64,000 nucleotides of DNA from Candidatus Saccharimonadia bacterium (GTDB lineage Bacteria > Patescibacteriota > Saccharimonadia > Saccharimonadales > 2-12-FULL-41-12): the NCBI GenBank assembly GCA_963717365.1, contig OY970327.1, positions 203,599 through 267,598 on the forward strand, given 5' to 3'. Below, one piece after another: positions 1 to 64,000 of the stretch; the stretch's first letter is position 1, and each line of letters starts with the position of its first letter. The notes below the pieces were generated by a model. That model did not search any database. It saw nothing but the letters and a program-made list of their open reading frames with translations, and had not been told where the DNA came from. The translations under genes were made by a program, and so were the position numbers.

Positions 1-1
1 G

Positions 2-73
2 ACAAATGAGCCAGTCGCCGAAGAAGCTGCATCTGAAGACACTACAGATGCCGAATCACCTAAAAAAGCTTAA
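2..73 (+). CDS. 3' end of an upstream CDS (acidic tail ...TNEPVAEEAASEDTTDAESPKKA*); possibly ribosomal protein S16 by synteny
   Basis: Open frame 2 runs from the window edge to TAA at 71-73. It sits directly upstream of the KH-protein/trmD block, which usually follows rpsP. No diagnostic residues are visible. Confidence 0.3.
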   Translation, partial: TNEPVAEEAASEDTTDAESPKKA

Positions 74-137
74 TTAAAGTACAGCCTCATACATTTCAAA
101 GGTAAGCATAAAGCGCTTATCTTTTTAAGTTTTGTTT

Positions 138-146
138 TGATATAAT
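138..146 (+). promoter_or_regulatory. Candidate extended -10 promoter element (TGaTATAAT) for the KH-protein gene
   Basis: TG-n-TATAAT lies at 138-146, about 40 nt upstream of ATG 188. A GAGGGA Shine-Dalgarno sits just before the ATG. Confidence 0.35.
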
Positions 147-187
147 GAAACTACAACACTAATCCGTAACTTGAAGAGCGAGGGAAT

Positions 188-661
188 ATGTCGATAAGTA
201 TCGATCAGCAATTTGTCGAGTTTGTTATTAAGTCACTTGTTACTAAGCCAGAAGCTGTCCAAATTGAACGCCGTATCGACGAAAAAGGGGTTCTTCTAGA
301 ACTCACCGTTGATCCGGAAGACCTTGGCCGCGTAATCGGTAAACGCGGAGCAACTGCGCAGAGTGTTCGTACGCTTCTTCGAGCACTTGGTACTAAAAAT
401 GATGCCCGTTACAATTTAAAAATTGTCGATAACGGTATTGGTAGTTCCGGAAAATCTTCTGATGACTCAAGAGGTGACTCAAAGAGCGGTGCATGGGGCG
501 ACGATAGCTCCACGGATGATAGTACAACAACTACAGCTGCCAAAGATGATGAGGACGCTGGCGACGATAGCGAAGACACGGTTGCCGTACCAGAACGAGA
601 AAGCGATACCATGGCGAAAACTCGTCAGGAACTGCGTGATCTTGATGACCTCGACGTATAA
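188..661 (+). CDS. khpA: KH-domain RNA-binding protein (KhpA/YlqC, UPF0109-like) with a C-terminal acidic Ser/Asp-rich tail of about 75 aa
   Basis: The N-terminal 80 aa carry the KH GxxG segment (DLGRVIGKRGATAQSVRTLL). The gene sits upstream of trmD. The tail is low-complexity (SSDDSRGDSKSG...DDEDAGDDSED). Confidence 0.75.
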   Translation: MSISIDQQFVEFVIKSLVTKPEAVQIERRIDEKGVLLELTVDPEDLGRVIGKRGATAQSVRTLLRALGTKNDARYNLKIVDNGIGSSGKSSDDSRGDSKSGAWGDDSSTDDSTTTTAAKDDEDAGDDSEDTVAVPERESDTMAKTRQELRDLDDLDV

Positions 662-797
662 TCTTGTCATCATAACGGGGTTTAGCTATAATGTGAGTAG
701 TCATCTCGGGTTTTAATCAGCCGGTTGCCACAAAAACAAACATTTAAAAGCTCATGCGAGCAATTCAATCGAATTGGAGCTTTATGTGATAAAAATT

Positions 798-827
798 CCT
801 GAACAATTGTTCGGGATTTTTTATTTT
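798..827 (+). terminator. Rho-independent terminator candidate after the KH-protein gene
   Basis: Stem CCTGAACA/TGTTCGGG (one G-U pair) with a 2-nt loop, followed by ATTTTTTATTTT. Confidence 0.55.
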
Positions 828-857
828 CCGAGACATAGGGGCCTAATCAGCAAGCTA

Positions 858-866
858 TGCGATAAT
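858..866 (+). promoter_or_regulatory. Candidate extended -10 element (TGcGATAAT) 7 nt upstream of the trmD ATG; possible leaderless start
   Basis: TGCGATAAT lies at 858-866 and the ATG at 874. There is no Shine-Dalgarno in the 7-nt gap (aacaact). Confidence 0.3.
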
Positions 867-873
867 AACAACT

Positions 874-1527
874 ATGAAAATTCAGTTTATTAGTCTATTC
901 CCGGAGATGTTTCCGCCCATGTTTGAAACCAGCATGCTCTACAAAGCAAAAGATAAGGGTCTTGTGTCCTATGAGTACATTGATCTGCGCCAATATGGTC
1001 TTGGTCCGCGTAAAACCGTTGATGATACTCCCTACGGTGGTGGTGACGGCATGCTCCTCAGGGTAGAGCCATTATTTGCAGCTATCAGGGCCGCTAAGCA
1101 GCGAGATCCTACAGCGGCAACTTATTACATGTCTCCACGCGGCGATCGCTTAAAACAGTCAATGTCACAGGAAATTGCCGATGCAAAACTTGGGATGATC
1201 ATTGTCTGTGGTCGCTACGAGGGCATTGACGAGAGAGTACTGACCTTAATTGACCGTCAAATTTCAATTGGCGACTTTGTCGTAACTGGCGGCGAATTAC
1301 CCGCGATGATTTTTTCGGATAGTGTAATTCGTTTATTGCCCGGCGTGTTGGGAGGAGAAGCGAGCACCCAAATAGAAAGTTTCAGCGATGGTAAAACGCT
1401 CGAATTTCCTCAGTACACCCGTCCCGAGAAGTTTGAGGAAATGGAAGTTCCTGACGTCCTACTGAGCGGTAATCATGCTCAGATTGAGCAATGGCGGCAA
1501 GAAAATTCACAGCAAGCCGGAGCGTAA
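874..1527 (+). CDS. trmD: tRNA (guanine37-N1)-methyltransferase TrmD
   Basis: 217 aa with the motifs FISLFPEMF, PYGGGDGM, GRYEGIDERV and LLSGNHAQIEQWR, all typical of TrmD. Synteny with the KH-protein gene supports the call. Confidence 0.95.
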   Translation: MKIQFISLFPEMFPPMFETSMLYKAKDKGLVSYEYIDLRQYGLGPRKTVDDTPYGGGDGMLLRVEPLFAAIRAAKQRDPTAATYYMSPRGDRLKQSMSQEIADAKLGMIIVCGRYEGIDERVLTLIDRQISIGDFVVTGGELPAMIFSDSVIRLLPGVLGGEASTQIESFSDGKTLEFPQYTRPEKFEEMEVPDVLLSGNHAQIEQWRQENSQQAGA

Positions 1528-1569
1528 GCAGTATAATGGTATATAGACTAATCTTAATGGAGAAATGAA

Positions 1570-2160
1570 ATGCATCAATTACCTGAATTACCGTATGGCT
1601 ATGATGCGCTTGAACCATACATCGACGCTCCAACTATGGAGCTGCATCATTCCAAACATCATCAGGCATATGTCGATAAGCTAAATGCAGCAGTCAAAGA
1701 TACAGAATTCGCCGGTACATCGGTTGATGAATTGATCCAAAATCTGGATAATTTACCTGAATCTATTCGTACAACAGTGCGAAATAATGGCGGAGGACAC
1801 TACAATCATAGTTTTTTCTGGAGTATTATGACACCGGATGCTACGACTGAACCTGACGGCAAACTAAAAGATTTAATTGAATCGTCGTTTGAAAGCTTAG
1901 AGAGCTTTAAGGAACAGTTTGGGGCCGCGGCAGTGGCACGTTTTGGCAGTGGATGGGTTTGGCTTACTCAAGAAAACGACTCTCTGGTGATCAGCAGTAC
2001 GCCCAACCAGGATTCACCTATGATGAACGGCGTAAAGCCAATTGTGGGACTTGACGTGTGGGAACATGCTTACTACCTGAAGTACCAAAACCGGCGACCA
2101 GACTATATTGATGCCTGGTGGAACGTTGTGAACTGGAATGCAGTAGCTAGCAACCTATAA
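1570..2160 (+). CDS. sodA: Fe/Mn superoxide dismutase
   Basis: [25 protein letters not shown] and the [19 protein letters not shown] signature. Metal specificity is not assignable by eye. Confidence 0.95.
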
Positions 2161-2201
2161 GCGTAAACATTTCTTTAAAAGAGGAGTACAATAGAGATAC
2201 T

Positions 2202-3149
2202 GTGGAGCTGCTTGCAACGAACTACTCATTTAAAGGCCAAACCGATGTATATCGAGGCGAAGCTCGCGACGTATACTCGGTTGATGATCACTTAACATCG
2301 ATAGCAACAGACCGTTTATCGGTGTTTGGCCACTTATTCACAGAGACTATACCTCATAAAGGCCAAGTACTAAACCAGTTAACATACTTCTTTTCTGAAG
2401 CCACGGAAGATATCATTCCAAATTGGATTGAATCTATGCCCGACCCTAATGTTTCTTTTGGAAAACGGTGTAAGCGATTCAACATCAACATTGTTATTAG
2501 AGGTAGTTTAATTGGCCATGCCTGGCGAGTCTACGAGACCGGCATGCGCACCATTTGCGGCGTAGAGCTACCTGATGGCTTACAGGAATATGACTTGCTT
2601 GATGAACCGATTATTACGCCTTCCACAAAGGTTCAAAGAGGTTATGAAGAAGACATTTCAGCCACTGATATCATCGCTCAGGAAATTATGAGCGAAGCGG
2701 AGTATGAGCGAGTAAGTATTGTCGCCCGTCAGCTATTTATCAGGGGCAAGCAAATAGCCCGCGAACAAGGCTTGTTGCTAGCTGATACCAAGTACGAATT
2801 CGGTACCTATGGCGACGATATGTACTTAATTGATGAAATTCATACGCCTGACTCATCGCGATATTTTTACACTGATGAATATGATAATTATTTGAAAGAC
2901 CGTTCCGGTCGACCGCCCAAAGATATGTCAAAAGAATATATTAGGCAGTGGCTATTGCAACAAGGTTATAGTGGGTTAGAAGATCAAACCCCACCGACGC
3001 TAAGCCAAGAGTGTATTGATACAATTTCAGCTCGTTACATTGAGTTATATGAGCAATTAACGGGGACTGACTTTGTATATCCACAGTCGCACGAAGATAT
3101 ATTAGAAAGAATCAAAGATAATATTGACGCAACTTTAGTAAAGCACTAA
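2202..3149 (+). CDS. purC: Phosphoribosylaminoimidazole-succinocarboxamide (SAICAR) synthase PurC
   Basis: 315 aa with a GTG start. Motifs YRGEARDVY, ATDRLSVFG, LLADTKYEFG and IDEIHTPDSSRYF are typical of the long PurC form. Confidence 0.9.
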   Translation: MELLATNYSFKGQTDVYRGEARDVYSVDDHLTSIATDRLSVFGHLFTETIPHKGQVLNQLTYFFSEATEDIIPNWIESMPDPNVSFGKRCKRFNINIVIRGSLIGHAWRVYETGMRTICGVELPDGLQEYDLLDEPIITPSTKVQRGYEEDISATDIIAQEIMSEAEYERVSIVARQLFIRGKQIAREQGLLLADTKYEFGTYGDDMYLIDEIHTPDSSRYFYTDEYDNYLKDRSGRPPKDMSKEYIRQWLLQQGYSGLEDQTPPTLSQECIDTISARYIELYEQLTGTDFVYPQSHEDILERIKDNIDATLVKH

Positions 3150-3152
3150 AAC

Positions 3153-4325
3153 ATGAATTATCAGCCGCTTGCAGAGCGAATGCGACCAGAAACTCTAAAG
3201 GATGTCATTGGCCAGGAACATTTAGTACAAAAGCAAAAAATAATTTATGAAATTATTGCGCAGAAAAAACCAGTAAGTTTGATTTTATGGGGTCCCCCAG
3301 GCAGTGGTAAAACTACTTTGGCTCGAATTATTGCAAAAGAGACAGAAGCTCAGTTTATAGAACTGAGTGCCGTCGCCGCTGGCAAAGCCGATGTGATGAG
3401 AGTCGTTAGCGACGCCCAAGCCAATCAACGTCTGGGTATGCGAACTATATTATTTGTCGACGAAATACATCGTTTTAATAAAGCGCAACAAGATGCTTTT
3501 CTCCCATATATTGAAGATGGCACAATTAGTCTAATTGGCGCTACGACCGAAAATCCTAGTTTTGAAATTATTAATCCACTGCTGTCTCGCAGCCGCGTTC
3601 TTATATTAGAACCACTTACTAAAAACGACATTATTACGATTATAAAAAAGGCTGCCAAAAAAGAAGAAATAACTGCCAAACGATTACCAGCTAAAAGCAT
3701 CGATTTATTGGCGGAATTAAGCGGTGGGGACGCAAGGGTGGCGCTAGGAAACGTTGAGTTAGCAGTTGAACTTGCCGCCGGAAAAACAATTTCAACCGAA
3801 ATCGTTAAAACAGCCGCTCAAAGGCGTTTGCCAGGCTACGATAAAAACGGCGAGGAGCACTACAACCTTATAAGTGCGTTTATCAAATCCATGCGTGGTA
3901 GCGACACTACCGCAACGCTATACTATATGGCACGTATCTTACAAGCCGGGGAAGACCCGAAATTTATTGCCCGACGAATGATTATTTTTGCCAGTGAAGA
4001 TATTGGCAGTGCAGCGCCAGCGGCACTAAATTTAGCGGTCAGTACCTTTCAGGCAGTAGAGCGAATTGGTATGCCTGAGTGCGAGTATAATCTGTATCAC
4101 TGCGCGTTGGTGTTAGCTAAATGTGAGAAATCACGCGAAGCAACCGATGCAATGTATGCTGCAAAAAAAATGGCTTACAATTACAGCGACGTGCGAGTCC
4201 CGTTACACCTCCGTAATGCTCCAACTAAACTTATGAAAGACCTTGGTTATCAAAAAGGAACTAAGTGGGAAGCTGGCTTTAAGCATCCAGACGGATTCTT
4301 GCCTACAGAAATCAAGCAAGATTAG
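3153..4325 (+). CDS. rarA: Replication-associated recombination protein A (RarA/MgsA AAA+ ATPase)
   Basis: LAERMRP..L.D..GQ.HL N-terminus, Walker A GPPGSGKTTLA, Walker B LFVDEIHRFNK. The C-terminal motifs EHYNLISAF.KSMRGSD and DPKFIARRMIIFASEDIG are also present. Confidence 0.9.
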   Translation: MNYQPLAERMRPETLKDVIGQEHLVQKQKIIYEIIAQKKPVSLILWGPPGSGKTTLARIIAKETEAQFIELSAVAAGKADVMRVVSDAQANQRLGMRTILFVDEIHRFNKAQQDAFLPYIEDGTISLIGATTENPSFEIINPLLSRSRVLILEPLTKNDIITIIKKAAKKEEITAKRLPAKSIDLLAELSGGDARVALGNVELAVELAAGKTISTEIVKTAAQRRLPGYDKNGEEHYNLISAFIKSMRGSDTTATLYYMARILQAGEDPKFIARRMIIFASEDIGSAAPAALNLAVSTFQAVERIGMPECEYNLYHCALVLAKCEKSREATDAMYAAKKMAYNYSDVRVPLHLRNAPTKLMKDLGYQKGTKWEAGFKHPDGFLPTEIKQD

Positions 4326-5747
4326 CTAGCCGTGCAAAGATTGAAGTTCGCGGTGCGAAATAGGCTGCAACTTAAAAGCTGCCGATTTATTCGTTAGATA
4401 ACTGCGGATAATTTTGTACGTATCAATATCAAACACAGACTGCCAGGGTTTGAAATAGGTTTCGCATCCCTCTTCACTATGAATTTCCCCAATAACATTC
4501 CAGTTGTCGATGACAAGATTCTTCGGCTGATTATTCTGCACAATGTGTGATAGTACGACCGGGTTACGAAACGGCCACTCGTCAATTTTTTGCCGCCCAA
4601 AAGCGATCTCAAGACGTTTGTTATAAAGTGCTACAGGCTCAAGTCCAACACAAGCACCACGGCACTTGCGCAACTGGAACTTAAAACAAGCAGAGGTTGC
4701 TTTCTCTAGGCCGAGTAACTTTGGGCATAAATCAAAGGTCTTTTGAATTGATTCTAACGAGCGCTTAGCCTTCATTTTTGAAGCATACACTCCATAAAGA
4801 GAACTATTCGGGCCAATGTCTGAGCTATCAATAAAATCAATAGCAATCGTTTCATAGCCGACACTATTGCGCGTAGTTTTTAAGACGTACATCTTCTTAT
4901 GCCTGCGTAATTGGCGATTATAGATCGGCAACTGTTCTTTGACCATTTGTGATTCAAGGAGCAGTGCTTCTAGCTCGTTAGCTGTTTCGATGAACGATAT
5001 CTTATGGGTATTGAGCGACAACTTCATTTCTTTATCAATGACTGTGTCCTGAGAAAAATGAGACATAACACGTTTGCGTAAGGCAATACTCTTACCTATG
5101 TAAATTGGATTACCGCTTGAGTCTAGAAAAGTATACACACCTGGAGTATTTGGAATTGTATCAAATGCACCGCTTGTAACATGGGGTGGCGCGCTGCGAT
5201 GCTTAAACTGCTTACTAATCGCAAGATTAAATATGTCAGCACCATGTTCAAGGTGGGCGATTTTTAAAAATCTACGAACTGCTTCGGCGTCATCGTAGGC
5301 TCGGTGACGCGCATTAGTTTCAATGCCATAACGTTTGATTATTGCTTCTAGACCGTGACCTTTAACACTTGGGTATAACGCACGTGACAGTCGAACACTG
5401 CACAACATTCGTGGATTGTAGCGGATGTTACAGATTTCTAGTTGCCGTTTAATGAAAGAGTAGTCAAACCGAACATGATGTGCAATAAAAATAGCTCCCG
5501 ACAAAACTGAATGAAGCTGTTCGGCAATACCTTCAAAGAATGGTGCATCGGCAACATCGCCAGATGTAATACCGGTTAGGGCAGTAATATGGTAGGGAAT
5601 TGGTGATCCGGGATTTACCAACGTTTTAAACGTATCAACTATCTCATCATTCTCAACCCGGATAGCGGCGACTTCAATAATACGACTAGTCCGATAGCTC
5701 CCTCCAGTCGTTTCAATATCCACATAAACTACGGGTTCATTAAACAT
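4326..5747 (-). CDS. DEDDh 3'-5' exonuclease (DnaQ-like) fused to a GIY-YIG / UvrC-N-terminal (Cho-like) nuclease module
   Basis: ExoI VYVDIETTG and HNARFD-like HHVRFD with the H..AYDDA motif in the N-terminal half. This is followed by GVYTFLDSSGNPIYIGKS (GIY-YIG) and a UvrC-like Cys cluster (CPKLLG...CFKFQLRKCRGACVG). Confidence 0.8.
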   Translation of the reverse strand: MFNEPVVYVDIETTGGSYRTSRIIEVAAIRVENDEIVDTFKTLVNPGSPIPYHITALTGITSGDVADAPFFEGIAEQLHSVLSGAIFIAHHVRFDYSFIKRQLEICNIRYNPRMLCSVRLSRALYPSVKGHGLEAIIKRYGIETNARHRAYDDAEAVRRFLKIAHLEHGADIFNLAISKQFKHRSAPPHVTSGAFDTIPNTPGVYTFLDSSGNPIYIGKSIALRKRVMSHFSQDTVIDKEMKLSLNTHKISFIETANELEALLLESQMVKEQLPIYNRQLRRHKKMYVLKTTRNSVGYETIAIDFIDSSDIGPNSSLYGVYASKMKAKRSLESIQKTFDLCPKLLGLEKATSACFKFQLRKCRGACVGLEPVALYNKRLEIAFGRQKIDEWPFRNPVVLSHIVQNNQPKNLVIDNWNVIGEIHSEEGCETYFKPWQSVFDIDTYKIIRSYLTNKSAAFKLQPISHRELQSLHG

Positions 5748-5785
5748 AAATGGAATAGAATTATAACCCGTATCGACGTAGTATC

Positions 5786-6433
5786 CTATTCGTCTAAAAC
5801 CACAATATTTAGCTCGTTTGCGAGTACAGGCGCAAGTGATACTAATTGCATCGAGTCAATAATTGCGCCTGCTAAACTCCGCACTCCAAGTACGTTAGTA
5901 ATTTCAGATGTTCGAAAGTCTGCTTTTTTAAGCTTTGCACTGGAGAATTCAGCTTTATCCAAGGTGCAGTTTTGGAAATATACGTTGTTAAGCTCAGCTG
6001 TATAAAAATCAGCTTCATCAAGCATGCAATCTTTAAAATGTACATTAGTAAGTTTACTAAATCGAAAGTTTGATAGATTTAACTTACAGTCTAGAAAAGT
6101 TATATCTTTTAGTGTGCTGGCTTGTATTTGCAGGCCGCTGCAACGGGAGTTTTTTATCACTGTCCGCAACCACGACGAATCGGCAAACGAAGTTGCAATT
6201 AAGTCGCAGTTTGTAATGGCAGTATCAATAAAGCCTGACTTTTCAAGTTTGGCTTGGGTAAAATTTATTTTCTCCAACTTTAGTTCAAAGGCGCTAAAAC
6301 CTTTTACTGTCAGGTTGCTAATATCTTCATCATGAATTGATGCGGTCGTCAGGGTTTGATCACGCCTAATAAGTTGTTTTAACTGTTTGAGTTCAGTAAG
6401 CTCGCTTGGAAATTGCGGTAGAGCCACGTTCAT
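5786..6433 (-). CDS. Pentapeptide-repeat protein
   Basis: 215 aa built mostly of A(D/N)LxX-type pentads (e.g. ADFYTAELNNVYFQNCTLDKAEFSSAKLKKADFR). Confidence 0.85.
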   Translation of the reverse strand: MNVALPQFPSELTELKQLKQLIRRDQTLTTASIHDEDISNLTVKGFSAFELKLEKINFTQAKLEKSGFIDTAITNCDLIATSFADSSWLRTVIKNSRCSGLQIQASTLKDITFLDCKLNLSNFRFSKLTNVHFKDCMLDEADFYTAELNNVYFQNCTLDKAEFSSAKLKKADFRTSEITNVLGVRSLAGAIIDSMQLVSLAPVLANELNIVVLDE

Positions 6434-6467
6434 AGGTAAATCTTATCATAATAACTAAGACACCCCA

Positions 6468-8138
6468 CTAGAAGTGTTCGCGGAGGTGAGCCATACTGTA
6501 TTCCCATTCGGCGTCAGTTTTTTTATGAGGATTAAAGATATTATGAGGATCAAAAAGGTGTTTAATGGTTCGGAAGTGGGCCATAATCTCTGGTTTGTAT
6601 TGCTGTTTAAGCCACGGGCCACGTGACATGCCGTCGTTATGCTCGCCACTCATAGAGCCGCCGTATTTTAATACCAATGCATTTACTTCTCGCATGCAAG
6701 GCTCAATTTTGGCACGCTCTTTCTTCTCTTCAAATTTCATTAAAGGAATGACATGGAAGTTACCATCGCCCATATGGCCGGCGATAGTAGCAATAAGCTT
6801 ATACTTATTAAGGATCACCCTCAGCTTAGGCAGGAAAACCGGTAAGTGCTCTGGCGGTACCACTAGGTCATCAATAAATGGTGCGGTATGCTTGTCTTTA
6901 ACTTTGTTGCGTAGCAAGTTAAAACTCTCACGTCGCATAATTTGGAACTTCTTTTCCTTAAGTTCAGTTTCATCTTCTTCAAATAACGCGTCATGGCCAA
7001 ACTCGATCATATCAAGCCGTAACTGGTGAACTTTAGAAGCAACTTCGGCGTCGGTATCAGCAGTAAATTCAACAATTAAGACCATTTTTGGTATGCCCTT
7101 ACGGAAATTAATGAGCGAGGGAAGGAGTTGCAGTCCAAGTTTAATCATACCCATCCACCCAAGGGTTTTGCGGAAAAAAAAGAACAGTTTGAAGCTGAGC
7201 ATAAGCGTGTAATTATCAAATCCCTCAAACGTAGCTGGCTTATGAAGCAGTACATTGTTAATAATTTGGCCAAGATGATCCATATGGTCTAAAAATATAA
7301 TTAAACTTCCGGAGTTTTTTGGATTTTTTATTAACCTAAAATCTATCTCGGTTACCATTCCTAACGTTCCCTGAGAGCCGACAATTAACTGCGTCATATC
7401 AAAAATGCCAGTTTCACGGTCCCATATATTCCACAAGTGATATCCGGTTGAGTCCTTACTGACATGAGGTTTGGCATTTTTGATCACCTCATAGTTTTCG
7501 TCAATTACTGCAAAAACTTCCCTGTAAAGTCGTCCTTCAAAGTCTTTTTGGGCTATCTTTTTATCGAGCTCAACTTTCGTCAATGGCTTAACAGTATACT
7601 CATTGCCATCTGAGAGCACTACTTTTAATTCACGGACAAACTTTTCAGTTTTGCCGAATTCTAATGATTTTTCGCCGCCTGAATTGTTAGACACCATACC
7701 ACCAACAGTACATAGTTCTCGGCTGGCAGGAAAAGAGGGCATCAAGGCATTATGCTTTAAGGTCGCTTTTTCAAAATCGCGGTAATGAACACCCGGCATG
7801 ACACGCCCATGTGTAGGTGTAACTTCGAGTATTTTGTCAAAATGCTTAGTCATATCCATAATTATGGAATCATTAATAGCTCCTCCGGTCATATCGGTGC
7901 CTGCACTGCGAGCAGTTATAGAAAGACGAGGATGTGCTTTTTTATGCTCGGCGACAAAGTTAACCAATTTTTGAATGTCGCGTGCGTTTTTAGGAAATAC
8001 TACCGCTTTTGGCACTAATTCGAACATGCTGGCATCGTGACTATAAAAGTCCCTCGTTTTTACACTTAAATCAATCTCGCCTTCTATGTGATCCGCCAAT
8101 TCCTCATAGACCGTTTGGCTATTTTTTGTATTTTTCAT
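6468..8138 (-). CDS. FAD-linked oxidase (GlcD / D-lactate dehydrogenase-like, FAD_binding_4 family)
   Basis: 556 aa. The N-terminal FAD-binding region has ARSAGTDMTGGAIN and TVGGMVSNNSGGEKS. The C-terminal region has GEHNDGMSRG and IFNPHK, typical of the family. Confidence 0.8.
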   Translation of the reverse strand: MKNTKNSQTVYEELADHIEGEIDLSVKTRDFYSHDASMFELVPKAVVFPKNARDIQKLVNFVAEHKKAHPRLSITARSAGTDMTGGAINDSIIMDMTKHFDKILEVTPTHGRVMPGVHYRDFEKATLKHNALMPSFPASRELCTVGGMVSNNSGGEKSLEFGKTEKFVRELKVVLSDGNEYTVKPLTKVELDKKIAQKDFEGRLYREVFAVIDENYEVIKNAKPHVSKDSTGYHLWNIWDRETGIFDMTQLIVGSQGTLGMVTEIDFRLIKNPKNSGSLIIFLDHMDHLGQIINNVLLHKPATFEGFDNYTLMLSFKLFFFFRKTLGWMGMIKLGLQLLPSLINFRKGIPKMVLIVEFTADTDAEVASKVHQLRLDMIEFGHDALFEEDETELKEKKFQIMRRESFNLLRNKVKDKHTAPFIDDLVVPPEHLPVFLPKLRVILNKYKLIATIAGHMGDGNFHVIPLMKFEEKKERAKIEPCMREVNALVLKYGGSMSGEHNDGMSRGPWLKQQYKPEIMAHFRTIKHLFDPHNIFNPHKKTDAEWEYSMAHLREHF

Positions 8139-8212
8139 CTTTACGATAGTTTACCATAACCACAAGAGGTTTACAGATGTTTTTTGATTGACTACAATGT
8201 ATACAGTAAAGT

Positions 8213-9433
8213 ATGAAAATAAACAAACAAAGAATAGTCATTGCTGGTGGTGGTTTTGGGGGTATGAAAACTGCGCTAGACCTGGCGCGAAATACCAACG
8301 CTGACATTACTGTCATTAGCGAAAAGGATGATTTTCGCTACTACTCGTCGTTGTATCGTACGGCAACTGGTGCCAGCAGGGACGTGGCTAGTATTTCGCT
8401 CGATGAGATGATTGATGAGAAGAATATCACCCGTATCAAAGCTAAGGTTACTGGCTTGGATCGTGCAAATAAGCATATTAAAACAGATGATGGTCAGGAG
8501 ATTTTATATGACTACCTGGTATTGTCACTTGGTGTTATTACTAATTATTTTCACATCCAGGGATTAGAGGAATTTGCGTTTGGTATTAAGTCGCTAGAAG
8601 ATGCAGAAGAACTAAAAATACACTTGCATCAGCAAATTATTGAAGAGCATAAACCTGATTTGAATTACGTGATTGTGGGCGGCGGGCCAACAGGGATAGA
8701 GTTAGCTGGAGCGATTGGTGACTATATTAAATATATTTGCGATAAACATGGCGTAAAACGTTGGGCGGTACACGTTGATTTAGTTGAAGCAGCTCCACGC
8801 TTAGTACCACGTATGCCTGCAGCGATAGGTCGAAAAATTGCTAAACAATTACGATCAAAAGGAGTTAAGTTGTATTTAGGCGCCGCGGTTCAAGGACAGT
8901 CTGCTGATGAATTGTTAGTAAACGGTAAGCCAATACGCAGCCATACCGTAATCTGGACAGCAGGCATGTCTAATAATCCTTTTTTTGCAGAGCAAGGCTT
9001 CCAGCTCGTACGCAATGGTAAAGTTCGAGTAGATCAATTCTTACAAGCCGAGCCTGGTATATTCGTAATTGGCGATAATGCCGATACGCCTTACAGTGGA
9101 ATGGCACAAACCGCCATTTACGACGGTGCATACATGGCTCGATCTTTAGAAAAAATGATCACCCATACCACAAACCCTAAACCATACGTTGCCAAACAGC
9201 CAATTTATGTATTACCGGCTGGTCCTAACTGGGCCGCTGTAAAATGGGGACCTATACATTTATATGGACGTGTTGGTTGGGCCATTCGCCGAGCAGCTGA
9301 CTTTGTTGGATATCACGACTATGAACCGTTCTTTAAGGCTAGTAAACATTGGTTTGCTGAGTATGACCGCCAGGATCTGTGCGCACATTGCCAACCAGAC
9401 GAAGTTGCTGGCAACAAATCGGTGGCATTCTAG
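8213..9433 (+). CDS. ndh: Type II NADH dehydrogenase (NDH-2), FAD-dependent pyridine nucleotide-disulfide oxidoreductase
   Basis: Two dinucleotide-binding motifs (IVIAGGGFGGM and YVIVGGGPTGIELAG) and the C-terminal VIGDNA motif. Length and layout fit NDH-2. Confidence 0.85.
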   Translation: MKINKQRIVIAGGGFGGMKTALDLARNTNADITVISEKDDFRYYSSLYRTATGASRDVASISLDEMIDEKNITRIKAKVTGLDRANKHIKTDDGQEILYDYLVLSLGVITNYFHIQGLEEFAFGIKSLEDAEELKIHLHQQIIEEHKPDLNYVIVGGGPTGIELAGAIGDYIKYICDKHGVKRWAVHVDLVEAAPRLVPRMPAAIGRKIAKQLRSKGVKLYLGAAVQGQSADELLVNGKPIRSHTVIWTAGMSNNPFFAEQGFQLVRNGKVRVDQFLQAEPGIFVIGDNADTPYSGMAQTAIYDGAYMARSLEKMITHTTNPKPYVAKQPIYVLPAGPNWAAVKWGPIHLYGRVGWAIRRAADFVGYHDYEPFFKASKHWFAEYDRQDLCAHCQPDEVAGNKSVAF

Positions 9434-9522
9434 TGTGAATTAGCCCCTATTAAGGAATTTAGTAACGGTTATGTTAAAATAACAGCAAAATAACCGATAG
9501 CAATAATTAAGGAATTCTAAAT

Positions 9523-11526
9523 ATGTCTCCTAACCAAAATTCTGTAACGCCTAATCTAAATAACCAACCAGAAGATGGGCAATCAGCCCAACCTTTGCCC
9601 AACCCCAATACCGTACCTGCTACGCCGGAGCCTGTATCGTCTTACCAGGCTCCAGAGATTATTCAACCAACAAATAGTACCACTACCTCCCCCGACCTTG
9701 TTAATACATCAAGCTCTCCAATCACAGCTGCACCATTGGACGCACCAACTCCGGCATCGCAATCAACTCAACAGTTTTCGACACCAGTCACTAACTCGGC
9801 TTACGCAATTCCAACTGCAGGCAGCACTATTCAAACACAACCATTACCATCGGGCGATGGTGGCTCGAACAATCCTAAAAAGAAAAAATTCATAATGGCG
9901 GGAGCAGCCGCTGCAGCCGCTGTATTGCTGGCAGGCGGTGTAATATTTGGCTGGTATGTACCTAATCAGCCCCAGAATGTATACAACATAGGCATAAACC
10001 GCTCAGGCAAGGCGATGGATAAACTGTTGGCTGAAGCAACTAAAGAAGAGAAATTAAAAATTGCTGAGAATAGTGAACTTACGGGCTCCCTTGAATTTAC
10101 AAGCCCAGACGGGACTTATAAGGGTTCATTTAACTCAAAGTATGATAAGCAGCAGTCTGACAGTACTGTTAATTATGAACAATCCGGCGAAGGGGGAGAG
10201 CAGAAATTTGACGTTCGTTTCCTGACTGATTTGGCAGAGAATAAAGAATATCCGGATATGTTTTTCCAAATGAACGGACTGAAACTACTAGGGCTTGACG
10301 ACTTTGTGCCCGGAATTAGCGAATATGACGGCAAATGGATTAGTGTGTCCTCTGATTATCTTAAGTCAGTAGTTCCAACTGAAACCGAAGAAGAGCAACA
10401 TAAAATTGAATTTACCCAAAAGGATGCGGCTGACCTTGCTGCAATTTTCTCTAGCACCACGCGTGAATATGTGTTTTCAACCAAACCCGATAAAGCTATT
10501 TTGACTCAAAAAAGTTTTGTAGGTACCGAAAAAATGGACGGCGGCATAACAGCTAACCATTACACAATGGCACTCAATAAAGCTAATATAAAAAATTACT
10601 GCAAGGCCTTAACTGAAGCCATCATGTCAGCTGATGCCTATAAGCGAATACCGGGAGTTAACACAGAAAAACTTGATGAAGATAAAAAAACAGCCGCTGA
10701 AGACTGCGAAAGCTCAGATGATATTGATGAAAATCAAACATTTGATATGTGGATTGATAAGCGTAACAAACTAATCCACAAATTTCGTATTACCGAAACA
10801 GAAGAAAAAGGCAATTATTATGAAGTGGGACAAAGTTACACAAAGGGTGACGTAATTCCAATGTTTGCAACCTACCACAGTGATAAAGAAAAAATAGATG
10901 GCAAGCTTACGCTTGAGTACGATACTAAGAAAAGTATCACTAAAGGCACACTGACCTATGATATGACATACGGAGGGGCTGGCAGCTTTGACGATAGTAC
11001 AGGAGACGTTATTCGTGATACGGCTACTGAAACAGAAAAATATAGTGCAAAAGCTAGTTTCGAATTCAAGCCGTTTAGCGGCGATGTAACGATTGAAAAG
11101 CCGGCAAATGCTATACCTATTGAAGAAGTAATGGAAAAATTTGGTGTTGATCCGGCAGAGTTTAGCGATTCAGGTAGCGGTGGTTCCAGTTCTTCGGTAA
11201 GTGGTAGGGCACAAGATTCAGAACGCAAAGCAGACATCATGGCTATACATACTCAGCTTGAAGCCTACTATGCTGACAATGGTGTATATCCGTCACTGAA
11301 AGACTTAAACAGTGTCAGTTGGCGTACAACTAATATGAGATCACTCAATGACGATGCAATAATAAGCCCGGATGGCCCACAGGCGACTCTGGCTTCAGCA
11401 AACTCTCCTAGCCAATATAGTTATACGCCTTCTCAGTGTGGCGGAACAGGTAAAGATTGCCAGCTGTATTCACTGTCGGCCATATTGAGTGATGGAACTG
11501 TATATACCAAGCAAAGTCTTAACTAA
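9523..11526 (+). CDS. Membrane-anchored surface protein: Pro/Thr/Ser-rich N-terminus, one TM helix, large ectodomain, C-terminal pilin-head-like domain
   Basis: 667 aa with TM segment FIMAGAAAAAAVLLAGGVIFGWYV. The last 106 aa (nt 11206-11523) read RAQDSERKADIMAIHTQLEAYYADNGVYPS...C..GKDC. This resembles the post-hydrophobic part of type IV pilin/pseudopilin domains. Confidence 0.7.
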   Translation: MSPNQNSVTPNLNNQPEDGQSAQPLPNPNTVPATPEPVSSYQAPEIIQPTNSTTTSPDLVNTSSSPITAAPLDAPTPASQSTQQFSTPVTNSAYAIPTAGSTIQTQPLPSGDGGSNNPKKKKFIMAGAAAAAAVLLAGGVIFGWYVPNQPQNVYNIGINRSGKAMDKLLAEATKEEKLKIAENSELTGSLEFTSPDGTYKGSFNSKYDKQQSDSTVNYEQSGEGGEQKFDVRFLTDLAENKEYPDMFFQMNGLKLLGLDDFVPGISEYDGKWISVSSDYLKSVVPTETEEEQHKIEFTQKDAADLAAIFSSTTREYVFSTKPDKAILTQKSFVGTEKMDGGITANHYTMALNKANIKNYCKALTEAIMSADAYKRIPGVNTEKLDEDKKTAAEDCESSDDIDENQTFDMWIDKRNKLIHKFRITETEEKGNYYEVGQSYTKGDVIPMFATYHSDKEKIDGKLTLEYDTKKSITKGTLTYDMTYGGAGSFDDSTGDVIRDTATETEKYSAKASFEFKPFSGDVTIEKPANAIPIEEVMEKFGVDPAEFSDSGSGGSSSSVSGRAQDSERKADIMAIHTQLEAYYADNGVYPSLKDLNSVSWRTTNMRSLNDDAIISPDGPQATLASANSPSQYSYTPSQCGGTGKDCQLYSLSAILSDGTVYTKQSLN

Positions 11527-12374
11527 ACAATTGAGTCCACTATAATCGCGATGCATAAGCCTGAAATGACCAACAAGGAATAGCGGAACATGTGCCGCGC
11601 CCAGCGATCACTAGTCTGAACTTCAAAGCCTCTTACTCCTGTTGAAAACCAACTAATGCCTAACAACAGTGCAGCAATTGCATAAAAACTGCTTAGATAA
11701 TTGAACAGACTCAACGACACAGCAGCGACGGTAAATGCCGTAATATAGCTAAGTATTTGCAGACGGGTTACACGTATGCCATGCACCAAAGGCAAGACAG
11801 GAATTCCGGCCTTGGCGTAGTCCTTTGCGCGGTATATCGCAATTGCGTAAAAATGTGGCATTTGCCAACAGACTAGAATGATAAATAAAACAATGGCTGC
11901 TGTATCGAGCCGGTTAGTAACTGCCGTATATCCAACTACCGGTGGTATTGCCCCAGAAATACTGCCAACTAGCGTGCCATGGACGGAGCGTCGCTTATAT
12001 ATGCCGTAAACTGCCACGTAAAAAATAAAGCCGGTGAGCGCGGTAGCAAGTGTTAACAAATTGGTAAACAATGCTAACATAAGTGCGCCTGCTAATCCGA
12101 GTACGGAGGCAAACCATAACGCGTGGGATCCAGAAATAGTACCGCTGACTAACGCACGTTTATGAGTACGGACCATTTTTTTATCAATTCCACGATCAAT
12201 GTAATTGTTAAAAACACAAGCTGAAGCAATTATGAAGGATAAACCAGCCAGCATAACCAATAGTAAGTCAGGCTTGAAATTAGACTGGGACGCTAGAAAA
12301 AAACCAGCCGTCGCGGTTAAAGCATTACCACGGATAATGCCAGGTTTAGTTAATAGGTAGTATGCTTTTAACAC
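11523..12374 (-). CDS. cyoE: Protoheme IX farnesyltransferase (heme O synthase)
   Basis: UbiA-family polytopic protein with NNYIDRGIDKKM (Asp-rich motif) and a YTxxLKRxS-like region. It is the last gene of the cyo operon. Confidence 0.9.
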   Translation of the reverse strand: MLKAYYLLTKPGIIRGNALTATAGFFLASQSNFKPDLLLVMLAGLSFIIASACVFNNYIDRGIDKKMVRTHKRALVSGTISGSHALWFASVLGLAGALMLALFTNLLTLATALTGFIFYVAVYGIYKRRSVHGTLVGSISGAIPPVVGYTAVTNRLDTAAIVLFIILVCWQMPHFYAIAIYRAKDYAKAGIPVLPLVHGIRVTRLQILSYITAFTVAAVSLSLFNYLSSFYAIAALLLGISWFSTGVRGFEVQTSDRWARHMFRYSLLVISGLCIAIIVDSIV

Positions 12375-12388
12375 GTTTGCAGCTTCAG

Positions 12389-12799
12389 TTACGGCTTTAT
12401 GCCCTCTTCTTCAAAAATATAGGTATCGGTTTCATTGGATGACATAGTGTAATGTAAATTATTCATAATCCAGAGCGAACCAGCAGCAACAATAAATACT
12501 ACGACCAACATGAATAAGAATACCAGTTTGTTCCAGCGTGGCCCCGACTCTTTGCCTAAATGAATGAAAAACTGAAGCTGTACTAGTAACTGGGCAATAG
12601 CAAGAAACATTATAGTAATGATTACAAAACCACGTGTAAACGTTTCGTCGCCATGATTTATGCGCTGGGATACTACCAAAAATGCCAGTAAGGTCAGTAG
12701 CATTGAAAGCGCAAAACCAGTTACGTAAGCGCGCAGGGAGGCACGATGTCCGGTCTTGTGGCTGGAAGCAACGACTAAAGTTCTAGCTGACTTCTTCAT
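12389..12799 (-). CDS. cyoD: Cytochrome bo3 quinol oxidase subunit IV
   Basis: 136 aa with three hydrophobic helices, positioned between cyoC and cyoE. It has the YVTGFALSxxLT motif typical of CyoD/QoxD. Confidence 0.8.
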   Translation of the reverse strand: MKKSARTLVVASSHKTGHRASLRAYVTGFALSMLLTLLAFLVVSQRINHGDETFTRGFVIITIMFLAIAQLLVQLQFFIHLGKESGPRWNKLVFLFMLVVVFIVAAGSLWIMNNLHYTMSSNETDTYIFEEEGIKP

Positions 12800-13407
12800 G
12801 AAACGGCTCCTAATAAATAAACAATCGTAAATATAAATATCCAGATAATATCAAGAAAGTGCCAGAACAAACTGAACAGAGTTAAACGGCGAACTACTCC
12901 GTGGGTGAAACCACGTTTTACGACCTGCCACATTAATGAGAATACCCACAACAGCCCAACGGTAATATGTAGGCCATGGGTGCCCACCAATGTAAAGAAA
13001 GCTGATAGAAAACCACTGCGCTGCCAACTATCCCCGGTGTGTGCTAAATGGGCAAATTCGGCAATTTCCATAACTAGGAACGCAATACCGAGCAGGGCGG
13101 TAATGGACAATAAAATCAACGCCTGACTTTTATCTCGCCGATGCACGGCCAACATAGCCAGGCCACATACAAAGCTACTAGCAAGCAGAAAAATTGTTTC
13201 AGTAAGGACATACGGCAGACTAAATAACTCACTGGCTCCCGGTCCGCCGTACGTATTATTTCGTAGTACTGCAAACGTTGCGAACAAACTGGCGAATAGT
13301 ACGCAGTCCGTCATCAAATACACCCAGAAGCCAAAAATAGTCTTATCGTCGCTATCATGCAGACGAGTTTGCGAGTTAGCGCGCTGGGTTGCGGTGGATT
13401 CAATCAT
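12796..13407 (-). CDS. cyoC: Cytochrome bo3 quinol oxidase subunit III
   Basis: 203 aa. [21 protein letters not shown] and [11 protein letters not shown]...[11 protein letters not shown] are typical of heme-copper oxidase subunit III. There is a 4-nt overlap with neighbours on both sides. Confidence 0.9.
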
Positions 13408-15377
13408 GCAAATAACTTCCTATGAGGACTAGTGCTGTCCTGCTTTTTTAGTTCCTCGGCTTTTATTACATACTCTGTATTATCGTCTGCCGTGCGAATA
13501 ATAATACAGGCTATTACTCCTAGTAAGCTGAGCGCAGCCAGCCACCAAATATGCCAAATGATGGCAAAACCACATATAAATACAAGGCCTGCGATAATAA
13601 TACCCATACCGCTATTTTTTGGCATGTGTATATCAGCGTAATGAAACGCGGCATTTTTGGGCGGCGGATTTTGTTTCATATCCCAAAAAGCGTCACGCTC
13701 GCTAACATGGGGTGTAATGGCAAAATTGTAATGAGGGGCAGGCGATGGTGTTGCCCACTCCAGCGTGCGGCCGTCCCACGGATCGCCTGTAGTATCAAGA
13801 TTTTCTTTACGTTTCCAGATGCTATAAGCCAGCTGAGCCAACTGGAAGCCTATGCCAGCTAATATTACTACCACACCAATAGCAGACACGATAAAAAGTC
13901 CTTGCCAGCCCAGAGAGGCGTCGTAGTGGTCTAGGCGGCGTGTAGCGCCCATCAGACCCAGGATATACAGCGGCACAAATGCTAGAACAAAACCGCTTAA
14001 CCAGCACCAGAACGCATATGTGCCCAACCGTTCGTTTAGCTTAAATCCAAAAATCTTTGGGAACCAGTAGGTAATACCGGCAAAGTAACCAAACAGCACG
14101 CCGCCGATAATCATGGTATGGAAATGTGCTACCAGGAAGAGACTGTTATGGACTTGGAAATCAATCGCTGGTATGGAAAGGAGTACTCCGGCCATACCAC
14201 CGATGGTAAACGTCACTACAAAAGCCAAGAACCATTTCATGGGGGTCGTGAAACGAATCCGGCCGCGGTACATAGTAAACAGCCAGTTAAAGACTTTAAC
14301 GCCCGTTGGAACGGCAATGACGGCCGTCATTATACCGAAGAACGCATTGACGTTGGCACCGGCTCCCATCGTAAAGAAATGATGTACCCAGACAAGGAAA
14401 GACAGAAAGGTAATGGCACCAATGGCGTATACCATTGATTTATAGCCAAATAAGCGTTTGCGTGAAAAGGCTGCCACAACTTCCGAAAAGACCCCAAAGG
14501 CAGGCAGTATTAAAATATAGACTTCCGGATGGCCCCAAGCCCAAATCAGGTTGATATACATCATGGCGTTACCGCCAAAATCCGAAGTAAAGAAGTGCGT
14601 GCCAATTGTCCGGTCCAGGGAAAGCATAGCCAGCGTAGCGGTTAGAATTGGAAAGGCGAACGCTACCAAAATCATGCTACCCAGGACGCTATGAACAAAT
14701 ATCGGCATTTTCATAAAAGTCATACCGGGAGCACGCATTTTGAGAATAGTGACTAAGAAGTTAATACCTGAGAACAGACTGCCCAGGCCGGCAATTTGCA
14801 AACTCCAAATCCAATAGTCAACGCCTACTCCTGGGCTGTACTCTATGCCCGATAACGGTGGGTATGCCAGCCAGCCAGCAGCCGAAAATTCACCCAATAT
14901 TAATGAGAGGTTCATGAGTGCCATTCCGCCGACGAACAGCCAGAAACTGACCGAATTTAAAAATGGGAAGGCAACGTCGCGGGCACCGATTTGCAGAGGT
15001 AGAATAAGATTAATAAGGCCAAACATCAGACCCATTGCTACAAAGAAAATCATAATGGTGCCATGCGCCGAAAAGACTTGTTGGAATGTCTCTGTTGATA
15101 TCACTCCACTTGAGTCGCCAACACTAGTAGCCTGCTGGACCCGTAGCATCAATGCATCCAGTACACCACGAAGTAGCATCAGGCTGGCAACAACCAAGTA
15201 CATTACGCCAATTTTTTTAGGATCTAGCGATGTCAGCCAGTTTTTCCAGAACCATTTCCAGCGCTTGAGATAGGTAAGGAGTAGAACTACTCCCACACCA
15301 GCTGCAATAACGGAAAGCGCACCACCAATAGTAATTATGTCTTTAGGAAAAGCATCAAGTCCTAAGTTACCGAGCAT
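13404..15377 (-). CDS. cyoB: Cytochrome bo3 quinol oxidase subunit I (start set at MLGNLGLD, not the upstream ATG at 15428)
   Basis: Heme-copper oxidase subunit I motifs are present: [29 protein letters not shown] and [17 protein letters not shown]. The ATG at 15377 is preceded by GAAGGGA and gives the CyoB-like N-terminus M.G.L.LDA.P. The longer ORF would overlap cyoA by 62 nt. Confidence 0.93.
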
Positions 15378-16284
15378 GTGACGTCCCTTCATGACCATTA
15401 CCATGTCCGCCGAATTTAATACTGCCATCAGGTGATAGATATTTTGCTATAACAGTCTTAAATAGATCCTTTTCCTTGGAAGCGTAGTACTTTGGCGGTT
15501 CACTCTTGCTCGGTTCGGCTAGTGTATGGTATTCGTCAAATGTTAAGTCTCGTGGTGCTAAGCGGACGGCATCTACCCATAATTCAAAATCCTTTTCCGA
15601 ACTTGCAACAGTTTTAAACTTCATTCCTGCAAAACCATCGCCGCTTAAATTAGCTGACTGCCCAACGTATTCTCCTTGTTTGTCAGCTAGTAAGTGCAAC
15701 TGGGTTTCCATGCCGGCCATAGCGTAGATTTGTCCACCAAGTTGTGGAATCCAAAATGAATTCATAGGCGCATCCGAGGTTAACCGAAAATTAATAGGCG
15801 TATCTTCTGGAAACTGCAAGTAATTAACCGTTGCGATATTATATTCAGGATAAATAAATAACCACTTCCATTCGAGAGCGACAACCTGAACCGTGATCGG
15901 TTTTTTTTGGGCAACCACCGGCTTGAATGGGTCCAGGTCATGCGAACTCTTCCAGATAATGCCTGCCAGAACTACAATTATTGCCAGTGGTACCGTCCAC
16001 CAGATAGTTTCGGCCGCACGGTTGCCATCCATATTGGGTGAGTATTTGGCTTTAGTATTACCTTCTCGGTATCTATAGGCAATAAAAAAAGTTAAAAAGA
16101 ATACGGGGAGCACCACTACTAACATGACCAGTGTTGAAATAATTATTAGATCACGCTGCTGGCTAGCAATTGATCCCTGCGGATTAAGTACGGCAAAATT
16201 ACTACCCTGAAAAAAAAGCACCAGGGCAACTGCTGTCGCAATGGACAGAAAAATAAACAACCCAAATCTGTATTTTGTACTCAT
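15367..16284 (-). CDS. cyoA: Cytochrome bo3 quinol oxidase subunit II (quinol type, no CuA site)
   Basis: The segment [22 protein letters not shown]...[11 protein letters not shown] closely parallels E. coli CyoA. The protein contains no cysteine at all, so a CuA centre is impossible. Confidence 0.9.
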
Positions 16285-16315
16285 CGTTTTACCTTATAAA
16301 TAGTACCATAAGCAG

Positions 16316-18331
16316 TTACTTAGATGATACTGAAATTTCCGAATCATCATCTGTCTTAGAAGCTTCTAAAGCGAGTTGATCGTTAGGACCCGGCTCAGGC
16401 TTTTCATCGGCTATCGGTAGGCTAAAGTAAAAGGTGGTGCCTTTGCCGTGAACTGACTCAAACCTGGCTTCGCCTTCCATTTCTAGTACATACTGCCGGG
16501 TGATGTACATCCCAAGGCCAGTGCCGACTACATTCTTACGATCATCATCTTGAACGCGGAAGAATTTTTCAAACATATGTGCCTTTTGATCCTCAGGTAT
16601 GCCTAGTCCTGTATCTGCTATGGCTGTGACAAGCTTGGCGTCCTTATTTATGTAATGTGAGACAGAAACTGAGCCGTCTGGCTGGTTGTATTTAATGGCG
16701 TTTGAAATAAAGTTATTAAGAATTATTCGCAAGCGTGATTCGTCTGCCATAACAATCTGCGCACCTTCTTCTCTGTAATCTAGCTTAATGCCGCTGCTTT
16801 GGGCTGTAACTTGAAGAGATTTTACAATTTCATCGATGACAATTTTAATCGGAACCGGTTTTATTATGAATTCGGTTCGACCGCCTTCTAGTCGAGCGAC
16901 ATCTAGCATGTCATTTACCAAATCGCGTAAGCGTTTTGTACTGGCATAAACTTCTTCTACTAATGGCTTCACCTTTGGATCAAGTTTGTCACCATAATCT
17001 TCCGTTACCATCGATAAATTGCCTAATACAGCAGTGAGCGGCGTACGAAGTTCATGAGTGGCAATTGAAATAAATTCCTTATTCTTTTCATCACTATCTT
17101 TTTCAGCGGCAGCTATCCTGCCAGCCATCATATTCATAGTATCGGCAAGGGATGAAAATTCTTTATCGGCATGAGCCAGTTTAATTTTATAATCTAGTTT
17201 TCCGCTTGCAAACACTAAGGCGCCACTAACTAAACCAATAATATTTCGCACGGTACGTTGTATGAAAAATGTTCCTACCCATAAAAATCCAATAAGCAGT
17301 AACCCGATAATGACAATACCAGCCAACTGAGCATCTCTTACTGGACTCAAGACTGCTGTTTTTGGAGAAGCAATGACAACCAGCCATTTAGACGACCCAA
17401 CTTCAGTACCAACTGCAATATGATTAATATTTTTTAAATTAACCTCATTGAAACTGTTACTGCGCAGATCGGCATTGATAGCTTTAAAATTGTTTTCAAT
17501 ACTAACATCCGGATAAGCAAACTCGCCATTTGAATCTAAGATTACTGCTAAAGCCCGGCTACGGTCGATCGGTGCGCTTTCCCAGGTTTGCTTAATAAAA
17601 CTATCACTATTTAAGGCATAGACTGCTAACACGCTGCCATTTTGAATTGGATAGGCGAATGTTGCCACTGGCTTATCCATTACTTTAGATAAGGTACCTT
17701 CAATTGGTTGTGTCTGAGCTCTTGCAGCGTCTTTTAACAACTGGTCGCTAGAACTGTTTATTGCCTCGGATAATGCTGAGCTAACGAGTTGTTGTCTATC
17801 GTTTACTACCATTAACGCCAAAGTCTCGGGGAAGAATTGTTTATATGCCGAAAGACGATCATTAATTCGTTGATTTTGGTCATCTATCAGATCCTGACTT
17901 TTCTTTACGTAGCCCTCTTCAATTGCGTTAAGTGTGGGACCATTTGTAGAAAACTCTGCTAAAAAAGGTTCGCAAATAGCATCCGGTGCACCCACAAACG
18001 TTTTTTTCTGCTTCAGATAGGTACTACAAGTTGCTCTGTTAGACTCAAGTTTTTGGCGTTCATTAATAAAATCGTTTTTTATAGTAAATAACTCTTCGCC
18101 TGTTCGCTTAAGTACGATTTCACGTATAGCAAACTCACGCTCTAGTTTTGCAGCGGTAGTCGCTGTCGATCGAGTAAGCTCATCAATTGCTTGCTTGTGT
18201 ACAAATCTATTGAGCTGGAGAAAAATCAATATACCTAAAATCAACAGAATAAAAAAAGGCGGCGCCAAAACTCGGACAATAAAACGTTGCTGAAGATTGC
18301 CCTTACCACGCAGCTGATTAAGTTTGAGCAT
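16316..18331 (-). CDS. Sensor histidine kinase with a large periplasmic/extracytoplasmic (Cache-like) domain, HAMP, HisKA and HATPase_c
   Basis: Two TM segments flank a sensor region of about 300 aa. H-box ISIATHELRTPLTAV, N-box NFISNAIKYN, and G-boxes DTGLGI and GTGLGM are present. No response regulator is adjacent. Confidence 0.9.
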   Translation of the reverse strand: MLKLNQLRGKGNLQQRFIVRVLAPPFFILLILGILIFLQLNRFVHKQAIDELTRSTATTAAKLEREFAIREIVLKRTGEELFTIKNDFINERQKLESNRATCSTYLKQKKTFVGAPDAICEPFLAEFSTNGPTLNAIEEGYVKKSQDLIDDQNQRINDRLSAYKQFFPETLALMVVNDRQQLVSSALSEAINSSSDQLLKDAARAQTQPIEGTLSKVMDKPVATFAYPIQNGSVLAVYALNSDSFIKQTWESAPIDRSRALAVILDSNGEFAYPDVSIENNFKAINADLRSNSFNEVNLKNINHIAVGTEVGSSKWLVVIASPKTAVLSPVRDAQLAGIVIIGLLLIGFLWVGTFFIQRTVRNIIGLVSGALVFASGKLDYKIKLAHADKEFSSLADTMNMMAGRIAAAEKDSDEKNKEFISIATHELRTPLTAVLGNLSMVTEDYGDKLDPKVKPLVEEVYASTKRLRDLVNDMLDVARLEGGRTEFIIKPVPIKIVIDEIVKSLQVTAQSSGIKLDYREEGAQIVMADESRLRIILNNFISNAIKYNQPDGSVSVSHYINKDAKLVTAIADTGLGIPEDQKAHMFEKFFRVQDDDRKNVVGTGLGMYITRQYVLEMEGEARFESVHGKGTTFYFSLPIADEKPEPGPNDQLALEASKTDDDSEISVSSK

Positions 18332-18364
18332 TAGCGTTATTGTATTAAAATTTTACGCTGGTTA

Positions 18365-19138
18365 CTAGCATTTATGTTGAACGGTAATTTCTTGGGAAGA
18401 AATTTGTGTCGGAGAAGTTAAGCGTAGTTGCAGCGTAAAGGGGCCGGATTGTGTGCAGGGAATAATAATTTCCTTTTGAAGAGTGGTAAAGCTATTCCCC
18501 GAACTTACGGGGAAGCTTTTTGATTCATTGGCGCCACTTATACTACTTCTCCAGCTGTAACTAACGGTTCCGGGTCCATTTTGCGCATTAACACCTGCAC
18601 TGAATATATATTTTTTAGAACAGATGCCCCCTAAGCCGAGCGGGAATTGGATAGTGCAGGGTATGTTGGCTGTACCATCATGCCGAAAATAATCAATTGC
18701 AGCCCCAAATGCAGGAATTACCGGCGGACTGGTAGGCACGGATGCAGGAGGTGTGGCTGGAGGGGCAGCTCCAGTTCCAACTGTGGCAGCTGTTCCAGTA
18801 CTTATCGTGAATGGAGTCTGCGCAGCAGTTTCAGGTGAAGTAATTGTCTCAGTGACAGACTCTTCTGTGGTTGGTTGCTCCTCCTGACTATCCTCATTTT
18901 TTTGAGGGTCTTCAATTTTATCGTTACTTAACAAACTTGTAGAATCCTGGCCGGATGAAAAGTTTTCATCAAGAACTCCTGCTAGCACTGATCGTTCATA
19001 GACTCGCAGTAAGCCAAGACCCAGAACCAATATAAGCAGTATGCCTGTGGTAATGATCGGCAAGCGATAATCTTTTATGAATTCTTTAATTCGTAACATG
19101 TTTATTTTCGTTTTTATTGCTCTGTATATATTATACAT
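18365..19138 (-). CDS. Hypothetical N-terminally anchored surface protein (low-complexity linker plus Cys-containing beta-rich C-terminal domain)
   Basis: TM segment LPIITTGILLILVLGLGLL, then a Glu/Thr/Pro/Ala-rich linker, then a C-terminal domain of about 110 aa with 5 Cys. It is co-directional with, and 33 nt upstream of, the kinase gene. Confidence 0.6.
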   Translation of the reverse strand: MYNIYRAIKTKINMLRIKEFIKDYRLPIITTGILLILVLGLGLLRVYERSVLAGVLDENFSSGQDSTSLLSNDKIEDPQKNEDSQEEQPTTEESVTETITSPETAAQTPFTISTGTAATVGTGAAPPATPPASVPTSPPVIPAFGAAIDYFRHDGTANIPCTIQFPLGLGGICSKKYIFSAGVNAQNGPGTVSYSWRSSISGANESKSFPVSSGNSFTTLQKEIIIPCTQSGPFTLQLRLTSPTQISSQEITVQHKC

Positions 19139-19199
19139 ACTATTATGCCCAAACGGCTATATATTATGTATAACATAAACACTATACCTTAGCATAAAA

Positions 19200-19236
19200 T
19201 TGACGTATAAATGTATTTGTTTTATCCTTAGGATAA
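19200..19236 (+). promoter_or_regulatory. Candidate promoter TTGACG-17-TATCCT overlapped by the palindrome TTATCC-TTA-GGATAA
   Basis: -35 at 19200-19205, -10 at 19223-19228, and a 15-nt palindrome at 19222-19236. All lie 23 nt upstream of ATG 19259 in a divergent intergenic region. Confidence 0.3.
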
Positions 19237-19258
19237 CGAAACCGTAGTAGGAGTTAGT

Positions 19259-20203
19259 ATGTCTGAACCCAGTAAGGAACTTGATCACTGGAAAAAACTT
19301 GAAGTTAGAGAACATCCAAAAGGTCCTCTATTAGAGGAATGCCAGCGTCTGGCAACATTCTTTAAAGATTACGATAAAGTTCTTTTAACGGGGGAAGAAA
19401 ATAATAAGCCATGCTTTGTTATTCCAGAAGTATATGTATGGAGAAAAGATTCAGAGACTGGTGAAAGTTATCAACATAAGGCTTATTTCTTTATTGAAAG
19501 AAAAAATCGCCGACAAAGACACCCTCCCGTATACGGATATATCAGTGCCGAACCCAGCAGTGATAGCCCAGGACAAAAAATTTCAATTGATACAGAATAC
19601 GGCATCTTAACTGATTTAGATGATAATACAGATATTGAAGACAAAGATCTATTTGGTGATTTAGTTAGTGCAGCGCAACTTAACTTAAGCCAAAGACTAT
19701 CGAACCACAAATTCCACCGTGAGCGTAAAAGAAAAAAAATGCTCGGCTGGCTAGCTGCATTCAGTGTAGTTGGGGGAGGAGGCCTAGCTGCTAATGAGTT
19801 ATATTTTGAGCCGCGGACAGAAAAAAAAGCTCATTCAGAAAGACTTCGCAAAGCATTTGACGAGAGAGACTACAAATTACCTGTTGAGCCAAATGTAATT
19901 AAGGCTACTCAAGTAGGCTTAATGCCAAGACGTGAATTTAATAAAATTCCCGACCATAGAAAAGGTGACAATCTACATGAGGCTCGTCGTTTTGAAATAA
20001 ATGAATATAATTGCCATGAATTTACTGTGCCCGTCGCGCCTAATGAGAATGTATCACTTGCTATCGCGCGCGATGATCGGCAGAAAAATAGACCATTGGC
20101 AATTAGTATTGATTCAAATAATAGTCTTCACGTATGTAATCTCTATGGTAATGGTGGAAGCGACGGCGATACACGAAAAATTGCTATACAAATAAGTAGG
20201 TAG
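19259..20203 (+). CDS. Hypothetical bitopic membrane protein
   Basis: 314-aa ORF with AGGAG 6 nt upstream of the ATG. It has a central TM (LGWLAAFSVVGGGGLAANELYF) preceded by RERKRKK. I recognise no family. Confidence 0.6.
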   Translation: MSEPSKELDHWKKLEVREHPKGPLLEECQRLATFFKDYDKVLLTGEENNKPCFVIPEVYVWRKDSETGESYQHKAYFFIERKNRRQRHPPVYGYISAEPSSDSPGQKISIDTEYGILTDLDDNTDIEDKDLFGDLVSAAQLNLSQRLSNHKFHRERKRKKMLGWLAAFSVVGGGGLAANELYFEPRTEKKAHSERLRKAFDERDYKLPVEPNVIKATQVGLMPRREFNKIPDHRKGDNLHEARRFEINEYNCHEFTVPVAPNENVSLAIARDDRQKNRPLAISIDSNNSLHVCNLYGNGGSDGDTRKIAIQISR

Positions 20204-20245
20204 ATAAGTGAAAACAGTTCTTTAAAGTATTCAATAAATGTAAGT

Positions 20246-21034
20246 TTAAAGAATTAACTTTCGTTCCATAAAGCGGATAGCTAAACGCCATGATATAAGG
20301 GCGAAGACAACTAAAACGGCAATGTGTCCAATATCAGTCCAGACTTGCAGGCCAAAGACAGCATGACGTACTAGTTCTACGCAGTGGTAAAGCGGGTTGA
20401 AGTAGGCGAGCGTCTGGGCCCATTCCGGTAGCCCTTGGATTGGGAAAAATGTACCAGCCACTAAGAACATTGGAGTTAATAGGCCACTTTGCCAATATGA
20501 AAAGCTTTCAATAGATTTGGCTTTGCCGGCAATAAAGATCCCAAATACAGCCCAGCCAAAGCCTGCTAGCGCCGCGATAAGTGGCACGAGTAGCATGCCC
20601 CAGCTTGGGTCTAATCCAAAAACCATGGCCACCAACATAGGAACACAACCGTATACACCAACTCGAATAGAAATCCACAGAGCTTCTGCGGTCACCAGCT
20701 CTTCTGTATCAACTGGGGCAGCTAGAATAGCGTCGTACGTGTGCTGGAATGAGTATTTTACAAACACCGAATACATCGCTGGAAAGGCCCCGGCAAATAG
20801 AACAGTTGTGGCAACAATACCGGTGCCGACAAAATCAATGTAGTTATAGCCGGCAACTTGGCTAATCAGCGATCCAAAGCCAAAGCCAAACGCCAACATG
20901 TAGATAGTAGGGTCTACGGTTGAAGAAAAAGTAGAGGAGCGCCAGAAAGACGTGAAGTTAATAATTTCCCGCACTAATACGCCCAGCATAGCCGCTGGTT
21001 CAAGTCTTCCCAGGCGCTGAGTTGCCTGTTTCAT
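20246..21034 (-). CDS. ABC-2 type transporter permease (NodJ/DrrB-like)
   Basis: 262 aa with six hydrophobic segments and a 4-nt overlap with the upstream ATPase gene. Confidence 0.85.
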   Translation of the reverse strand: MKQATQRLGRLEPAAMLGVLVREIINFTSFWRSSTFSSTVDPTIYMLAFGFGFGSLISQVAGYNYIDFVGTGIVATTVLFAGAFPAMYSVFVKYSFQHTYDAILAAPVDTEELVTAEALWISIRVGVYGCVPMLVAMVFGLDPSWGMLLVPLIAALAGFGWAVFGIFIAGKAKSIESFSYWQSGLLTPMFLVAGTFFPIQGLPEWAQTLAYFNPLYHCVELVRHAVFGLQVWTDIGHIAVLVVFALISWRLAIRFMERKLIL

Positions 21035-21939
21035 GATATTTCTTCTCCTGTTAATAGCACAAAGACATCCTCTAGATTAGTCTCGCGGCGTTCGCCTTCA
21101 ATATCTACATGGCCTTTTGCGCCTAGGATTGAAATAGATGTACCGGTGCGACGAGTGTGCCAGCCTTTCTTTTTTGCAATATTTTCTACTTCTGTTAATC
21201 GGGTAGGCGAGCCGTATACTTCAACTGCTTCGCCACCGGCATGTTTTTCAATAAGTTCTTTAGGTGATCCAGTGGCCACTGCTTTACCATGAGACATAAT
21301 TGTTACTGTGTCACATAAACGCTCCGCCTCCTCTATATAGTGAGTACTCATAAGTATAGAAACGCCCTCAGAGCGCATTAAATCAATTAATGCCCACAGT
21401 TCTTGACGGACTTGCGGGTCAAGTCCAACGGTTGGTTCATCAAGCAAGATAAGACGGGGTTTATGAATAAGAGCGCGGGCAACTAGTAACCGCCTTCGCA
21501 TTCCACCGCTCAGTTCGTCAACTTTAGAAAGTCTGCGTTCCGTTAAATTGGCAATATCCAACGCCCGATTAATTGCATGTTTGCGCTCACTACTGGGTAC
21601 ACGATAGAGGTATGAAAATACCGTTAAATTCTGTTCGACGGTCAGTGAGCCGTCTAAATTATCCATTTGCGGCACAACGCCCATTTGGGCACGTGCCTGC
21701 TTGGAGTCTCCGGGCAACTTAAAACCCAAGACTTCAATTTCTCCTGCGTCGGCAACTACTTGAGCAGTTAGAGCTTTCATAGTGGTTGATTTGCCAGCGC
21801 CATTTGGCCCTAACAAACCGACGCAAGTTCCATATGGAACCTCCAGATCTAGCCCATCTACAGCCGTCAGTGAGCCAAATCGTTTAACAATTCCCTCTAG
21901 TTTAATGGCCAACTTATTGGCATTGGTCTTCTTTGCCAT
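21031..21939 (-). CDS. ABC transporter ATP-binding protein (NodI/DrrA-like); start set at MAKKTNANK
   Basis: Walker A GPNGAGKST, signature LSGGMRRRL and Walker B LILLDEPTVGLD. The longer ORF (to 21984) would overlap the upstream VOC gene, and ATG 21939 lies 6 nt after that gene's stop. Confidence 0.9.
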   Translation of the reverse strand: MAKKTNANKLAIKLEGIVKRFGSLTAVDGLDLEVPYGTCVGLLGPNGAGKSTTMKALTAQVVADAGEIEVLGFKLPGDSKQARAQMGVVPQMDNLDGSLTVEQNLTVFSYLYRVPSSERKHAINRALDIANLTERRLSKVDELSGGMRRRLLVARALIHKPRLILLDEPTVGLDPQVRQELWALIDLMRSEGVSILMSTHYIEEAERLCDTVTIMSHGKAVATGSPKELIEKHAGGEAVEVYGSPTRLTEVENIAKKKGWHTRRTGTSISILGAKGHVDIEGERRETNLEDVFVLLTGEEIS

Positions 21940-21944
21940 GTACT

Positions 21945-22361
21945 TTATTTCTGTTCCTGAGACGCACTGATATTGACCATCCATTCAATGCCGTACTTAT
22001 CAGTTACACTGCCGAAAATATCGCCCCAGAATTCTTTTTTAAGCGGCGATCGTACTTCGACGTCTTGGCATAGAGCGTTAAATATTCTGGTAAGTTTGGC
22101 TTCGTTAGTACCCCCAAGCGAAAGTGATACTTTTGCAGCCAATGGACTTGCTAGTAAGGTATCGCTAGCCATCAGACTAATATCTCCGCCAGTAAGTGCG
22201 GCATGCATTAGCTGACCTTCTAAGCCAGCTGGTGTTTCGCCCGGCACTTCTTCATATGATTGGACGGTTAATTCACCGCCGAAAATAGCTTTATAAAATT
22301 CCATTGCTGCGCGGCAGTTGCCTTTAAAAAATATATACGGATTTAAAGTAATAGTGTCCAT
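21945..22361 (-). CDS. VOC-fold protein (PhnB/YjdN-like, 3-demethylubiquinone methyltransferase-like domain)
   Basis: 138 aa. LNPYIFFKGNCRAAMEFYKAIFGG...DKYGIEWMVN is characteristic of PhnB-like VOC proteins. It is the first gene of a 3-gene minus-strand unit with the ABC-2 pair. Confidence 0.8.
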   Translation of the reverse strand: MDTITLNPYIFFKGNCRAAMEFYKAIFGGELTVQSYEEVPGETPAGLEGQLMHAALTGGDISLMASDTLLASPLAAKVSLSLGGTNEAKLTRIFNALCQDVEVRSPLKKEFWGDIFGSVTDKYGIEWMVNISASQEQK

Positions 22362-22465
22362 TTGTCCTCCTGTAAATTATAATCCTATTTTTGCATACAA
22401 ATGAGCGGTTACAAAACAACTGCCGCAACTGTGGTACCATAACGGTAAGTTAAGAGGGAGTTACT

Positions 22466-23941
22466 ATGAATGAAGTTCTCGGGGGTGGAGAATTAGGCAG
22501 CGCATTGGCTGCGATGGAATACGATACCGTGCCGAATATTTTGGCGTGGCGCTATGCGACTGATCAAATGAAACGGATCTGGTCTCCCGAAGGGTCAGTT
22601 CTGATTGAACGGTATGTTCAGATAGAAATAATGCAGGCGCAATCTGACATGGGAGTTGATATTCCGCAGGCAAGCATTGATGATTATCGAGCAGTTATTG
22701 GGGACATAGATCTCGAAGCTATTAGACAGGAAGAGATGAAATCAAAGCACGATGTAAATGCTAGAATTGTTACGTTTAATCGTTTGGCAGGCCATCAGAA
22801 CGTTGGAGAAGCCATGACGTCTCGCGATCATACAGAAAATACAGAGCAGTACCAAAAGAAACTGGCACTTGAAATCATCAGAAGTAAGGTAGTTGCTTCA
22901 ATTGGAAGCTTTACTCGAGCTGCAACTAATTATGCCGAATTACCAATTACTGGGCGGACACATAACGTTGCCGCGCAGATGACTACGCTGGGCAAGCGTT
23001 TTGCAACTACCGGTGAAGAAATGATTGACGGTTATCATGCATTATCCTTCCATCTGGATACTATGAAATTACGAGGTATAAAAGGTGCGGTAGGTACGCA
23101 GCAGGATATGCTTAATTTGCTGGAGGGGAATGGCGATAAGGTTGATCAACTGGATCAAAGGCTAGCACAAGCGCTTGGGTTTAAGTCAATTTATAACAGC
23201 GTTGGGCAGGTATATCCTCGGTCACAGGATTTGGCAACCGTGCAAGCGCTTTCACATGTAGTAGGGCCGCTGTCCAACTTTGCTATTAATGTCCGCCATA
23301 TGATGGGCGATGGTCTCATGACAGAATCAACTAAAAAACGAGTTGGTTCAAATGCGATGCCGCATAAAATTAATCCCCGGACGTCAGAGAGAATGGTAGC
23401 AATGTACGACGTATTAGGCGGCTGCGAAGCCATGCTGCGGCCAAAAGCCGGCCAACAATGGCTAGAGGGTGATGTCTCATGCTCAGTCATAAGAAGAGTT
23501 GCATTGCCCGATAGTTTTTACGCTACCGACGGAGCATTTGAAGCCGGCTTGAACGTTCTCAATGGCTTTGGCTTATTTCAATCTGCAATTAGTGAGGAGA
23601 TAGATAAAAATCTGCCATTCCTTACTACAACAAAAGTTCTGACTGATTCAATAAAGAGAGGTATGGGACGAGAGGACGCTCATGAAAAAATACGAGAGCA
23701 CGCCTTTGCGGTAGTTACCGATATGCGTGAAAATGGACATTCTAAGAATGACTTGTTGGAGCGACTTGGAGCTGATCCTGCCATACCACTGAGTTACGAA
23801 GAAATAATGAACTCCATAGAGAAGCCAATGGAGCTAACTGGCCGGGCGGATACGCAGGTGAGAAGATTCGTGACTCAAGCTGAGGAGATACTTTCAAAAC
23901 ACTCCGAAGCCGGCGACTATAAAGCAGGGGATATACTGTAA
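22466..23941 (+). CDS. purB: Adenylosuccinate lyase
   Basis: Fumarate-lyase superfamily signature GSNAMPHKINPRTSE. Length and N-terminal alignment fit PurB. A strong SD (AGAGGGAG) precedes ATG 22466. Confidence 0.9.
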   Translation: MNEVLGGGELGSALAAMEYDTVPNILAWRYATDQMKRIWSPEGSVLIERYVQIEIMQAQSDMGVDIPQASIDDYRAVIGDIDLEAIRQEEMKSKHDVNARIVTFNRLAGHQNVGEAMTSRDHTENTEQYQKKLALEIIRSKVVASIGSFTRAATNYAELPITGRTHNVAAQMTTLGKRFATTGEEMIDGYHALSFHLDTMKLRGIKGAVGTQQDMLNLLEGNGDKVDQLDQRLAQALGFKSIYNSVGQVYPRSQDLATVQALSHVVGPLSNFAINVRHMMGDGLMTESTKKRVGSNAMPHKINPRTSERMVAMYDVLGGCEAMLRPKAGQQWLEGDVSCSVIRRVALPDSFYATDGAFEAGLNVLNGFGLFQSAISEEIDKNLPFLTTTKVLTDSIKRGMGREDAHEKIREHAFAVVTDMRENGHSKNDLLERLGADPAIPLSYEEIMNSIEKPMELTGRADTQVRRFVTQAEEILSKHSEAGDYKAGDIL

Positions 23942-24064
23942 GCCGACAGTTAGCAATATAGGCTTCCGTTACATTTAGTTATATTGCTGCAATCTCTAGC
24001 AAATGTAAGATTATAATCGCACTGTAAGCAGTTTATGTTCTGTTATACTTACGGTTAACATATT

Positions 24065-25972
24065 ATGCAAGATCAACGATTAAAGCTTGCGATTGATGAG
24101 GGCGTCTCCAAGGGCGTTCCAATGGATTTTATTACCTATAGTTTGAAACGAGCCGGCTGGCCCGAGCAGCTTGTGAAAGAAGCAATAGACCAATGGCTGA
24201 TAGAAAATGGACGTTTGCAAAAAACAACCGTCTTTAGTCAATGGCTAAAGAAGTATTACCGCCAGGCCGCACCGGCAATAATATTGATGGTCTTTCTAAA
24301 CACTATCGCTTCCGCCATAGCGTTACTTAAACCATGGCCGGTAAAAATACTGGCAGACTCTGTCTTTGGTTCTATCCCGGCCCCTGGTCCTCTAGAATCG
24401 TTAACAGGTACTCCTACTCTTATACTTATTGTGTCGCTAATGACAATTACTATATTTTTGATGGGTGCTGCTTTTGGCGTCATTAAAGATTATTTCTTAC
24501 TTAAAATAGGCTTTTGGCTTAACCGATCGATAAAAGAAGAGTCGTTTAGGCATATTTTGCACTTGCCGTTATACCATGAAGGCCGCTTGCCAAAAGGAGA
24601 TTACATTTATCGGCAGAACGAAGTTACTAATAGTCTGTCTGATTTAATTCTTGATTCCACGTCACGTATTATTGAGTCAGTTATTCTGGTTACTGGCGTA
24701 CTAGTTATTATGTTTAACCTTAATACTCGGCTAACACTCATTACGCTGGTTGTTATTCCATTCCTTATCATCACTATAAGACTGTTTAGCCCAGTTATGG
24801 GCAGGTTAGGCCGGGCGTTGGCCGAAAACTCCAGTAAAACTTCATCACTTATCGCCGAGTCGATTGATAATACAGAGTCAGTCCAAGCCTTCACACTACA
24901 AGAGCGACAGGTCAACAAACTAAAAAGTTTATGGCAGGAAAACTACGAAGTAGCTCGCAAAGGACTGTTATGGGGCAGGCTATTTAGCTTTAGCAACGGC
25001 TTTCTGGTTATCTTAGGAACTTCCGCGGTAATTTATTTTGGCGGCACTGAAGTATTAAATGATAAATTTACATTGGGTTCACTGCTAATCTTTATGACCT
25101 ATATGGGGTATCTGATTGGTCCAATCCAGGAGATTACGGAACAAATTACTGTCAGGCGACAGAAGCTAGTCAACGTTAACCGTGTCTATGAAATATTAAG
25201 CGATCACGAAGGTATTGAAAATTTACGTGAAGGCAAGCCGCTTGCGCAGCTTCAGGGCAAAGTTGAATTCCAGAACGTATCATATTCTTATCGTGGGGAA
25301 CCGGTATTAAATCAGGTTAATTTAACAATTGAGCCTGGCCAAAAAATCGGCATTGTTGGTCCCAGCGGTTCGGGTAAAAGCACGCTCCTAAAATTACTGG
25401 ACCTCTATATTGAACCGACGGCCGGTCGCATTTTAATTGACGGACAAGATATTCAAAATGTTAGCTTACACGATGTACGTCGTAATATAGCCTGGATTAG
25501 TCAGTCGCCACAGCTATTTGCCACGTCTATTCTAAATAATATGCATGATGGAGATATAAATCGCGCCATCACACCTCAGGAGGTTTCATGGGCGGCTGAG
25601 GCCGCCAATATAACTGAATTTACAGAAAAACTACCGATGGGTATGGAATCTATTGCTGGCGAAGGTGGTTCAAGTCTAAGTGGCGGCCAACGCCAACGTA
25701 TATCGATAGCCCGCGCACTGCTGAAAAATGCGCCGATTATATGTATGGATGAACCTACTTCGGCGCTGGATGATAAATCAGAAAAACTAGTTCGTGATTC
25801 TATCGGCAATCTTATAAAAGATAAGACAGTTTTACTCGTGACGCACCGCCTACCGCTGTTAACGTTGATGGATAAAATATATGTACTACATAATGGCTCG
25901 CTGGTGGATGTGGAAGAACTTGGTGGTATTGAGAAGTATACCTATCAGCTACAAGTTGCTGGGCAGATTTAA
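24065..25972 (+). CDS. ABC exporter, fused permease plus ATPase (MsbA-like type I exporter) with an extra N-terminal helical domain of about 55 aa
   Basis: Six-TM exporter domain, then Walker A GPSGSGKST, signature LSGGQRQRISIARA and Walker B IICMDEPTSALD. The N-terminal segment ...SLKRAGWPEQLVKEAIDQW is not part of the canonical fold. Confidence 0.9.
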   Translation: MQDQRLKLAIDEGVSKGVPMDFITYSLKRAGWPEQLVKEAIDQWLIENGRLQKTTVFSQWLKKYYRQAAPAIILMVFLNTIASAIALLKPWPVKILADSVFGSIPAPGPLESLTGTPTLILIVSLMTITIFLMGAAFGVIKDYFLLKIGFWLNRSIKEESFRHILHLPLYHEGRLPKGDYIYRQNEVTNSLSDLILDSTSRIIESVILVTGVLVIMFNLNTRLTLITLVVIPFLIITIRLFSPVMGRLGRALAENSSKTSSLIAESIDNTESVQAFTLQERQVNKLKSLWQENYEVARKGLLWGRLFSFSNGFLVILGTSAVIYFGGTEVLNDKFTLGSLLIFMTYMGYLIGPIQEITEQITVRRQKLVNVNRVYEILSDHEGIENLREGKPLAQLQGKVEFQNVSYSYRGEPVLNQVNLTIEPGQKIGIVGPSGSGKSTLLKLLDLYIEPTAGRILIDGQDIQNVSLHDVRRNIAWISQSPQLFATSILNNMHDGDINRAITPQEVSWAAEAANITEFTEKLPMGMESIAGEGGSSLSGGQRQRISIARALLKNAPIICMDEPTSALDDKSEKLVRDSIGNLIKDKTVLLVTHRLPLLTLMDKIYVLHNGSLVDVEELGGIEKYTYQLQVAGQI

Positions 25973-26087
25973 GACTCACGCAAACATAAAAGGGCGGTTT
26001 TGTTTTTGAAAATAATTATGTAATAATGTGCAATAGCATAAGCATATATTGCATAACAAATATAGATAACAAAAGGATACATATATT

Positions 26088-27599
26088 ATGGCTATGAAGC
26101 TTTCCTCAGATGAACACAACATAGTGTTTGATAACACTGACCCTAATATTAAACCAGGGGTAACAAATACAGACCAAGGCAGTAGTATTGTTTTTGGCGG
26201 CGATGACTCGCAAAGTTCCGACAATACAGGCACAGCTGCGGGTAGCAGCGCAGGTACGGCCGTTCAAGGTGCCGACGGTCAATCCAGTAGCAGCACAGGC
26301 ACTAGCTCTACAGTCAATCAAAGTGATACCCAAGTTTGGCAAAATGGCCAGTTAGTAAGTCAAACTTCATCTGGAAGCGGATCTGGCAGTGACATGGAAC
26401 GACGACCAGCAGATGATGACACAACTACGGATCGACCTGAAACAGGTGGTATTAAAGCACCGCCGAATACTTCTAATACTGAAGGTACAGCTACAGCTGG
26501 CACTGATGGTCAAGCTACCAGCACCCCCGGCACCGCTACACAGTCGAATACCAGTAATGTTCAAAACACCAGTACTAATAATTTATCAAACACAGGTGGT
26601 TCGGTTACAAGCATTGGTGCGAATGGTACAGACGCGTCAACTGGTCAGAATGTCAGCGGCCAAAGTGGAGACAGTAATGTCTCAAGCGGCGGGGCAACCG
26701 GTGCCGACGGTCAATCCAGTAGCAGCACAGGCACTAGCTCTACAGTCAATCAAAGTGATACCCAAGTTTGGCAAAATGGCCAGTTAGTAAGTCAAACTTC
26801 ATCTGGAAGCGGATCTGGCAGTGACATGGAACGACGACCAGCAGCTGACTCACAAAGCAGTACAAGTAATGTAGCTGCTCCTAGACCAGCTGTTGATACT
26901 GACGCAGCAAGTGAAATTCGGGTGGCTCAAGAGGTAGACCCTGACGGTACCGTACATGTGCCTGCTACGGATGAGCAAGGAAATGTTATAGAAACTCCTG
27001 CTGCTGATAACAGTTCAAGTCAACCGGACACTTCAGCTGAAAGTCCAGCCAACGACAGTGGTTCTAACCCTGATGTAGGCGTCGAAGCTCCTGCTGAGGG
27101 AGAAGTTGCAACTCCAGATATTCCTGCCGACCCATCTGACACTCCAACATACGGCGGAACTCCTCCACCAGAAGGTACCGTAACTGCCACGGGCAGTAAT
27201 TCAGGGGGTGCCTTAGAAGACCATGTCACCATAAATAATGGTCAAGTAGATATTGTAAAGGGCGCAGTTAGTATAAAAACTGGTCTGGATGGATCAACTA
27301 CAATACGAAACGGTGATTTAAATATAACAACGGGGCCTGATGGCTCAGCACGAGTCCAGGCAGGTGGCATAAATATAGACACAAATGCATTAGCCAATGG
27401 TTTTCCTACTAGCTCAACATATGCTTCAGCGCAAACAGGGGCGTTGACTGGAAGCAGGCAAATGGTGCAACCTCCAAACGGGTGGGGCTCTTCTGACACG
27501 ATGCCTCCCGATCCCGTTAATGGCGTACTGGGCTCCACAAGAGACAGATTTACTAATCCGCTGGAATCTAAAAGTCCAGATACTAACGACGCAAACTAG
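26088..27599 (+). CDS. Gly/Ser/Thr/Asn/Gln-rich repeat protein, no recognisable signal peptide
   Basis: 503-aa ORF with a 48-aa block (GADGQSSSSTGTSSTVNQSDTQVWQNGQLVSQTSSGSGSGSDMERRPA) present twice and identical. The C-terminal part has beta-rich repeats (VDIVKGAVSIKTG, IRNGDLNITTG, VQAGGINIDTN). The protein contains no cysteine. Confidence 0.65.
   Translation: MAMKLSSDEHNIVFDNTDPNIKPGVTNTDQGSSIVFGGDDSQSSDNTGTAAGSSAGTAVQGADGQSSSSTGTSSTVNQSDTQVWQNGQLVSQTSSGSGSGSDMERRPADDDTTTDRPETGGIKAPPNTSNTEGTATAGTDGQATSTPGTATQSNTSNVQNTSTNNLSNTGGSVTSIGANGTDASTGQNVSGQSGDSNVSSGGATGADGQSSSSTGTSSTVNQSDTQVWQNGQLVSQTSSGSGSGSDMERRPAADSQSSTSNVAAPRPAVDTDAASEIRVAQEVDPDGTVHVPATDEQGNVIETPAADNSSSQPDTSAESPANDSGSNPDVGVEAPAEGEVATPDIPADPSDTPTYGGTPPPEGTVTATGSNSGGALEDHVTINNGQVDIVKGAVSIKTGLDGSTTIRNGDLNITTGPDGSARVQAGGINIDTNALANGFPTSSTYASAQTGALTGSRQMVQPPNGWGSSDTMPPDPVNGVLGSTRDRFTNPLESKSPDTNDAN
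26268..26412. repeat. Copy 1 of a perfect 145-bp direct repeat inside the 26088 gene
   Basis: ggtgccgacggtcaatccagtagcagc...gacatggaacgacgaccagcag is identical to 26700-26844, with a 432-nt period that keeps the reading frame. Confidence 0.95.
26700..26844. repeat. Copy 2 of the perfect 145-bp direct repeat
   Basis: Base-for-base identical to 26268-26412 on manual comparison. Confidence 0.95.
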
Positions 27600-27628
27600 T
27601 AATCTAGGCCATATAGATCTTTTACTAG

Positions 27629-28213
27629 CTAGTCTTTGTTTTCAATAAGATTTTCAAGTGATTTTCTTAGTAAGGGAAAGTCTTGAAAATGTAAAACTGA
27701 TATACCGTAGCCTTCTGCAAATTTTTGATATTCAATATTCCTAGTCACAACCAGGCATGACGCAGGGGGTTCTCCAATAGCTTGAAGGGCTTGTACAAAA
27801 CCTTCCTGGCTTAGTACTGAACCGCCAATGTCTAACGATGTCGTTACGGATTCAAATAACTGATGCATTTCATTGAAACTTGATAGTAGGTTTTGTTCTT
27901 GCTTGCCCACGTTGGCAAGTATGCCAATTTTTAAAAAATGGCCATGCAGATAACGCATAAAATCTATTACATTAGGTGATATATCAGCTTGGTTTATTTT
28001 GAATATAGCCAGCGGTAAATCGGGCTGTTCAAGTAAAAATTTAAATCTGTCAGCAACATGTTCGATATCTACGAACCCCACGTAATAGCGGTTTACAACC
28101 TCACGTAATTGAACCGCCAAGTCTGGATCTTGTTGATCTGCTTTTGCAATATAGTCGTTAAAAACATCTGGTGTCCATACACCATAAAAATCAAAGAGAA
28201 TAGCTCGTATCAT
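27629..28213 (-). CDS. HAD-superfamily hydrolase (start set at MIRAILFDFYGVW)
   Basis: HAD motif I appears as a variant (ILFDFYGV) with a cap region and C-terminal CLVVT. The upstream 7 codons of the longer ORF are hydrophobic and unlikely to be coding. Confidence 0.7.
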   Translation of the reverse strand: MIRAILFDFYGVWTPDVFNDYIAKADQQDPDLAVQLREVVNRYYVGFVDIEHVADRFKFLLEQPDLPLAIFKINQADISPNVIDFMRYLHGHFLKIGILANVGKQEQNLLSSFNEMHQLFESVTTSLDIGGSVLSQEGFVQALQAIGEPPASCLVVTRNIEYQKFAEGYGISVLHFQDFPLLRKSLENLIENKD

Positions 28214-28317
28214 TAGAAAAATTATAACAGCCAAGGACGACTGTAACCAACTTGCTTACGATCTTAAGAATAAAAGCTTATTGACTCATGCCATAAAATA
28301 TACAATAATATTTTGAT

Positions 28318-29214
28318 ATGAAGAATCGTAGTACAGAGTGGTCGCAGTTTGAAATAACCAAAGAACCAATTGGTGCGAGTCCGGAAGCTAGTATTAAATA
28401 CGCTGTTCCGTATATATGGGGTGCCTTACAGGTTACTGAACAAGCCGATGAACGATATGGCTTTGTTCCGTTGTCTGAAGGAGTGCTTAGAGAGGGTATT
28501 GCTCTTAAAATGAAAAATCCTATCAATACTGATGTGCGAACAGATATATATTTATTGAGCCCGCAAGAACTTGCTGAACACGCTATTACACGCGGGGTAC
28601 CCCCAGTTAGTAAACTCGGAACTGGTTCATTTGCGACTACGTTTTATAATGATGGTATTGAGGTACGAATTGCCTTAGACCAAAATCCAGATGACATGAG
28701 GGATATCATCTTAGACGATCTCTCCATGATCATCAAGCAATTCGGAGTTGATATAGAAGAAGTTAGAACTGCGGATGATATTTCTATAATTGAAACGATG
28801 GGCCAGGGTGCATCTCAGTTCCTGGTGCATAGTTTTTGTGACTATACCGCCGAAGTTGTACGAGATTCAGCAATAGAGTTCTTTAAAATAAAAAATAACA
28901 AAAAATTGCTTGGCATAACGACTAAATTAGGTGCTATTGGTGTAGGTAGCGCTGGTATTTTATTGGGGATAAGCGGTATTGAAAGTGGAGAAGTGAGTTC
29001 ATTCACCGCAGGATCGGCCGTGGCATATACGGCTATCACAACAATGCTGGCTCGGCATGGTCTTAAAAGACATTTAAAAAATGTGAATCGGTATGATGAC
29101 ATGCTTGCAAATTCTGCAATTATCTATGGGCACCTAGTGGCTGGAGATTTACACGAAACATACTGTATAGAACATTTTGACACTCAAGCAGAAGCTATGT
29201 TTCAAGATGAATAA
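28318..29214 (+). CDS. Hypothetical protein with a soluble N-terminal domain of about 200 aa and two C-proximal TM helices
   Basis: 298-aa ORF with TM candidates LGAIGVGSAGILLGISGI and FTAGSAVAYTAITTMLA. I recognise no family. Confidence 0.55.
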   Translation: MKNRSTEWSQFEITKEPIGASPEASIKYAVPYIWGALQVTEQADERYGFVPLSEGVLREGIALKMKNPINTDVRTDIYLLSPQELAEHAITRGVPPVSKLGTGSFATTFYNDGIEVRIALDQNPDDMRDIILDDLSMIIKQFGVDIEEVRTADDISIIETMGQGASQFLVHSFCDYTAEVVRDSAIEFFKIKNNKKLLGITTKLGAIGVGSAGILLGISGIESGEVSSFTAGSAVAYTAITTMLARHGLKRHLKNVNRYDDMLANSAIIYGHLVAGDLHETYCIEHFDTQAEAMFQDE

Positions 29215-29238
29215 TTTAATCTTAAATTAACAATAATT

Positions 29239-29772
29239 CTATTTAGTAATGAGAATATCAGCTTTGGCTATGTTTGATTTGTTATTTTGGTTGGCGGCAA
29301 AGATTTCCATATGCCAGTTGCCCGCTTTTGAAAAGTCTGCTACTGGAATATTTATGTCGGTACATTTGTAGTAGTTACCCATACTAATAATTGGAGAAGT
29401 CCGGGCGAATGGTTGAGTGCCCTGCGGCCCTGTCAACGTTACTTGGCAGGTGCCAGCCGTTAAGTTATTTACAACTGCACTGATCTGAACTGTTTGGCCA
29501 GCTTGCTGCTTGCCAGTTATGCTGATTTTAGGAGCCGCCGGTTGTGGGTTTGGTGCTGGTGAATTTTGCGGTGCGGGATCATTAATAGCGGAGGTTTCAG
29601 TTTCATTTGAGGTCTGCTCTTCACTTAAGAGCTCGGTATTTTGAGCTGCATTGTTATTGTTGCTAGTTGACGGCGCAGCCGGTTTGTCATCTCTTATTAA
29701 AAACATTAAGCCAACAATAGCTAATATTAGTACAGCGAGTAAGGCTATTAAAAAACGTTTCTTGGTTAACAT
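29239..29772 (-). CDS. Hypothetical N-terminally anchored surface protein with an Ig-like C-terminal domain
   Basis: TM FLIALLAVLILAIVGLMFLI, a Pro/Asn/Gln/Ala-rich linker and a beta-rich domain of about 95 aa with 2 Cys. Confidence 0.6.
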   Translation of the reverse strand: MLTKKRFLIALLAVLILAIVGLMFLIRDDKPAAPSTSNNNNAAQNTELLSEEQTSNETETSAINDPAPQNSPAPNPQPAAPKISITGKQQAGQTVQISAVVNNLTAGTCQVTLTGPQGTQPFARTSPIISMGNYYKCTDINIPVADFSKAGNWHMEIFAANQNNKSNIAKADILITK

Positions 29773-29827
29773 GTTATAAACTCCAGTAATTATATCTACA
29801 TAATATCACAGCAGTATAAAACAATAC

Positions 29828-30211
29828 TTAACCAGTGCAAAGAATGGACAGAATATTTCCAGCAGGGTCCTTAAACCAAGCAATATCAGGACCTCGCTTA
29901 GCGACAAGCCCGCGTGCCACGCCGGTTTCATCGGTCATTCCCTCATACTTCTCAAGGACGACACCTTTGCTTGTTAGTTCAGCTACGGCTAGATCAATAT
30001 CATTGACGGGGAAGTTGAGTATCGTATAAGTAGCAGGAACATGATCTTCTTTTGGATAAGCTAAAACGGTGGTATCTCCGGCAATTTTTATAACCAGAAA
30101 ACCCATATCATCTTCCTTCACATCAAGACCGAGCGTCTGTCCGTAAAATTTTTTTGCAACGGTAATGTCGTTAACTGAGAAGCCGCTAAATGCTTGGCTA
30201 TCTTTGAACAT
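29828..30211 (-). CDS. VOC family (glyoxalase/bleomycin-resistance fold) protein
   Basis: 127 aa. FSVNDITVAKKFYGQTLGLDV...WFKDPAGNILSI is the typical paired beta-alpha-beta-beta-beta module. Confidence 0.8.
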   Translation of the reverse strand: MFKDSQAFSGFSVNDITVAKKFYGQTLGLDVKEDDMGFLVIKIAGDTTVLAYPKEDHVPATYTILNFPVNDIDLAVAELTSKGVVLEKYEGMTDETGVARGLVAKRGPDIAWFKDPAGNILSILCTG

Positions 30212-30289
30212 CTGATTATCCTCCTTTAGTTTCTCCTAGTATACTCTGTAAAAAATAATATTGGTTATACTTTATGCTACACTCCGACT

Positions 30290-30472
30290 ATGAAAATATC
30301 ACAACTACTTCTGTACATCGGCTTAGCTATACTGGGTTTTTGGCTGTTAGGGTTTGTACTAGAACTTGCAAAATGGGCAATAGACATTGCATTAATTATT
30401 GGGCTAATACTAGTTATCGTCTCTCTACTAAACCAATACTACGAATCAAAACACAAAACAAATGTTAAATAG
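30290..30472 (+). CDS. Small two-TM membrane protein (60 aa)
   Basis: MKISQLLLYIGLAILGFWLLGFVLELAKWAIDIALIIGLILVIVSLL is strongly hydrophobic. It lies 37 nt upstream of a receiver gene. The overlapping alternative-frame ORF at 30274-30468 looks non-coding. Confidence 0.4.
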   Translation: MKISQLLLYIGLAILGFWLLGFVLELAKWAIDIALIIGLILVIVSLLNQYYESKHKTNVK

Positions 30473-30508
30473 TAAAATTTACCTAAGTGGTTTAAACTTA
30501 TTAACAAT

Positions 30509-30946
30509 ATGGATCAATTTGGATTAGCATCAAAAGTTGTAATTGTTGAGGATAATGTCAGTCTGGCTGACATTTACAAAACACGGTTAGAATTACTGGG
30601 TTACACCTGTTTTGCTGCTTATGATGGCGTACAGGCGCTTTCTGTTATAGAAAAAGAGTTACCAGACTTAGTATTACTTGACCTTATGGTGCCTAAAATA
30701 GCAGGCGATCAAATTTTGCAAACAATGCGCGCCAGCGAATGGGGAAAAAATATTAAGGTTTTGATTATTTCTAACCTGAACGAAATTGACGCTCCAGCTG
30801 GCCTGCGCGAACAAGGAATCGAAGGCTACGCGGTAAAAGCAAATTTATCAAACGATCAAATAGACCAGCTTGTTGATAGTATTCTAAAGCCAGCCGATCA
30901 AGACGAAGACGTAGTTCTAGAAGCAAAAGAACCAGAAATTCTTTAA
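30509..30946 (+). CDS. Stand-alone response-regulator receiver protein (CheY-like), paralogue 1
   Basis: VVIVEDN, DLVLLDLMVP (phospho-acceptor Asp), ISNL and VKAN (conserved Lys). There is no output domain. It is about 65% identical by eye to the 34677 product. Confidence 0.9.
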   Translation: MDQFGLASKVVIVEDNVSLADIYKTRLELLGYTCFAAYDGVQALSVIEKELPDLVLLDLMVPKIAGDQILQTMRASEWGKNIKVLIISNLNEIDAPAGLREQGIEGYAVKANLSNDQIDQLVDSILKPADQDEDVVLEAKEPEIL

Positions 30947-31121
30947 GTTTAAGTGAGAGAGGTATTTTGAGTGTCTTCATGAAGACTGTAACTCACCACA
31001 TACATGTTATTTATATATTAACATAAATATGATATAATTAAAAATAATATTTAGTTGTTTGATATGTTTTAAGCTCAGAGAAATTTGACTTACATAGTGC
31101 AAAGGTGTTCAATTAAAGTAA

Positions 31122-32075
31122 ATGGAGCAAAATAAACACGACGCAGACGTTAGTTGTTTGTACGGGGGTGATATTCCGCCTATATTGACATCTTCTAGCA
31201 TGCACTTGACTATTCCAGACCTTCGCAATGACAATGGTATTTCAGTCTGTTCGGCAGAAATACCTGAGCGTTCTGAAGTTACTGTTTCAATGTTTCAGAC
31301 GATACGGACATTGCCAATCAGGGGGATTGAGTTGGCGCGTAGAGCTAAGATAAATGGACTAGAAATTGCCCGTGCTGCCAAGATCGATATAAAAGAAAGC
31401 GAACATAAATTTCATGCGGCTGCTAGCTTACTGGGCGTTATAGCAGTTGAAGCGGTAGGCTTTACTCGGGCACCGACCCTACTTTCGCTACCTCTAGCTG
31501 TAAAGCTTGAAAAAGAAACAGGTATCCCTGTGATTGCAGGTATTGCTGCTGGAACCTTGTACGGAGCATGGTGTTACACAGCTGCTCGTGCAATAAATAG
31601 CGGGGTCAATCACTTGCCCCGTACTTTTGAAGCGGCTAATTCCCATTTACCAAGCGTTGATAAAGTCTCTAAAGTGTTGCCCGGTCTTGAGCCCGCCACC
31701 GAACAGAAAGCCCAAACGCGAGCCTGCCGCGGTTTAGCCGTATATAGCACGGGTACCGGATTGTATGTGCTGGCGGCTGGCTTGCAGAATCAGACGCAAA
31801 CAGAGAGAAATAAATTATGCGCTAATCTTGGCCGCGACGGAGGAACGTTTTTAGGAGTCTTAGCCATGTTGGCAACTGGGGCTGTGCTGGCATTGCAGCA
31901 AAAAGAACCGGCACTAGGTGAGCAAATACTTGAGAAAGCTGGCGATGCTGGATTTTTACTAAAAGTACTTATTGGAGCTACCGTAGCAAAGCTTGCTGGC
32001 GGCTGGGCCATAAATAAAGTGAAGAGACTGTGGAACAACCGACGGGAAGAACTTGTTCCTGTGCCGGTTAATTAA
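31122..32075 (+). CDS. Hypothetical polytopic membrane protein
   Basis: 317-aa ORF with at least four Ala/Gly-rich hydrophobic segments (e.g. AAASLLGVIAVEAVGF, IPVIAGIAAGTLYGAWCYTAA, FLGVLAMLATGAVLAL). I recognise no family. Confidence 0.55.
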   Translation: MEQNKHDADVSCLYGGDIPPILTSSSMHLTIPDLRNDNGISVCSAEIPERSEVTVSMFQTIRTLPIRGIELARRAKINGLEIARAAKIDIKESEHKFHAAASLLGVIAVEAVGFTRAPTLLSLPLAVKLEKETGIPVIAGIAAGTLYGAWCYTAARAINSGVNHLPRTFEAANSHLPSVDKVSKVLPGLEPATEQKAQTRACRGLAVYSTGTGLYVLAAGLQNQTQTERNKLCANLGRDGGTFLGVLAMLATGAVLALQQKEPALGEQILEKAGDAGFLLKVLIGATVAKLAGGWAINKVKRLWNNRREELVPVPVN

Positions 32076-32097
32076 ATAGACGACTTAATAAGAAGTG

Positions 32098-32421
32098 TTA
32101 CTTTTCCTGTTTGTCTTCAAGAACAGCCCGATAGTAGTCCTCAATAGATACCAGGTGGCTGCCGGCCTCTTCGCTGACTTTTGCGAGCATTTGTGTATTT
32201 TCAGAAATATATCTGCTTAAAGCAGTTGCGTCAGTAATCATTTTCTGTAAATTACGGCGATACTCAACAATACTTGGCAATGTGATGGTTTGTTGATGTT
32301 TATCTATAATTTCTTGCAAGCTTTGCAAGGTAGGAGCTATGCTTTCCAGTTTAGTTGCCATGGCTTTAATTTCTTCGTTGGCTTCTTTATTGGTTTTGGC
32401 TTGGAATTTATAAATAATCAT
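32098..32421 (-). CDS. Small all-helical protein (107 aa) with ESAT-6/WXG100-like helix-turn-helix architecture but no W-x-G
   Basis: The length, the MIIYKF start resembling the M..IKV start of WXG100 proteins, two long predicted helices joined near LPSIVEY, and the tandem paralogue all fit. No W-x-G motif is present. Confidence 0.55.
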   Translation of the reverse strand: MIIYKFQAKTNKEANEEIKAMATKLESIAPTLQSLQEIIDKHQQTITLPSIVEYRRNLQKMITDATALSRYISENTQMLAKVSEEAGSHLVSIEDYYRAVLEDKQEK

Positions 32422-32436
32422 AATTTTCTAACAATC

Positions 32437-32775
32437 CTAATTAGTTACAGCTGCCTTTATGGAATGTTTTTCTATGGCGCTGCTAAAATTATCTTCTATG
32501 GCAACTAATTGTTTGCTGGCATGTTCGCTAATAACTACTAATTTTTGTGAATTATCTACAATTGACGTTGAAAGTTCCATTGCTTGCTCAATCATGTTTT
32601 GTAAATCTTTACGAAAACTATTAATACTTGGTGAGCTTAAAGCTGCTTCCTGTTGATCTACAACCTCTAACATTATTTCATATGTTGTGGTGATCTCGCG
32701 CAGTATTGCATCCATATCTTTAATATGGGCAGTCGCCACACTATTTGTTTTTTGATCTAGCTTATATTCAATCAT
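32437..32775 (-). CDS. Small all-helical protein (112 aa), paralogue of the 32098 product, WXG100-like architecture
   Basis: MIEYKLDQKTN...AALSSPSINSFRKDLQNMIEQ...LVAIEDNF lines up position by position with the neighbour (MIIYKFQAKTN...TLPSIVEYRRNLQKMITD...LVSIEDYY). Confidence 0.55.
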   Translation of the reverse strand: MIEYKLDQKTNSVATAHIKDMDAILREITTTYEIMLEVVDQQEAALSSPSINSFRKDLQNMIEQAMELSTSIVDNSQKLVVISEHASKQLVAIEDNFSSAIEKHSIKAAVTN

Positions 32776-32847
32776 GATGTTCTCCGGTCAATATATTACC
32801 ATATAGTAATATTAATGTAAATAAGATTATAGAATATGCTAATGCTG

Positions 32848-33315
32848 TTAAAATAACTTACTCTTTGGTGGTATACTTCGCTTTAATAATGGAAGACTGT
32901 TGGTCGTAAAGTCATGAGACGTATTGCTGTTAAGTTTCGATAATTTCAGTCTGTCCAAAGCTAGCTCTAGCTCAGATGCTGATGTTGAAACAGAATGTAT
33001 CTTATCGTTACGTGATGCTGATTCCAGTTCTTCTGCAAATTTACGCACCGACTGATTTAGCTCAGAAGATATTTTTTTTGCACGAGGTCGTTTAATGCGC
33101 GTAGATTCTACGCTTGCTGTAGATGATAAGCTGGCATAAAAGACCAGTCGCGACTCATGGTCTTTTGACATTACCTGCCGAGCATTAACAGATACTGCTT
33201 CGTATGATTCATCGGAATCACTAAATTGAACAGTAATTTGTTTACGCTGCTTATCGTTTTTCTTACGCGATAAACCAATCGTAGGTATGCTTACACCCTT
33301 TTTACTATTTTTCAT
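32848..33315 (-). CDS. Hypothetical basic, Ser/Lys-rich protein (155 aa), first gene of the 3-gene minus-strand unit
   Basis: The ORF is co-directional with and 72 nt upstream of the two small helical genes. It is predicted to be largely disordered with one helical stretch (KFAEELESASRN...LELALDRLKL). Confidence 0.45.
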   Translation of the reverse strand: MKNSKKGVSIPTIGLSRKKNDKQRKQITVQFSDSDESYEAVSVNARQVMSKDHESRLVFYASLSSTASVESTRIKRPRAKKISSELNQSVRKFAEELESASRNDKIHSVSTSASELELALDRLKLSKLNSNTSHDFTTNSLPLLKRSIPPKSKLF

Positions 33316-33448
33316 ATTATTACATTACAACAAATAAGCAGAAGAATCAATTATAAGTACATGAAGTTGTAATTATAGGAAACAAAATATATAAACGTAG
33401 TATGGCAAGTAGCAATAACAATACGCCAGTACACCGCTGGGTTATGAA

Positions 33449-34111
33449 TTATTTTTTTGCATGACGGTTAACTATGCCGCCGCCCACCATACCCGCTACA
33501 GTGCCAACTACGCCTATACCAACAAACATTAGTACCATTGCAACCATTCGTCCCTGCCAAGTTAGAGGATAAATATCACCGTAGCCTACTGTAGTGGTAG
33601 TTACTGCTGACCACCATAAAGCATCAAAGAAGTTATTAACAGATGGATGAACATCAGCTTCGACGGTGTAGAAAGCAGTGGCGCCGGCCAGTACGATAAC
33701 AATCACAACAACTGAAACATGGGCATAGCGGAACATTGAATCAATTGTTTCTGTAGAATAGACGGTTATATTTTTAATTCGGGCGATTAGTCGAAAAATG
33801 GTAATCAATCTAAGGATACGAAGAGCTCGGAGCGACTGGAAGACTCCCTCCGAAAAGGGTATTGACGCTAATAGCAAATACCAATTACTTTTCCAGTACT
33901 TTGCTTTGTTCTGGGCAGCGTGAAGGCCTGTGAAAAAATCGAATAGGAAAATGCAGGCAATGACCTTATCTATTCCATAAAACCATGCTCGAGTAGTGTT
34001 GGACAAATTGCTACTAAATTCGTAAATCAGTAAACCAACACTCAGCACACCAAGTAATGCCAGTATAATTTCATTCCAAATTGATTTTTGGTAACGGTGT
34101 GTCCACAACAT
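33449..34111 (-). CDS. Compact voltage-gated-type K+ channel (6-TM layout, 220 aa)
   Basis: K+ selectivity filter TTTVGYGD. The S4-like helix LRALRILRLITIFRLIARIK has Arg/Lys at every third position. Six hydrophobic segments are present. Confidence 0.85.
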   Translation of the reverse strand: MLWTHRYQKSIWNEIILALLGVLSVGLLIYEFSSNLSNTTRAWFYGIDKVIACIFLFDFFTGLHAAQNKAKYWKSNWYLLLASIPFSEGVFQSLRALRILRLITIFRLIARIKNITVYSTETIDSMFRYAHVSVVVIVIVLAGATAFYTVEADVHPSVNNFFDALWWSAVTTTTVGYGDIYPLTWQGRMVAMVLMFVGIGVVGTVAGMVGGGIVNRHAKK

Positions 34112-34200
34112 TTTGAAATAGTACTATAACAATATTAAAAATCCTAGAAACTTCTAGATAAACCATCTGTTATAACTGCCAGTAAGCTATACTGAATAGC

Positions 34201-34647
34201 ATGAAACCACAAGTTAGTCTTGTTAGGGCGATTGGTAGCGAATTCGGCGCACGAAAGTTGAAGTCTGTGCTACTAGTGACAGGGATTATTTTAATTATAT
34301 TTGTGGGGATAGCCATATGGTTAATTACCATGAGTGCATGGTGGTGGCTCTTCGCAATACCAGTTATCTTATTCAGCCTGTTTAGTATTGCAGCTTACCT
34401 GATCGCAAGAATTGTAATAAAAAGACTTCGCCCCGATCTGACAAAGTCACAAACATCAGCCGTATCTAGTTTTGTTGATAAGCTCGAACGAGTAGCAGAT
34501 AATTTGCAGACGCCGATGTTTATTATTGTTTTCAAAGTGGTCCGCGATATCATCCGTCCGCGTAGCAAACCGTTCGTTCAAACAATAGTGGAAGATAGCT
34601 CAACTTTGCATAAAGATCTCTTAGAACTACAAAAAAACTTTAGTTAA
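34201..34647 (+). CDS. Hypothetical two-TM membrane protein with a cytoplasmic helical tail
   Basis: 148 aa with TMs VLLVTGIILIIFVGIAIWLI and WWLFAIPVILFSLFSIAAYLIARIV. It ends 30 nt upstream of the second receiver gene. Confidence 0.55.
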   Translation: MKPQVSLVRAIGSEFGARKLKSVLLVTGIILIIFVGIAIWLITMSAWWWLFAIPVILFSLFSIAAYLIARIVIKRLRPDLTKSQTSAVSSFVDKLERVADNLQTPMFIIVFKVVRDIIRPRSKPFVQTIVEDSSTLHKDLLELQKNFS

Positions 34648-34676
34648 ACCGCTCAGCTTGTATTAGAATCAAGCAC

Positions 34677-35117
34677 ATGGACTTATCCACTCAAACAAAA
34701 AATATAGTTATCGTAGAAGATGATTTGGCTTTGGCAGAGATTTATAAAACAAGACTGGAGCTAATTGGTTACACTTGTTTTCTTGCATACAACGGTATAA
34801 CTGCCCTTTATTTCATCCAGAAACAAATACCCGATCTAGTTTTGCTAGATATTATGGTGCCTGACATCTCTGGAGATCAAATTTTAGCCATTATGAGAAA
34901 AAGTAACTGGGGCAAGCAAATTCCCGTATTTGTTATTTCAAACTTGAACGAGTCCGAAGCACCAGCCGGTATGCGAGAGTTAGGGATTGCCGGCTACACC
35001 GTAAAAGCAAATTTGTCGAATGATCAAATTGATGGTATTGTTAACAATATACTGCGGCCAGAATTAGCAACAAATACAGAGGGCAAAGACCCTATGTCTC
35101 CCGTTTCATTGCCATAA
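34677..35117 (+). CDS. Stand-alone response-regulator receiver protein, paralogue 2
   Basis: IVIVEDD, DLVLLDIMVP, ISNL and VKANLSNDQID. It is collinear with the 30509 product and has no output domain. Confidence 0.9.
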   Translation: MDLSTQTKNIVIVEDDLALAEIYKTRLELIGYTCFLAYNGITALYFIQKQIPDLVLLDIMVPDISGDQILAIMRKSNWGKQIPVFVISNLNESEAPAGMRELGIAGYTVKANLSNDQIDGIVNNILRPELATNTEGKDPMSPVSLP

Positions 35118-35308
35118 GTTAAACCATTCTTTATTAACAATGCGATTGACCGACGATCGATACAATATTCTCTTATTTAGAGTTTCGTAAATTAATTTCA
35201 ACTGCTTACGTATTGCTTTCAAGTTATGATTTTCTAAGGTCGGCTTCCAATTCTTTCTCATATTGCTACGCAAACATAACACTTTTTGTTGTATGTAAGG
35301 AAGTTAGC

Positions 35309-35800
35309 CTAATTATGCGCTACAAGACATTGTTTGACGACGGGACGCCAATCAATGGTAGTCCCCACGATGATGTTATCCAACTCTCCAATGCTTATCC
35401 ACTTTGGCGTTAATCCGGCCGCCTTTTCATAATCATCTAGCTTTATGTTAGCTACATTAACTCCATAATAATCACAGCAATAATATAGAAGTAGCGATTG
35501 GGCATGGCTTACAACGTTTGGCTTATCAAGTTGTTGCCATGTAAAAAAACCACTTGCTACATTAATTAATTTAGGATTTGCAACTATAACACCTGTTTCT
35601 TCTTTTAGCTCACGAATAACTGCGTCTGTTGGTTTTTCACCAAGGTCTATCCCGCCCCCAGGTAAATGAAATTTGCCGTTTTCTTTAACTAATAATATTT
35701 TTTCTTCACGTATCACAATTGCATAGGCTGAAGGTCTCCAAACTAAGTCTGACGCGGTAACCTCATATTCATTGCCATGTATGTCTTTACTAGTGAGCAT
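35309..35800 (-). CDS. NUDIX hydrolase
   Basis: The Nudix box GGGIDLGEKPTDAVIRELKEETG fits GX5EX7REUXEEXGU. Confidence 0.85.
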   Translation of the reverse strand: MLTSKDIHGNEYEVTASDLVWRPSAYAIVIREEKILLVKENGKFHLPGGGIDLGEKPTDAVIRELKEETGVIVANPKLINVASGFFTWQQLDKPNVVSHAQSLLLYYCCDYYGVNVANIKLDDYEKAAGLTPKWISIGELDNIIVGTTIDWRPVVKQCLVAHN

Positions 35801-35921
35801 AATCTTATACCATCATAACAAATTTAAGTATATTCCTATTGGATATAATATACTTAAATTATATTCAAAGATAAAATGGCTATGCTTGCAAATCTATCCG
35901 GGGTGGCCTAAGCTCTGATTA

Positions 35922-37013
35922 ATGGAGCGTCAACCGAAATCGGAAATTATTTTATCGCCGCACGTTCGGTTTGCCGAAGATTGGCAAGAAACGTTAAAAG
36001 ATAACGAACTAGCCGCACGGTTTAATGATCTTATTGGTTTTACCCAAGAATCAGTAAGTGGGTCAGATTATCCATGGATACATGACCGCAAAGAGGTTGG
36101 TATGCGCTGGCAGCATTTGGTTAACCTGCTGGGCGACGCGGCTCGGTCACACAGCCACCCTTTGTTTCGGCGTGGCCAAGGCTGGTGCGACGAAGAAAGA
36201 ACGGCACAAGTTCTAGAGCCAATCGATTATCGTAGTTTTGACGCCAGCTTTATAGAAAATGCGCTTATTTTAACTCATTCACTCGCTGTGCAGCAAAAAC
36301 AGTCAACTAGCCCTGGTTTATCCGTTAGCTTGAACATACTTAATAATATGGATGACATGAAAGACCCTGAGTTGGTAGATTTCTTTACCAAGTCATTTGA
36401 TTTGCGAGATTTGGCTGAACCGACCGATACGCTTATTGACGAAATGACGTTAGAAGATTTTAAAAATTTAACTAAAGAAAAACGAGAAGGACTTATCGAC
36501 CAGCTATTTGAAATGGCTTTCAAGACAGAAGAATATGGTAATGGATACGGCTGGTCACGTCCCCCTCAAAAACAAAAATATCTGGATGAACGTAGCAAAC
36601 TGATAGAGTATTCTGATCTAGTAGAGTATGGAACGGCCGAAACATCTGAGATTGAGCAGATTCTGGATGAAAGAAAAACTGCCGAAATTGCACGTCTGCG
36701 CCAAGAACGTCCAGATTTTGGTAAGAAACCTGACGACTTTGAGTCCTTACCAGACAACTTAAAAACATGTGTTACATCGATGTTTGAGTATTTTGATCAT
36801 ATGCGTGAACGATACAATGTGATTGGCATCGACACGCACAGCATGAACAGAATGGGTTTTACGAATGGTGATTTAGAGAGTCTTAAGCATGCCGGTATTC
36901 TAATAAATGAAGAACAGTCTCTGATGCCCGATGGCTACATGTGGAGTTACTTGCTATCCCAGCCATACTACGAATGCTGGGTATCGCGACATTACCCCGT
37001 AGAGTCTGAATAG
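35922..37013 (+). CDS. Hypothetical acidic cytoplasmic protein (363 aa)
   Basis: Long ORF with no TM segment or signal peptide. I recognise no family. Confidence 0.5.
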   Translation: MERQPKSEIILSPHVRFAEDWQETLKDNELAARFNDLIGFTQESVSGSDYPWIHDRKEVGMRWQHLVNLLGDAARSHSHPLFRRGQGWCDEERTAQVLEPIDYRSFDASFIENALILTHSLAVQQKQSTSPGLSVSLNILNNMDDMKDPELVDFFTKSFDLRDLAEPTDTLIDEMTLEDFKNLTKEKREGLIDQLFEMAFKTEEYGNGYGWSRPPQKQKYLDERSKLIEYSDLVEYGTAETSEIEQILDERKTAEIARLRQERPDFGKKPDDFESLPDNLKTCVTSMFEYFDHMRERYNVIGIDTHSMNRMGFTNGDLESLKHAGILINEEQSLMPDGYMWSYLLSQPYYECWVSRHYPVESE

Positions 37014-37063
37014 TATTTACATACGGATTACTATGAGTTATAGTAGTTTTCACTTAACAATTT

Positions 37064-37219
37064 AAAAAATATACAGAAGCAGCGAGAGATCTAGCTCATT
37101 GACCTGCTAGCAACCTACCATTTGGTAAGGTGCTCCATCTAGTTCCTGGTTAAACCTGGAAGAGATATTTTTCTTACGAAGAATCCTTTTCTTGGAAAGT
37201 CCAGGGAAAGGATATTTTT
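37064..37219 (+). promoter_or_regulatory. SAM-I-class riboswitch-like leader (aptamer about 37064-37172 plus terminator/SD-sequestering hairpin 37183-37219)
   Basis: Aptamer elements:
- P1: AAAAATAT (37065-72) pairs with ATATTTTT (37165-72).
- P2a: GCAG pairs with CTGC, around a GA-rich internal loop and a CTAG-containing loop.
- P3: AGCAACC (37109-15) pairs with GGTGCT (37129-34) with a bulged A, as in the SAM-I core GGCAACC...GGUGCC.
- J3/4: contains CTAG, a possible pseudoknot partner for the P2 loop.
- P4: hairpin at 37143-37161.
Expression platform: hairpin ATCCTTTTC/GAAAGGAT followed by ATTTTT and then the ATG.
Context: a second copy lies upstream of metK. Confidence 0.7.
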
Positions 37220-38176
37220 ATGTCAAAACAATTCGAGGTGCTCAGCGCCGTCCACGGTATCGCGCCGCGCAGCGATGAGCTGCTGCGCTTGGGTGGTGAT
37301 GTTGATCGGGGTCGTGCTTCAGCGCTTGAATATGATGAGCTCCTACAACATGAGTCAGAAGAGTGGCTGAATGTTCAGCAAGTAGAAGGCATTGATCGCG
37401 TCTCTGCTGGAAAGCTGGATTGGCAGGATCACCTGCGCCCGATTGTGCAGGCAACCGACGGTTTTAAGCCAGGCATTGATAATGCTCAAGTGACGCGGTG
37501 GTATGAAACAAATACGTTTTATCGGCGACCAACCATAACAAGTTATCTGAATGTAGATTCTAGTAAGCTTCCAGGTGAATACGGCTCGAGTATTGATTTA
37601 TTGGCGCCATACTCATTTGCATCGTTGTGTGACAATGCATCTACAGGCAAGACTTTGGAACTAGTAACCGATTTATATGATCAAATTATCTACCATTATG
37701 TTAACAAGGGAGTCGGTCGTATTGTTTTAAAAGAATACACGCATCAGCGGTTAGAAGATAGAATTCTGAGTAACGAAAGTCTAAAGGAGGTCACTATCCT
37801 TGCCAACAGATATCAGAGCACAGAATTTGCTTATCTTACTTCAGAGACATCAGTTCCAAAGGACGCACCGCTAAACCTAGGTCTTGAAATCACACCGCAT
37901 ACAGCTAAAGCGCTTAGTTTGGTTCCGTATCTCAATAATGGTCTTGAAGGACGAAATGTATGGACATCGGTAGTCCATGCTGATTCTACGTTGCCAGACG
38001 TGTCTATGGCATCTTTCTGGAATAAGTATATTTTGCGTCAGCTAGGAATCGCTAAGCTGATTCTAACTAATACCGTTGATTTTCAGCATATACCCTTGGA
38101 CTATGCCAAAGAGAAAATTAAATGGTTAGCCGAGGAGACGCGTCAAACCAAAAGCCAACTAGGAGATTTGTCATGA
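37220..38176 (+). CDS. MetE N-terminal-domain-like protein (non-catalytic barrel of cobalamin-independent methionine synthase) encoded as a separate ORF
   Basis: 318 aa. TRWYETNTFYRRP parallels the MetE N-domain KWFDTNYHY motif, and LILTNTVDFQHIPLDYAKE parallels ...SCSLLHSPIDL.... No His-x-Cys or Cys zinc ligands are present. The stop overlaps the next start (ATGA). Confidence 0.65.
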   Translation: MSKQFEVLSAVHGIAPRSDELLRLGGDVDRGRASALEYDELLQHESEEWLNVQQVEGIDRVSAGKLDWQDHLRPIVQATDGFKPGIDNAQVTRWYETNTFYRRPTITSYLNVDSSKLPGEYGSSIDLLAPYSFASLCDNASTGKTLELVTDLYDQIIYHYVNKGVGRIVLKEYTHQRLEDRILSNESLKEVTILANRYQSTEFAYLTSETSVPKDAPLNLGLEITPHTAKALSLVPYLNNGLEGRNVWTSVVHADSTLPDVSMASFWNKYILRQLGIAKLILTNTVDFQHIPLDYAKEKIKWLAEETRQTKSQLGDLS

Positions 38177-39330
38177 GTGAATTATTAAGAACACAAGAAG
38201 TTGGTAGTTTGGCTAAACAAAGTTGGCGTGTGCAGCCGTTGCAGGGATTGGGGGTCAGGGATGAGCATATAGACGAAGCGGTTAACTGGGCTGAACGTTT
38301 AGGCGAGACACCAGAAGAAGCAAACGAGGTATTAAGAACGGCGCAAGAGGAGGGAACGCAGTTAAGCTCAGAAAGTGCTGACTCAATCAAGAATCTAGCG
38401 GCTCGTTATGCTATTCGGCTGCAAGAAAAAGCTGGCTTAGATATACTGTATGACGGTGAACAAGACCGGCCAGAGATGTACCAAAGCGCGGTCGAAGATA
38501 CCGTTGGCTTTGAACCAAGAGGCCGCCTGCGCGCATTCGATAATCGGTCTTTCTTAAAATCAGCCGTTGTCGGCCAGCCCGGCATTACTGCGCCGTGGTA
38601 CACCCAGGAGTTTCAGCGTATTCGGCAACTTACCGATAAAACGATAAAAGTTCCTGTCACCGGTGCATATACCGTGGCTGATTGGTCCTTCGATGAGTAT
38701 TACCAGAAATCAATAACCCTTGGCGGTAAACAGTTGGCTCCAAAGGAAGCAAAACGGCAGTTTGTGCTTGATGTTGCAGAGCAGGTTGTTCGTCCAAATA
38801 TAAAATCGTTACTAAAACAAGGCGCCGAGTGGATTCAAATTGACGAGCCAGCGGCTACCACCAAACCACATGAAGTTGCTTTATTTGTTGAATCATTCAA
38901 CCGTTCAATACAGGGATTAGCAGGCCGGTTCAGCGTGCATATTTGTTTTTCGGATTACAGTCTCTTGTTCCCTCACGTTCAACAGTTAGAAAATTGTGCT
39001 CAATTCTCGCTGGAATTTGCTAACAGTGACGCAAAATCTTTGGGCAGAGACAAGGCACATCGACCGGCGTATGAAATCCTGGGTAAGTTTGCTACTGATC
39101 GGCCGGATATTGGAATCGGACTTGGTGTAACTAGTATTCATGAGAATCAAATAGAATCGCCAGAGTTAGTACGGGATCGTATTCTTCGGGCAGTTGATAT
39201 CATCGGCGATGCCGCAAAAGTATACCCGTCTCCGGATTGTGGCTTGCGCACCAGAAGCTGGGATGTTGCTTATAAGAAGTTTTCAGTAACAGTAGAAGGC
39301 GCGTGTTTAGCACGGAATGAATTCGAATAA
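38173..39330 (+). CDS. metE: Cobalamin-independent methionine synthase catalytic domain (core-MetE, Meth_synt_2); start set at MSELLRTQEVGS
   Basis: The zinc ligand set is conserved: VHICFSDY (His-x-Cys), FSLEFANSD (Glu) and SPDCGLRTR (Cys). WIQIDEPA and LDILYDGEQDRPEM are also present. AGGAG lies 8 nt upstream of ATG 38173, and there is a 4-nt overlap with the upstream ORF. Confidence 0.85.
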   Translation: MSELLRTQEVGSLAKQSWRVQPLQGLGVRDEHIDEAVNWAERLGETPEEANEVLRTAQEEGTQLSSESADSIKNLAARYAIRLQEKAGLDILYDGEQDRPEMYQSAVEDTVGFEPRGRLRAFDNRSFLKSAVVGQPGITAPWYTQEFQRIRQLTDKTIKVPVTGAYTVADWSFDEYYQKSITLGGKQLAPKEAKRQFVLDVAEQVVRPNIKSLLKQGAEWIQIDEPAATTKPHEVALFVESFNRSIQGLAGRFSVHICFSDYSLLFPHVQQLENCAQFSLEFANSDAKSLGRDKAHRPAYEILGKFATDRPDIGIGLGVTSIHENQIESPELVRDRILRAVDIIGDAAKVYPSPDCGLRTRSWDVAYKKFSVTVEGACLARNEFE

Positions 39331-39334
39331 GTAT

Positions 39335-39535
39335 TTAAATATGTAGAATTGTAAATATTTTGTTGATCAAAAGGGCCGGCCATACCGCCGATTGCAGGAA
39401 AGCCAAGACGACTTCTCCAAAACCTTCGGCTTTGTCTAAAAAGTAAACCAGGGCTCCAATATATGTCACAAAAAAGGCAAACGCCGGTGGGCCGCCCTTT
39501 TGAACTTTAATGAAATTTTTTTCGTGTTTTACCAT
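39335..39535 (-). CDS. Small two-TM membrane protein (66 aa)
   Basis: FAFFVTYIGALVYFL and VVLAFLQSAVWPALLINKIF are hydrophobic helices. GGAGG-like aggaggtat lies upstream of the ATG. Confidence 0.45.
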   Translation of the reverse strand: MVKHEKNFIKVQKGGPPAFAFFVTYIGALVYFLDKAEGFGEVVLAFLQSAVWPALLINKIFTILHI

Positions 39536-39686
39536 TATGATATACCTCCTATTTCAACAATATACTCTGATTTTATAAGATATCAATCATGATTATAGAG
39601 AATAGAATTACAGGTAAAAAGTTACTATCACACTAATTAGGTTATTGTGTTATGATTTATCAATAACCGTAAGCAGGAGCATTGGG

Positions 39687-41501
39687 GTGCAGTTAATAAA
39701 CCAGTTACAAACCAGGACAAAACAGCTAGTAATTTTTTCTATAGTAATTACCATGATAGCAAGTGGAGTATTTATTCCTCGTGCGTTTGGGGCAGGCGGC
39801 GGACCGCCAAGCTGCGAAAACGGTATCCCCGGGGTATCATTTAGCTTACAACCAGCTACAAAAGGCGTTGGCACGCTGGAAGTCTCTTTAGATGGTCAAT
39901 ACAGCGACCCTTGTGACGATCCAATTGTTGATTACGCTTGGAACTTTGGCGATGGAAGTACTGCTCACGGTGTTTCGGTTACGCATATATATGGCGTAGG
40001 TACGTTCCGTCCCACGTTAACCATCACTGATGCTAGTGGCGCAACTAATACAGCAACATATCGCAACGATATAGTCGTTAAGGCTACTAACCAGAACCCG
40101 ATCTTTAATGACAGTAGTTACGAAACATTCCATCAAAATTATCTTGACATTGACTTGAAGCCACTGGCATCAGACCCTGACGGCGACAACATTAATGATA
40201 GCTACTACTTAGTTGATGCATCATCTAACCACGTTAAAACAGACAAAGGTTACATATCTCTTAATTCTTACGCCGGTACACTCCGCTACTCTGCAATTAA
40301 CTATAATCCTACCGGCCAAGATATAATAAATATTGGTATCAAAGATGGATTTGGTGGCACCGATACAGCGCAGATTACCATTAACCTACACTCCTATGTA
40401 ACAGGAGTAGACGACACAGCTACTACCTATTCCGGTACACCAGTGACTATCAATGTAGCTGCTAACGACTACTCGTATTACGGTGAAGCCGTAACTGTGG
40501 CTAGGTACGCATACGAACAGACGAATGGTACAGCCACCGTTAACGCTGATGGTACTATCACTTTTGTTCCAGCCGCCGGCTTTGTTGGCACGGGCAGTTT
40601 TAGATATGTAATTTATAGCTCAAATCCTGCTATGAATGCGGTGAATCATGCCTATGCCTATATAGATGTTCGTCCGGTTCCTAACTACGCGCCAGTTGCA
40701 GTAAATGACAATTTAAATGTGGGCGAAGATTCCAGCGGTACCATTAACGTCCTGGCTAACGACAGTGATCAAGATGGTGATGCACTCTCATCAAACATAA
40801 CTACTGGGCCAGTTAACGGTACTGCTAGTATGTCGCCAGCTGGTTTACTGAGCTATACCCCGAATGCTAACTTCTATGGAACGGACACCGTGCAATACCA
40901 AGTTACTGACAGCAAAGGTGCTGCCAGTACTGCTACCGTAATTATTGGGGTAAGTTCAATCAATGATGTGCCAGCAAGCAGTAATGACACAGCCAGTATT
41001 GCCGAGGACAACAACGTAAGCATAGCTGTACTTAGCAATGATTCAGACGTTGAAGATGGAACCAATTTAACGGTTCAAATAGTTAGCAATCCTGCTCACG
41101 GCACGGCTACTGTGAACAGTGATAAAACCATAACTTACGCACCAAAAGCTAATTTCAATGGCAATGATAGCTTTACCTATAAAGTAACCGACAAAAATGG
41201 TGCAACCAGCACTTCCACGGTAAATATAACCGTTACCTCTGTTAATGACGGACCTACGGCAGCTTTCACCGGTACGCTAAAGCGAAACGGCACAGCTACA
41301 TTAAATGCCAGCACTTCTCACGACATCGACGGTCAAATCGCCAGCTATACATGGAATTTTGGCGATGGCCAAACCGCAACCACTACTAGCCCAACCACTG
41401 ATCACCGTTACACCGGTAAAAATTCAAGCTATCAAGTAACCTTGACTGTCACTGACAATCAAGGTGCTACCGCCACAATTGTGCGGACTATAGCATACTA
41501 A
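39687..41501 (+). CDS. Secreted adhesin-like protein with terminal PKD-like domains and internal cadherin-like/VCBS-type repeats (start set at the GTG after AGGAG)
   Basis: - Signal/anchor: LVIFSIVITMIASGVFIPRAFG.
- PKD: WNFGDG motifs occur near both ends (YAWNFGDGSTAHG and YTWNFGDGQTATT).
- Repeats: APVAVNDNLNVGEDSSGTINVLANDSDQDGDAL, INDVPASSNDTASIAEDNNVSIAVLSNDSDVEDG and VNDGPTA.
- Start: AGGAG lies 7 nt upstream of GTG 39687. Confidence 0.8.
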   Translation: MQLINQLQTRTKQLVIFSIVITMIASGVFIPRAFGAGGGPPSCENGIPGVSFSLQPATKGVGTLEVSLDGQYSDPCDDPIVDYAWNFGDGSTAHGVSVTHIYGVGTFRPTLTITDASGATNTATYRNDIVVKATNQNPIFNDSSYETFHQNYLDIDLKPLASDPDGDNINDSYYLVDASSNHVKTDKGYISLNSYAGTLRYSAINYNPTGQDIINIGIKDGFGGTDTAQITINLHSYVTGVDDTATTYSGTPVTINVAANDYSYYGEAVTVARYAYEQTNGTATVNADGTITFVPAAGFVGTGSFRYVIYSSNPAMNAVNHAYAYIDVRPVPNYAPVAVNDNLNVGEDSSGTINVLANDSDQDGDALSSNITTGPVNGTASMSPAGLLSYTPNANFYGTDTVQYQVTDSKGAASTATVIIGVSSINDVPASSNDTASIAEDNNVSIAVLSNDSDVEDGTNLTVQIVSNPAHGTATVNSDKTITYAPKANFNGNDSFTYKVTDKNGATSTSTVNITVTSVNDGPTAAFTGTLKRNGTATLNASTSHDIDGQIASYTWNFGDGQTATTTSPTTDHRYTGKNSSYQVTLTVTDNQGATATIVRTIAY

Positions 41502-41578
41502 GACCTACTAGTTTTTTTGAAAGAGCATCTGCGTCGTAGAACGTACCTCCCATACGCTTGATAAGTTGAGCCTTAAAA

Positions 41579-42511
41579 CTAAAAATTATCGGTGTAAAGT
41601 CGGCTATCCCACTTGTTATCACGAACATGCGCATCAACGGTTGTGCCGGCTTGGTTTGAAAATTGCATAAGGCCGTTTCGGCCAAGTTCTTCTGTCATGA
41701 TAATTCCGATAGATTCTGACCGGCCATAAGGAGTGTCATGCTCTATTGTAGATGAGTCATCGACTATTCCTTCCTTAAGTCTGGCGTTAACACCAGCTAA
41801 ACGATCGTGTAATTGGTCAGCATCAAAAATGTAATCATTATTTGGAGGTGAAATAGCAATGTCAGCAGATCCTTTTCGTGTATCTTTTAATTCAATAGGA
41901 AACTGTGTTGGCGCTGAAACAAATTCGGCTGGCCGGTTTGCAGTGTGGCTGCCGCGCATTGCACAATCAAAGGCTTCATTTAATTCCTTGGTAGAAAATA
42001 ATAGACGATGATCACGGTCAACATAACGGTCAAATCCTCCGCCCTGACCATGATAATCAAGAGCGGGGAAGATAAGCGCATTCCCTAGGCTCTGGGCTTG
42101 AGTGTACTGAAGCGTGATCGGATTCTTTTTTTCGGTTTGGCCTGGGTCTAATGCAAACGCCGCTATAACAAACTGCGGCATACCTAGTTTTTGCAAACGA
42201 TAAAAGTTATCGATGATCTCAAGCACTTTGTCTGGAGCATCTGGTACATGTTCTGGCCGTGGGGTAACCTTACGCAGCTCCGCAAGGGTAGTGGGGATAT
42301 TTTCTGCGTCGTTAGCGATTCCTACCAAATAACTGCCAGCAGTTTGAATACCGATAAAGCTCTTAAAGCCCCCGCCACCTCGTGTTTTAGGAAGTCCGTC
42401 TTCCCGCAGTTCGCGGTATACGCCGCGTTGGCCCGATAGCCACTGACGACTTGCTTCGGGATCACTGCAATCTGCAACGTTGCTAACTTCGCCATATATA
42501 GGGAATATCAT
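41579..42511 (-). CDS. Hypothetical protein (310 aa)
   Basis: Long ORF. The only in-frame start is ATG 42511, with a stop 25 codons upstream and no clear SD. There is no TM or signal peptide. Gly-rich motifs RGGGGFKSF and HGQGGGFDRY are present. I recognise no family. Confidence 0.5.
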   Translation of the reverse strand: MIFPIYGEVSNVADCSDPEASRQWLSGQRGVYRELREDGLPKTRGGGGFKSFIGIQTAGSYLVGIANDAENIPTTLAELRKVTPRPEHVPDAPDKVLEIIDNFYRLQKLGMPQFVIAAFALDPGQTEKKNPITLQYTQAQSLGNALIFPALDYHGQGGGFDRYVDRDHRLLFSTKELNEAFDCAMRGSHTANRPAEFVSAPTQFPIELKDTRKGSADIAISPPNNDYIFDADQLHDRLAGVNARLKEGIVDDSSTIEHDTPYGRSESIGIIMTEELGRNGLMQFSNQAGTTVDAHVRDNKWDSRLYTDNF

Positions 42512-42690
42512 GGCGTTTGGACCAGAACCAACGATCCCGTATCGTTGTGAGGTTCCATGAGATTCGGCTGTTAACTGAGAACTCGCTCAGACTCATACCC
42601 GCTTGCGGCTGGGAAGTTTGCAATTACAGTACTATTAAACTCTGCTGGATTAACACTTATACACATAATAATTAAGTAACACAAAAATGA

Positions 42691-43173
42691 TTGAATCGCA
42701 ATAATATATTTAAAACACTTGAACTGTTGAATCAAGGGAATATAATACAGGATATTAGTACCATAAAAACACATGTTGACGATGCCAGTGTGACAGATTT
42801 TATTAATGCCGTACCAGATAAAGTAAAAAAGCAGGATAGTTTTATGTTACTTGAACTGTTTAAAAAAATAACTGGTGAGCAGCCCAAAATGTGGGGAAGC
42901 AGTATTATTGGTTTTGGTCAGTATCACTATAAATCTGAGCGAAGCAAGCAGGAGGGTGACTGGCCACTGACTGGCTTTTCACCACGAAAACAAAACTTAA
43001 CCCTCTATATTATGCAGGGGTTTGAAGATTACGCAGGCTTACTTAAAAAACTTGGCAAACATAAGATAAGCGTCGGTTGTTTGTATATTAATAAATTAGC
43101 AGATGTCGACATGGCTGTTTTAGAAGAACTAGTAAATGAGTCATTTATTCAAATGAAAAAGGTACACTCTTGA
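42691..43173 (+). CDS. DUF1801 (YdhG-like) domain protein
   Basis: VTDFINAVPDKVKKQDSFMLLELFKKITGEQPKMWGSSIIGFGQYHYKSERSKQEGDWPLTGFSPRKQNLTLYI matches my recollection of the DUF1801 pattern. The TTG start is uncertain. Confidence 0.6.
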   Translation: MNRNNIFKTLELLNQGNIIQDISTIKTHVDDASVTDFINAVPDKVKKQDSFMLLELFKKITGEQPKMWGSSIIGFGQYHYKSERSKQEGDWPLTGFSPRKQNLTLYIMQGFEDYAGLLKKLGKHKISVGCLYINKLADVDMAVLEELVNESFIQMKKVHS

Positions 43174-43184
43174 TTGGGTGATAG

Positions 43185-43582
43185 ATGTATAATCAAGATA
43201 TGAAGATGAAAAGTGTATCCGGTATCATCTGTTTAGTAAAAGATTTAGAGAAAACAACAGAATTTTATAAGACGTTGGGTTTTGATTATAAGAAAAATGT
43301 GCCGGGTGTGTCGGCAACAGCATATTTGAATTGGTTCTGGATAGAGTTTCTGCTTGAGGATAAGGTCATAACCAATGAATTTAAAAGTGATGTCATAGTT
43401 CCTAATAAGGGCGCTGGCCAATACACCATATAAACGTGGAAAATATTGATAACTTTTACGACACAGTTTTAGCAAAGGGTTTAAAACCTTCCAATCAACC
43501 ACAGGACTTTCCATGGGGACACAGAGAATTTGTGCTTATTGACCCAGACGGTTATAAACTAGTATTCTTTAGTAAGATATAA
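43185..43582 (+). pseudogene. VOC/glyoxalase-fold gene interrupted by a frameshift (apparent 1-nt deletion between 43409 and 43430)
   Basis: Frame A ends ...VPNKGAGQYTI* at 43431-43433. Frame A-1 is open from 43409 and reads ...IHHINVENIDNFYDTVLAKGLKPSNQPQDFPWGHREFVLIDPDGYKLVFFSKI* (stop at 43580-43582). That is the expected C-terminal half of the same fold. Confidence 0.7.
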
Positions 43583-43669
43583 TCACAAGTATTGGAAAAG
43601 GGATCAATCCTAAGGTCTGTGGTCTTGCGTTGTTTTTATATAATTCAATAAAGTCTTATACTATACGCC

Positions 43670-44380
43670 ATGTCTGAAAGATTAATGCAACCTAACCGTC
43701 GGTACCGTAATTTTGCCGTTGCAACAATAGCTGCGCTAAGTGTTGGTGGATGTACAACATCTGAAACAGAAAAAACAGTTGATCCTATCCCCAAGACTAC
43801 TATAGAAGATTACAGACTCTCAGATAATTCTGTGCAAAAAGCGAGAAAAACTCTGGCTCAACTGGCTATAAAAGGACGGGCACCAAAAACAGGCTATGAA
43901 CGCGAGCAGTTTTCAAGTGGGTGGGCAACGATTGACGGGTGTGACGTTAGAAACACTATATTGCAGCGCGATTTGACTCAAGAAATTTTAAAGAGTGATA
44001 ACTGTACTGTCTTAATGGGAACATTACAAGACCCTTATACTGCCGAACAAATTGATTTTCATCGCGGTATTGGCACCAGTGATGACGTACAAATTGATCA
44101 CGTTGTTGCACTGAGTGATGCCTGGCAAAAAGGCGCTCAACAACTCGATGTCAGTGAACGAGCCAAGTTTGCTAATGACCCGCTTAATCTACTAGCTGTA
44201 GATGGGCCAACTAATTCAAGCAAGGGCGATGGCGACGCGGCGACATGGCTGCCGCCAAACAAAAGTTATCGCTGCAGTTATGTTGCCCGTCAAGTAGAGG
44301 TTAAAGATAGGTATGAATTATGGGTTACATCTGCAGAACACCAGGCAATAGTTAGAGTTTTGACATCTTGTAGTAATTAA
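43670..44380 (+). CDS. Secreted lipoprotein nuclease (HNH/DUF1524-type)
   Basis: Lipobox LSVGGC is present. GYEREQFSSGW...DGCDVRN, VQIDHVVALSDAWQKGA and NLLAVDGPTNSSKGDGDAATWLPP match the DUF1524 extracellular endonuclease pattern. Confidence 0.75.
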   Translation: MSERLMQPNRRYRNFAVATIAALSVGGCTTSETEKTVDPIPKTTIEDYRLSDNSVQKARKTLAQLAIKGRAPKTGYEREQFSSGWATIDGCDVRNTILQRDLTQEILKSDNCTVLMGTLQDPYTAEQIDFHRGIGTSDDVQIDHVVALSDAWQKGAQQLDVSERAKFANDPLNLLAVDGPTNSSKGDGDAATWLPPNKSYRCSYVARQVEVKDRYELWVTSAEHQAIVRVLTSCSN

Positions 44381-44437
44381 TAAGTAACGATTGCTCACAT
44401 AACCTCATCAGATATAACAAACTTTTTACAGGTTGTC

Positions 44438-45265
44438 TTATTTCTCTAATATAGTTCGGACACGAGTTACGGCAGCAATTGCACTTTCATAGTGTTTTAT
44501 TTCATTAGCCATAACTACTTCCGGAGCATCCAAGTTTTTAAGACGATTAATGCGGTCTTGTGTTCTGTTTGCAATATGGATCATTGAGAGTAAAAAATGT
44601 TCTAAAAATGGACGGGATTCATAGCCGTTTAAGGGTAATTCTGTGTCGATTAGTACATCAAGTTTAATAATCATCGTTTCTTTGCCACTGCGAATGGTAT
44701 CAAGGGTTTCTTTTGTATTGTAAATTACACCATGTGTTATTGCATGCTCAAGAGCTATCCCTGCCAAGTACTTTCCTGCAGCAATATTTATTTTACTCGG
44801 TCTATCATCGTAAGATGACGTCGATCGTTTGTGAACCCTGTCTTTATCAAATGCTGCGTAAGATGCAGATACTGTTCCTGGAACTAATAAATCAGTAGTA
44901 TTCAAGCCCAGTTTTAACACTGTTGCAGAAATAGGCCCAAACAATGATTGTCGGTAGGCGACTAATTCGGGTGGTACTGTTTCAAATGATGAAACACCGG
45001 GTACCGGTAGTATGGTTGCGTGTTCCTCGCCATACGGCGAAACAGTTAATTCTTCGGTAGCAATACTGTTAGGTATATCTTTAGTCAAACTATCTATAAA
45101 ATGCAACGCACGTGCTCGTATATAAGGAAGCGGTTTATCTTCCAGGCCAGGGTGAAGTCCCTGTTCCAAGACAGCGTTTAAGGTAGCATTATAAAATAAT
45201 CGCGCAGTTTCGGTAAAATCCGCCTGCATCTCCATATTGGTCGGTAAACCGTCTCTTCTTGGCAT
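44438..45265 (-). CDS. Hypothetical protein (275 aa)
   Basis: Long ORF convergent with the nuclease gene. No TM or signal peptide, and I recognise no family. Confidence 0.5.
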   Translation of the reverse strand: MPRRDGLPTNMEMQADFTETARLFYNATLNAVLEQGLHPGLEDKPLPYIRARALHFIDSLTKDIPNSIATEELTVSPYGEEHATILPVPGVSSFETVPPELVAYRQSLFGPISATVLKLGLNTTDLLVPGTVSASYAAFDKDRVHKRSTSSYDDRPSKINIAAGKYLAGIALEHAITHGVIYNTKETLDTIRSGKETMIIKLDVLIDTELPLNGYESRPFLEHFLLSMIHIANRTQDRINRLKNLDAPEVVMANEIKHYESAIAAVTRVRTILEK

Positions 45266-45389
45266 TAAATAATTTTATAATAAACTAACATTAAATACAA
45301 TTGCCGGATATTATACTGTGTTAATTATCTTACAGGCAGCAATAAAATAAATAGCTAGCATACCGCTATACTGTTAAACGGAGGAGACT

Positions 45390-45803
45390 ATGCGCTATAA
45401 ATTCAGTTTCACAAAAACGATTAGTCTAAAGAAAATATGTCTAGTCTTAACTATTCCCGTAATGCTCTTTACGATGATTGTGGCGCCAGCTGGTGTTATT
45501 GGAATTGGTCCCCAGCGTGCTAGTGCAGCAGATCCGCGAGGAGACTGGTGGACCCAGTACACGAGAACCAGAGATAAAGCGATGAGCGATTGCCGGGCAT
45601 TTGCATTTAGTGGCCTTACGAATTACTCACAGTGCCTTGGAACAAATTATGTTAGCAGTGGCTCACTAGGACCACATAGTAGATACTTCCAGTGGGAAAT
45701 AGTATGGGGTAAGTATACCTGCTACACGGAGATGCACATAGGCAATAATTATCATATATTCTATAACCAATACTATTACTGCGCAAACATTTACCGTAGT
45801 TAA
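45390..45803 (+). CDS. Small secreted Tyr/Trp/Cys-rich protein
   Basis: GGAGGAG lies upstream of the ATG. A signal-like segment ICLVLTIPVMLFTMIVAPAGVIGIGPQRASA is present. The mature part of about 90 aa has 4 Cys and many aromatics (YNQYYYCANIYRS). Confidence 0.5.
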   Translation: MRYKFSFTKTISLKKICLVLTIPVMLFTMIVAPAGVIGIGPQRASAADPRGDWWTQYTRTRDKAMSDCRAFAFSGLTNYSQCLGTNYVSSGSLGPHSRYFQWEIVWGKYTCYTEMHIGNNYHIFYNQYYYCANIYRS

Positions 45804-45845
45804 GTTTACTATGTAACAAATAAGTTTATTTTGAAGTCAGAGTAG

Positions 45846-46247
45846 TTATGGTTTGCAAAATTCTAATTCAGCTCTGATTTGGTCTGGACTTACATCAAAA
45901 GTTGGTACTGGTGTATCTGCTATCTTTCCATCTTTGGCAAGAAAAACTTGTAGCGGAACCATTTGTTCTCTTTGCCCAGTGTCACGCAGTTTTATAGAGT
46001 CAGCCAGGTCACCGTTTGCGCCTGCTGGGCGGTAAACACACTCAGCGATAATAGTCTGGCCCATTTTTATTGGCACTCTAGCTTGTCGTAAATTCCCGTC
46101 GCCCTTAATATTAGCTGCAACAGGATCGTAGGCGTACACATCTCTTGCCGCAGTTAGTTTTAGTGTTTCGGCTGTGGCAGGTTCTTGCTCTCCGCAACCA
46201 GTGGCTAAGCTTGCTACTAACAATACGCACGCTATCCGTCTCTTCAT
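45846..46247 (-). CDS. Lipoprotein of unknown function
   Basis: Signal plus lipobox (VLLVASLATGCGE), 133 aa. Confidence 0.6.
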   Translation of the reverse strand: MKRRIACVLLVASLATGCGEQEPATAETLKLTAARDVYAYDPVAANIKGDGNLRQARVPIKMGQTIIAECVYRPAGANGDLADSIKLRDTGQREQMVPLQVFLAKDGKIADTPVPTFDVSPDQIRAELEFCKP

Positions 46248-46363
46248 GAATTTAATATAACAACAGCTTATTGCATTTGTCTATACGTCTAACGTGGATA
46301 AATTATATGATCATCCGTTAACTCAAAAAGGGTTGGTATCGGGAAACAGTTGCGTTTACGCGT

Positions 46364-47007
46364 TTAGACCATCTCAGCATCGCGGTTTAGATATGCGACT
46401 TGACAGATACCGTTTTGTATGGTTAACATGCTTACTGAAGTGTTGTCTATTTCCGTTTGATATGTTTGCTGGTGGCTCCAACCTAGAAGATGGGAAGCTA
46501 GGTATTTTATGGCGCCACCATGCGTGTAGACAAAGTATCGTTGCCTTTCACTGGAGGTATTTAAAGTCATGACTTCGGATATCCATCGGCTCATGCGTAG
46601 TCCCGTTTCGTTCATTGATTCGCCGCCATTAAGTTTAAAATCTTTGCCAAGTATGGGGATGGTGCGTACGATTTCGTCAGTATATATTTCGGTACGTAGT
46701 TTACCCTCTGCGGCCCTTGCGATAGTTCTTGGAGATCATCATACGCTAGCGGTTCTATATCAAGCTTCATTTCAGCCAGAGAATAGCGTGCCGTGTCGAT
46801 TGTTCGTAGGGCAGGGGAGGTAAACACCTCGGTTGGAAGAATCTGCTTGGCGAGCATGGCACGGCCAAGTCTTTTTGCTTGTTCAACGCCACGGGGTGTC
46901 AGTGGAGAGTAATTACTGCGCCCACCCACTAAGTATGGAGTAGTATTCATTACTGTTTCGGCGTGGCGAATGAGGTACAGTTCAGTTAATGGTATATGAT
47001 CTGGCAT
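46364..47007 (-). pseudogene. Histidine phosphatase family (phosphoglycerate-mutase-like) gene interrupted by a frameshift at a G/C run (forward 46713-46715)
   Basis: The N-terminal ORF has LIRHAET...GRSN..LT..G..QA and runs to ...QELSQGPQRVNY.... Adding one G (GGG to GGGG on the coding strand) restores ...QELSQGAAEGKLRTEIYTDE...NGGESMNE...FVYTHGGAIKYL, which is the downstream ORF at 46364-46615. Confidence 0.75.
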
Positions 47008-47031
47008 AAAAATAGCCCCTTTCTGGGGGCT
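47007..47031 (-). terminator. Rho-independent terminator candidate for the 47087 gene
   Basis: On the minus strand, the AGCCCC/GGGGCT stem (forward 47014-47019 and 47026-47031) is followed by ATTTTTAT, immediately before the next start codon. Confidence 0.45.
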
Positions 47032-47086
47032 TTGGATTTTTCAACCTCTTTTACAATAGCACGTTATAGTTAAAATGTCAATTGAG

Positions 47087-47614
47087 TCAATTTGACGATA
47101 GCTCATTAATTAATTTATCTGCCCGTCTTACAACTGCTTTGGACTTATGATGCCGCTGAATCTCGAGTAAAGAAATCATTTCAGATTTAGGTATGGACCC
47201 AGCTTTGGTAAATTTAACCAGCGTATCCATTGAATTGGCGGCTACAATCCAGTCAACTTCTTTTGATGACACTAGCTGCTTCAGCCAGCTTATAGCAAAG
47301 CGCTTTTGCCCGTTTGTTAAGTCGATCTCTCCATACATTTGCGCCAAATGCCACTGGATAGATGGCTGGGTGCTGGTGGTTAATTCAGCAAACTTATCTA
47401 CATAAGGGATAAGCCAGTCGGGGTGAACGCGGCAAATCTTTTCTAATCCATCTGCCGCGCGCATGCGAATCCAGGCATCCTCGTCTAGCACGCATTCATA
47501 CAGCTCGCTGAGTCGCGATTTGTCCTGCAACACTATCTCAATTACCTCGTTAACTCTTCCCAGAGAGTTTGTTTTTCCACCAGCCGCCAGCATTTCCACG
47601 AATGATTTTTCCAT
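47087..47614 (-). CDS. HEAT-like repeat protein, possibly DNA alkylation repair (AlkD-like) family; start set at MEKSFVEML
   Basis: All-helical, 175 aa. RMRAADGLEKI, QWHLAQMYGEI and W..AANSMDTLVKF resemble the DNA alkylation repair enzyme family. The assignment is tentative. Confidence 0.5.
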   Translation of the reverse strand: MEKSFVEMLAAGGKTNSLGRVNEVIEIVLQDKSRLSELYECVLDEDAWIRMRAADGLEKICRVHPDWLIPYVDKFAELTTSTQPSIQWHLAQMYGEIDLTNGQKRFAISWLKQLVSSKEVDWIVAANSMDTLVKFTKAGSIPKSEMISLLEIQRHHKSKAVVRRADKLINELSSN

Positions 47615-47633
47615 ATATCTAGTATAGCTAAAT

Positions 47634-47894
47634 TTAGATAGCGTCGCAGGGGTTTGAGCGCTCTTCATAATCTCTGAAATGATAATCTTCAGATTTTTCA
47701 GCGATTACGTCGGCAATAGATATTGCAGGTCTAAGTTCACTAGAAAGATATTTATTTGCGATTACTCTAGCTATCGGTACGCTTGGACCCACATCTATCG
47801 GCTCGATTTTTTCTCGAATTACATCCCCTATGCGAATCGGAGGACCAAGATCCATTTCAAAGTTATCATAGTTTGACCTTCCGAATATAGACAT
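47634..47894 (-). CDS. Possible small protein (86 aa) with three I-x-I-(G/A)-(D/R)-V-I-x-x-K repeats
   Basis: The ORF fits the gap upstream of the 47087 gene. It has an internal repeat (IRIGDVIREK / PIARVIANK / ISIADVIAEK). I recognise no family, and it could be non-coding. Confidence 0.3.
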   Translation of the reverse strand: MSIFGRSNYDNFEMDLGPPIRIGDVIREKIEPIDVGPSVPIARVIANKYLSSELRPAISIADVIAEKSEDYHFRDYEERSNPCDAI

Positions 47895-47994
47895 GTATTT
47901 AGTATACTACGTTGCTTAAATAGGCAGGCTAGACACAGATAGAATTTAAATCCCAAGCCAAGGCCAACCAAGCAAATTGTTAGTTGATGAGAAA

Positions 47995-48648
47995 CTAGCC
48001 TACGATTGTCTGGCTATCACCATCAATTACCATCGCTTCGCCGTCACGCAGCGCGATAAATGTCATGTGGTTGTCGATGAAGTACTGGACGGATTTATCT
48101 ATATCGGCAGATTCGGGGTGGTCGGATTTATAGTGTGGGGCTACGGAGTAGGTGAGTAAACCCAGGCAGTCCCAGATGATTTCCGAATTGTATTGGTCGG
48201 GGATTTGATATGGATCGTCGACCAGTTCAATGCCTTTGAGGGTGGGAGTCAGCACGTCTATACCGGCGCTATAGCCGCCGTAGACTATTTTGTCAGTCTC
48301 GAGTAATTGTTTAATAGCTTGATCGGCTCCGCTATATTTGAAGGCTCGCTGCAGGATGAATACATTGCCACCACGGACCCAAATCAGGTCGTAGCCGGCC
48401 AGTTTTTTGGCGAGGGTTTGATCTGGGGCTGATTGGTTTTGGAAGTAATCTCTAAGGTCGATTACTTCTGGTTCCAGGCCGATGGATTTGAGCCGTTCGA
48501 TTTCTTCTTTGAGACTTGTTTGGCGTTGTTCCGGATCTAGGGAGTCCATGGCATTGAGGATTAAGGCAGTGCGTTTGCCGCCGTTTAGAAGCCTTAGAAG
48601 CTCGTCAGGTTTATTTCCTAGGCGGAATGAGGATAGGTATAGGCGCAT
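47995..48648 (-). CDS. Peptidase E-like protein (S51 / class I glutamine amidotransferase-like fold)
   Basis: MRLYLSS...KRTALILNA, DLIWVRGGNVFILQRA and YGGYSAG are typical of the S51 dipeptidase E family. A hand-counted sample is about 50% GC, above most neighbours. Confidence 0.75.
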   Translation of the reverse strand: MRLYLSSFRLGNKPDELLRLLNGGKRTALILNAMDSLDPEQRQTSLKEEIERLKSIGLEPEVIDLRDYFQNQSAPDQTLAKKLAGYDLIWVRGGNVFILQRAFKYSGADQAIKQLLETDKIVYGGYSAGIDVLTPTLKGIELVDDPYQIPDQYNSEIIWDCLGLLTYSVAPHYKSDHPESADIDKSVQYFIDNHMTFIALRDGEAMVIDGDSQTIVG

Positions 48649-48675
48649 GTAGGGATTGTAGCAGGTGTTACTATT

Positions 48676-49050
48676 TTATCGTGGGGCGTAACGGTTATGA
48701 AGCATTAAGTCATTACCGTCAGGGTCGGTGAAAAATGCCATGTGACATACTCCTGTGTCAAATGTGTCGCCACTGAACTTTACCCCTTTTTCTTCGAGCT
48801 CGGCACGGGTTTTTGCAATATCATTTACATGTAATGAAATATGTGCATTTTTTTGGGGCGAAAACGGCATGCCCGTTTTCTCTGGTTCCCAGATTCCTAG
48901 GCAGGTTTTGCCAACCCATACGTCATACTTAGCCTTCTCATCTTTTTTTAGTCCAAGTGTTTCAGTATAAAACTGCAAAGCTCGATCTGGATCTTGGGTT
49001 GGTATGCCTACAAAATCTAGGCCAGTAACCGGATTATTTAATCTGCCCAT
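48676..49050 (-). CDS. VOC family (glyoxalase fold) protein; start set at MGRLNNPV
   Basis: LDFVGIPTQDPDRALQFYTETLGL...HMAFFTDPDGNDLMLH. GGAGG lies 5 nt upstream of ATG 49050, inside the longer ORF. Confidence 0.8.
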   Translation of the reverse strand: MGRLNNPVTGLDFVGIPTQDPDRALQFYTETLGLKKDEKAKYDVWVGKTCLGIWEPEKTGMPFSPQKNAHISLHVNDIAKTRAELEEKGVKFSGDTFDTGVCHMAFFTDPDGNDLMLHNRYAPR

Positions 49051-49254
49051 AACTACCTCCATATTAGATAGTGCAATTATATCAAAGCTTCTCCAGGGTA
49101 TCCATAATTGTAGGATAACAAAACAGACTTCCTAAATAGTCTTCTGGTCGAACTACATTATACAAACCGTGTCTGTCTACTACCTAAAATATTGAGTTAG
49201 TTTAAATATAAACCTATAACTTAGTGTTAAAATAAAAAACAACGAGAATGTTCA

Positions 49255-49605
49255 ATGACAAAACATCGGATTTATACAACCAGCTTCGCGAGCGTCTATC
49301 CCTATTATGTTGCTAAGGCAGAGAAAAAAAGCCGCACAAAAACAGAGGTCGACGAAATTATTTGCTGGTTAACGGGATATAGCCGGAAAGAGCTAGAGAC
49401 ACAACTTGAAAAACAGACAGACTTTGAGAACTTCTTTATGGAAGCTCCTCAGCTTAATCCCCTACGGCTCTTAATTACAGGAGTGATTTGCGGTATCAGA
49501 GTCGAGGACATTAAAGAACCAATCATGCAAGAAATTCGCTATCTAGATAAATTAATTGATGAGTTAGCAAAGGGGAAAGGCATGGAGAAGATATTACGGA
49601 AGTAA
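49255..49605 (+). CDS. DUF2200 domain protein
   Basis: [39 protein letters not shown]...[43 protein letters not shown] matches my recollection of DUF2200 across its length. Confidence 0.7.
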
Positions 49606-49769
49606 TACATTCACCTTTAATATACAAGAATGACTCTTGAAGGAGTCTTTGATTATAATCTGCAACGTAACTTAAATTAACATACGGATATAAAAGGCGT
49701 GACTGGGTATCGTTGACAATGTTAGAACCATTCTTATATTTGGTTCCTAATCAAGATCACCAACTTCTG

Positions 49770-49798
49770 TTGCATAATCACACAAATGGTGTTAAAAT
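49770..49798 (+). promoter_or_regulatory. Candidate sigma70-type promoter TTGCAT-17-TAAAAT (with TGt extended -10)
   Basis: -35 at 49770-49775 and -10 at 49793-49798, 24 nt upstream of ATG 49822. Confidence 0.4.
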
Positions 49799-49821
49799 AG
49801 TCATTAAATTAATTTACGGGA

Positions 49822-50718
49822 ATGATTATGTCCTCTAGTGGTGAATTCGATAATTCTTGGCTACCTAATTCAGGTAGCACTTATGCTGAACTTGCTCCGC
49901 GTGCTGCTGCTATTGAGAGCATGGCAAGAACTTTACTTGAAACTCCAGACTGGACACAAACACAATTGCACTATGAAACCCCGTTTGGTCCCGACTATAC
50001 TTTAGATTTATCTGCACGGGATCAAAGTCGTTCAAACCCTCGCCCCACCCGAAACTTACAAGTCCGTGTTAATAATGCCGAGGGCATAAACTTGTGTCGT
50101 CTTATGATGAACCTAGATGAACCTGCAAAACATCAGGGCAAATACCCGCAAGCGGAAGATGCTGCTAAATTGTTAGAAGAGGTTAAAGATGCAGATCCAG
50201 CTGCTTTAGAACTAGTGCGTAATGCTCTGCAATTACACTTGCATGGATATGACCAAGCCATAGTGGACAAGGTAAATACTAGGTACGCTGCGTTATTAAT
50301 GGAGGGTAGTACCAACAATAGAATTGGTATCTGGCATACCCTCGAAGACGGTACTTTTGTTGGCTTAGCCCACACAACAAAAGAGGGCGAGCAGCCATGG
50401 CCGGAAATTGATAACGAGTATGAGCTTGCGGTGCGTGTTAAACCATATGGTAGAGTGGTTGACTTCCAAAAGCGCAGAGATGGCATGTACGAAACATTTG
50501 AAACCGACCATGACACAGGCAAGCTTCTTCGTTCGATTGTAGGTGAAAGCAGAGTACTTGGCGAGGGCGAAAACGCCGTTGAAGTTGATTTGGGCGATAA
50601 CAAGTCAAAACATGCTGTTATTGAGGAGGCGGAGAGAGCTATGGGATTGCGAGCTTTGGATACAGAGCGGCTTGACCGTATTGAAGAAGGGCTGCAGGCA
50701 GCAGTGGCAGAACGTTAA
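49822..50718 (+). CDS. Hypothetical cytoplasmic protein (298 aa)
   Basis: Long ORF, no TM segment. I recognise no family. Confidence 0.5.
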   Translation: MIMSSSGEFDNSWLPNSGSTYAELAPRAAAIESMARTLLETPDWTQTQLHYETPFGPDYTLDLSARDQSRSNPRPTRNLQVRVNNAEGINLCRLMMNLDEPAKHQGKYPQAEDAAKLLEEVKDADPAALELVRNALQLHLHGYDQAIVDKVNTRYAALLMEGSTNNRIGIWHTLEDGTFVGLAHTTKEGEQPWPEIDNEYELAVRVKPYGRVVDFQKRRDGMYETFETDHDTGKLLRSIVGESRVLGEGENAVEVDLGDNKSKHAVIEEAERAMGLRALDTERLDRIEEGLQAAVAER

Positions 50719-50734
50719 CAATAAACCATCTGTA

Positions 50735-50820
50735 AAAAAGACTTTAAAGAAGACTTGATTCTAACGTCCCACATAGCTTATAAACTTCTACAGATACAAA
50801 AGTACTGGCTGAGTAGGATG
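50735..50820. repeat. Degenerate copy of the tRNA-Gln 3' end plus its downstream region (direct repeat partner of 51623-51709)
   Basis: Collinear identical blocks are shared with the tRNA-proximal copy: aaaaagactt, ttctaacgtc, acagat, tactggctg and ggatg. Span is nearly equal (86 vs 87 nt). The hairpin is broken here (aagActt instead of aagTctt). Confidence 0.6.
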
Positions 50821-50835
50821 TATCAGGCTAGAACG

Positions 50836-51603
50836 TTAATCGTCAGAGGTAGCTAAATTACTCTCTAGTTTAACCGCATCAATAACAGCAATTACAAGGT
50901 GTTCAATATACTCAAAGTGAGGCTTTGGGCTTGGCATTAGTTTTGGTGAGTGTTTGGTTTTAGGAACTATAAAGTAGTTTCCGTGTTTGGCGATTGCAAA
51001 GTAATGTTTCGGGATTTTAGCTGGTACAACTTCGTCCAGCTCGTGCTCCAAGATGTATGTAAAACCATCGTAGTTGGCTATAGCCGCACTAGCTTTACTA
51101 TGTAGCATTTCATTATCAGCTTGCTCGGTTTCCATGTAGGCTGCATATCCCTCAGATCTAGCACGCAGTGTATCTTTATAAGGTATATCCATCTCTTGAT
51201 TGGGATAATTTGCTGGACAACGGAGAACGGCTGCATGGACTGGACGTACGCCTGTCAGTAATGCTGTCATGTAGCCACCAAAACTTCCACCAATAACAAT
51301 AATCTTTTCAAAGCCATGTTGCTTCAGTTCGTCAAAGACCGCAGCTAATTCTTCATGCTGTTGCTGACGAGTTGAGTCGTCAAGCTCAGTTTTGCTCAAC
51401 CCATGACCAGCGTAATCAAGTGTAGCGAATACAACACCAGTTTTTTCAGCCATTCGCTCTACACCCGCGCGGTGAGAGTCCATAGAGCTTGACCAGCCCT
51501 GAATCCAGATTACACAGTACTCTTTATTTACGTCATTGGGCGTAAAAAGTCGCCAAGGTATATTATTAGTGCTGTGCTCAAGTACGTAATCATCGATTTT
51601 CAT
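50836..51603 (-). CDS. Alpha/beta hydrolase (dienelactone hydrolase/BAAT-like size class)
   Basis: 255 aa with nucleophile elbow IGGSFGG and the beta-strand pattern VIWIQGWSS...VVFATLDYAGHG. The C-terminal His region is KTKHSP. Confidence 0.8.
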   Translation of the reverse strand: MKIDDYVLEHSTNNIPWRLFTPNDVNKEYCVIWIQGWSSSMDSHRAGVERMAEKTGVVFATLDYAGHGLSKTELDDSTRQQQHEELAAVFDELKQHGFEKIIVIGGSFGGYMTALLTGVRPVHAAVLRCPANYPNQEMDIPYKDTLRARSEGYAAYMETEQADNEMLHSKASAAIANYDGFTYILEHELDEVVPAKIPKHYFAIAKHGNYFIVPKTKHSPKLMPSPKPHFEYIEHLVIAVIDAVKLESNLATSDD

Positions 51604-51614
51604 GGTTTAACTAT

Positions 51615-51645
51615 AACAAAATAAAAAGACTTCCGAATAAGTCTT
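51615..51645 (-). terminator. Rho-independent terminator downstream of tRNA-Gln
   Basis: On the minus strand, the AAGACTT-ATTCGG-AAGTCTT hairpin (forward 51626-51645) is followed by TTTATTTTGTT. Confidence 0.6.
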
Positions 51646-51709
51646 TGGTTCTAACGTCTAACTTGGTCTGGCCAAGTTCAACAGATGTAGTTCATACTGG
51701 CTGGGGATG
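51623..51709. repeat. tRNA-proximal copy of the direct repeat (tRNA-Gln 3' terminal 12 nt plus 75 nt downstream)
   Basis: See 50735-50820. This copy contains the intact terminator hairpin and the genuine tRNA 3' end. Confidence 0.6.
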
Positions 51710-51771
51710 AGGGATTCGAACCCCCGATGCATGGACCAGAACCATGTGCCTTACCACTTGGCGAATCCCCA
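51698..51771 (-). tRNA. tRNA-Gln (anticodon CUG), CCA encoded
   Basis: The reverse complement reads UGGGGAU-UC-GCCAAGUGGUAAGGC-A-CAUGG-UUCUGGU-CCAUG-CAUC-GGGGG-UUCGAAU-CCCUC-AUCCCCA-G-CCA. This gives a full cloverleaf, the U1-A72 pair typical of bacterial tRNA-Gln, and a near-collinear match to E. coli tRNA-Gln2. Confidence 0.92.
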
Positions 51772-51836
51772 TAATCGCGTTGGTTTACAAGGGGTAATTG
51801 TAGCTGTTTACTCCAAAAATCTCAAGGGGATGTTAG

Positions 51837-53048
51837 TTATTGTTGGTTGAGGTCTTTGACAAGGGCTTGAATGTCGCTGAAATCTTTAGTGCCAGCAGCC
51901 GGGACGAGGGCGGACTGACCGGATCGGGTGGTGATGCCTTCAAGGTAGTTTACTTTGTCGACATCGCTGAGGTTGACTTGCTTAAGGCTGGCGTCGGGTA
52001 CGGAACGCATCAAACGGAAGAGGGGGAGGGTTTCACCTAGTTCAAGGTCAGTTTTGGTGTTGCTGGCAATGGCGTCAAAAACGCGGTCGTTGAGACGGGG
52101 GTCGAGGACGAGTTTCCAGTCCAGTTCGCTTTTAATGGCGGCAAAGACGGCTTGCTGGTTTTGTGTACGGTTAAAGTCGGAGCGGGGGAAGCCGTATGAA
52201 CCAAAGGTGGAGCCGCGGGCGCGGGTCAAGCGCAGTGCTGTTTGGCCATCAATTTCCTGGACACCATTGGCAAGCTTAAGCGGACCACCTTCCTGTGGTC
52301 GGAAGTTGGGGTCGTATATGCCACGTTCATCGGGACTTTGGATGGTTACCGAAATGCCGCCAAGGGCATCTACAATATCGCGGACGGCGCTGTAGTTAAT
52401 AACTACCGAGTAGTGCAATTCCAGATCAAAGTTTTTAGTGATTACCTTTTCTAATAAGCCGATGCCGCCGGTTGGGTAGCCTTCCTCGCTGAATTCCTGG
52501 TTTTCACCGGCCTGAAAAGCTTCGTTAATTTTGGCTGAACCGTAATCGGGTATGTCTACGTATAAATCCCTCGGGACACTTAGCATGTAGCCAGATTTTT
52601 TGTCTTTATTCAGGCTGACAATCATGATGGAGTCGGTTAGGGCGGCACCGGCGTGTTCTGGATCGTCGACAGAATAGCCGACTAGCAAGATATTAGTGCG
52701 TCCTTCAGTACTTTCTAAGGTGCCAGGTACTAATAGCGGTGTGATGTCGCCGCTGCCAAACATTTTCTCACTGGCCTTCGACGCGTTTTTTAGGTCCCAG
52801 ATGCCGATTACTAATAGAGGGGTCAGAACGATTACAAACAGTAATAAGAGCGCTTTTTTAAAGCCAAAACGACGTTTCTTTGGCTTATCGGTTGTAGTTT
52901 CAACTTTCGCATTATTGCTGGTGACAGGGGTGAATTTAGTCGGTGAACGGTTGGAGCTGCGGGGGTGGTACGTGCTGCCGCTGAGTGTTTGGTTTACATT
53001 GAAACGTTTAGGTTGCTTCCGTGGTTTATTCTTCTTGGACAAATGCAT
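51837..53048 (-). CDS. LytR-CpsA-Psr (LCP) family cell-wall polymer ligase; start set at MHLSKKNK
   Basis: Basic N-terminus, one TM (LLLLFVIVLTPLLVIGIW), and the LCP core NILLVGYSVDD...ALTDSIMIVSL...SVPRDLYVDIP...KINEAF. A hand-counted sample is about 53% GC, against about 39% in the adjacent hydrolase gene. Confidence 0.85.
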   Translation of the reverse strand: MHLSKKNKPRKQPKRFNVNQTLSGSTYHPRSSNRSPTKFTPVTSNNAKVETTTDKPKKRRFGFKKALLLLFVIVLTPLLVIGIWDLKNASKASEKMFGSGDITPLLVPGTLESTEGRTNILLVGYSVDDPEHAGAALTDSIMIVSLNKDKKSGYMLSVPRDLYVDIPDYGSAKINEAFQAGENQEFSEEGYPTGGIGLLEKVITKNFDLELHYSVVINYSAVRDIVDALGGISVTIQSPDERGIYDPNFRPQEGGPLKLANGVQEIDGQTALRLTRARGSTFGSYGFPRSDFNRTQNQQAVFAAIKSELDWKLVLDPRLNDRVFDAIASNTKTDLELGETLPLFRLMRSVPDASLKQVNLSDVDKVNYLEGITTRSGQSALVPAAGTKDFSDIQALVKDLNQQ

Positions 53049-53112
53049 ACTGCACTGATAATACGAGACTCTACGCAAATTGTCAGCTTATTGTTATACT
53101 TCTTGCAATATA

Positions 53113-54270
53113 ATGAAAAAAACAAAACCTAAGAAAATATTTCAGCTTTCGCGCTTTCCCAAGTGGGTGCTGATACTGAGTCCGATACTAGCATTATTAT
53201 TAATTGTTGGTTTTTTTGCGGTTGGCTGGATATTTTCCAGTAAAATAATGGCCGTAAATTTACAAAAGGTCGAGTTTGACCAGTTGGTTACCAAAGTAGA
53301 CGGCAGCGCATTTACAATTACCGGCAGCGCCTATAATGTCGACGGTATTATAGGTGGAATTCGTAACGACGGTAGTATGATCGGAGTTTATAGTGCGCCG
53401 TTAGAAAAACAGGATCCCTTCCGTACATCAGTTCGTACTTTACATGCGCCGCATGCCACTCCTCCAGCAGCTGGCGAGTGGATTTCTTTGCAAGGTAATA
53501 TTTGGACGACCGATCCTAAAACAGCGCTGGGAGTTAATTACTCCGATGTGACATACGACGGACCGCTTGGCAAAATGGGCGCATGGTTTATCCCGGCACG
53601 TGACCTGACATCACAAAAGTGGGTAATTGCCGTACACGGCATCGGAGCTCATAAGCAGGAAATGCTGCGATTTGTAATGCCGGTTCAAGCATCTGGCGGC
53701 AATATGCTGATCATTAATTACCGTAATGACTCAGATAACCCAAAGTCGCCTGACGGTCACGCCCATCTTGGCGATACAGAATGGCGTGACCTAGAAGCGG
53801 CCGTTGCGTATGCAAAAGGCCGTGGTGCCACTGAAATACAGCTCTACGGTGTATCGCTGGGTGGCTCGATTACCGAAAACTACCTACGCCGTTCTGGCGA
53901 CGTTGCCAACACAAATATAACTAAGGTAATGCTGGATTCGCCGGCGCTTAACTTTAATGAAATTCTGCGATTCCAGGCAAAACGGAACGGCTACTCATCG
54001 TTTGTGTTCTTCCCGGCAACTGTCACTGCAAATTTGCGGGCAGGGATTAATATGGAGCGCATTAGCACTGGCCCGGAAGATATTAAACATAAGACACTAA
54101 TTGTTCATAATATCGATGACCCCACGGTGCCACAGGCAGCAAGTAAGAAATTAGCAGATGCGCGTCCAGATCTTGTGCAGTTTGTTGATTTTGGTAGCGG
54201 TGGGCATGCCCGAGCCTGGAATCATGACCAGGTACGATACGAGCAACTGGTTACCGAGTTCTTAAAATAA
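53113..54270 (+). CDS. Membrane-anchored alpha/beta hydrolase; start set at MKKTKPKK
   Basis: N-terminal TM (WVLILSPILALLLIVGFFAVGWIF), HG-type oxyanion region VIAVHGIGAHK and nucleophile elbow YGVSLGGS. The C-terminal region has D...GGH. Confidence 0.75.
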   Translation: MKKTKPKKIFQLSRFPKWVLILSPILALLLIVGFFAVGWIFSSKIMAVNLQKVEFDQLVTKVDGSAFTITGSAYNVDGIIGGIRNDGSMIGVYSAPLEKQDPFRTSVRTLHAPHATPPAAGEWISLQGNIWTTDPKTALGVNYSDVTYDGPLGKMGAWFIPARDLTSQKWVIAVHGIGAHKQEMLRFVMPVQASGGNMLIINYRNDSDNPKSPDGHAHLGDTEWRDLEAAVAYAKGRGATEIQLYGVSLGGSITENYLRRSGDVANTNITKVMLDSPALNFNEILRFQAKRNGYSSFVFFPATVTANLRAGINMERISTGPEDIKHKTLIVHNIDDPTVPQAASKKLADARPDLVQFVDFGSGGHARAWNHDQVRYEQLVTEFLK

Positions 54271-54337
54271 CCTGTGTTTGCAAGCACTGCGTAGATTGTA
54301 ATTCGATTCATTTAACAGTAAAATCTTCTACAAGATC

Positions 54338-55000
54338 ATGTTTAAAAAAACTACCGATAAAATTAGTCGTAGAGAACTGGCACAAGCCCAGATAGCCTTA
54401 CTTGGCGCCATCGCGCTACAAGTGGCTGTTATGTTGTGGAGTAAAAACGTAGAATTTGGACCGCAGTACCTGATTATCGCCAGTGAAATAGGTATGGCAG
54501 TCCTATTGGCTTCGACTATTAATATGCATACCCACACCAGCCGAAAACTACAGGAAATTACAGCTGGTATAACGCTTGGCTTCATATCTTTGGCTAATAT
54601 CGCTACCTTAGCTGCGGTTCTGTATTCACTTATTATCGGTCATGCCGAAATCAGCGCCGTGCAGTTGCTGGCTTCGGCAATCGCTATATTCCTGACCAAT
54701 GTGATTGTTTATGCGCTGTGGTACTGGGAGATTGATAGTCCTGGTTTTACCAGTACAAAATGGTCTAAATATGACAAAGACTTTCAATTCACTCAACAAG
54801 ATCATCCCGACGAATTTCCTAGCTGGCGGCCGCAGTTTGCCGATTATTTATATCTGTCAGTAACTAACGCTGTTAACTTTGCGCCGGCCGACAGTCGTCC
54901 GCTGACTCATGCTGCTAAACTGCTAATGGCTTCGCAGGCGCTGGTCTCTGTCTTCACGCTGGCTCTGGTAGTATCCCGTTCTGTCAGTTTACTCGGTTAA
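54338..55000 (+). CDS. Integral membrane protein (possibly DUF1345 family)
   Basis: 220 aa with 5-6 hydrophobic helices. The family name comes from a weak recollection of the YALWYWEID-type motif. Confidence 0.5.
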   Translation: MFKKTTDKISRRELAQAQIALLGAIALQVAVMLWSKNVEFGPQYLIIASEIGMAVLLASTINMHTHTSRKLQEITAGITLGFISLANIATLAAVLYSLIIGHAEISAVQLLASAIAIFLTNVIVYALWYWEIDSPGFTSTKWSKYDKDFQFTQQDHPDEFPSWRPQFADYLYLSVTNAVNFAPADSRPLTHAAKLLMASQALVSVFTLALVVSRSVSLLG

Positions 55001-55080
55001 GTAATGGCGCTCGCTCTAAGCACCTGGCAATTTGAAATGCCTATGCTATACTCGTAGACAGCCTTTGAATTTAACAACTC

Positions 55081-55272
55081 AAATATAAAGAGTGCAGCGA
55101 GAGATCTAGCTTTTTGACCTGCCAGCAACCAATTTGTCTATGCGTGAAGGCCGCGGAAACAAGCAACGGTGCTCCGACTAGTCCCGGGAATTCCTGGGAA
55201 AGATATTGCCATTTACAAAAGTGACTAATGCGTATCCTTCTCTTGAATTATATTTGGGAGAAGGATATTTTT
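55081..55272 (+). promoter_or_regulatory. SAM-I-class riboswitch-like leader upstream of metK (second copy)
   Basis: - Core: the same core as the 37064 leader (GCAGCGAGAGATCTAGCT..TTGACCTGC.AGCAACC ... GGTGCTCC..CTAGT).
- P3: longer than in the first copy.
- P4: TCCCGGG/CCTGGGA, with a compensatory change relative to copy 1.
- P1: AATAT/ATATT.
- Expression platform: hairpin TATCCTTCTC (55233-42) / GAGAAGGATA (55258-67), then TTTTT, then ATG 55273. Confidence 0.7.
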
Positions 55273-56385
55273 ATGCCAATCATTAAACTTTTTACCAGTG
55301 AATCTGTTTGCGCTGGTCATCCGGATAAAATCTGCGATGCTATCAGTGACGCGATTGTGGACGCCGCACTGGCTCAAGATCCGCATAGTCGCACTGGTAT
55401 TGAAACCGTCGCCGGTGCTAACCAGATCAGCCTGTATGGTGAGATAAAAACGACTGCCAAAATAAACTTCGAGGAAATTGTTCGTGGTACCGTTAAGCGG
55501 CTTGGCTACACGGTACCGGCGTGGGGCTTTTCGCAGGAATCTATTTTTAGCAATGATGTTCACCAGCAATCGCCAGAAATTGCGCTGGGCGTGGATCAAG
55601 ACGGTGCCGGCGACCAAGGCATGATGTTTGGTTATGCCTGCACTGAAACAGAAGAACTGCTGCCGTTGCCCATCGCTTTAGCGCACGCTTTAGCAAAACG
55701 AATCGATGATTCACGAATTAGCGGCAAACTAGCCTGGCTCCGCCCGGACGGCAAAGCTCAAGTGACTATCCGTTATGAAGATGACGTACCGGTAGCAGTT
55801 GAAAAACTGGTGGCCGCGGTGGCTCACGATGAAGCGACCGATGCGGCTACAGTTAGAAAACAGGTAATCGAGACTATTTTTGTTCCGATTCTAAAAACAT
55901 ACAAGTTACCGCTGCCAGCTGATGAAGACATTGTGGTGAATGGTACCGGCTTGTGGCATATTCCGGGACCTGAATCTGACGCCGGCTTAACGGGTCGTAA
56001 GATCGTAGTTGATACGTATGGCGGTTATGCTCGGGTTGGTGGCGGTGCTTTTTCAGGTAAAGATCCCAGTAAAGTCGACCGTTCGGGCGCCTACGCCGCC
56101 CGCTATATTGCCAAAAACATTGTGGCCAATAAGCTAGCCACAAAGTGTGAGGTCGGTCTGGCCTACGTTATCGGCCAGCCGCTGCCCTTAATGCAGACAA
56201 TTGAAACTTTTGGCACGGCAAACGTCAGTGACGAAGAACTACACGCCTTTAAGGACAAGCTGATAGATACGTCGGTGAAGGGAATTATTGACCGGCTTGA
56301 TCTGGCTCGGCCAATTTACAGCCAGACTTCTGCCTACGGACACTTTGGCAAAGCCGAGCTACCATGGGAGCAGATAGTCGTCTAG
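55273..56385 (+). CDS. metK: S-adenosylmethionine synthetase (start at MPIIKLFTSES, not the upstream ATG at 55228)
   Basis: FTSESVCAGHPDKICD, GAGDQGMMFGYA, GGGAFSGKDPSKVDRS and AYAARYIAKN are present. The 15 upstream codons of the longer ORF lie inside the leader hairpin. Confidence 0.95.
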   Translation: MPIIKLFTSESVCAGHPDKICDAISDAIVDAALAQDPHSRTGIETVAGANQISLYGEIKTTAKINFEEIVRGTVKRLGYTVPAWGFSQESIFSNDVHQQSPEIALGVDQDGAGDQGMMFGYACTETEELLPLPIALAHALAKRIDDSRISGKLAWLRPDGKAQVTIRYEDDVPVAVEKLVAAVAHDEATDAATVRKQVIETIFVPILKTYKLPLPADEDIVVNGTGLWHIPGPESDAGLTGRKIVVDTYGGYARVGGGAFSGKDPSKVDRSGAYAARYIAKNIVANKLATKCEVGLAYVIGQPLPLMQTIETFGTANVSDEELHAFKDKLIDTSVKGIIDRLDLARPIYSQTSAYGHFGKAELPWEQIVV

Positions 56386-57564
56386 TTAACGAAATGCTCT
56401 ATCTATACCTGCTAACGCTATCGCAGCTGACGTAACCACATTTTCATTAATTAGATGTTCGGCTTTTTGGCCGCTGACGCCCCTGACGCGAATAATGTTA
56501 TTTTTGCCCAGAATACCTTTAAGAAAATGATAAGTCTGATAGCTGAGACCACTATTGTCACCGTTTGCTACCGTTATTGGTATACCATTTCTAGCAATAG
56601 TACGGACATCATTAATAATTGGTTCGGGGTTGGTCAGTCCGTTAAGGTACAGAACTTTAGTCATCCCATTAAGCATTTGCAGATGTGAGAGCAGCTCATT
56701 TTTGTGCTGGTCAACCTGGCGTCGCATACTTACTTCTTCAATTTTTGGCGCGTATTGAGACAATTTTTCATGAGAAGGATTACCGACGCTGCCTTTTATG
56801 GTGAAGCGCTTTAATAAGTCTAAAATATGCTTAGGTCCAAGTATTAACTCTTGAGCAGTGACGCTACCAACCAGCATATCGTTTCTCGGAGCCAAAGCTA
56901 CTGCACTGGCGATAGCGTGACTAGCACCAATTGATGCGCCGTAAAAATGCCTGACGTCTAGCTGTGTTTCACTGCTCGGACCATGCAACATATCTTGCAC
57001 ATGGTTGAAAGCGCTTAGAGCAATTTTGCTGTCACGTGTAAAATCGCCCTTAGAATAATCTATCAGCTCTTTGGCGGAAAAAGCAGTCATTGGCAATGGC
57101 CCAAATATTGTTATAACGGGCATTGGGTAACCCTCGGCCTGTAGTAAGTCGTGTATTGTGCCAGATTTTATTGCCTGGCTCCAGCTATGTGGCTGAGCCC
57201 GGTTAATGTCTAGAAAACTTGGCTCCGGATTATTTACATACTCGGCTATTACCGAAGCGCTAGAGCGCGGAGCAACATCAGAGAAAGGCGCAAAAATCAG
57301 TAAGGCTTGCTTAGACCGAGCGCTGATGCTGTCAACTATAACAGACGCTTCTATAGAAGGGCCGTAGCGGTTAGTTTTAATGGTAAAATAATTCTCAGAT
57401 ATTTCCGCAAAAGCTGCTTCTTTATCTTGTTGATAGACGGTATTTAACTCATCAATACTTACATTTAATGAAGGAAAACGGGTGCGCAGAGGAATATCAT
57501 ATACCAAGGAACGAGTAGCTTTGTTATTATCAACAGTTAGTGTTAACGAACCCTGTCTCTCCAT
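56386..57564 (-). CDS. Hypothetical protein with alpha/beta-hydrolase-like features (392 aa)
   Basis: Pattern: beta-strand LLIFAPFSD, then about 100 aa, then GxSxG-type elbow FYGASIGASHAIASA. Late Asp (VANGDNSG) and His (AEHLI) candidates are present. Its stop codon directly abuts the metK stop, with no intergenic base. Confidence 0.5.
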   Translation of the reverse strand: MERQGSLTLTVDNNKATRSLVYDIPLRTRFPSLNVSIDELNTVYQQDKEAAFAEISENYFTIKTNRYGPSIEASVIVDSISARSKQALLIFAPFSDVAPRSSASVIAEYVNNPEPSFLDINRAQPHSWSQAIKSGTIHDLLQAEGYPMPVITIFGPLPMTAFSAKELIDYSKGDFTRDSKIALSAFNHVQDMLHGPSSETQLDVRHFYGASIGASHAIASAVALAPRNDMLVGSVTAQELILGPKHILDLLKRFTIKGSVGNPSHEKLSQYAPKIEEVSMRRQVDQHKNELLSHLQMLNGMTKVLYLNGLTNPEPIINDVRTIARNGIPITVANGDNSGLSYQTYHFLKGILGKNNIIRVRGVSGQKAEHLINENVVTSAAIALAGIDRAFR

Positions 57565-57587
57565 ACATAATTCCCCTTTATTATCTA

Positions 57588-58748
57588 TTATTGTTCGAAC
57601 GCAAATTCTTCAGCAGACCAGCGAAGTGATGGTATGTGAGTATGGTCTGCATGGCTGCCGTTTGTAACCAGGCCGGTAACGTTGTTGCTGTCACGGCTCA
57701 ACGCAGAAACATATCGGATAAACTGCTCAGGTCGGTGCGGCTCAACAGTATACAACCTATCCCTACTAGTGAAGTGCCAGGTAACTTTAGCGTCGGGTTG
57801 GCGGTGCAGCGCCCGGACACTATCATATGCTGCCGGCAATCTACCTTTTCTACGCGGATCAGGCCCACGGCTGTAAGCTACGCAATCAGTTCTGAGCTTT
57901 GCAACCATAGCAAGTTTTCCAAGTCTTTCGGCATCGATCGAATCAATGACAGGTTTCAGCTTTGTTTTTGCTTCGTCAACCATTTCATCAATCAAAGCCC
58001 ATTCGTCCTTGCTTCGTTCCTTGTTTTTATTGTTGGCTCTTGTTTCTAAAACCAGCATTCGATAGCCCAGTGCTATAGCGCTTTGATCTACTAAATTGGG
58101 CCGACCCTTCATATAGGCGTGCGTTACTGTACCTTCGGGCAACTCATACATAAGAGCCGTTAACATATTTGCGCCGCTTGAATTTGATGATAAACGGTCT
58201 GTTACAACGCCTTTGCTTTCTAAGGCTCTCTTTAATGCCCTAATGGTCGGGATTGCTTTAGTAATTGGACGGTCACCATCAAAGTCATCGTAGGTAAAGC
58301 GACCGCGTGTTTTTACATATCGTTGTTCCTCAGCAGATAAGTAACTACTGAAACCATTACCTGCAGACGCAATATACAACCGAGGTTTTTCAGCCCGCAA
58401 GGCGGCATGTTCAGCAAATTCGACGGCATTGCCAGGGTTACTACTAATAGCTGAGTTGTAAGTGGAAAATTCAGTGTCAAACGGCCCATCTTCTAAGCTG
58501 TCAACGCCGCTATAGGTAATTTCAAAATTCTGGTAAGTTTCTGGGTCGGTTATAACTTGCAAATGCTTAACGGTTTGTCTGAGTGCTGCTTCATAAGATC
58601 CCTTTGAGGGAATTGTTACGCGAGGAATCATTATATTTTGATGATCGTCACGTCGGTTAGTAGCTAGTTGTATAGCTTCAAATTCCGTTTCATTTCCCAG
58701 CGGTAGCGCCAATTTCGATTGTTCGATAGCAAGATTAAATTTGTTCAT
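57588..58748 (-). CDS. Hypothetical protein, distant tandem paralogue of the 56386 product (386 aa)
   Basis: Same length class and layout: LYIASAGNG, then about 60 aa, then the elbow-like LSSNSSGANMLTALM, then the late motifs TSRDRL and HADHTH. It lies 23 nt upstream of its neighbour on the same strand. Confidence 0.5.
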   Translation of the reverse strand: MNKFNLAIEQSKLALPLGNETEFEAIQLATNRRDDHQNIMIPRVTIPSKGSYEAALRQTVKHLQVITDPETYQNFEITYSGVDSLEDGPFDTEFSTYNSAISSNPGNAVEFAEHAALRAEKPRLYIASAGNGFSSYLSAEEQRYVKTRGRFTYDDFDGDRPITKAIPTIRALKRALESKGVVTDRLSSNSSGANMLTALMYELPEGTVTHAYMKGRPNLVDQSAIALGYRMLVLETRANNKNKERSKDEWALIDEMVDEAKTKLKPVIDSIDAERLGKLAMVAKLRTDCVAYSRGPDPRRKGRLPAAYDSVRALHRQPDAKVTWHFTSRDRLYTVEPHRPEQFIRYVSALSRDSNNVTGLVTNGSHADHTHIPSLRWSAEEFAFEQ

Positions 58749-58882
58749 AAGATAAAAGTAGGCTCTGAGTTAATATACATATTTATATATTATATCACAT
58801 TTGTCATTATACTCCAGTTATGGTTAGTCTTCTATGTCCCAAGGTTGGCACTTTCACCTGATTGCCGCTACAATACAGACAA

Positions 58883-59809
58883 ATGATTACCAACTACCAC
58901 AGTTCGGCGCGTGCTCGCACGCTTTCAGTTATTGATGAGCCAAAAGCCGGCTCTTGGTGCCACGTTGTTCAACCTAGCACTGAAGAGCTAGACTATGTGG
59001 CTGAAAAATTTGGCTTAGAGCGTGATATTCTGAACGACGCTATTGATGTCTACGAAGCTCCTCGTGTCGAAGTAGATAATGGCGCCACTTACGTTTTTGC
59101 TCGCTACTGCCGCCCGGAAGACCCCGATATTCCAACTGATCCAATCCTTATTGTTCATACCGACAAGGCAATCGTTACTATTATGCGCTCTAACGACAGT
59201 GTCCTTGAGCAGATAATAAACGGCGCTGTGCCCGTTCTAACAACTCAAAAGACTAAAACATTTCTCCACATTCTGGCGCAAATTAACCGTAGCTATCGTT
59301 TGCAGCTAAATGTTATTGCTAAGCAGATTTTGAGTTTCCGCTCACAGTTGCGCAGGCAAGATGTCTCTAGCGTAGAAATTCTCCGTTTTATTGAACTAGA
59401 AGAGGACCTGAACGAGTTTTTGTCAGCCCTGCAGCCACAAGGCTTAGTGCTAAAAGCTCTGGAATCTGGTAAATACATGCGCTTGTACGAGGATGACCGT
59501 GATCTGGTAGAAGATATCATGCTGAACACTAGCGAGCTCAACGAACTTACAAAATCGCGCCTGCGCTCAGTAGTTAACATTCGCCAAGCTTATGATGCAA
59601 TCGCCACCAATAACTTGAACAAAACCTTCCGCCGCTTAACTTCAATTGCTATATTTCTGGCCATACCCACCATTATTGGTGGGCTGTTTGGCATGAACGT
59701 ACGGTTGCCACTGCAGGATTATAAGTATGCTTTTGTGGTAGTACTGATCCTGATTGCTGTTTCAATGTTTTTGTTTGTCCGTTATTTCCGCAAACGCAAC
59801 TGGCTCTGA
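58883..59809 (+). CDS. corA: CorA-family Mg2+/Co2+ transporter (start set at ATG 58883)
   Basis: Two C-terminal TM helices with the GMN signature (GGLFGMNVRLP). The cytoplasmic alpha/beta funnel domain has a typical length. Confidence 0.85.
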   Translation: MITNYHSSARARTLSVIDEPKAGSWCHVVQPSTEELDYVAEKFGLERDILNDAIDVYEAPRVEVDNGATYVFARYCRPEDPDIPTDPILIVHTDKAIVTIMRSNDSVLEQIINGAVPVLTTQKTKTFLHILAQINRSYRLQLNVIAKQILSFRSQLRRQDVSSVEILRFIELEEDLNEFLSALQPQGLVLKALESGKYMRLYEDDRDLVEDIMLNTSELNELTKSRLRSVVNIRQAYDAIATNNLNKTFRRLTSIAIFLAIPTIIGGLFGMNVRLPLQDYKYAFVVVLILIAVSMFLFVRYFRKRNWL

Positions 59810-59911
59810 TTTACTTTTTTAGCAATGAGCGTCGGAGTACTATATCTGCGTTTCATTAAGTTTTCATGAAACACAGGTATAGTACCCAAAACTGTGCAAC
59901 GCGTCTCCTCG

Positions 59912-59940
59912 TTGCAAAACATTAGCAAGTATGCTATAAT
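59912..59940 (+). promoter_or_regulatory. Candidate sigma70-type promoter TTGCAA-17-TATAAT upstream of typA
   Basis: -35 at 59912-59917, an exact 17-nt spacer, and a consensus -10 at 59935-59940, about 49 nt upstream of the TTG start at 59989. Confidence 0.5.
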
Positions 59941-59988
59941 TTAAGTAATAATTACCTCTATAAATGTAAACAAAAAGGTCTGTTTATT

Positions 59989-61824
59989 TTGTCGAAAACA
60001 ATTCAAGATCCTACTAAAATTCGCAATATTGCCGTGATTGCTCACGTGGACCACGGTAAAACCACGTTGGTTGACGGCTTACTTAAACAGTCAAAAACCT
60101 TTCGTGAAAATCAGGCCGAGATGAGCCAAGATTTAATTATGGACAGCGGCGACCAAGAAAAAGAGCGTGGTATCACTATCACCGCCAAAGTTACAGCCGT
60201 TCAGCATGGCGACTACCGAGTTAATATTATTGATACTCCCGGACACGCCGACTTCAGCGGGGAAGTAGAGCGCACACTTAACATGGCCGATGGCTGCCTG
60301 CTGATTGTTGACGCTCAAGAAGGCCCCATGCCGCAGACCAAATTTGTATTAAGCAAGGCGTTAGCCGCCGAACTTAAGCCAATCGTCATTATTAACAAAA
60401 TTGATAAGTCAGGTTCTCGAGTTAAGGAAGTAGAAGACGAGTTAGCTGACTTATTTCTCGAATTAGCCGTTCACGAAGACCAACTGCACTACCCGGTCTA
60501 TTACGCAATTGGCCGTGAAGGTAAGGCCTGGGCAAAAATGCCAGAAGATCCCACTGTAGATGGTGGTCTGGAAGATATTTTTACGGCTATTGCCGAACAT
60601 ATACCAGCACCGGAAGTTGAAGTAGATAAGCCCTTTCAGATGCTGATTACCGCACTAGCCTGGGATACGTTTAAAGGCAAGTACTCGGTTGGCCGTATTA
60701 CTAGGGGCAATGTAAAGGCCGGTAGTCAGGTAGCATTATGTAAAAAAGACGGTACCATTCAAAAAGGCAAAATTGACTTGGTATTTATGAGTCATGGCGT
60801 CAGCAAATTTGAAGTTCCAGAAGGTGTAGCTGGCGATATTGTACAGCTAACCGGCCTGTCTGATGCTCAAATTGGGGAAACGATTACCGACATTGATACC
60901 CCTGATGCGTTACCGGTACTTGAAGTTGAAGCACCAACGTTGAGAATTTATTTAGGTCCGAACACCAGCCCACTAAAAGGCACCGAGGCAGAATTTAACA
61001 CCAGCCGCCAGATTGGCGACCGACTTAAAAAAGAACTTGAAATCAATGTGGGGCTGCAGGTGAGCGAAGAAGGAATCGGCTTTTTGGTTGCCGGCCGCGG
61101 AGAACTGCACTTGAGCGTTTTGATCGAAACAATGCGCCGAGAAGGCTTTGAATTCGAAGTTGGTCGACCGCAGGTAGTTACCCGTGACAATAAGGGTGTA
61201 ACAGAAGAGCCAATCGAAGAACTAATTGTGGAAGTCCCTGCCGAGCACGTTGGTACTGTCCAACAAGAACTAGGGGCTCGGCGGGCGACGCTTAAAGAAC
61301 AGTTCGCCAGTCCTAAAGGCGTCACTAAGCTGATTTATGAACTTCCAACTCGGTCTTTACTGGGTGCTAAGGGTTTGCTTTTAACCAATACTAAAGGCAC
61401 TGTCATTATGCACAGCCTGATGGCCGGTTATAAACCAGAGGGTCAGGCACTCCAGCAACTGCGCAATGGCACATTAATTTCTTATGAACCTGGTACGACT
61501 ACGCCGTATGCACTGCAAAATGTCGAAGCTCGTGGTATTTGTTTTATTGGCCCCGGCGAAAAAGTTTATGCCGGGCAGATCATCGGTCTTAATACTCGAG
61601 GTGAGGACATGGAAATTAATGTCTGTCGAGCTAAGCAACTAACTAACATGCGAAGCTCTAGTAGCGATGGCGTTGTTCAGTTGACGCCACCAACTATTTT
61701 TAGCCTTGAACAATGCTTAGATTTTCTTGAAAAAGACGAATTATTGGAAGTTACGCCAAAAAGTCTGCGCCTGCGTAAGCGTGAACTTGATCCAAATAAA
61801 AGAAAACGCGCAAATGCTAAATAA
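59989..61824 (+). CDS. typA: Translational GTPase TypA/BipA
   Basis: IRNIAVIAHVDHGKTTLVD, DTPGHADFSGEVER and NKIDK, with a full-length TypA-type domain order. The TTG start is inferred because there is no ATG upstream of the G1 motif. Confidence 0.95.
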   Translation: MSKTIQDPTKIRNIAVIAHVDHGKTTLVDGLLKQSKTFRENQAEMSQDLIMDSGDQEKERGITITAKVTAVQHGDYRVNIIDTPGHADFSGEVERTLNMADGCLLIVDAQEGPMPQTKFVLSKALAAELKPIVIINKIDKSGSRVKEVEDELADLFLELAVHEDQLHYPVYYAIGREGKAWAKMPEDPTVDGGLEDIFTAIAEHIPAPEVEVDKPFQMLITALAWDTFKGKYSVGRITRGNVKAGSQVALCKKDGTIQKGKIDLVFMSHGVSKFEVPEGVAGDIVQLTGLSDAQIGETITDIDTPDALPVLEVEAPTLRIYLGPNTSPLKGTEAEFNTSRQIGDRLKKELEINVGLQVSEEGIGFLVAGRGELHLSVLIETMRREGFEFEVGRPQVVTRDNKGVTEEPIEELIVEVPAEHVGTVQQELGARRATLKEQFASPKGVTKLIYELPTRSLLGAKGLLLTNTKGTVIMHSLMAGYKPEGQALQQLRNGTLISYEPGTTTPYALQNVEARGICFIGPGEKVYAGQIIGLNTRGEDMEINVCRAKQLTNMRSSSSDGVVQLTPPTIFSLEQCLDFLEKDELLEVTPKSLRLRKRELDPNKRKRANAK

Positions 61825-61883
61825 TCGCTTGCGATTTTAAAAAAACGAGCATACAGTAATACATGGAAGTGTGAGGCTTCCCA

Positions 61884-61917
61884 AGAACCTGGCTATACAG
61901 CCGGGTTCTATTAATTT
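61884..61917 (+). terminator. Terminator-like hairpin after typA
   Basis: An 11-bp stem AGAACCTGGCT/AGCCGGGTTCT (one G-U pair) with loop ATAC, followed by ATTAATTT. The U-tract is weak. Confidence 0.45.
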
Positions 61918-61938
61918 GCTATACTGTTCTTATCTCGT

Positions 61939-63219
61939 ATGTACCAAAATAAACACCAATCCTCACCAGTAAATTACAAAAATTCTAAACCAGTCATCTT
62001 TACTTTGATTGGTGCAGGAATACTATTCTCGGTTATATCATTACTAGCCGGCTTTGGGGTGTTACTGCCAGTGATCGGAATTGCTTTGTTTGTAGCGTGG
62101 AAGAAGCTAGAAGCAAAACAGTTGGAAGCTAAGATTTTTGCAGAAAAAAATGGGTTAGACTTTCAGACGTTATTAAAACCAGCTTTAACAGGAGTAGACG
62201 GTGTTATTTTTGATGAAGCAATTCGTATAGGCGATGCCTATTTTACCCCATGGATTGCTTCGGGGAACTTACAGGACTACGATTTTCGCCTATATGAGTA
62301 TATGTTTGCTTCGGCCGATAGTAGCTCCCGGTCAGATTCGGTTTTTACAGTCGCAGAGTTCACGCTTGACGGGGAAGGCTTACAGTTTTTACTAGTTTCA
62401 AAAACTAACCGGAGTGTCTTAAATCATAAATCAATAAGCCTTCATGAGTATGATCTAGAGGGTGATTTTGGTTCGTATTTTACGCTTTATGGACCAAAAG
62501 ACGCAGAAAATGAAATTTTGCGCATCTTTAACCCCGGCAACATGGCGTACCTGATTGACAACTATAAAGATTACAATATCGAGTTAACTCCACAGCATTT
62601 ATACGTATATGTAACAACACCGACTGGGAAGATCTTAGATGCTCAAGATTACCAAGACATTCTACACAGATTAACCATCTTAAATAGTGAACTATTCAAA
62701 GATATTGAGCGGATAGACTTTTCAAAGGAAGCCATTGTGACGACTGAATTAAAACTACCAGCTAAAGGCAGCCGCATTACTCGCAGTATCTCAACAAAAA
62801 CCACTATTATAATGACCACGTTTTTTATTGGAATGGCTGTTTCTGTCTTTTTATTGATGTGGATTGAGAACAGGATACCAAATGGTTATGTCCAATCTTC
62901 GCAGGCTATAGTAGCTAAGCGTCAAGAAATACCTTGCAGAGGTTCGTCTGATTCCTGCAACTCTTACCTGGTAACTATTGATTACCAAGCAAACGGCCAA
63001 AAATATACAACAAAGCAAGAAGCTGTCCGCCAATATCAAGTCGGCGAGCGCCTGGATAGTGTGTATTACAACTCAGCCAATCCATCCCGAGTTAAAGTCA
63101 AAGGTATTAATTCAAGTAAATATGGCATGTCGGTTTTTATTGGATTCTTTGTTTTATTTGGAGTTATGCTGGCATGGGTTCTTCTTTCAGCCCATTCCAA
63201 AAAACGTAAAAGCAAATAA
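61939..63219 (+). CDS. Membrane protein with a C-terminal DUF3592-like domain (N-terminal part DUF3137-like)
   Basis: N-terminal TM hairpin, a central soluble region, a TM (IIMTTFFIGMAVSVFLLMWI), then ...YLVTIDYQANGQKYTTKQEAVRQYQVGERLDSVYYNSANPSRVKV and a final TM. The family names are from recollection. Confidence 0.55.
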   Translation: MYQNKHQSSPVNYKNSKPVIFTLIGAGILFSVISLLAGFGVLLPVIGIALFVAWKKLEAKQLEAKIFAEKNGLDFQTLLKPALTGVDGVIFDEAIRIGDAYFTPWIASGNLQDYDFRLYEYMFASADSSSRSDSVFTVAEFTLDGEGLQFLLVSKTNRSVLNHKSISLHEYDLEGDFGSYFTLYGPKDAENEILRIFNPGNMAYLIDNYKDYNIELTPQHLYVYVTTPTGKILDAQDYQDILHRLTILNSELFKDIERIDFSKEAIVTTELKLPAKGSRITRSISTKTTIIMTTFFIGMAVSVFLLMWIENRIPNGYVQSSQAIVAKRQEIPCRGSSDSCNSYLVTIDYQANGQKYTTKQEAVRQYQVGERLDSVYYNSANPSRVKVKGINSSKYGMSVFIGFFVLFGVMLAWVLLSAHSKKRKSK

Positions 63220-63220
63220 G

Positions 63221-63661
63221 TTATTTTTTTTGGCAGTTGCTGCAGACACCCTTAATATCGAGTTGGTGATCAGTGATGAAAAAGTCATGCTTGGCCGCAA
63301 GCTTTGCAAGTAAGGTTTCAAGCTTCTCATCGTAGTGCGTAGCATGCGTTTCGCTGCACTTTACGCAGGTGATGTGGTGGTGGTGCCCATGAAAATCATC
63401 ACTTAATTCTAATTTATATTTCCAGCCAATATGCATTCGGCGGATAATTCCAATTTTTTCAAGTAATTTAACTGAACGATACACACTGGCGCGATCAGCA
63501 TAATCTTCGGTAAGTCTAATGAGGTCGTGCATAGTCAGCGGCGTGTGCCCGTTTTTGTAGAGCATGCCAAAAACTGCTGAGCGAGCCGTAGTATCGCTGG
63601 CCTTAGCTGCTTTCAGTTTCTTATGGTATAGATCATGCGCATACGGCGTTAAGTCGGACAT
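63221..63661 (-). CDS. Fur-family metalloregulator (Zur-like by context); start set at MSDLTPYAH
   Basis: Winged-helix N-terminus (LTMHDLIR...ASVYRSVKLLEKIGIIRR). Metal sites HGHHHHITCVKC and GVCSNC are present. It is divergent from a ZIP transporter gene. Confidence 0.85.
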   Translation of the reverse strand: MSDLTPYAHDLYHKKLKAAKASDTTARSAVFGMLYKNGHTPLTMHDLIRLTEDYADRASVYRSVKLLEKIGIIRRMHIGWKYKLELSDDFHGHHHHITCVKCSETHATHYDEKLETLLAKLAAKHDFFITDHQLDIKGVCSNCQKK

Positions 63662-63662
63662 A

Positions 63663-63699
63663 TTGCAACAAGTGTAATAAAATTGCGACACTTTTGCAA
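63663..63699. promoter_or_regulatory. Imperfect inverted repeat, candidate Fur-family operator
   Basis: TTGCAACAAGTGT (63663-75) and ACACTTTTGCAA (63688-99) are reverse complements apart from one extra base. They lie in the 68-nt divergent intergenic region. Confidence 0.4.
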
Positions 63700-63729
63700 A
63701 ATAAAAAAAGCAACTATATAGTGTGAGCT

Positions 63730-64000
63730 ATGAGCGATTACTTAACGGTCATCTTTTTCTCATTAATCGGCGGTTTATTTTCCCTTGCAGGTGGCATATT
63801 GCTGCTCAGCCGCAAAAATATCTCTGGCCTGCTTATTAAATACGCCACGCCCTTTGCCGCCGGAGCCCTGTTGGCGGCAGTATTTCTGGATTTGCTGCCG
63901 GAGGGAATTGAGGAAGGCCAGGCTGAAACAGTGTTACTAGCCGCCTTAGTTGGAATTTTACTTTTTTTTATTGCCGAACGATTTTTGCGCTGGTTCCATC
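63730..64000 (+). CDS. ZIP-family metal (zinc) transporter, 5' partial at the window edge
   Basis: MSDYLTVIFFSLIGGLFSLAGGILLL...PFAAGALLAAVFLDLLPE... is typical of ZupT/ZIP N-termini. The ORF is still open at 64000. Confidence 0.8.
   Translation, partial: MSDYLTVIFFSLIGGLFSLAGGILLLSRKNISGLLIKYATPFAAGALLAAVFLDLLPEGIEEGQAETVLLAALVGILLFFIAERFLRWFH

Follow-up and report, generated by a model that had tools for sequence, protein, structure and literature searches.

A SAM-I riboswitch aptamer with a predicted dual expression platform in the leader of a split metE operon of Candidatus Saccharibacteria

The split metE operon and metK

The window analyzed here is a single stretch of 64,000 nucleotides (64 kb) of Candidatus Saccharibacteria DNA. 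On its forward strand, the leader region 37064-37219 is flanked by a 363-aa ORF without known function, which ends at 37013, and by an ORF that starts at 37220 and overlaps a further one. Together with a SAM synthetase gene elsewhere in the window, these two ORFs are the genes considered in this work:

37220-38176, forward strand: ORF1, 318 aa, similar to the N-terminal domain of MetE (profile of 22 homologues compared with PDB)
38173-39330, forward strand: ORF2, 385 aa, catalytic (C-terminal) domain of MetE (PF01717, Meth_synt_2, E 9.5e-27)
55273-56385, forward strand: metK, SAM synthetase, 370 aa (TIGR01034, 452 bits with a cutoff of 309, and three S-AdoMet_synt Pfam domains)

A Pfam search with ORF1 yielded no match, and NCBIfam yielded weak matches to MetE-type families. 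The profile of 22 ORF1 homologues retrieved only MetE chains from PDB at E < 0.01 (best about 1e-5), covering the N-terminal half of MetE, including residues 49-344 of 4ztx; weaker matches to Erlin-1 followed at E 0.09-0.16. Two of the homologues carry the NCBI name 'MetE-like', and all those with a source name belong to Candidatus Saccharibacteria or Saccharimonadales, as do the seven genome loci that the ORF1 profile retrieved. ORF2 aligns with residues 453-750 of Thermotoga maritima MetE (1T7L), with the HxC and PDCGL motifs retained and SLEFA opposite SIEAS, and scores 232 bits with NCBIfam PRK04326, under the 406-bit equivalog cutoff. Its ATG at 38173 overlaps the ORF1 stop codon as ATGA, and the same start is called in another assembly. 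The original prediction referred to split metE genes; this is a fair description of ORF1 and ORF2 as far as predicted activity goes, with NCBIfam scores under the equivalog cutoffs. The pair is predicted to form a two-gene, translationally coupled operon for cobalamin-independent methionine synthase, and the two genes are denoted metE-N and metE-C below. The true start of metK is the ATG at 55273, not the first ATG of that ORF.

Class and conservation of the aptamer

Between the preceding ORF and ORF1, the following elements of the leader were delineated, the four helices by alignment to the Rfam model RF00162:

37016-37044, forward strand: promoter-like site TTTACA-17-TATAGT, with 10 of 12 consensus matches, of a kind not enriched over shuffles here
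37066-37171, forward strand: SAM-I aptamer
37066-37073 with 37164-37171, forward strand: P1
37078-37108, forward strand: P2, whose GA/UGA internal loop is K-turn-like
37091-37094, forward strand: CUAG in the P2 loop, candidate 5' partner of a pseudoknot, found in each of 59 distinct related aptamers
37109-37134, forward strand: P3
37138-37163, forward strand: P4
37139-37142, forward strand: CUAG in J3/4, candidate 3' partner of the pseudoknot, invariant in eight metE leaders retrieved by protein similarity and in two metK leaders

A transcript initiated from the promoter-like site would start about 14-20 nt 5' of the aptamer. As a separate observation, many other genes in this genome look leaderless.

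At gathering thresholds, Rfam 15 produced two matches in the whole window, one tRNA and RF00162 (SAM-I). The latter scores 58.5 bits on the forward strand (gathering score 44.4, E 6e-11 in the 64-kb window), and its alignment at 37066-37171 spans model positions 1-108 of 108. The original prediction had assigned the entire interval 37064-37219 to the element. The element is indeed found there, with the aptamer proper confined to 37066-37171 and the remainder constituting the expression platform. The four-way junction folded by hand in that prediction is recovered as an alignment across P1-P4; the SAM-I core at the base of P3 is present as AGCAACC (37109-37115) and GGTGCT (37129-37134); and the GA-rich internal loop of P2 and the two CTAG tetrads occur where they had been placed. 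The region 37050-37240 folds with a z score of -3.3, and none of 200 dinucleotide shuffles folds as well.

The covariance-model scan of the SAM clan also bears on the subtype, which the original prediction had left open among SAM-I, SAM-IV and SAM-I/IV-like forms. The SAM-IV and SAM-I/IV variant models were not retained at 37066-37171 when the clan members competed. The subtype is assigned as SAM-I because RF00162 is the best and the only retained match of the clan, covers all four helices and passes the curated threshold. SAM-IV and the SAM-I/IV variant are not known to have the arrangement of P4 and P2 K-turn that characterizes SAM-I. At some related loci, lower-scoring overlapping matches of the clan were suppressed, which would fit another SAM-clan class; against this, all 108 positions of RF00162 are aligned here, P4 and the internal loop of P2 among them, P4 co-varies among relatives (see below), and the complementarity between the P2 loop and J3/4 that is typical of SAM-I is present. 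Assignment to SAM-IV or to the SAM-I/IV variant is thus very improbable. To judge by its alignment, the element at 37066-37171 has the testable defining features of SAM-I and is a SAM-I (S-box) riboswitch aptamer, that is, a predicted sensor of SAM.

A second copy lies in the metK leader, where the original prediction had noticed the same core:

55080-55209, forward strand: second SAM-I aptamer (RF00162, 33.4 bits; E 1.2e-3 across the window, 1.1e-5 locally)
55232-55272, forward strand: terminator/sequestrator hairpin of 17 pairs with a trailing U5, -17.2 kcal/mol, with the Shine-Dalgarno sequence (SD) GAGAAGGA in its 3' arm

In this aptamer, P3 carries an insertion of 22 nt and two of the outer P1 pairs are mismatched; the insertion keeps its score below the gathering score of 44.4. 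Threshold-based annotation would therefore under-count the regulon in Saccharibacteria, the metK copy being the one item here that automated annotation would miss. The layout downstream of this aptamer is the same as in the metE leader, with the stem at 55232-55268 followed by U5 and by the AUG at 55273. When the whole window was scanned permissively, with E values of up to 10, the sole other additions were CRISPR-DR27 (E 6.8) and an mgtC leader (E 9), both at chance level and rejected.

The aptamer is conserved at orthologous loci. Each of the seven Saccharibacteria genomes that were retrieved by protein similarity has a match to the SAM model directly upstream of its ORF1 orthologue, at 40.5-57.2 bits, four of the matches reaching at least the gathering score, even though the proteins are only 35-41% identical. 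Absence of the element from orthologous met genes had been named as evidence that would speak against a riboswitch; the opposite was found, and the covariance-model match, whose lack had been named as well, is significant. To extend the comparison, metagenomes were scanned with a pattern derived from P3 and J3/4, which yielded 120 loci, and a clade model (R1) trained on ten Saccharibacteria leaders recognized 66 aptamers, 63 of them distinct. The aptamer at 37066-37171 scores 95.4 bits with R1, of whose training set it is itself a part; relatives upstream of MetK from outside the training set score 80-103 bits. The related aptamers are found at loci encoding MetK, Cys/Met PLP enzymes (Cys_Met_Meta_PP), ThiS and proteins with a PAPS-reductase domain (PAPS_reduct).

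In the alignment of the 63 distinct aptamers, paired cells make up 84.6%, a share that drops to 37-49% once the 3' partners are displaced by 1-3 columns, and compensatory changes affecting both sides occur in 22 of the 31 base pairs. None of 500 shuffles reached the observed values of pairing and covariation. P2 is 100% paired and all five of its outer pairs co-vary, as does P4. The alignment used here (A3) was fitted to the model, and the search pattern preset the P3 base and the J3/4 CUAG, so that apparent conservation is inflated. A chance fold of an AT-rich intergenic region devoid of riboswitch function, in favor of which nothing was found, can be given almost no weight, considering the E value of the Rfam match, the presence of the aptamer at seven of seven orthologous loci with such divergent proteins, and the compensated pairs; chance resemblance is refuted by the RF00162 score, the orthologue leaders and the covariation taken together.

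Several positions do not vary at all. The nucleotides T5 A6 T7 A8, A10 G11 A12, G45 C46 A47 A48 C49 and G65 T66 G67 C68 are the same in each of 10 leaders, and the P1 pairs A6-U and U7-A (6/248 and 7/247) are invariant in 58 of 58. From the literature on the 2GIS structure, we take the ligand-pocket positions to be the A-U and U-A pairs of P1, the G of J1/2, and the unpaired A of P3 with the flanking G-C and A-U. In the P2 internal loop, CGA (37083-37085) and UUGAC (37099-37103) align with high posterior to the consensus columns gGA/UGAA and are nearly invariant, a correspondence at the level of sequence. Since CUAG is self-complementary, the P2 loop and J3/4 could form four Watson-Crick pairs with each other. 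The two tetrads are complementary in 59 of 59 aptamers, with zero variation in the clade and with the J3/4 tetrad preset by the search pattern, and they differ on both sides from the Rfam consensus, cuGG/CCug. Because both partners are invariant within the clade, the support for the candidate pseudoknot comes down to complementarity, which is consistent with SAM-I.

The fused hairpin and the proposed antiterminator

The expression platform occupies the remainder of the metE leader and overlaps the 3' strands of the aptamer:

37155-37195, forward strand: antiterminator/anti-sequestrator helix, in which 37155-37173 (P4 3' strand, J4/1 and P1 3' strand) pairs with 37178-37195 (terminator 5' arm)
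37183-37213, forward strand: terminator/SD-sequestering hairpin of 14 pairs with a 3-nt loop, -17.6 kcal/mol, present in the minimum free energy (MFE) structure of the whole leader
37206-37212, forward strand: SD, GAAAGGA, wholly within the hairpin 3' arm, with a 7-nt spacer to the AUG as read from the sequence
37215-37219, forward strand: U5 run between the hairpin and the start codon

The hairpin 3' arm GAAAGGAT (37206-37213) is followed by ATTTTT (37214-37219) and then by the ATG at 37220, so the combined terminator and SD-masking hairpin of the original prediction is in place; it is the longest terminator-like stem of its 20-kb segment. The U-run might simply be the usual ribosome-binding site spacer of this genome. 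This was rejected: the 15-mer AAGGATATTTTTATG occurs in the 64 kb only at 37208-37222 and in the metK leader, that is, at the two riboswitch genes, and among 50 long ORFs an SD followed by T5 was found only at metE-N, in a crude scan that did not cover the true start of metK.

The fused module, (A)UCCUUUC, loop, GAAAGGA(U), U-run and start codon, was found in 45 distinct related leaders, in which the upper stem and the loop vary freely. In these leaders, which were chosen for T>=4, the U-run spans 4-9 nt with a mode of 6, U makes up 93% of the spacer, and the start codon is 4-10 nt past the stem; the spacers of 13 other SD-led genes of the window, picked by hand, are 39% T. Practically all fused leaders have their entire SD paired inside the hairpin. 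The genes behind the fused module encode MetE-N, MetK, Cys/Met PLP enzymes and, in one case, a protein with a PAPS-reductase domain; at one locus (L007), a ThiS-family ORF is located between the fused module and MetE-N. Other arrangements occur as well. Six more distant relatives (L063, L071, L016, L081, L029 and L087) carry a stand-alone hairpin with a U-run far 5' of the start codon, and two leaders (L034 and L020) retain the SD hairpin without the U-run. Thus, the lineage appears to use pure terminators, pure sequestrators and, most commonly, the fused form, as judged by predicted roles.

These variants help to weigh the two simpler ways in which the platform could work. If the switch acted on translation alone, the hairpin would sequester the SD and the U-run would be a non-terminating spacer. 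The lower stem of the hairpin is A/U-rich and the free energies of the related hairpins, about -6 to -20 kcal/mol, are weak for an intrinsic terminator, which suits this reading, as do the two leaders without the U-run, where sequestration alone evidently can suffice. Translational SAM-I switches outside Firmicutes are, moreover, known (PMC2258182; PMC7270179). Counts of terminator-like sites in the window do not clearly exceed those in shuffles (22 vs 18.7, 27 vs 17.0 and 20 vs 17.2), and therefore termination at the leader is something that we infer. Nevertheless, the U-richness of the spacers in the 45 leaders selected for it, as compared to other genes, the lack of an SD with T5 at any other long ORF of the window, and the six relatives with stand-alone terminators, which indicate that the lineage pairs this aptamer with terminators, make a purely translational switch a rather unlikely explanation, if one to be reckoned with.

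Conversely, the switch might act through termination alone, the SD being part of the stem merely owing to the compactness of the leader, and read-through RNA being translated normally. The strongly conserved U-run and the classic S-box architecture of terminator, antiterminator and anti-antiterminator agree with this proposal. However, the complete pairing of the SD in essentially every fused leader, the retention of the SD hairpin in the relatives that lack the U-run, and the presence of the hairpin in the MFE structure of the full-length leader, where it would persist on read-through RNA, all point the other way, and we consider termination alone quite unlikely. A fused hairpin acting at both levels, transcription and translation, is the reading that we prefer.

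Such a hairpin would have to compete with an alternative structure. The original prediction noted that the 3' arm of the hairpin mimics the 3' side of the aptamer, an antiterminator arrangement; indeed, GGAAGAGATATTTTT (37158-37172) and GGAAAGGATATTTTT (37205-37219) are near-repeats, identical at 13 of 15 positions, and both folding of the nascent transcript and co-variation across loci support the alternative pairing. For the transcript ending at 37199, the MFE structure (-33.5 kcal/mol) keeps P2 and P3, and the antiterminator replaces P4 and P1; an alternative fold with P4 intact has almost the same energy (-33.3 kcal/mol). In these folding models, such a near-balance would be what a ligand-tipped switch needs. 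As an isolated helix, the antiterminator amounts to -12.7 to -14.2 kcal/mol. Across the 45 leaders, the duplex between the aptamer 3' segment and the terminator 5' arm averages -13.0 kcal/mol when both strands come from the same locus and -10.4 kcal/mol when the partner comes from other loci, and none of 5000 permutations gave a value as low. Examples of visible partners are CCAGAAAG/CUUUCUGG in the related leader L056 and CCUGGAAGAG/CUUUUCUUGG in the window. Because matched duplexes are stronger than unmatched ones across loci, the alternative pairing appears to be under selection. In the metK leader, the duplex calculation yields -13.3 kcal/mol for the antiterminator, and thermodynamic folding of the nascent metK leader produced a convoluted structure from which a clean antiterminator was not obtained.

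Proposed mechanism and comparison with known systems

Taken together, these observations make it probable that the metE leader is a SAM-I aptamer coupled to a dual OFF switch, with a hairpin that both terminates transcription and sequesters the SD of the metE-N/metE-C operon. When SAM is bound, P1 and P4 would be locked, leaving 37178-37196 free to pair with 37200-37213; the resulting hairpin and U5 would end transcription around the start codon, and any read-through transcripts would still have a buried ribosome-binding site. When SAM is low, the P4 and P1 3' strands (37155-37173) would take the 5' arm of the hairpin and form the antiterminator, RNA polymerase would read through, the SD would be exposed, and the genes would be on. 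The metK gene would be under the control of the same module (55080-55272), and therefore SAM would feed back on the conversion of homocysteine back to methionine as well as on its own synthesis. In this scheme, we infer SAM binding, actual termination at the U-run and the weighting between transcription and translation.

More tentatively, SAM-I in Saccharibacteria might be a nearly fixed, ultra-compact dual module that guards genes of the methionine/SAM cycle, in which the SD doubles as the terminator 3' arm and as a near-copy of the J4/1-P1 strand, and a single 5' arm, AUCCUUUC, chooses among three partners; this generalization is perhaps somewhat less likely to hold than to fail. The same 5' arm presumably resembles the 3' tail of 16S rRNA.

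A literature search for natural riboswitches of Saccharibacteria or Patescibacteria found no specific paper. We attribute this to inattention rather than to novelty because the element shows up in a standard Rfam scan. The merging of terminator with SD and start codon across the clade offers a clean natural system in which to weigh each level of a 'dual' platform, and the native SAM-responsive leader could become a regulatory part in Saccharibacteria. Inducible systems are lacking for Saccharibacteria (PMC11665869). Should the leader indeed work on transcription and translation alike, genetic work in Patescibacteria would gain a ready-made native switch that responds to a ligand, a need that this source states.

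The leaders of metE, metK and yitJ are among the targets of the S-box regulon of Bacillus subtilis. The element described here shares with these SAM-I (RF00162) riboswitches the four-way junction of P1-P4, the P2 internal loop and the complementarity between the P2 loop and J3/4; the conserved AGA of J1/2 and the GCAACC...GGUGC core; the OFF logic, predicted in this case, in which terminator and antiterminator compete through the P1 3' strand; and, as in Bacillus, metE and metK as target genes. Unlike the classical S-box, it resides in a CPR host, Candidatus Saccharibacteria; its P1 consists almost entirely of A-U pairs; its predicted terminator forms one unit with the SD and the start codon rather than being located tens of nucleotides upstream; and its antiterminator also takes the P4 3' strand. 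The candidate pseudoknot tetrads are CUAG/CUAG, in contrast to cuGG/CCug in the Rfam SAM-I consensus. With SAM-IV (RF00634) and the SAM-I/IV variant (RF01725), it has in common the clan (CL00012) and the core sequence of the ligand pocket, whereas the full SAM-I model is matched here with the best score of the clan.

Among SAM-I riboswitches outside Firmicutes, SAM-I_Xcc of Xanthomonas campestris is reported to be mainly translational and also to sense uncharged initiator tRNA (PMC7270179). The Saccharibacteria element resembles SAM-I_Xcc, as described there, in that a SAM-I aptamer with a translational component is associated with a methionine-synthesis operon, and differs from that description in having a canonical U-run and in showing no sign of a second input.

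The closest precedent for the platform is the dual expression platform, in which the ribosome-binding site forms part of a regulated terminator hairpin, on its 3' side, and the start codon lies within 10 nt of the hairpin, with the predicted effect of both attenuating transcription and blocking translation of read-through RNA (Barrick & Breaker 2007, PMC2258182). The metE leader has this layout, with the SD in the 3' side of the hairpin at 37183-37213, the U5, and the AUG 6 nt away. It departs from the dual platforms of Barrick & Breaker 2007 in two respects: the fused arrangement is a near-rule for this clade (some 45 of the roughly 60 leaders examined, upstream of several different genes), and the arm that contains the SD is a near-copy of the J4/1-P1 strand of the aptamer. 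Both the riboswitch class and the dual platform are thus already known from that work (PMC2258182), and the differences from the classical S-box, namely the CPR host, CUAG/CUAG, the A/U-rich P1, the antiterminator that uses P4 and the near-universal fusion, are differences in degree only. The current understanding of riboswitches is unchanged, and the logic of the Bacillus S-box, with SAM repressing metE and metK, appears to be intact in a reduced CPR genome.

The metK riboswitch and gene order in related genomes

A second SAM-I riboswitch was identified in the window, in front of metK:

Window 55080-55272: SAM-I riboswitch and expression platform, before metK

Because of a 22-nt insertion in P3 and weak outer P1 pairs, this copy scores only 33.4 bits, below the Rfam gathering score of 44.4, and would escape threshold-based annotation. 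For its expression platform, it uses the fused hairpin-SD-U5-AUG module that is also present at the metE riboswitch.

In the window, 17 kb separate the metE unit from the metK unit, whereas in L006 and L007, two of the seven Saccharibacteria genome loci retrieved through similarity to the ORF1 protein, the two units are adjacent. In L006, the second aptamer (5068-5235) is located downstream of metE-C, and the same arrangement is found in L007:

L007 2436-6307: riboswitch module and metE/metK unit

Here, the riboswitch module is followed by an 8-codon short ORF, a ThiS-family gene (2699-2992; PF02597, E 2e-10), metE-N and metE-C, with a second SAM aptamer (5039-5149) and metK directly after metE-C. 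The position of a tRNA gene varies as well:

Window 51701-51771, minus strand: tRNA, 58.4 bits

Five of the seven related genomes (L001, L002, L004, L006 and L007) carry an opposite-strand tRNA upstream of the metE riboswitch, at a distance of 80-2700 nt, whereas the tRNA in the window is 14 kb away from it, so that the local synteny differs in the window. Directly 3' of the metE operon, the window encodes a 618-aa protein (39645-41501) with Big_9, cadherin-like and PKD repeats, which is probably a surface or adhesin protein and is unrelated to the riboswitch.

Gene starts, gene junctions and a candidate terminator

ORF1 and ORF2, the two halves of MetE, are joined by an ATGA overlap (window 38173-38176), which suggests that their translation is coupled; translation of ORF2 probably does not begin at 38122, the start of the longest ORF. 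Among the 50 window ORFs of at least 150 aa, with the first ATG crudely taken as the start codon, 21 are preceded by a -10-like hexamer (TAnWMT) whose end is 3-16 nt 5' of that ATG, compared to 3.8 +/- 1.8 at random positions, and only 14 have an SD-like motif. Judging from these motifs, numerous transcripts in this Saccharibacteria genome may have a short leader or none, unlike those of the two riboswitch-led genes.

Elsewhere in the window, a GC-rich palindromic hairpin, AGCCCCTTTCTGGGGGCT (47014-47031), has flanking T-runs on both strands. It resembles an intrinsic terminator that works in both directions, and few other terminators in the window are as convincing.

Other genes behind the same aptamer

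In five metagenome loci (L022, L073, L080, L018 and L027), further sulfur and methionine genes are preceded by an aptamer of the same subtype with the fused platform. These genes encode Cys/Met PLP-dependent enzymes (PF01053) of two kinds, one matching the profile with E 1e-104 and the other divergent (E 2e-17), and a protein containing a PAPS-reductase domain (PF01507), suggesting a small S-box regulon in the lineages of these loci.

Follow-up and report, generated by a model that had tools for sequence, protein, structure and literature searches.

The window analysed here is a stretch of 64,000 nucleotides from a bacterial genome of the Saccharibacteria type, which is assembled as one contig of 1.19 Mb. 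Two genes on its forward strand lie in tandem and overlap: ORF1 (37220..38176, + strand) encodes a protein of 318 aa and ORF2 (38173..39330, + strand) encodes one of 385 aa. The two genes share 4 nt in an ATGA sequence, in which the ATG of ORF2 (38173-38175) is interlaced with the TGA stop codon of ORF1 (38174-38176). A ribosome-binding site for ORF2, AGGAG, can be read from the sequence within the end of ORF1 (38161..38165, + strand), 7 nt upstream of the ORF2 start codon. An alternative in-frame ATG at 38122 would lengthen ORF2 to 402 aa; the start at 38173 is preferred, as it is there that the homologues of ORF2 begin, their consensus being MxExLxTQEVGS. The initial annotation had described two overlapping ORFs of 318 and 385 aa joined by an ATGA, the second equipped with its own AGGAG Shine-Dalgarno sequence and Met start, and these statements hold at the coordinates given above.

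The region upstream of ORF1 contains a SAM-I riboswitch aptamer (S box, RF00162; 37066..37171, + strand), which covers the full model (positions 1-108) and scores 58.5 bits against a gathering threshold of 44.4. The leader is preceded by a promoter-like site (37016..37044, + strand) comprised of TTTACA, a 17-nt spacer, and TATAGT, which is a pattern match only (10/12 in a consensus scan). The aptamer is followed by an expression platform (37183..37219, + strand), a terminator-like site in which a hairpin of 14 pairs (37183-37213) precedes a U run. This hairpin appears in both the minimum-energy and the centroid folds of 37060-37235 (z = -4.3), and its 3′ arm includes the ORF1 ribosome-binding site AAAGGA (37207-37212). 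When SAM is plentiful, the hairpin would be expected to turn the operon off, combining the roles of a terminator and of a structure that hides the ribosome-binding site. A single transcript would carry ORF1 and ORF2, the translation of the second gene being coupled to the end of the first; 3′ of ORF2, no terminator-like site was detected on the + strand. Among the neighbors of the pair in the window (33449-45265), no methionine-related genes were found, and the upstream orphan of 363 aa has no homolog beside the pair in relatives. The metK gene for SAM synthetase lies outside the operon, at 55228..56385 (+ strand), and matches TIGR01034 above the cut-off, with 452 bits.

A Pfam scan of ORF1 returned no match at E-values up to 1, and the trusted cut-off of Meth_synt_1 was not reached; comparison with NCBIfam gave weak matches to archaeal MetE-like models only. 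The AlphaFold2 model of ORF1 (pLDDT 90.3) superimposes on residues 1..360 of Streptococcus mutans MetE (2nq5) with a Z-score of 25.3 and an rmsd of 3.0 over 295 residues (VIA-align), and it aligns with the same N-terminal range in every other solved MetE. Similarly, a profile built from 22 homologs of ORF1 (A1) matches the N-domain of solved MetE structures (~1e-5) as well as 107 of 110 fused MetE proteins, and orthologs of ORF1 at other loci score above the Pfam cut-off for Meth_synt_1 (66.7, 64.1, and 42 bits). The motif R93-W-Y-E-T-N98 of ORF1 is the counterpart of KWFDTN in fused MetE, the only Cys of the protein is residue 137, and HxC is absent. On the basis of the fold match, the profile matches, and the absence of HxC, ORF1 is the N-terminal barrel of MetE and ORF2 is the catalytic barrel. 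The fold search with ORF1 also lists a Methanosarcina mazei methyltransferase and UROD, at lower Z-scores. A gene of 318 aa without a Pfam match would be called hypothetical, and the assignment fills this gap in annotation.

ORF2 matches Pfam Meth_synt_2 (PF01717) at 7.9e-27. Its best NCBIfam match is PRK04326, “methionine synthase,” at 232 bits, which is below the model cut-off of 406, and its score against the fused MetE model TIGR01371 is 86.5 bits, which does not reach the cut-off of 930. All of the zinc ligands (His256-x-Cys258, Glu281, and Cys356) and all of the homocysteine ligands (Ser12, Glu96, and Asp224) are present, the roles of these residues in MetE being taken from Price et al. 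(2021; PMC7857596). Together with Trp171, they show little or no variation across 116 close homologs and across 77 sequences of the split family. Relative to fused MetE, ORF2 carries approximately 30 extra residues near its N-terminus. Thus, the initial annotation was right to describe an N-domain-like protein without zinc ligands beside a catalytic protein with the full His-x-Cys/Glu/Cys site, and the possibility that it had named against itself, namely that ORF1 might be unrelated to the MetE N-domain, is countered by the profile and the fold.

Alignment to full-length MetE, which had been proposed as a means of locating the split, places the end of ORF1 at about residue 340-375 of the ~770-aa fused enzyme, and Gly11-Ser12 of ORF2 at the GSFPQ motif, at about 441-449 of fused MetE. 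These two positions indicate that the break lies in the inter-barrel linker and that most of the linker is absent; approximately 40-70 residues of the fused-MetE linker are matched by neither ORF1 nor ORF2. The named homologs belong to Candidatus Saccharibacteria and other Patescibacteria. The adjacent pair, with the N-barrel gene preceding the catalytic gene, is retained in this order in 4 of 40 related genomes, where the identity is 30-46% for ORF1 and 61-64% for ORF2, and two of these four (L002 and L003) show the same 4-nt overlap. A wider survey, limited to one genome per species, yielded 80 loci. These are distributed among bacteria (Patescibacteria, Actinomycetota of the Gaiellales and Rubrobacteraceae, WOR-3, Coatesbacteria, and Armatimonadota) and archaea (Bathyarchaeota, Thermoplasmata, Nitrososphaerota, Thermoproteota, and Halobacteriales). 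In 77 of the 80, the catalytic gene begins where an ORF that matches the ORF1 profile ends, and two of the three exceptions are loci that are cut at that point. When a fused form of the pair was sought among longer proteins, only ordinary MetE was found, at 23-28% identity, and the nearest fused MetE found reaches at most 28% identity and 74 bits. In a quick maximum-likelihood tree, a branch of 2.3 separates the split family from the fused C-domains, and the catalytic subunit clusters with those of archaeal loci carrying the same gene pair; the protein from the window belongs to a clade of Saccharibacteria (SH-aLRT 100), which is nested in one of Patescibacteria (95). The split is therefore conserved in relatives, a point on which the initial annotation had called for a check.

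The genomic context of the pair in other lineages is consistent with a function in methionine metabolism. RF00162 also precedes the pair, or the operon containing it, in eight other loci (L002, L003, L018, L019, L022, L025, L026, and L040), and metK lies directly 3′ of the split pair in two other Saccharibacteria (L019 and L021). The SAM-I riboswitch and the linkage to metK point to a role in the supply of methionine and SAM. An MTHFR homolog adjoins the pair in about 24 loci, in both bacteria and archaea, and in a Levybacteria operon the pair is followed by two Cys_Met_Meta_PP genes and flanked on its other side by an MTHFR-like gene. A profile of the MTHFR-like neighbor matches structures of the mycobacterial-type methylene-THF reductase (7wmw, 1.7e-10) and the uncharacterized structure 3ijd (2e-43); this gene would encode a non-canonical methylene-THF reductase. 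Taken together, the links to the riboswitch, metK, MTHFR, and transsulfuration speak for a methionine synthase with a reduced methyl-pterin as its donor. The riboswitch, metK, and the MTHFR homolog also constitute independent support for the methionine synthase role that has been predicted for split MetE.

The two proteins may bind each other, and a structural model of the ORF1-ORF2 complex predicts that the barrels assemble face to face like the domains of fused MetE. The model has an ipSAE of 0.84, compared with 0.00 for the best of three controls, a score that may reflect likeness to the solved structures of fused MetE; for comparison, 58 of 80 solved complexes and 2 of 110 mismatched pairs attained this mark. 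At least 94% of contacts are shared between the runs, and the partner has a pLDDT of at least 84. Furthermore, the modeled interface holds 10 of the 32 invariant residues of ORF1, compared with 3.2 expected (p = 4e-4), and N98-F100-Y101-R102 of the KWFDTN-like motif are among them. In the complex, ORF2 would bind zinc and homocysteine and produce methionine, and ORF1 would close the binding cleft of the methyl donor. The resulting methionine would feed MetK.

The most probable reading, with a likelihood of roughly 80%, is that the pair encodes a SAM-regulated, cobalamin-independent methionine synthase of the split type, with ORF1 and ORF2 as its two subunits, the activity being a predicted one. 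At first glance, two half-size genes in tandem resemble a fused metE that was recently broken by a frameshift or nonsense mutation, and this superficial look is all that speaks for a pseudogene. The initial annotation had argued that the split is no simple frameshift, and the evidence bears this out: a separate ribosome-binding site and start codon serve ORF2, relatives with 30-64% identity keep the split, as do 77 of 80 loci in two domains of life, the closest fused MetE found is only distantly similar, and the missing linker residues are not accounted for by either ORF. The conserved split refutes a broken fused metE, the probability of which is negligible. It is also conceivable, and very improbable, that the pair constitutes a zinc-dependent thiol methyltransferase of the MetE/UROD superfamily acting on a substrate other than homocysteine. 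The superfamily does hold other methyltransferases, the fold search lists the M. mazei methyltransferase and UROD at lower Z-scores, and searches of the genome revealed no source of homocysteine. By contrast, the homocysteine-binding residues Ser12, Glu96, and Asp224 are invariant, the operon is under the control of a SAM riboswitch, and in other lineages the neighbors of the pair include metK, transsulfuration genes, and an MTHFR homolog, all of which argue for the methionine synthase.

The identity of the methyl donor is less certain than that of the enzyme. In Thermotoga maritima MetE, the folate contacts comprise Trp539, which stacks on the pterin, Glu583, which binds the pterin, Lys104, which contacts pterin-O4, Arg493, and the DMV motif (PMC539065). 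Trp539 is kept as Trp171 of ORF2, Lys104 corresponds to Arg93 of ORF1, and Arg493 corresponds to Arg125, a position that is K or R in the split family. On the other hand, the position of Glu583 is occupied by Thr in 75 of 77 split-family proteins, and the DMV motif is replaced by EMY in all 77. A pterin of the 5-methyl-tetrahydrofolate type is somewhat favored as the donor.

The initial annotation had left the methyl donor as an open question, which was fair; no methylene-THF reductase was found in the genome. Queries with PF02219, PF19345, and the weak MTHFR match of one relative (G023) were empty, as were those with the MTHFR-like protein of locus L017 and its profile (A3), a weak search that had no positive control genome. 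Among the 40 relatives, one weak PF02219 match (in G023) was the only sign of an MTHFR, the part of this survey that used our own queries being likewise without a positive control. Searches of the genome for homocysteine-forming enzymes, namely AdoHcyase (PF05221), LuxS (PF02664), and PNP_UDP_1/Pfs (PF01048), and for transsulfuration enzymes (Cys_Met_Meta_PP, PF01053) found none, and those for PF02574 and for a B12-binding domain (PF02310) were also empty. AdoHcyase is present in 3 of 41 related genomes, and none of these three carries the split pair. GlyA and FolD are present in the genome, and FolC gave a match below the cut-off only. With neither a reductase nor a homocysteine-forming enzyme found, the methyl-pterin donor of this organism may be taken up or may be made by an enzyme that has not yet been recognized, and homocysteine may come from outside or via an unrecognized route; uptake from the host is the simplest guess for the source of both.

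These gaps in supply could also be read differently: the enzyme may be a methionine synthase with a donor other than a methyl-folate of the cell's own making, either because ORF1 docks or closes for another donor or because the cell depends fully on the host for methyl-folate and homocysteine. The failure to find an MTHFR in the genome, or more than one weak match in the relatives, is in keeping with this alternative, as are the lack of a detected homocysteine-forming enzyme, the distribution of AdoHcyase in genomes without the pair, and the replacement of the pterin-contacting Glu by Thr across the family. It is nevertheless unlikely. The pterin-stacking Trp171 is invariant, and the N-barrel motif K/R-W-x-x-T-N is kept together with its pterin-O4 contact, Lys104, which is Arg93 here (roles from PMC539065). 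Moreover, family members that share the Thr and EMY changes adjoin an MTHFR homolog, and the presence of GlyA and FolD indicates that a folate pool exists. A corrinoid-protein donor such as those of MesA-MesC is improbable since no B12-binding domain was found. A methyl-pterin-dependent split MetE thus remains the preferred reading. It is tempting to speculate, in a tentative and rather doubtful way, that Saccharibacteria keep a SAM-controlled split MetE seemingly without a methylene-THF reductase or a route to homocysteine, and that they rely on host-derived substrates or on a methyl donor other than methyl-folate of their own making. On this view, the family-wide changes from Glu to Thr and from DMV to EMY would mark a mode of donor binding unlike that of fused MetE. 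Host-dependent Saccharibacteria have almost no amino-acid synthesis, yet the last step to methionine is kept, and the question of its supply can be tested. This matter of substrate supply is the only part of the present case that has some novelty.

Among known systems, the initial annotation had likened the catalytic protein to the stand-alone core-MetE enzymes. The core synthases MesA, MesB (core-MetE; Deobald, 2020; PMC7005905), MesC, and MesD do resemble ORF2 in that each is a single-barrel catalytic protein of ~340-390 aa with a zinc site. However, they act without an N-barrel partner, using corrinoid proteins or, alternatively, MesX with oxygen, whereas in the present family the partner is conserved beside the catalytic gene and the genome has no detected B12-binding domain; in addition, MesA and MesC have Gln where ORF2 keeps Glu96. 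A stand-alone core synthase was therefore rejected because the N-barrel partner is always present, and the pair is to be compared with split MetE instead.

Fused MetE (EC 2.1.1.14; TIGR01371; 1XPG, 2NQ5, and 1U1H) has both barrels, the zinc site of His, Cys, Glu, and Cys, and the homocysteine site of Ser, Glu, and Asp in common with the pair. The pterin-stacking Trp and the N-barrel motif are also shared, and a face-to-face arrangement of the barrels is predicted by the model of ORF1 and ORF2. The pair differs from fused MetE in being made of two polypeptides rather than one of ~750 aa, in missing the inter-barrel linker, in a catalytic part that is only ~25% identical, and in having Thr in place of Glu583 and EMY in place of DMV.

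The closest counterpart is the arrangement that Price, Deutschbauer and Arkin named split MetE (Price et al., 2021, PLoS Genet; PMC7857596). In that study, split MetE was mostly archaeal with one bacterial example, the cases being Pyrococcus furiosus, Halobacteria, Thermoprotei, and Sulfobacillus sp. hq2; it was noted that PF1268 and PF1269 of P. furiosus form a complex, methyl-pterin donors were predicted, and the N-barrel component was described as hard to detect (PMC7857596). GapMind 2026 continues to list split MetE as “predicted” (PMC13759103), and a literature search found no paper with a description of MetE from either Saccharibacteria or the candidate phyla radiation. The present pair differs from the described examples in its occurrence in a Saccharibacteria-type genome of ~1.2 Mb without a detected methylene-THF reductase or homocysteine-forming enzyme, in an ORF1 that is too diverged for Pfam Meth_synt_1, and in the control of the operon by a SAM-I riboswitch. 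It shares with them two adjacent genes for proteins of at most 400 aa, the N-barrel-like protein encoded first and the Meth_synt_2 catalytic protein second, and the complete zinc and homocysteine sites. Consequently, the pair, which the initial annotation had framed as unusual, is an ordinary new example of the split MetE described in 2021 (PMC7857596), and this form is widespread well beyond the present genome: described mainly from archaea, split MetE is common in Patescibacteria and several other bacterial phyla.

In several bacterial and archaeal lineages, the split metE, which encodes an N-barrel protein (ORF1) and a catalytic zinc subunit (ORF2), is adjoined by a non-canonical gene resembling methylenetetrahydrofolate reductase (MTHFR; alignment A3). 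This gene occupies positions 139-1074 of locus L017, and the same gene is found at L022, L024-L026, L028, L047-L049, L054, L060, and L061. It narrowly misses both Pfam MTHFR cut-offs; searched against the PDB, the A3 profile matches the uncharacterised entry 3ijd (2e-43) and the mycobacterial-type MTHFR structure 7wmw (1.7e-10). Among the relatives carrying the split MetE, G023 encodes a 285-aa protein (L099:1063-1920) with a marginal match to the MTHFR family PF02219 (26.8 bits, where the cut-off is 24); no homolog of this protein was found in the genome of the window or in the other three split-MetE carriers. AdoHcyase was identified in three of the 41 related genomes (G004, G009, and G010), none of which contains the split MetE, and no match to it was detected in any of the five genomes that do. 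The next gene after the split metE operon (window 39645-41501) encodes a surface protein of 618 aa that contains Big_9, cadherin-like, and PKD repeats; it is probably an adhesin and has no relation to methionine synthesis.

Several split metE loci lie on metagenome-assembled contigs labeled as Gammaproteobacteria (L022, L023, and L025), Sphingosinicella (L030), or Acidobacteriota (L071). In the maximum-likelihood tree, their genes are placed within the Patescibacteria, Actinomycetota, and Nitrososphaerales clades; these labels are probably binning or labeling errors rather than signs of gene transfer.

Over their first ~70 residues, members of the ORF1 family show a closer alignment with the beginning of fused MetE's catalytic, C-terminal barrel (about residues 425-510) than with its N-barrel. 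In the window, this stretch comprises ORF1 residues 15-82 (37220-37430). This likeness is possibly left over from the barrel duplication, having been retained in the split form. ORF2 carries an extra stretch at about residues 20-60 (window 38230-38350), which is charged and helical and is common to the whole family. The interval between its homocysteine ligands, Ser12 and Glu96, is ~30 residues longer than that between the matching residues of fused MetE.
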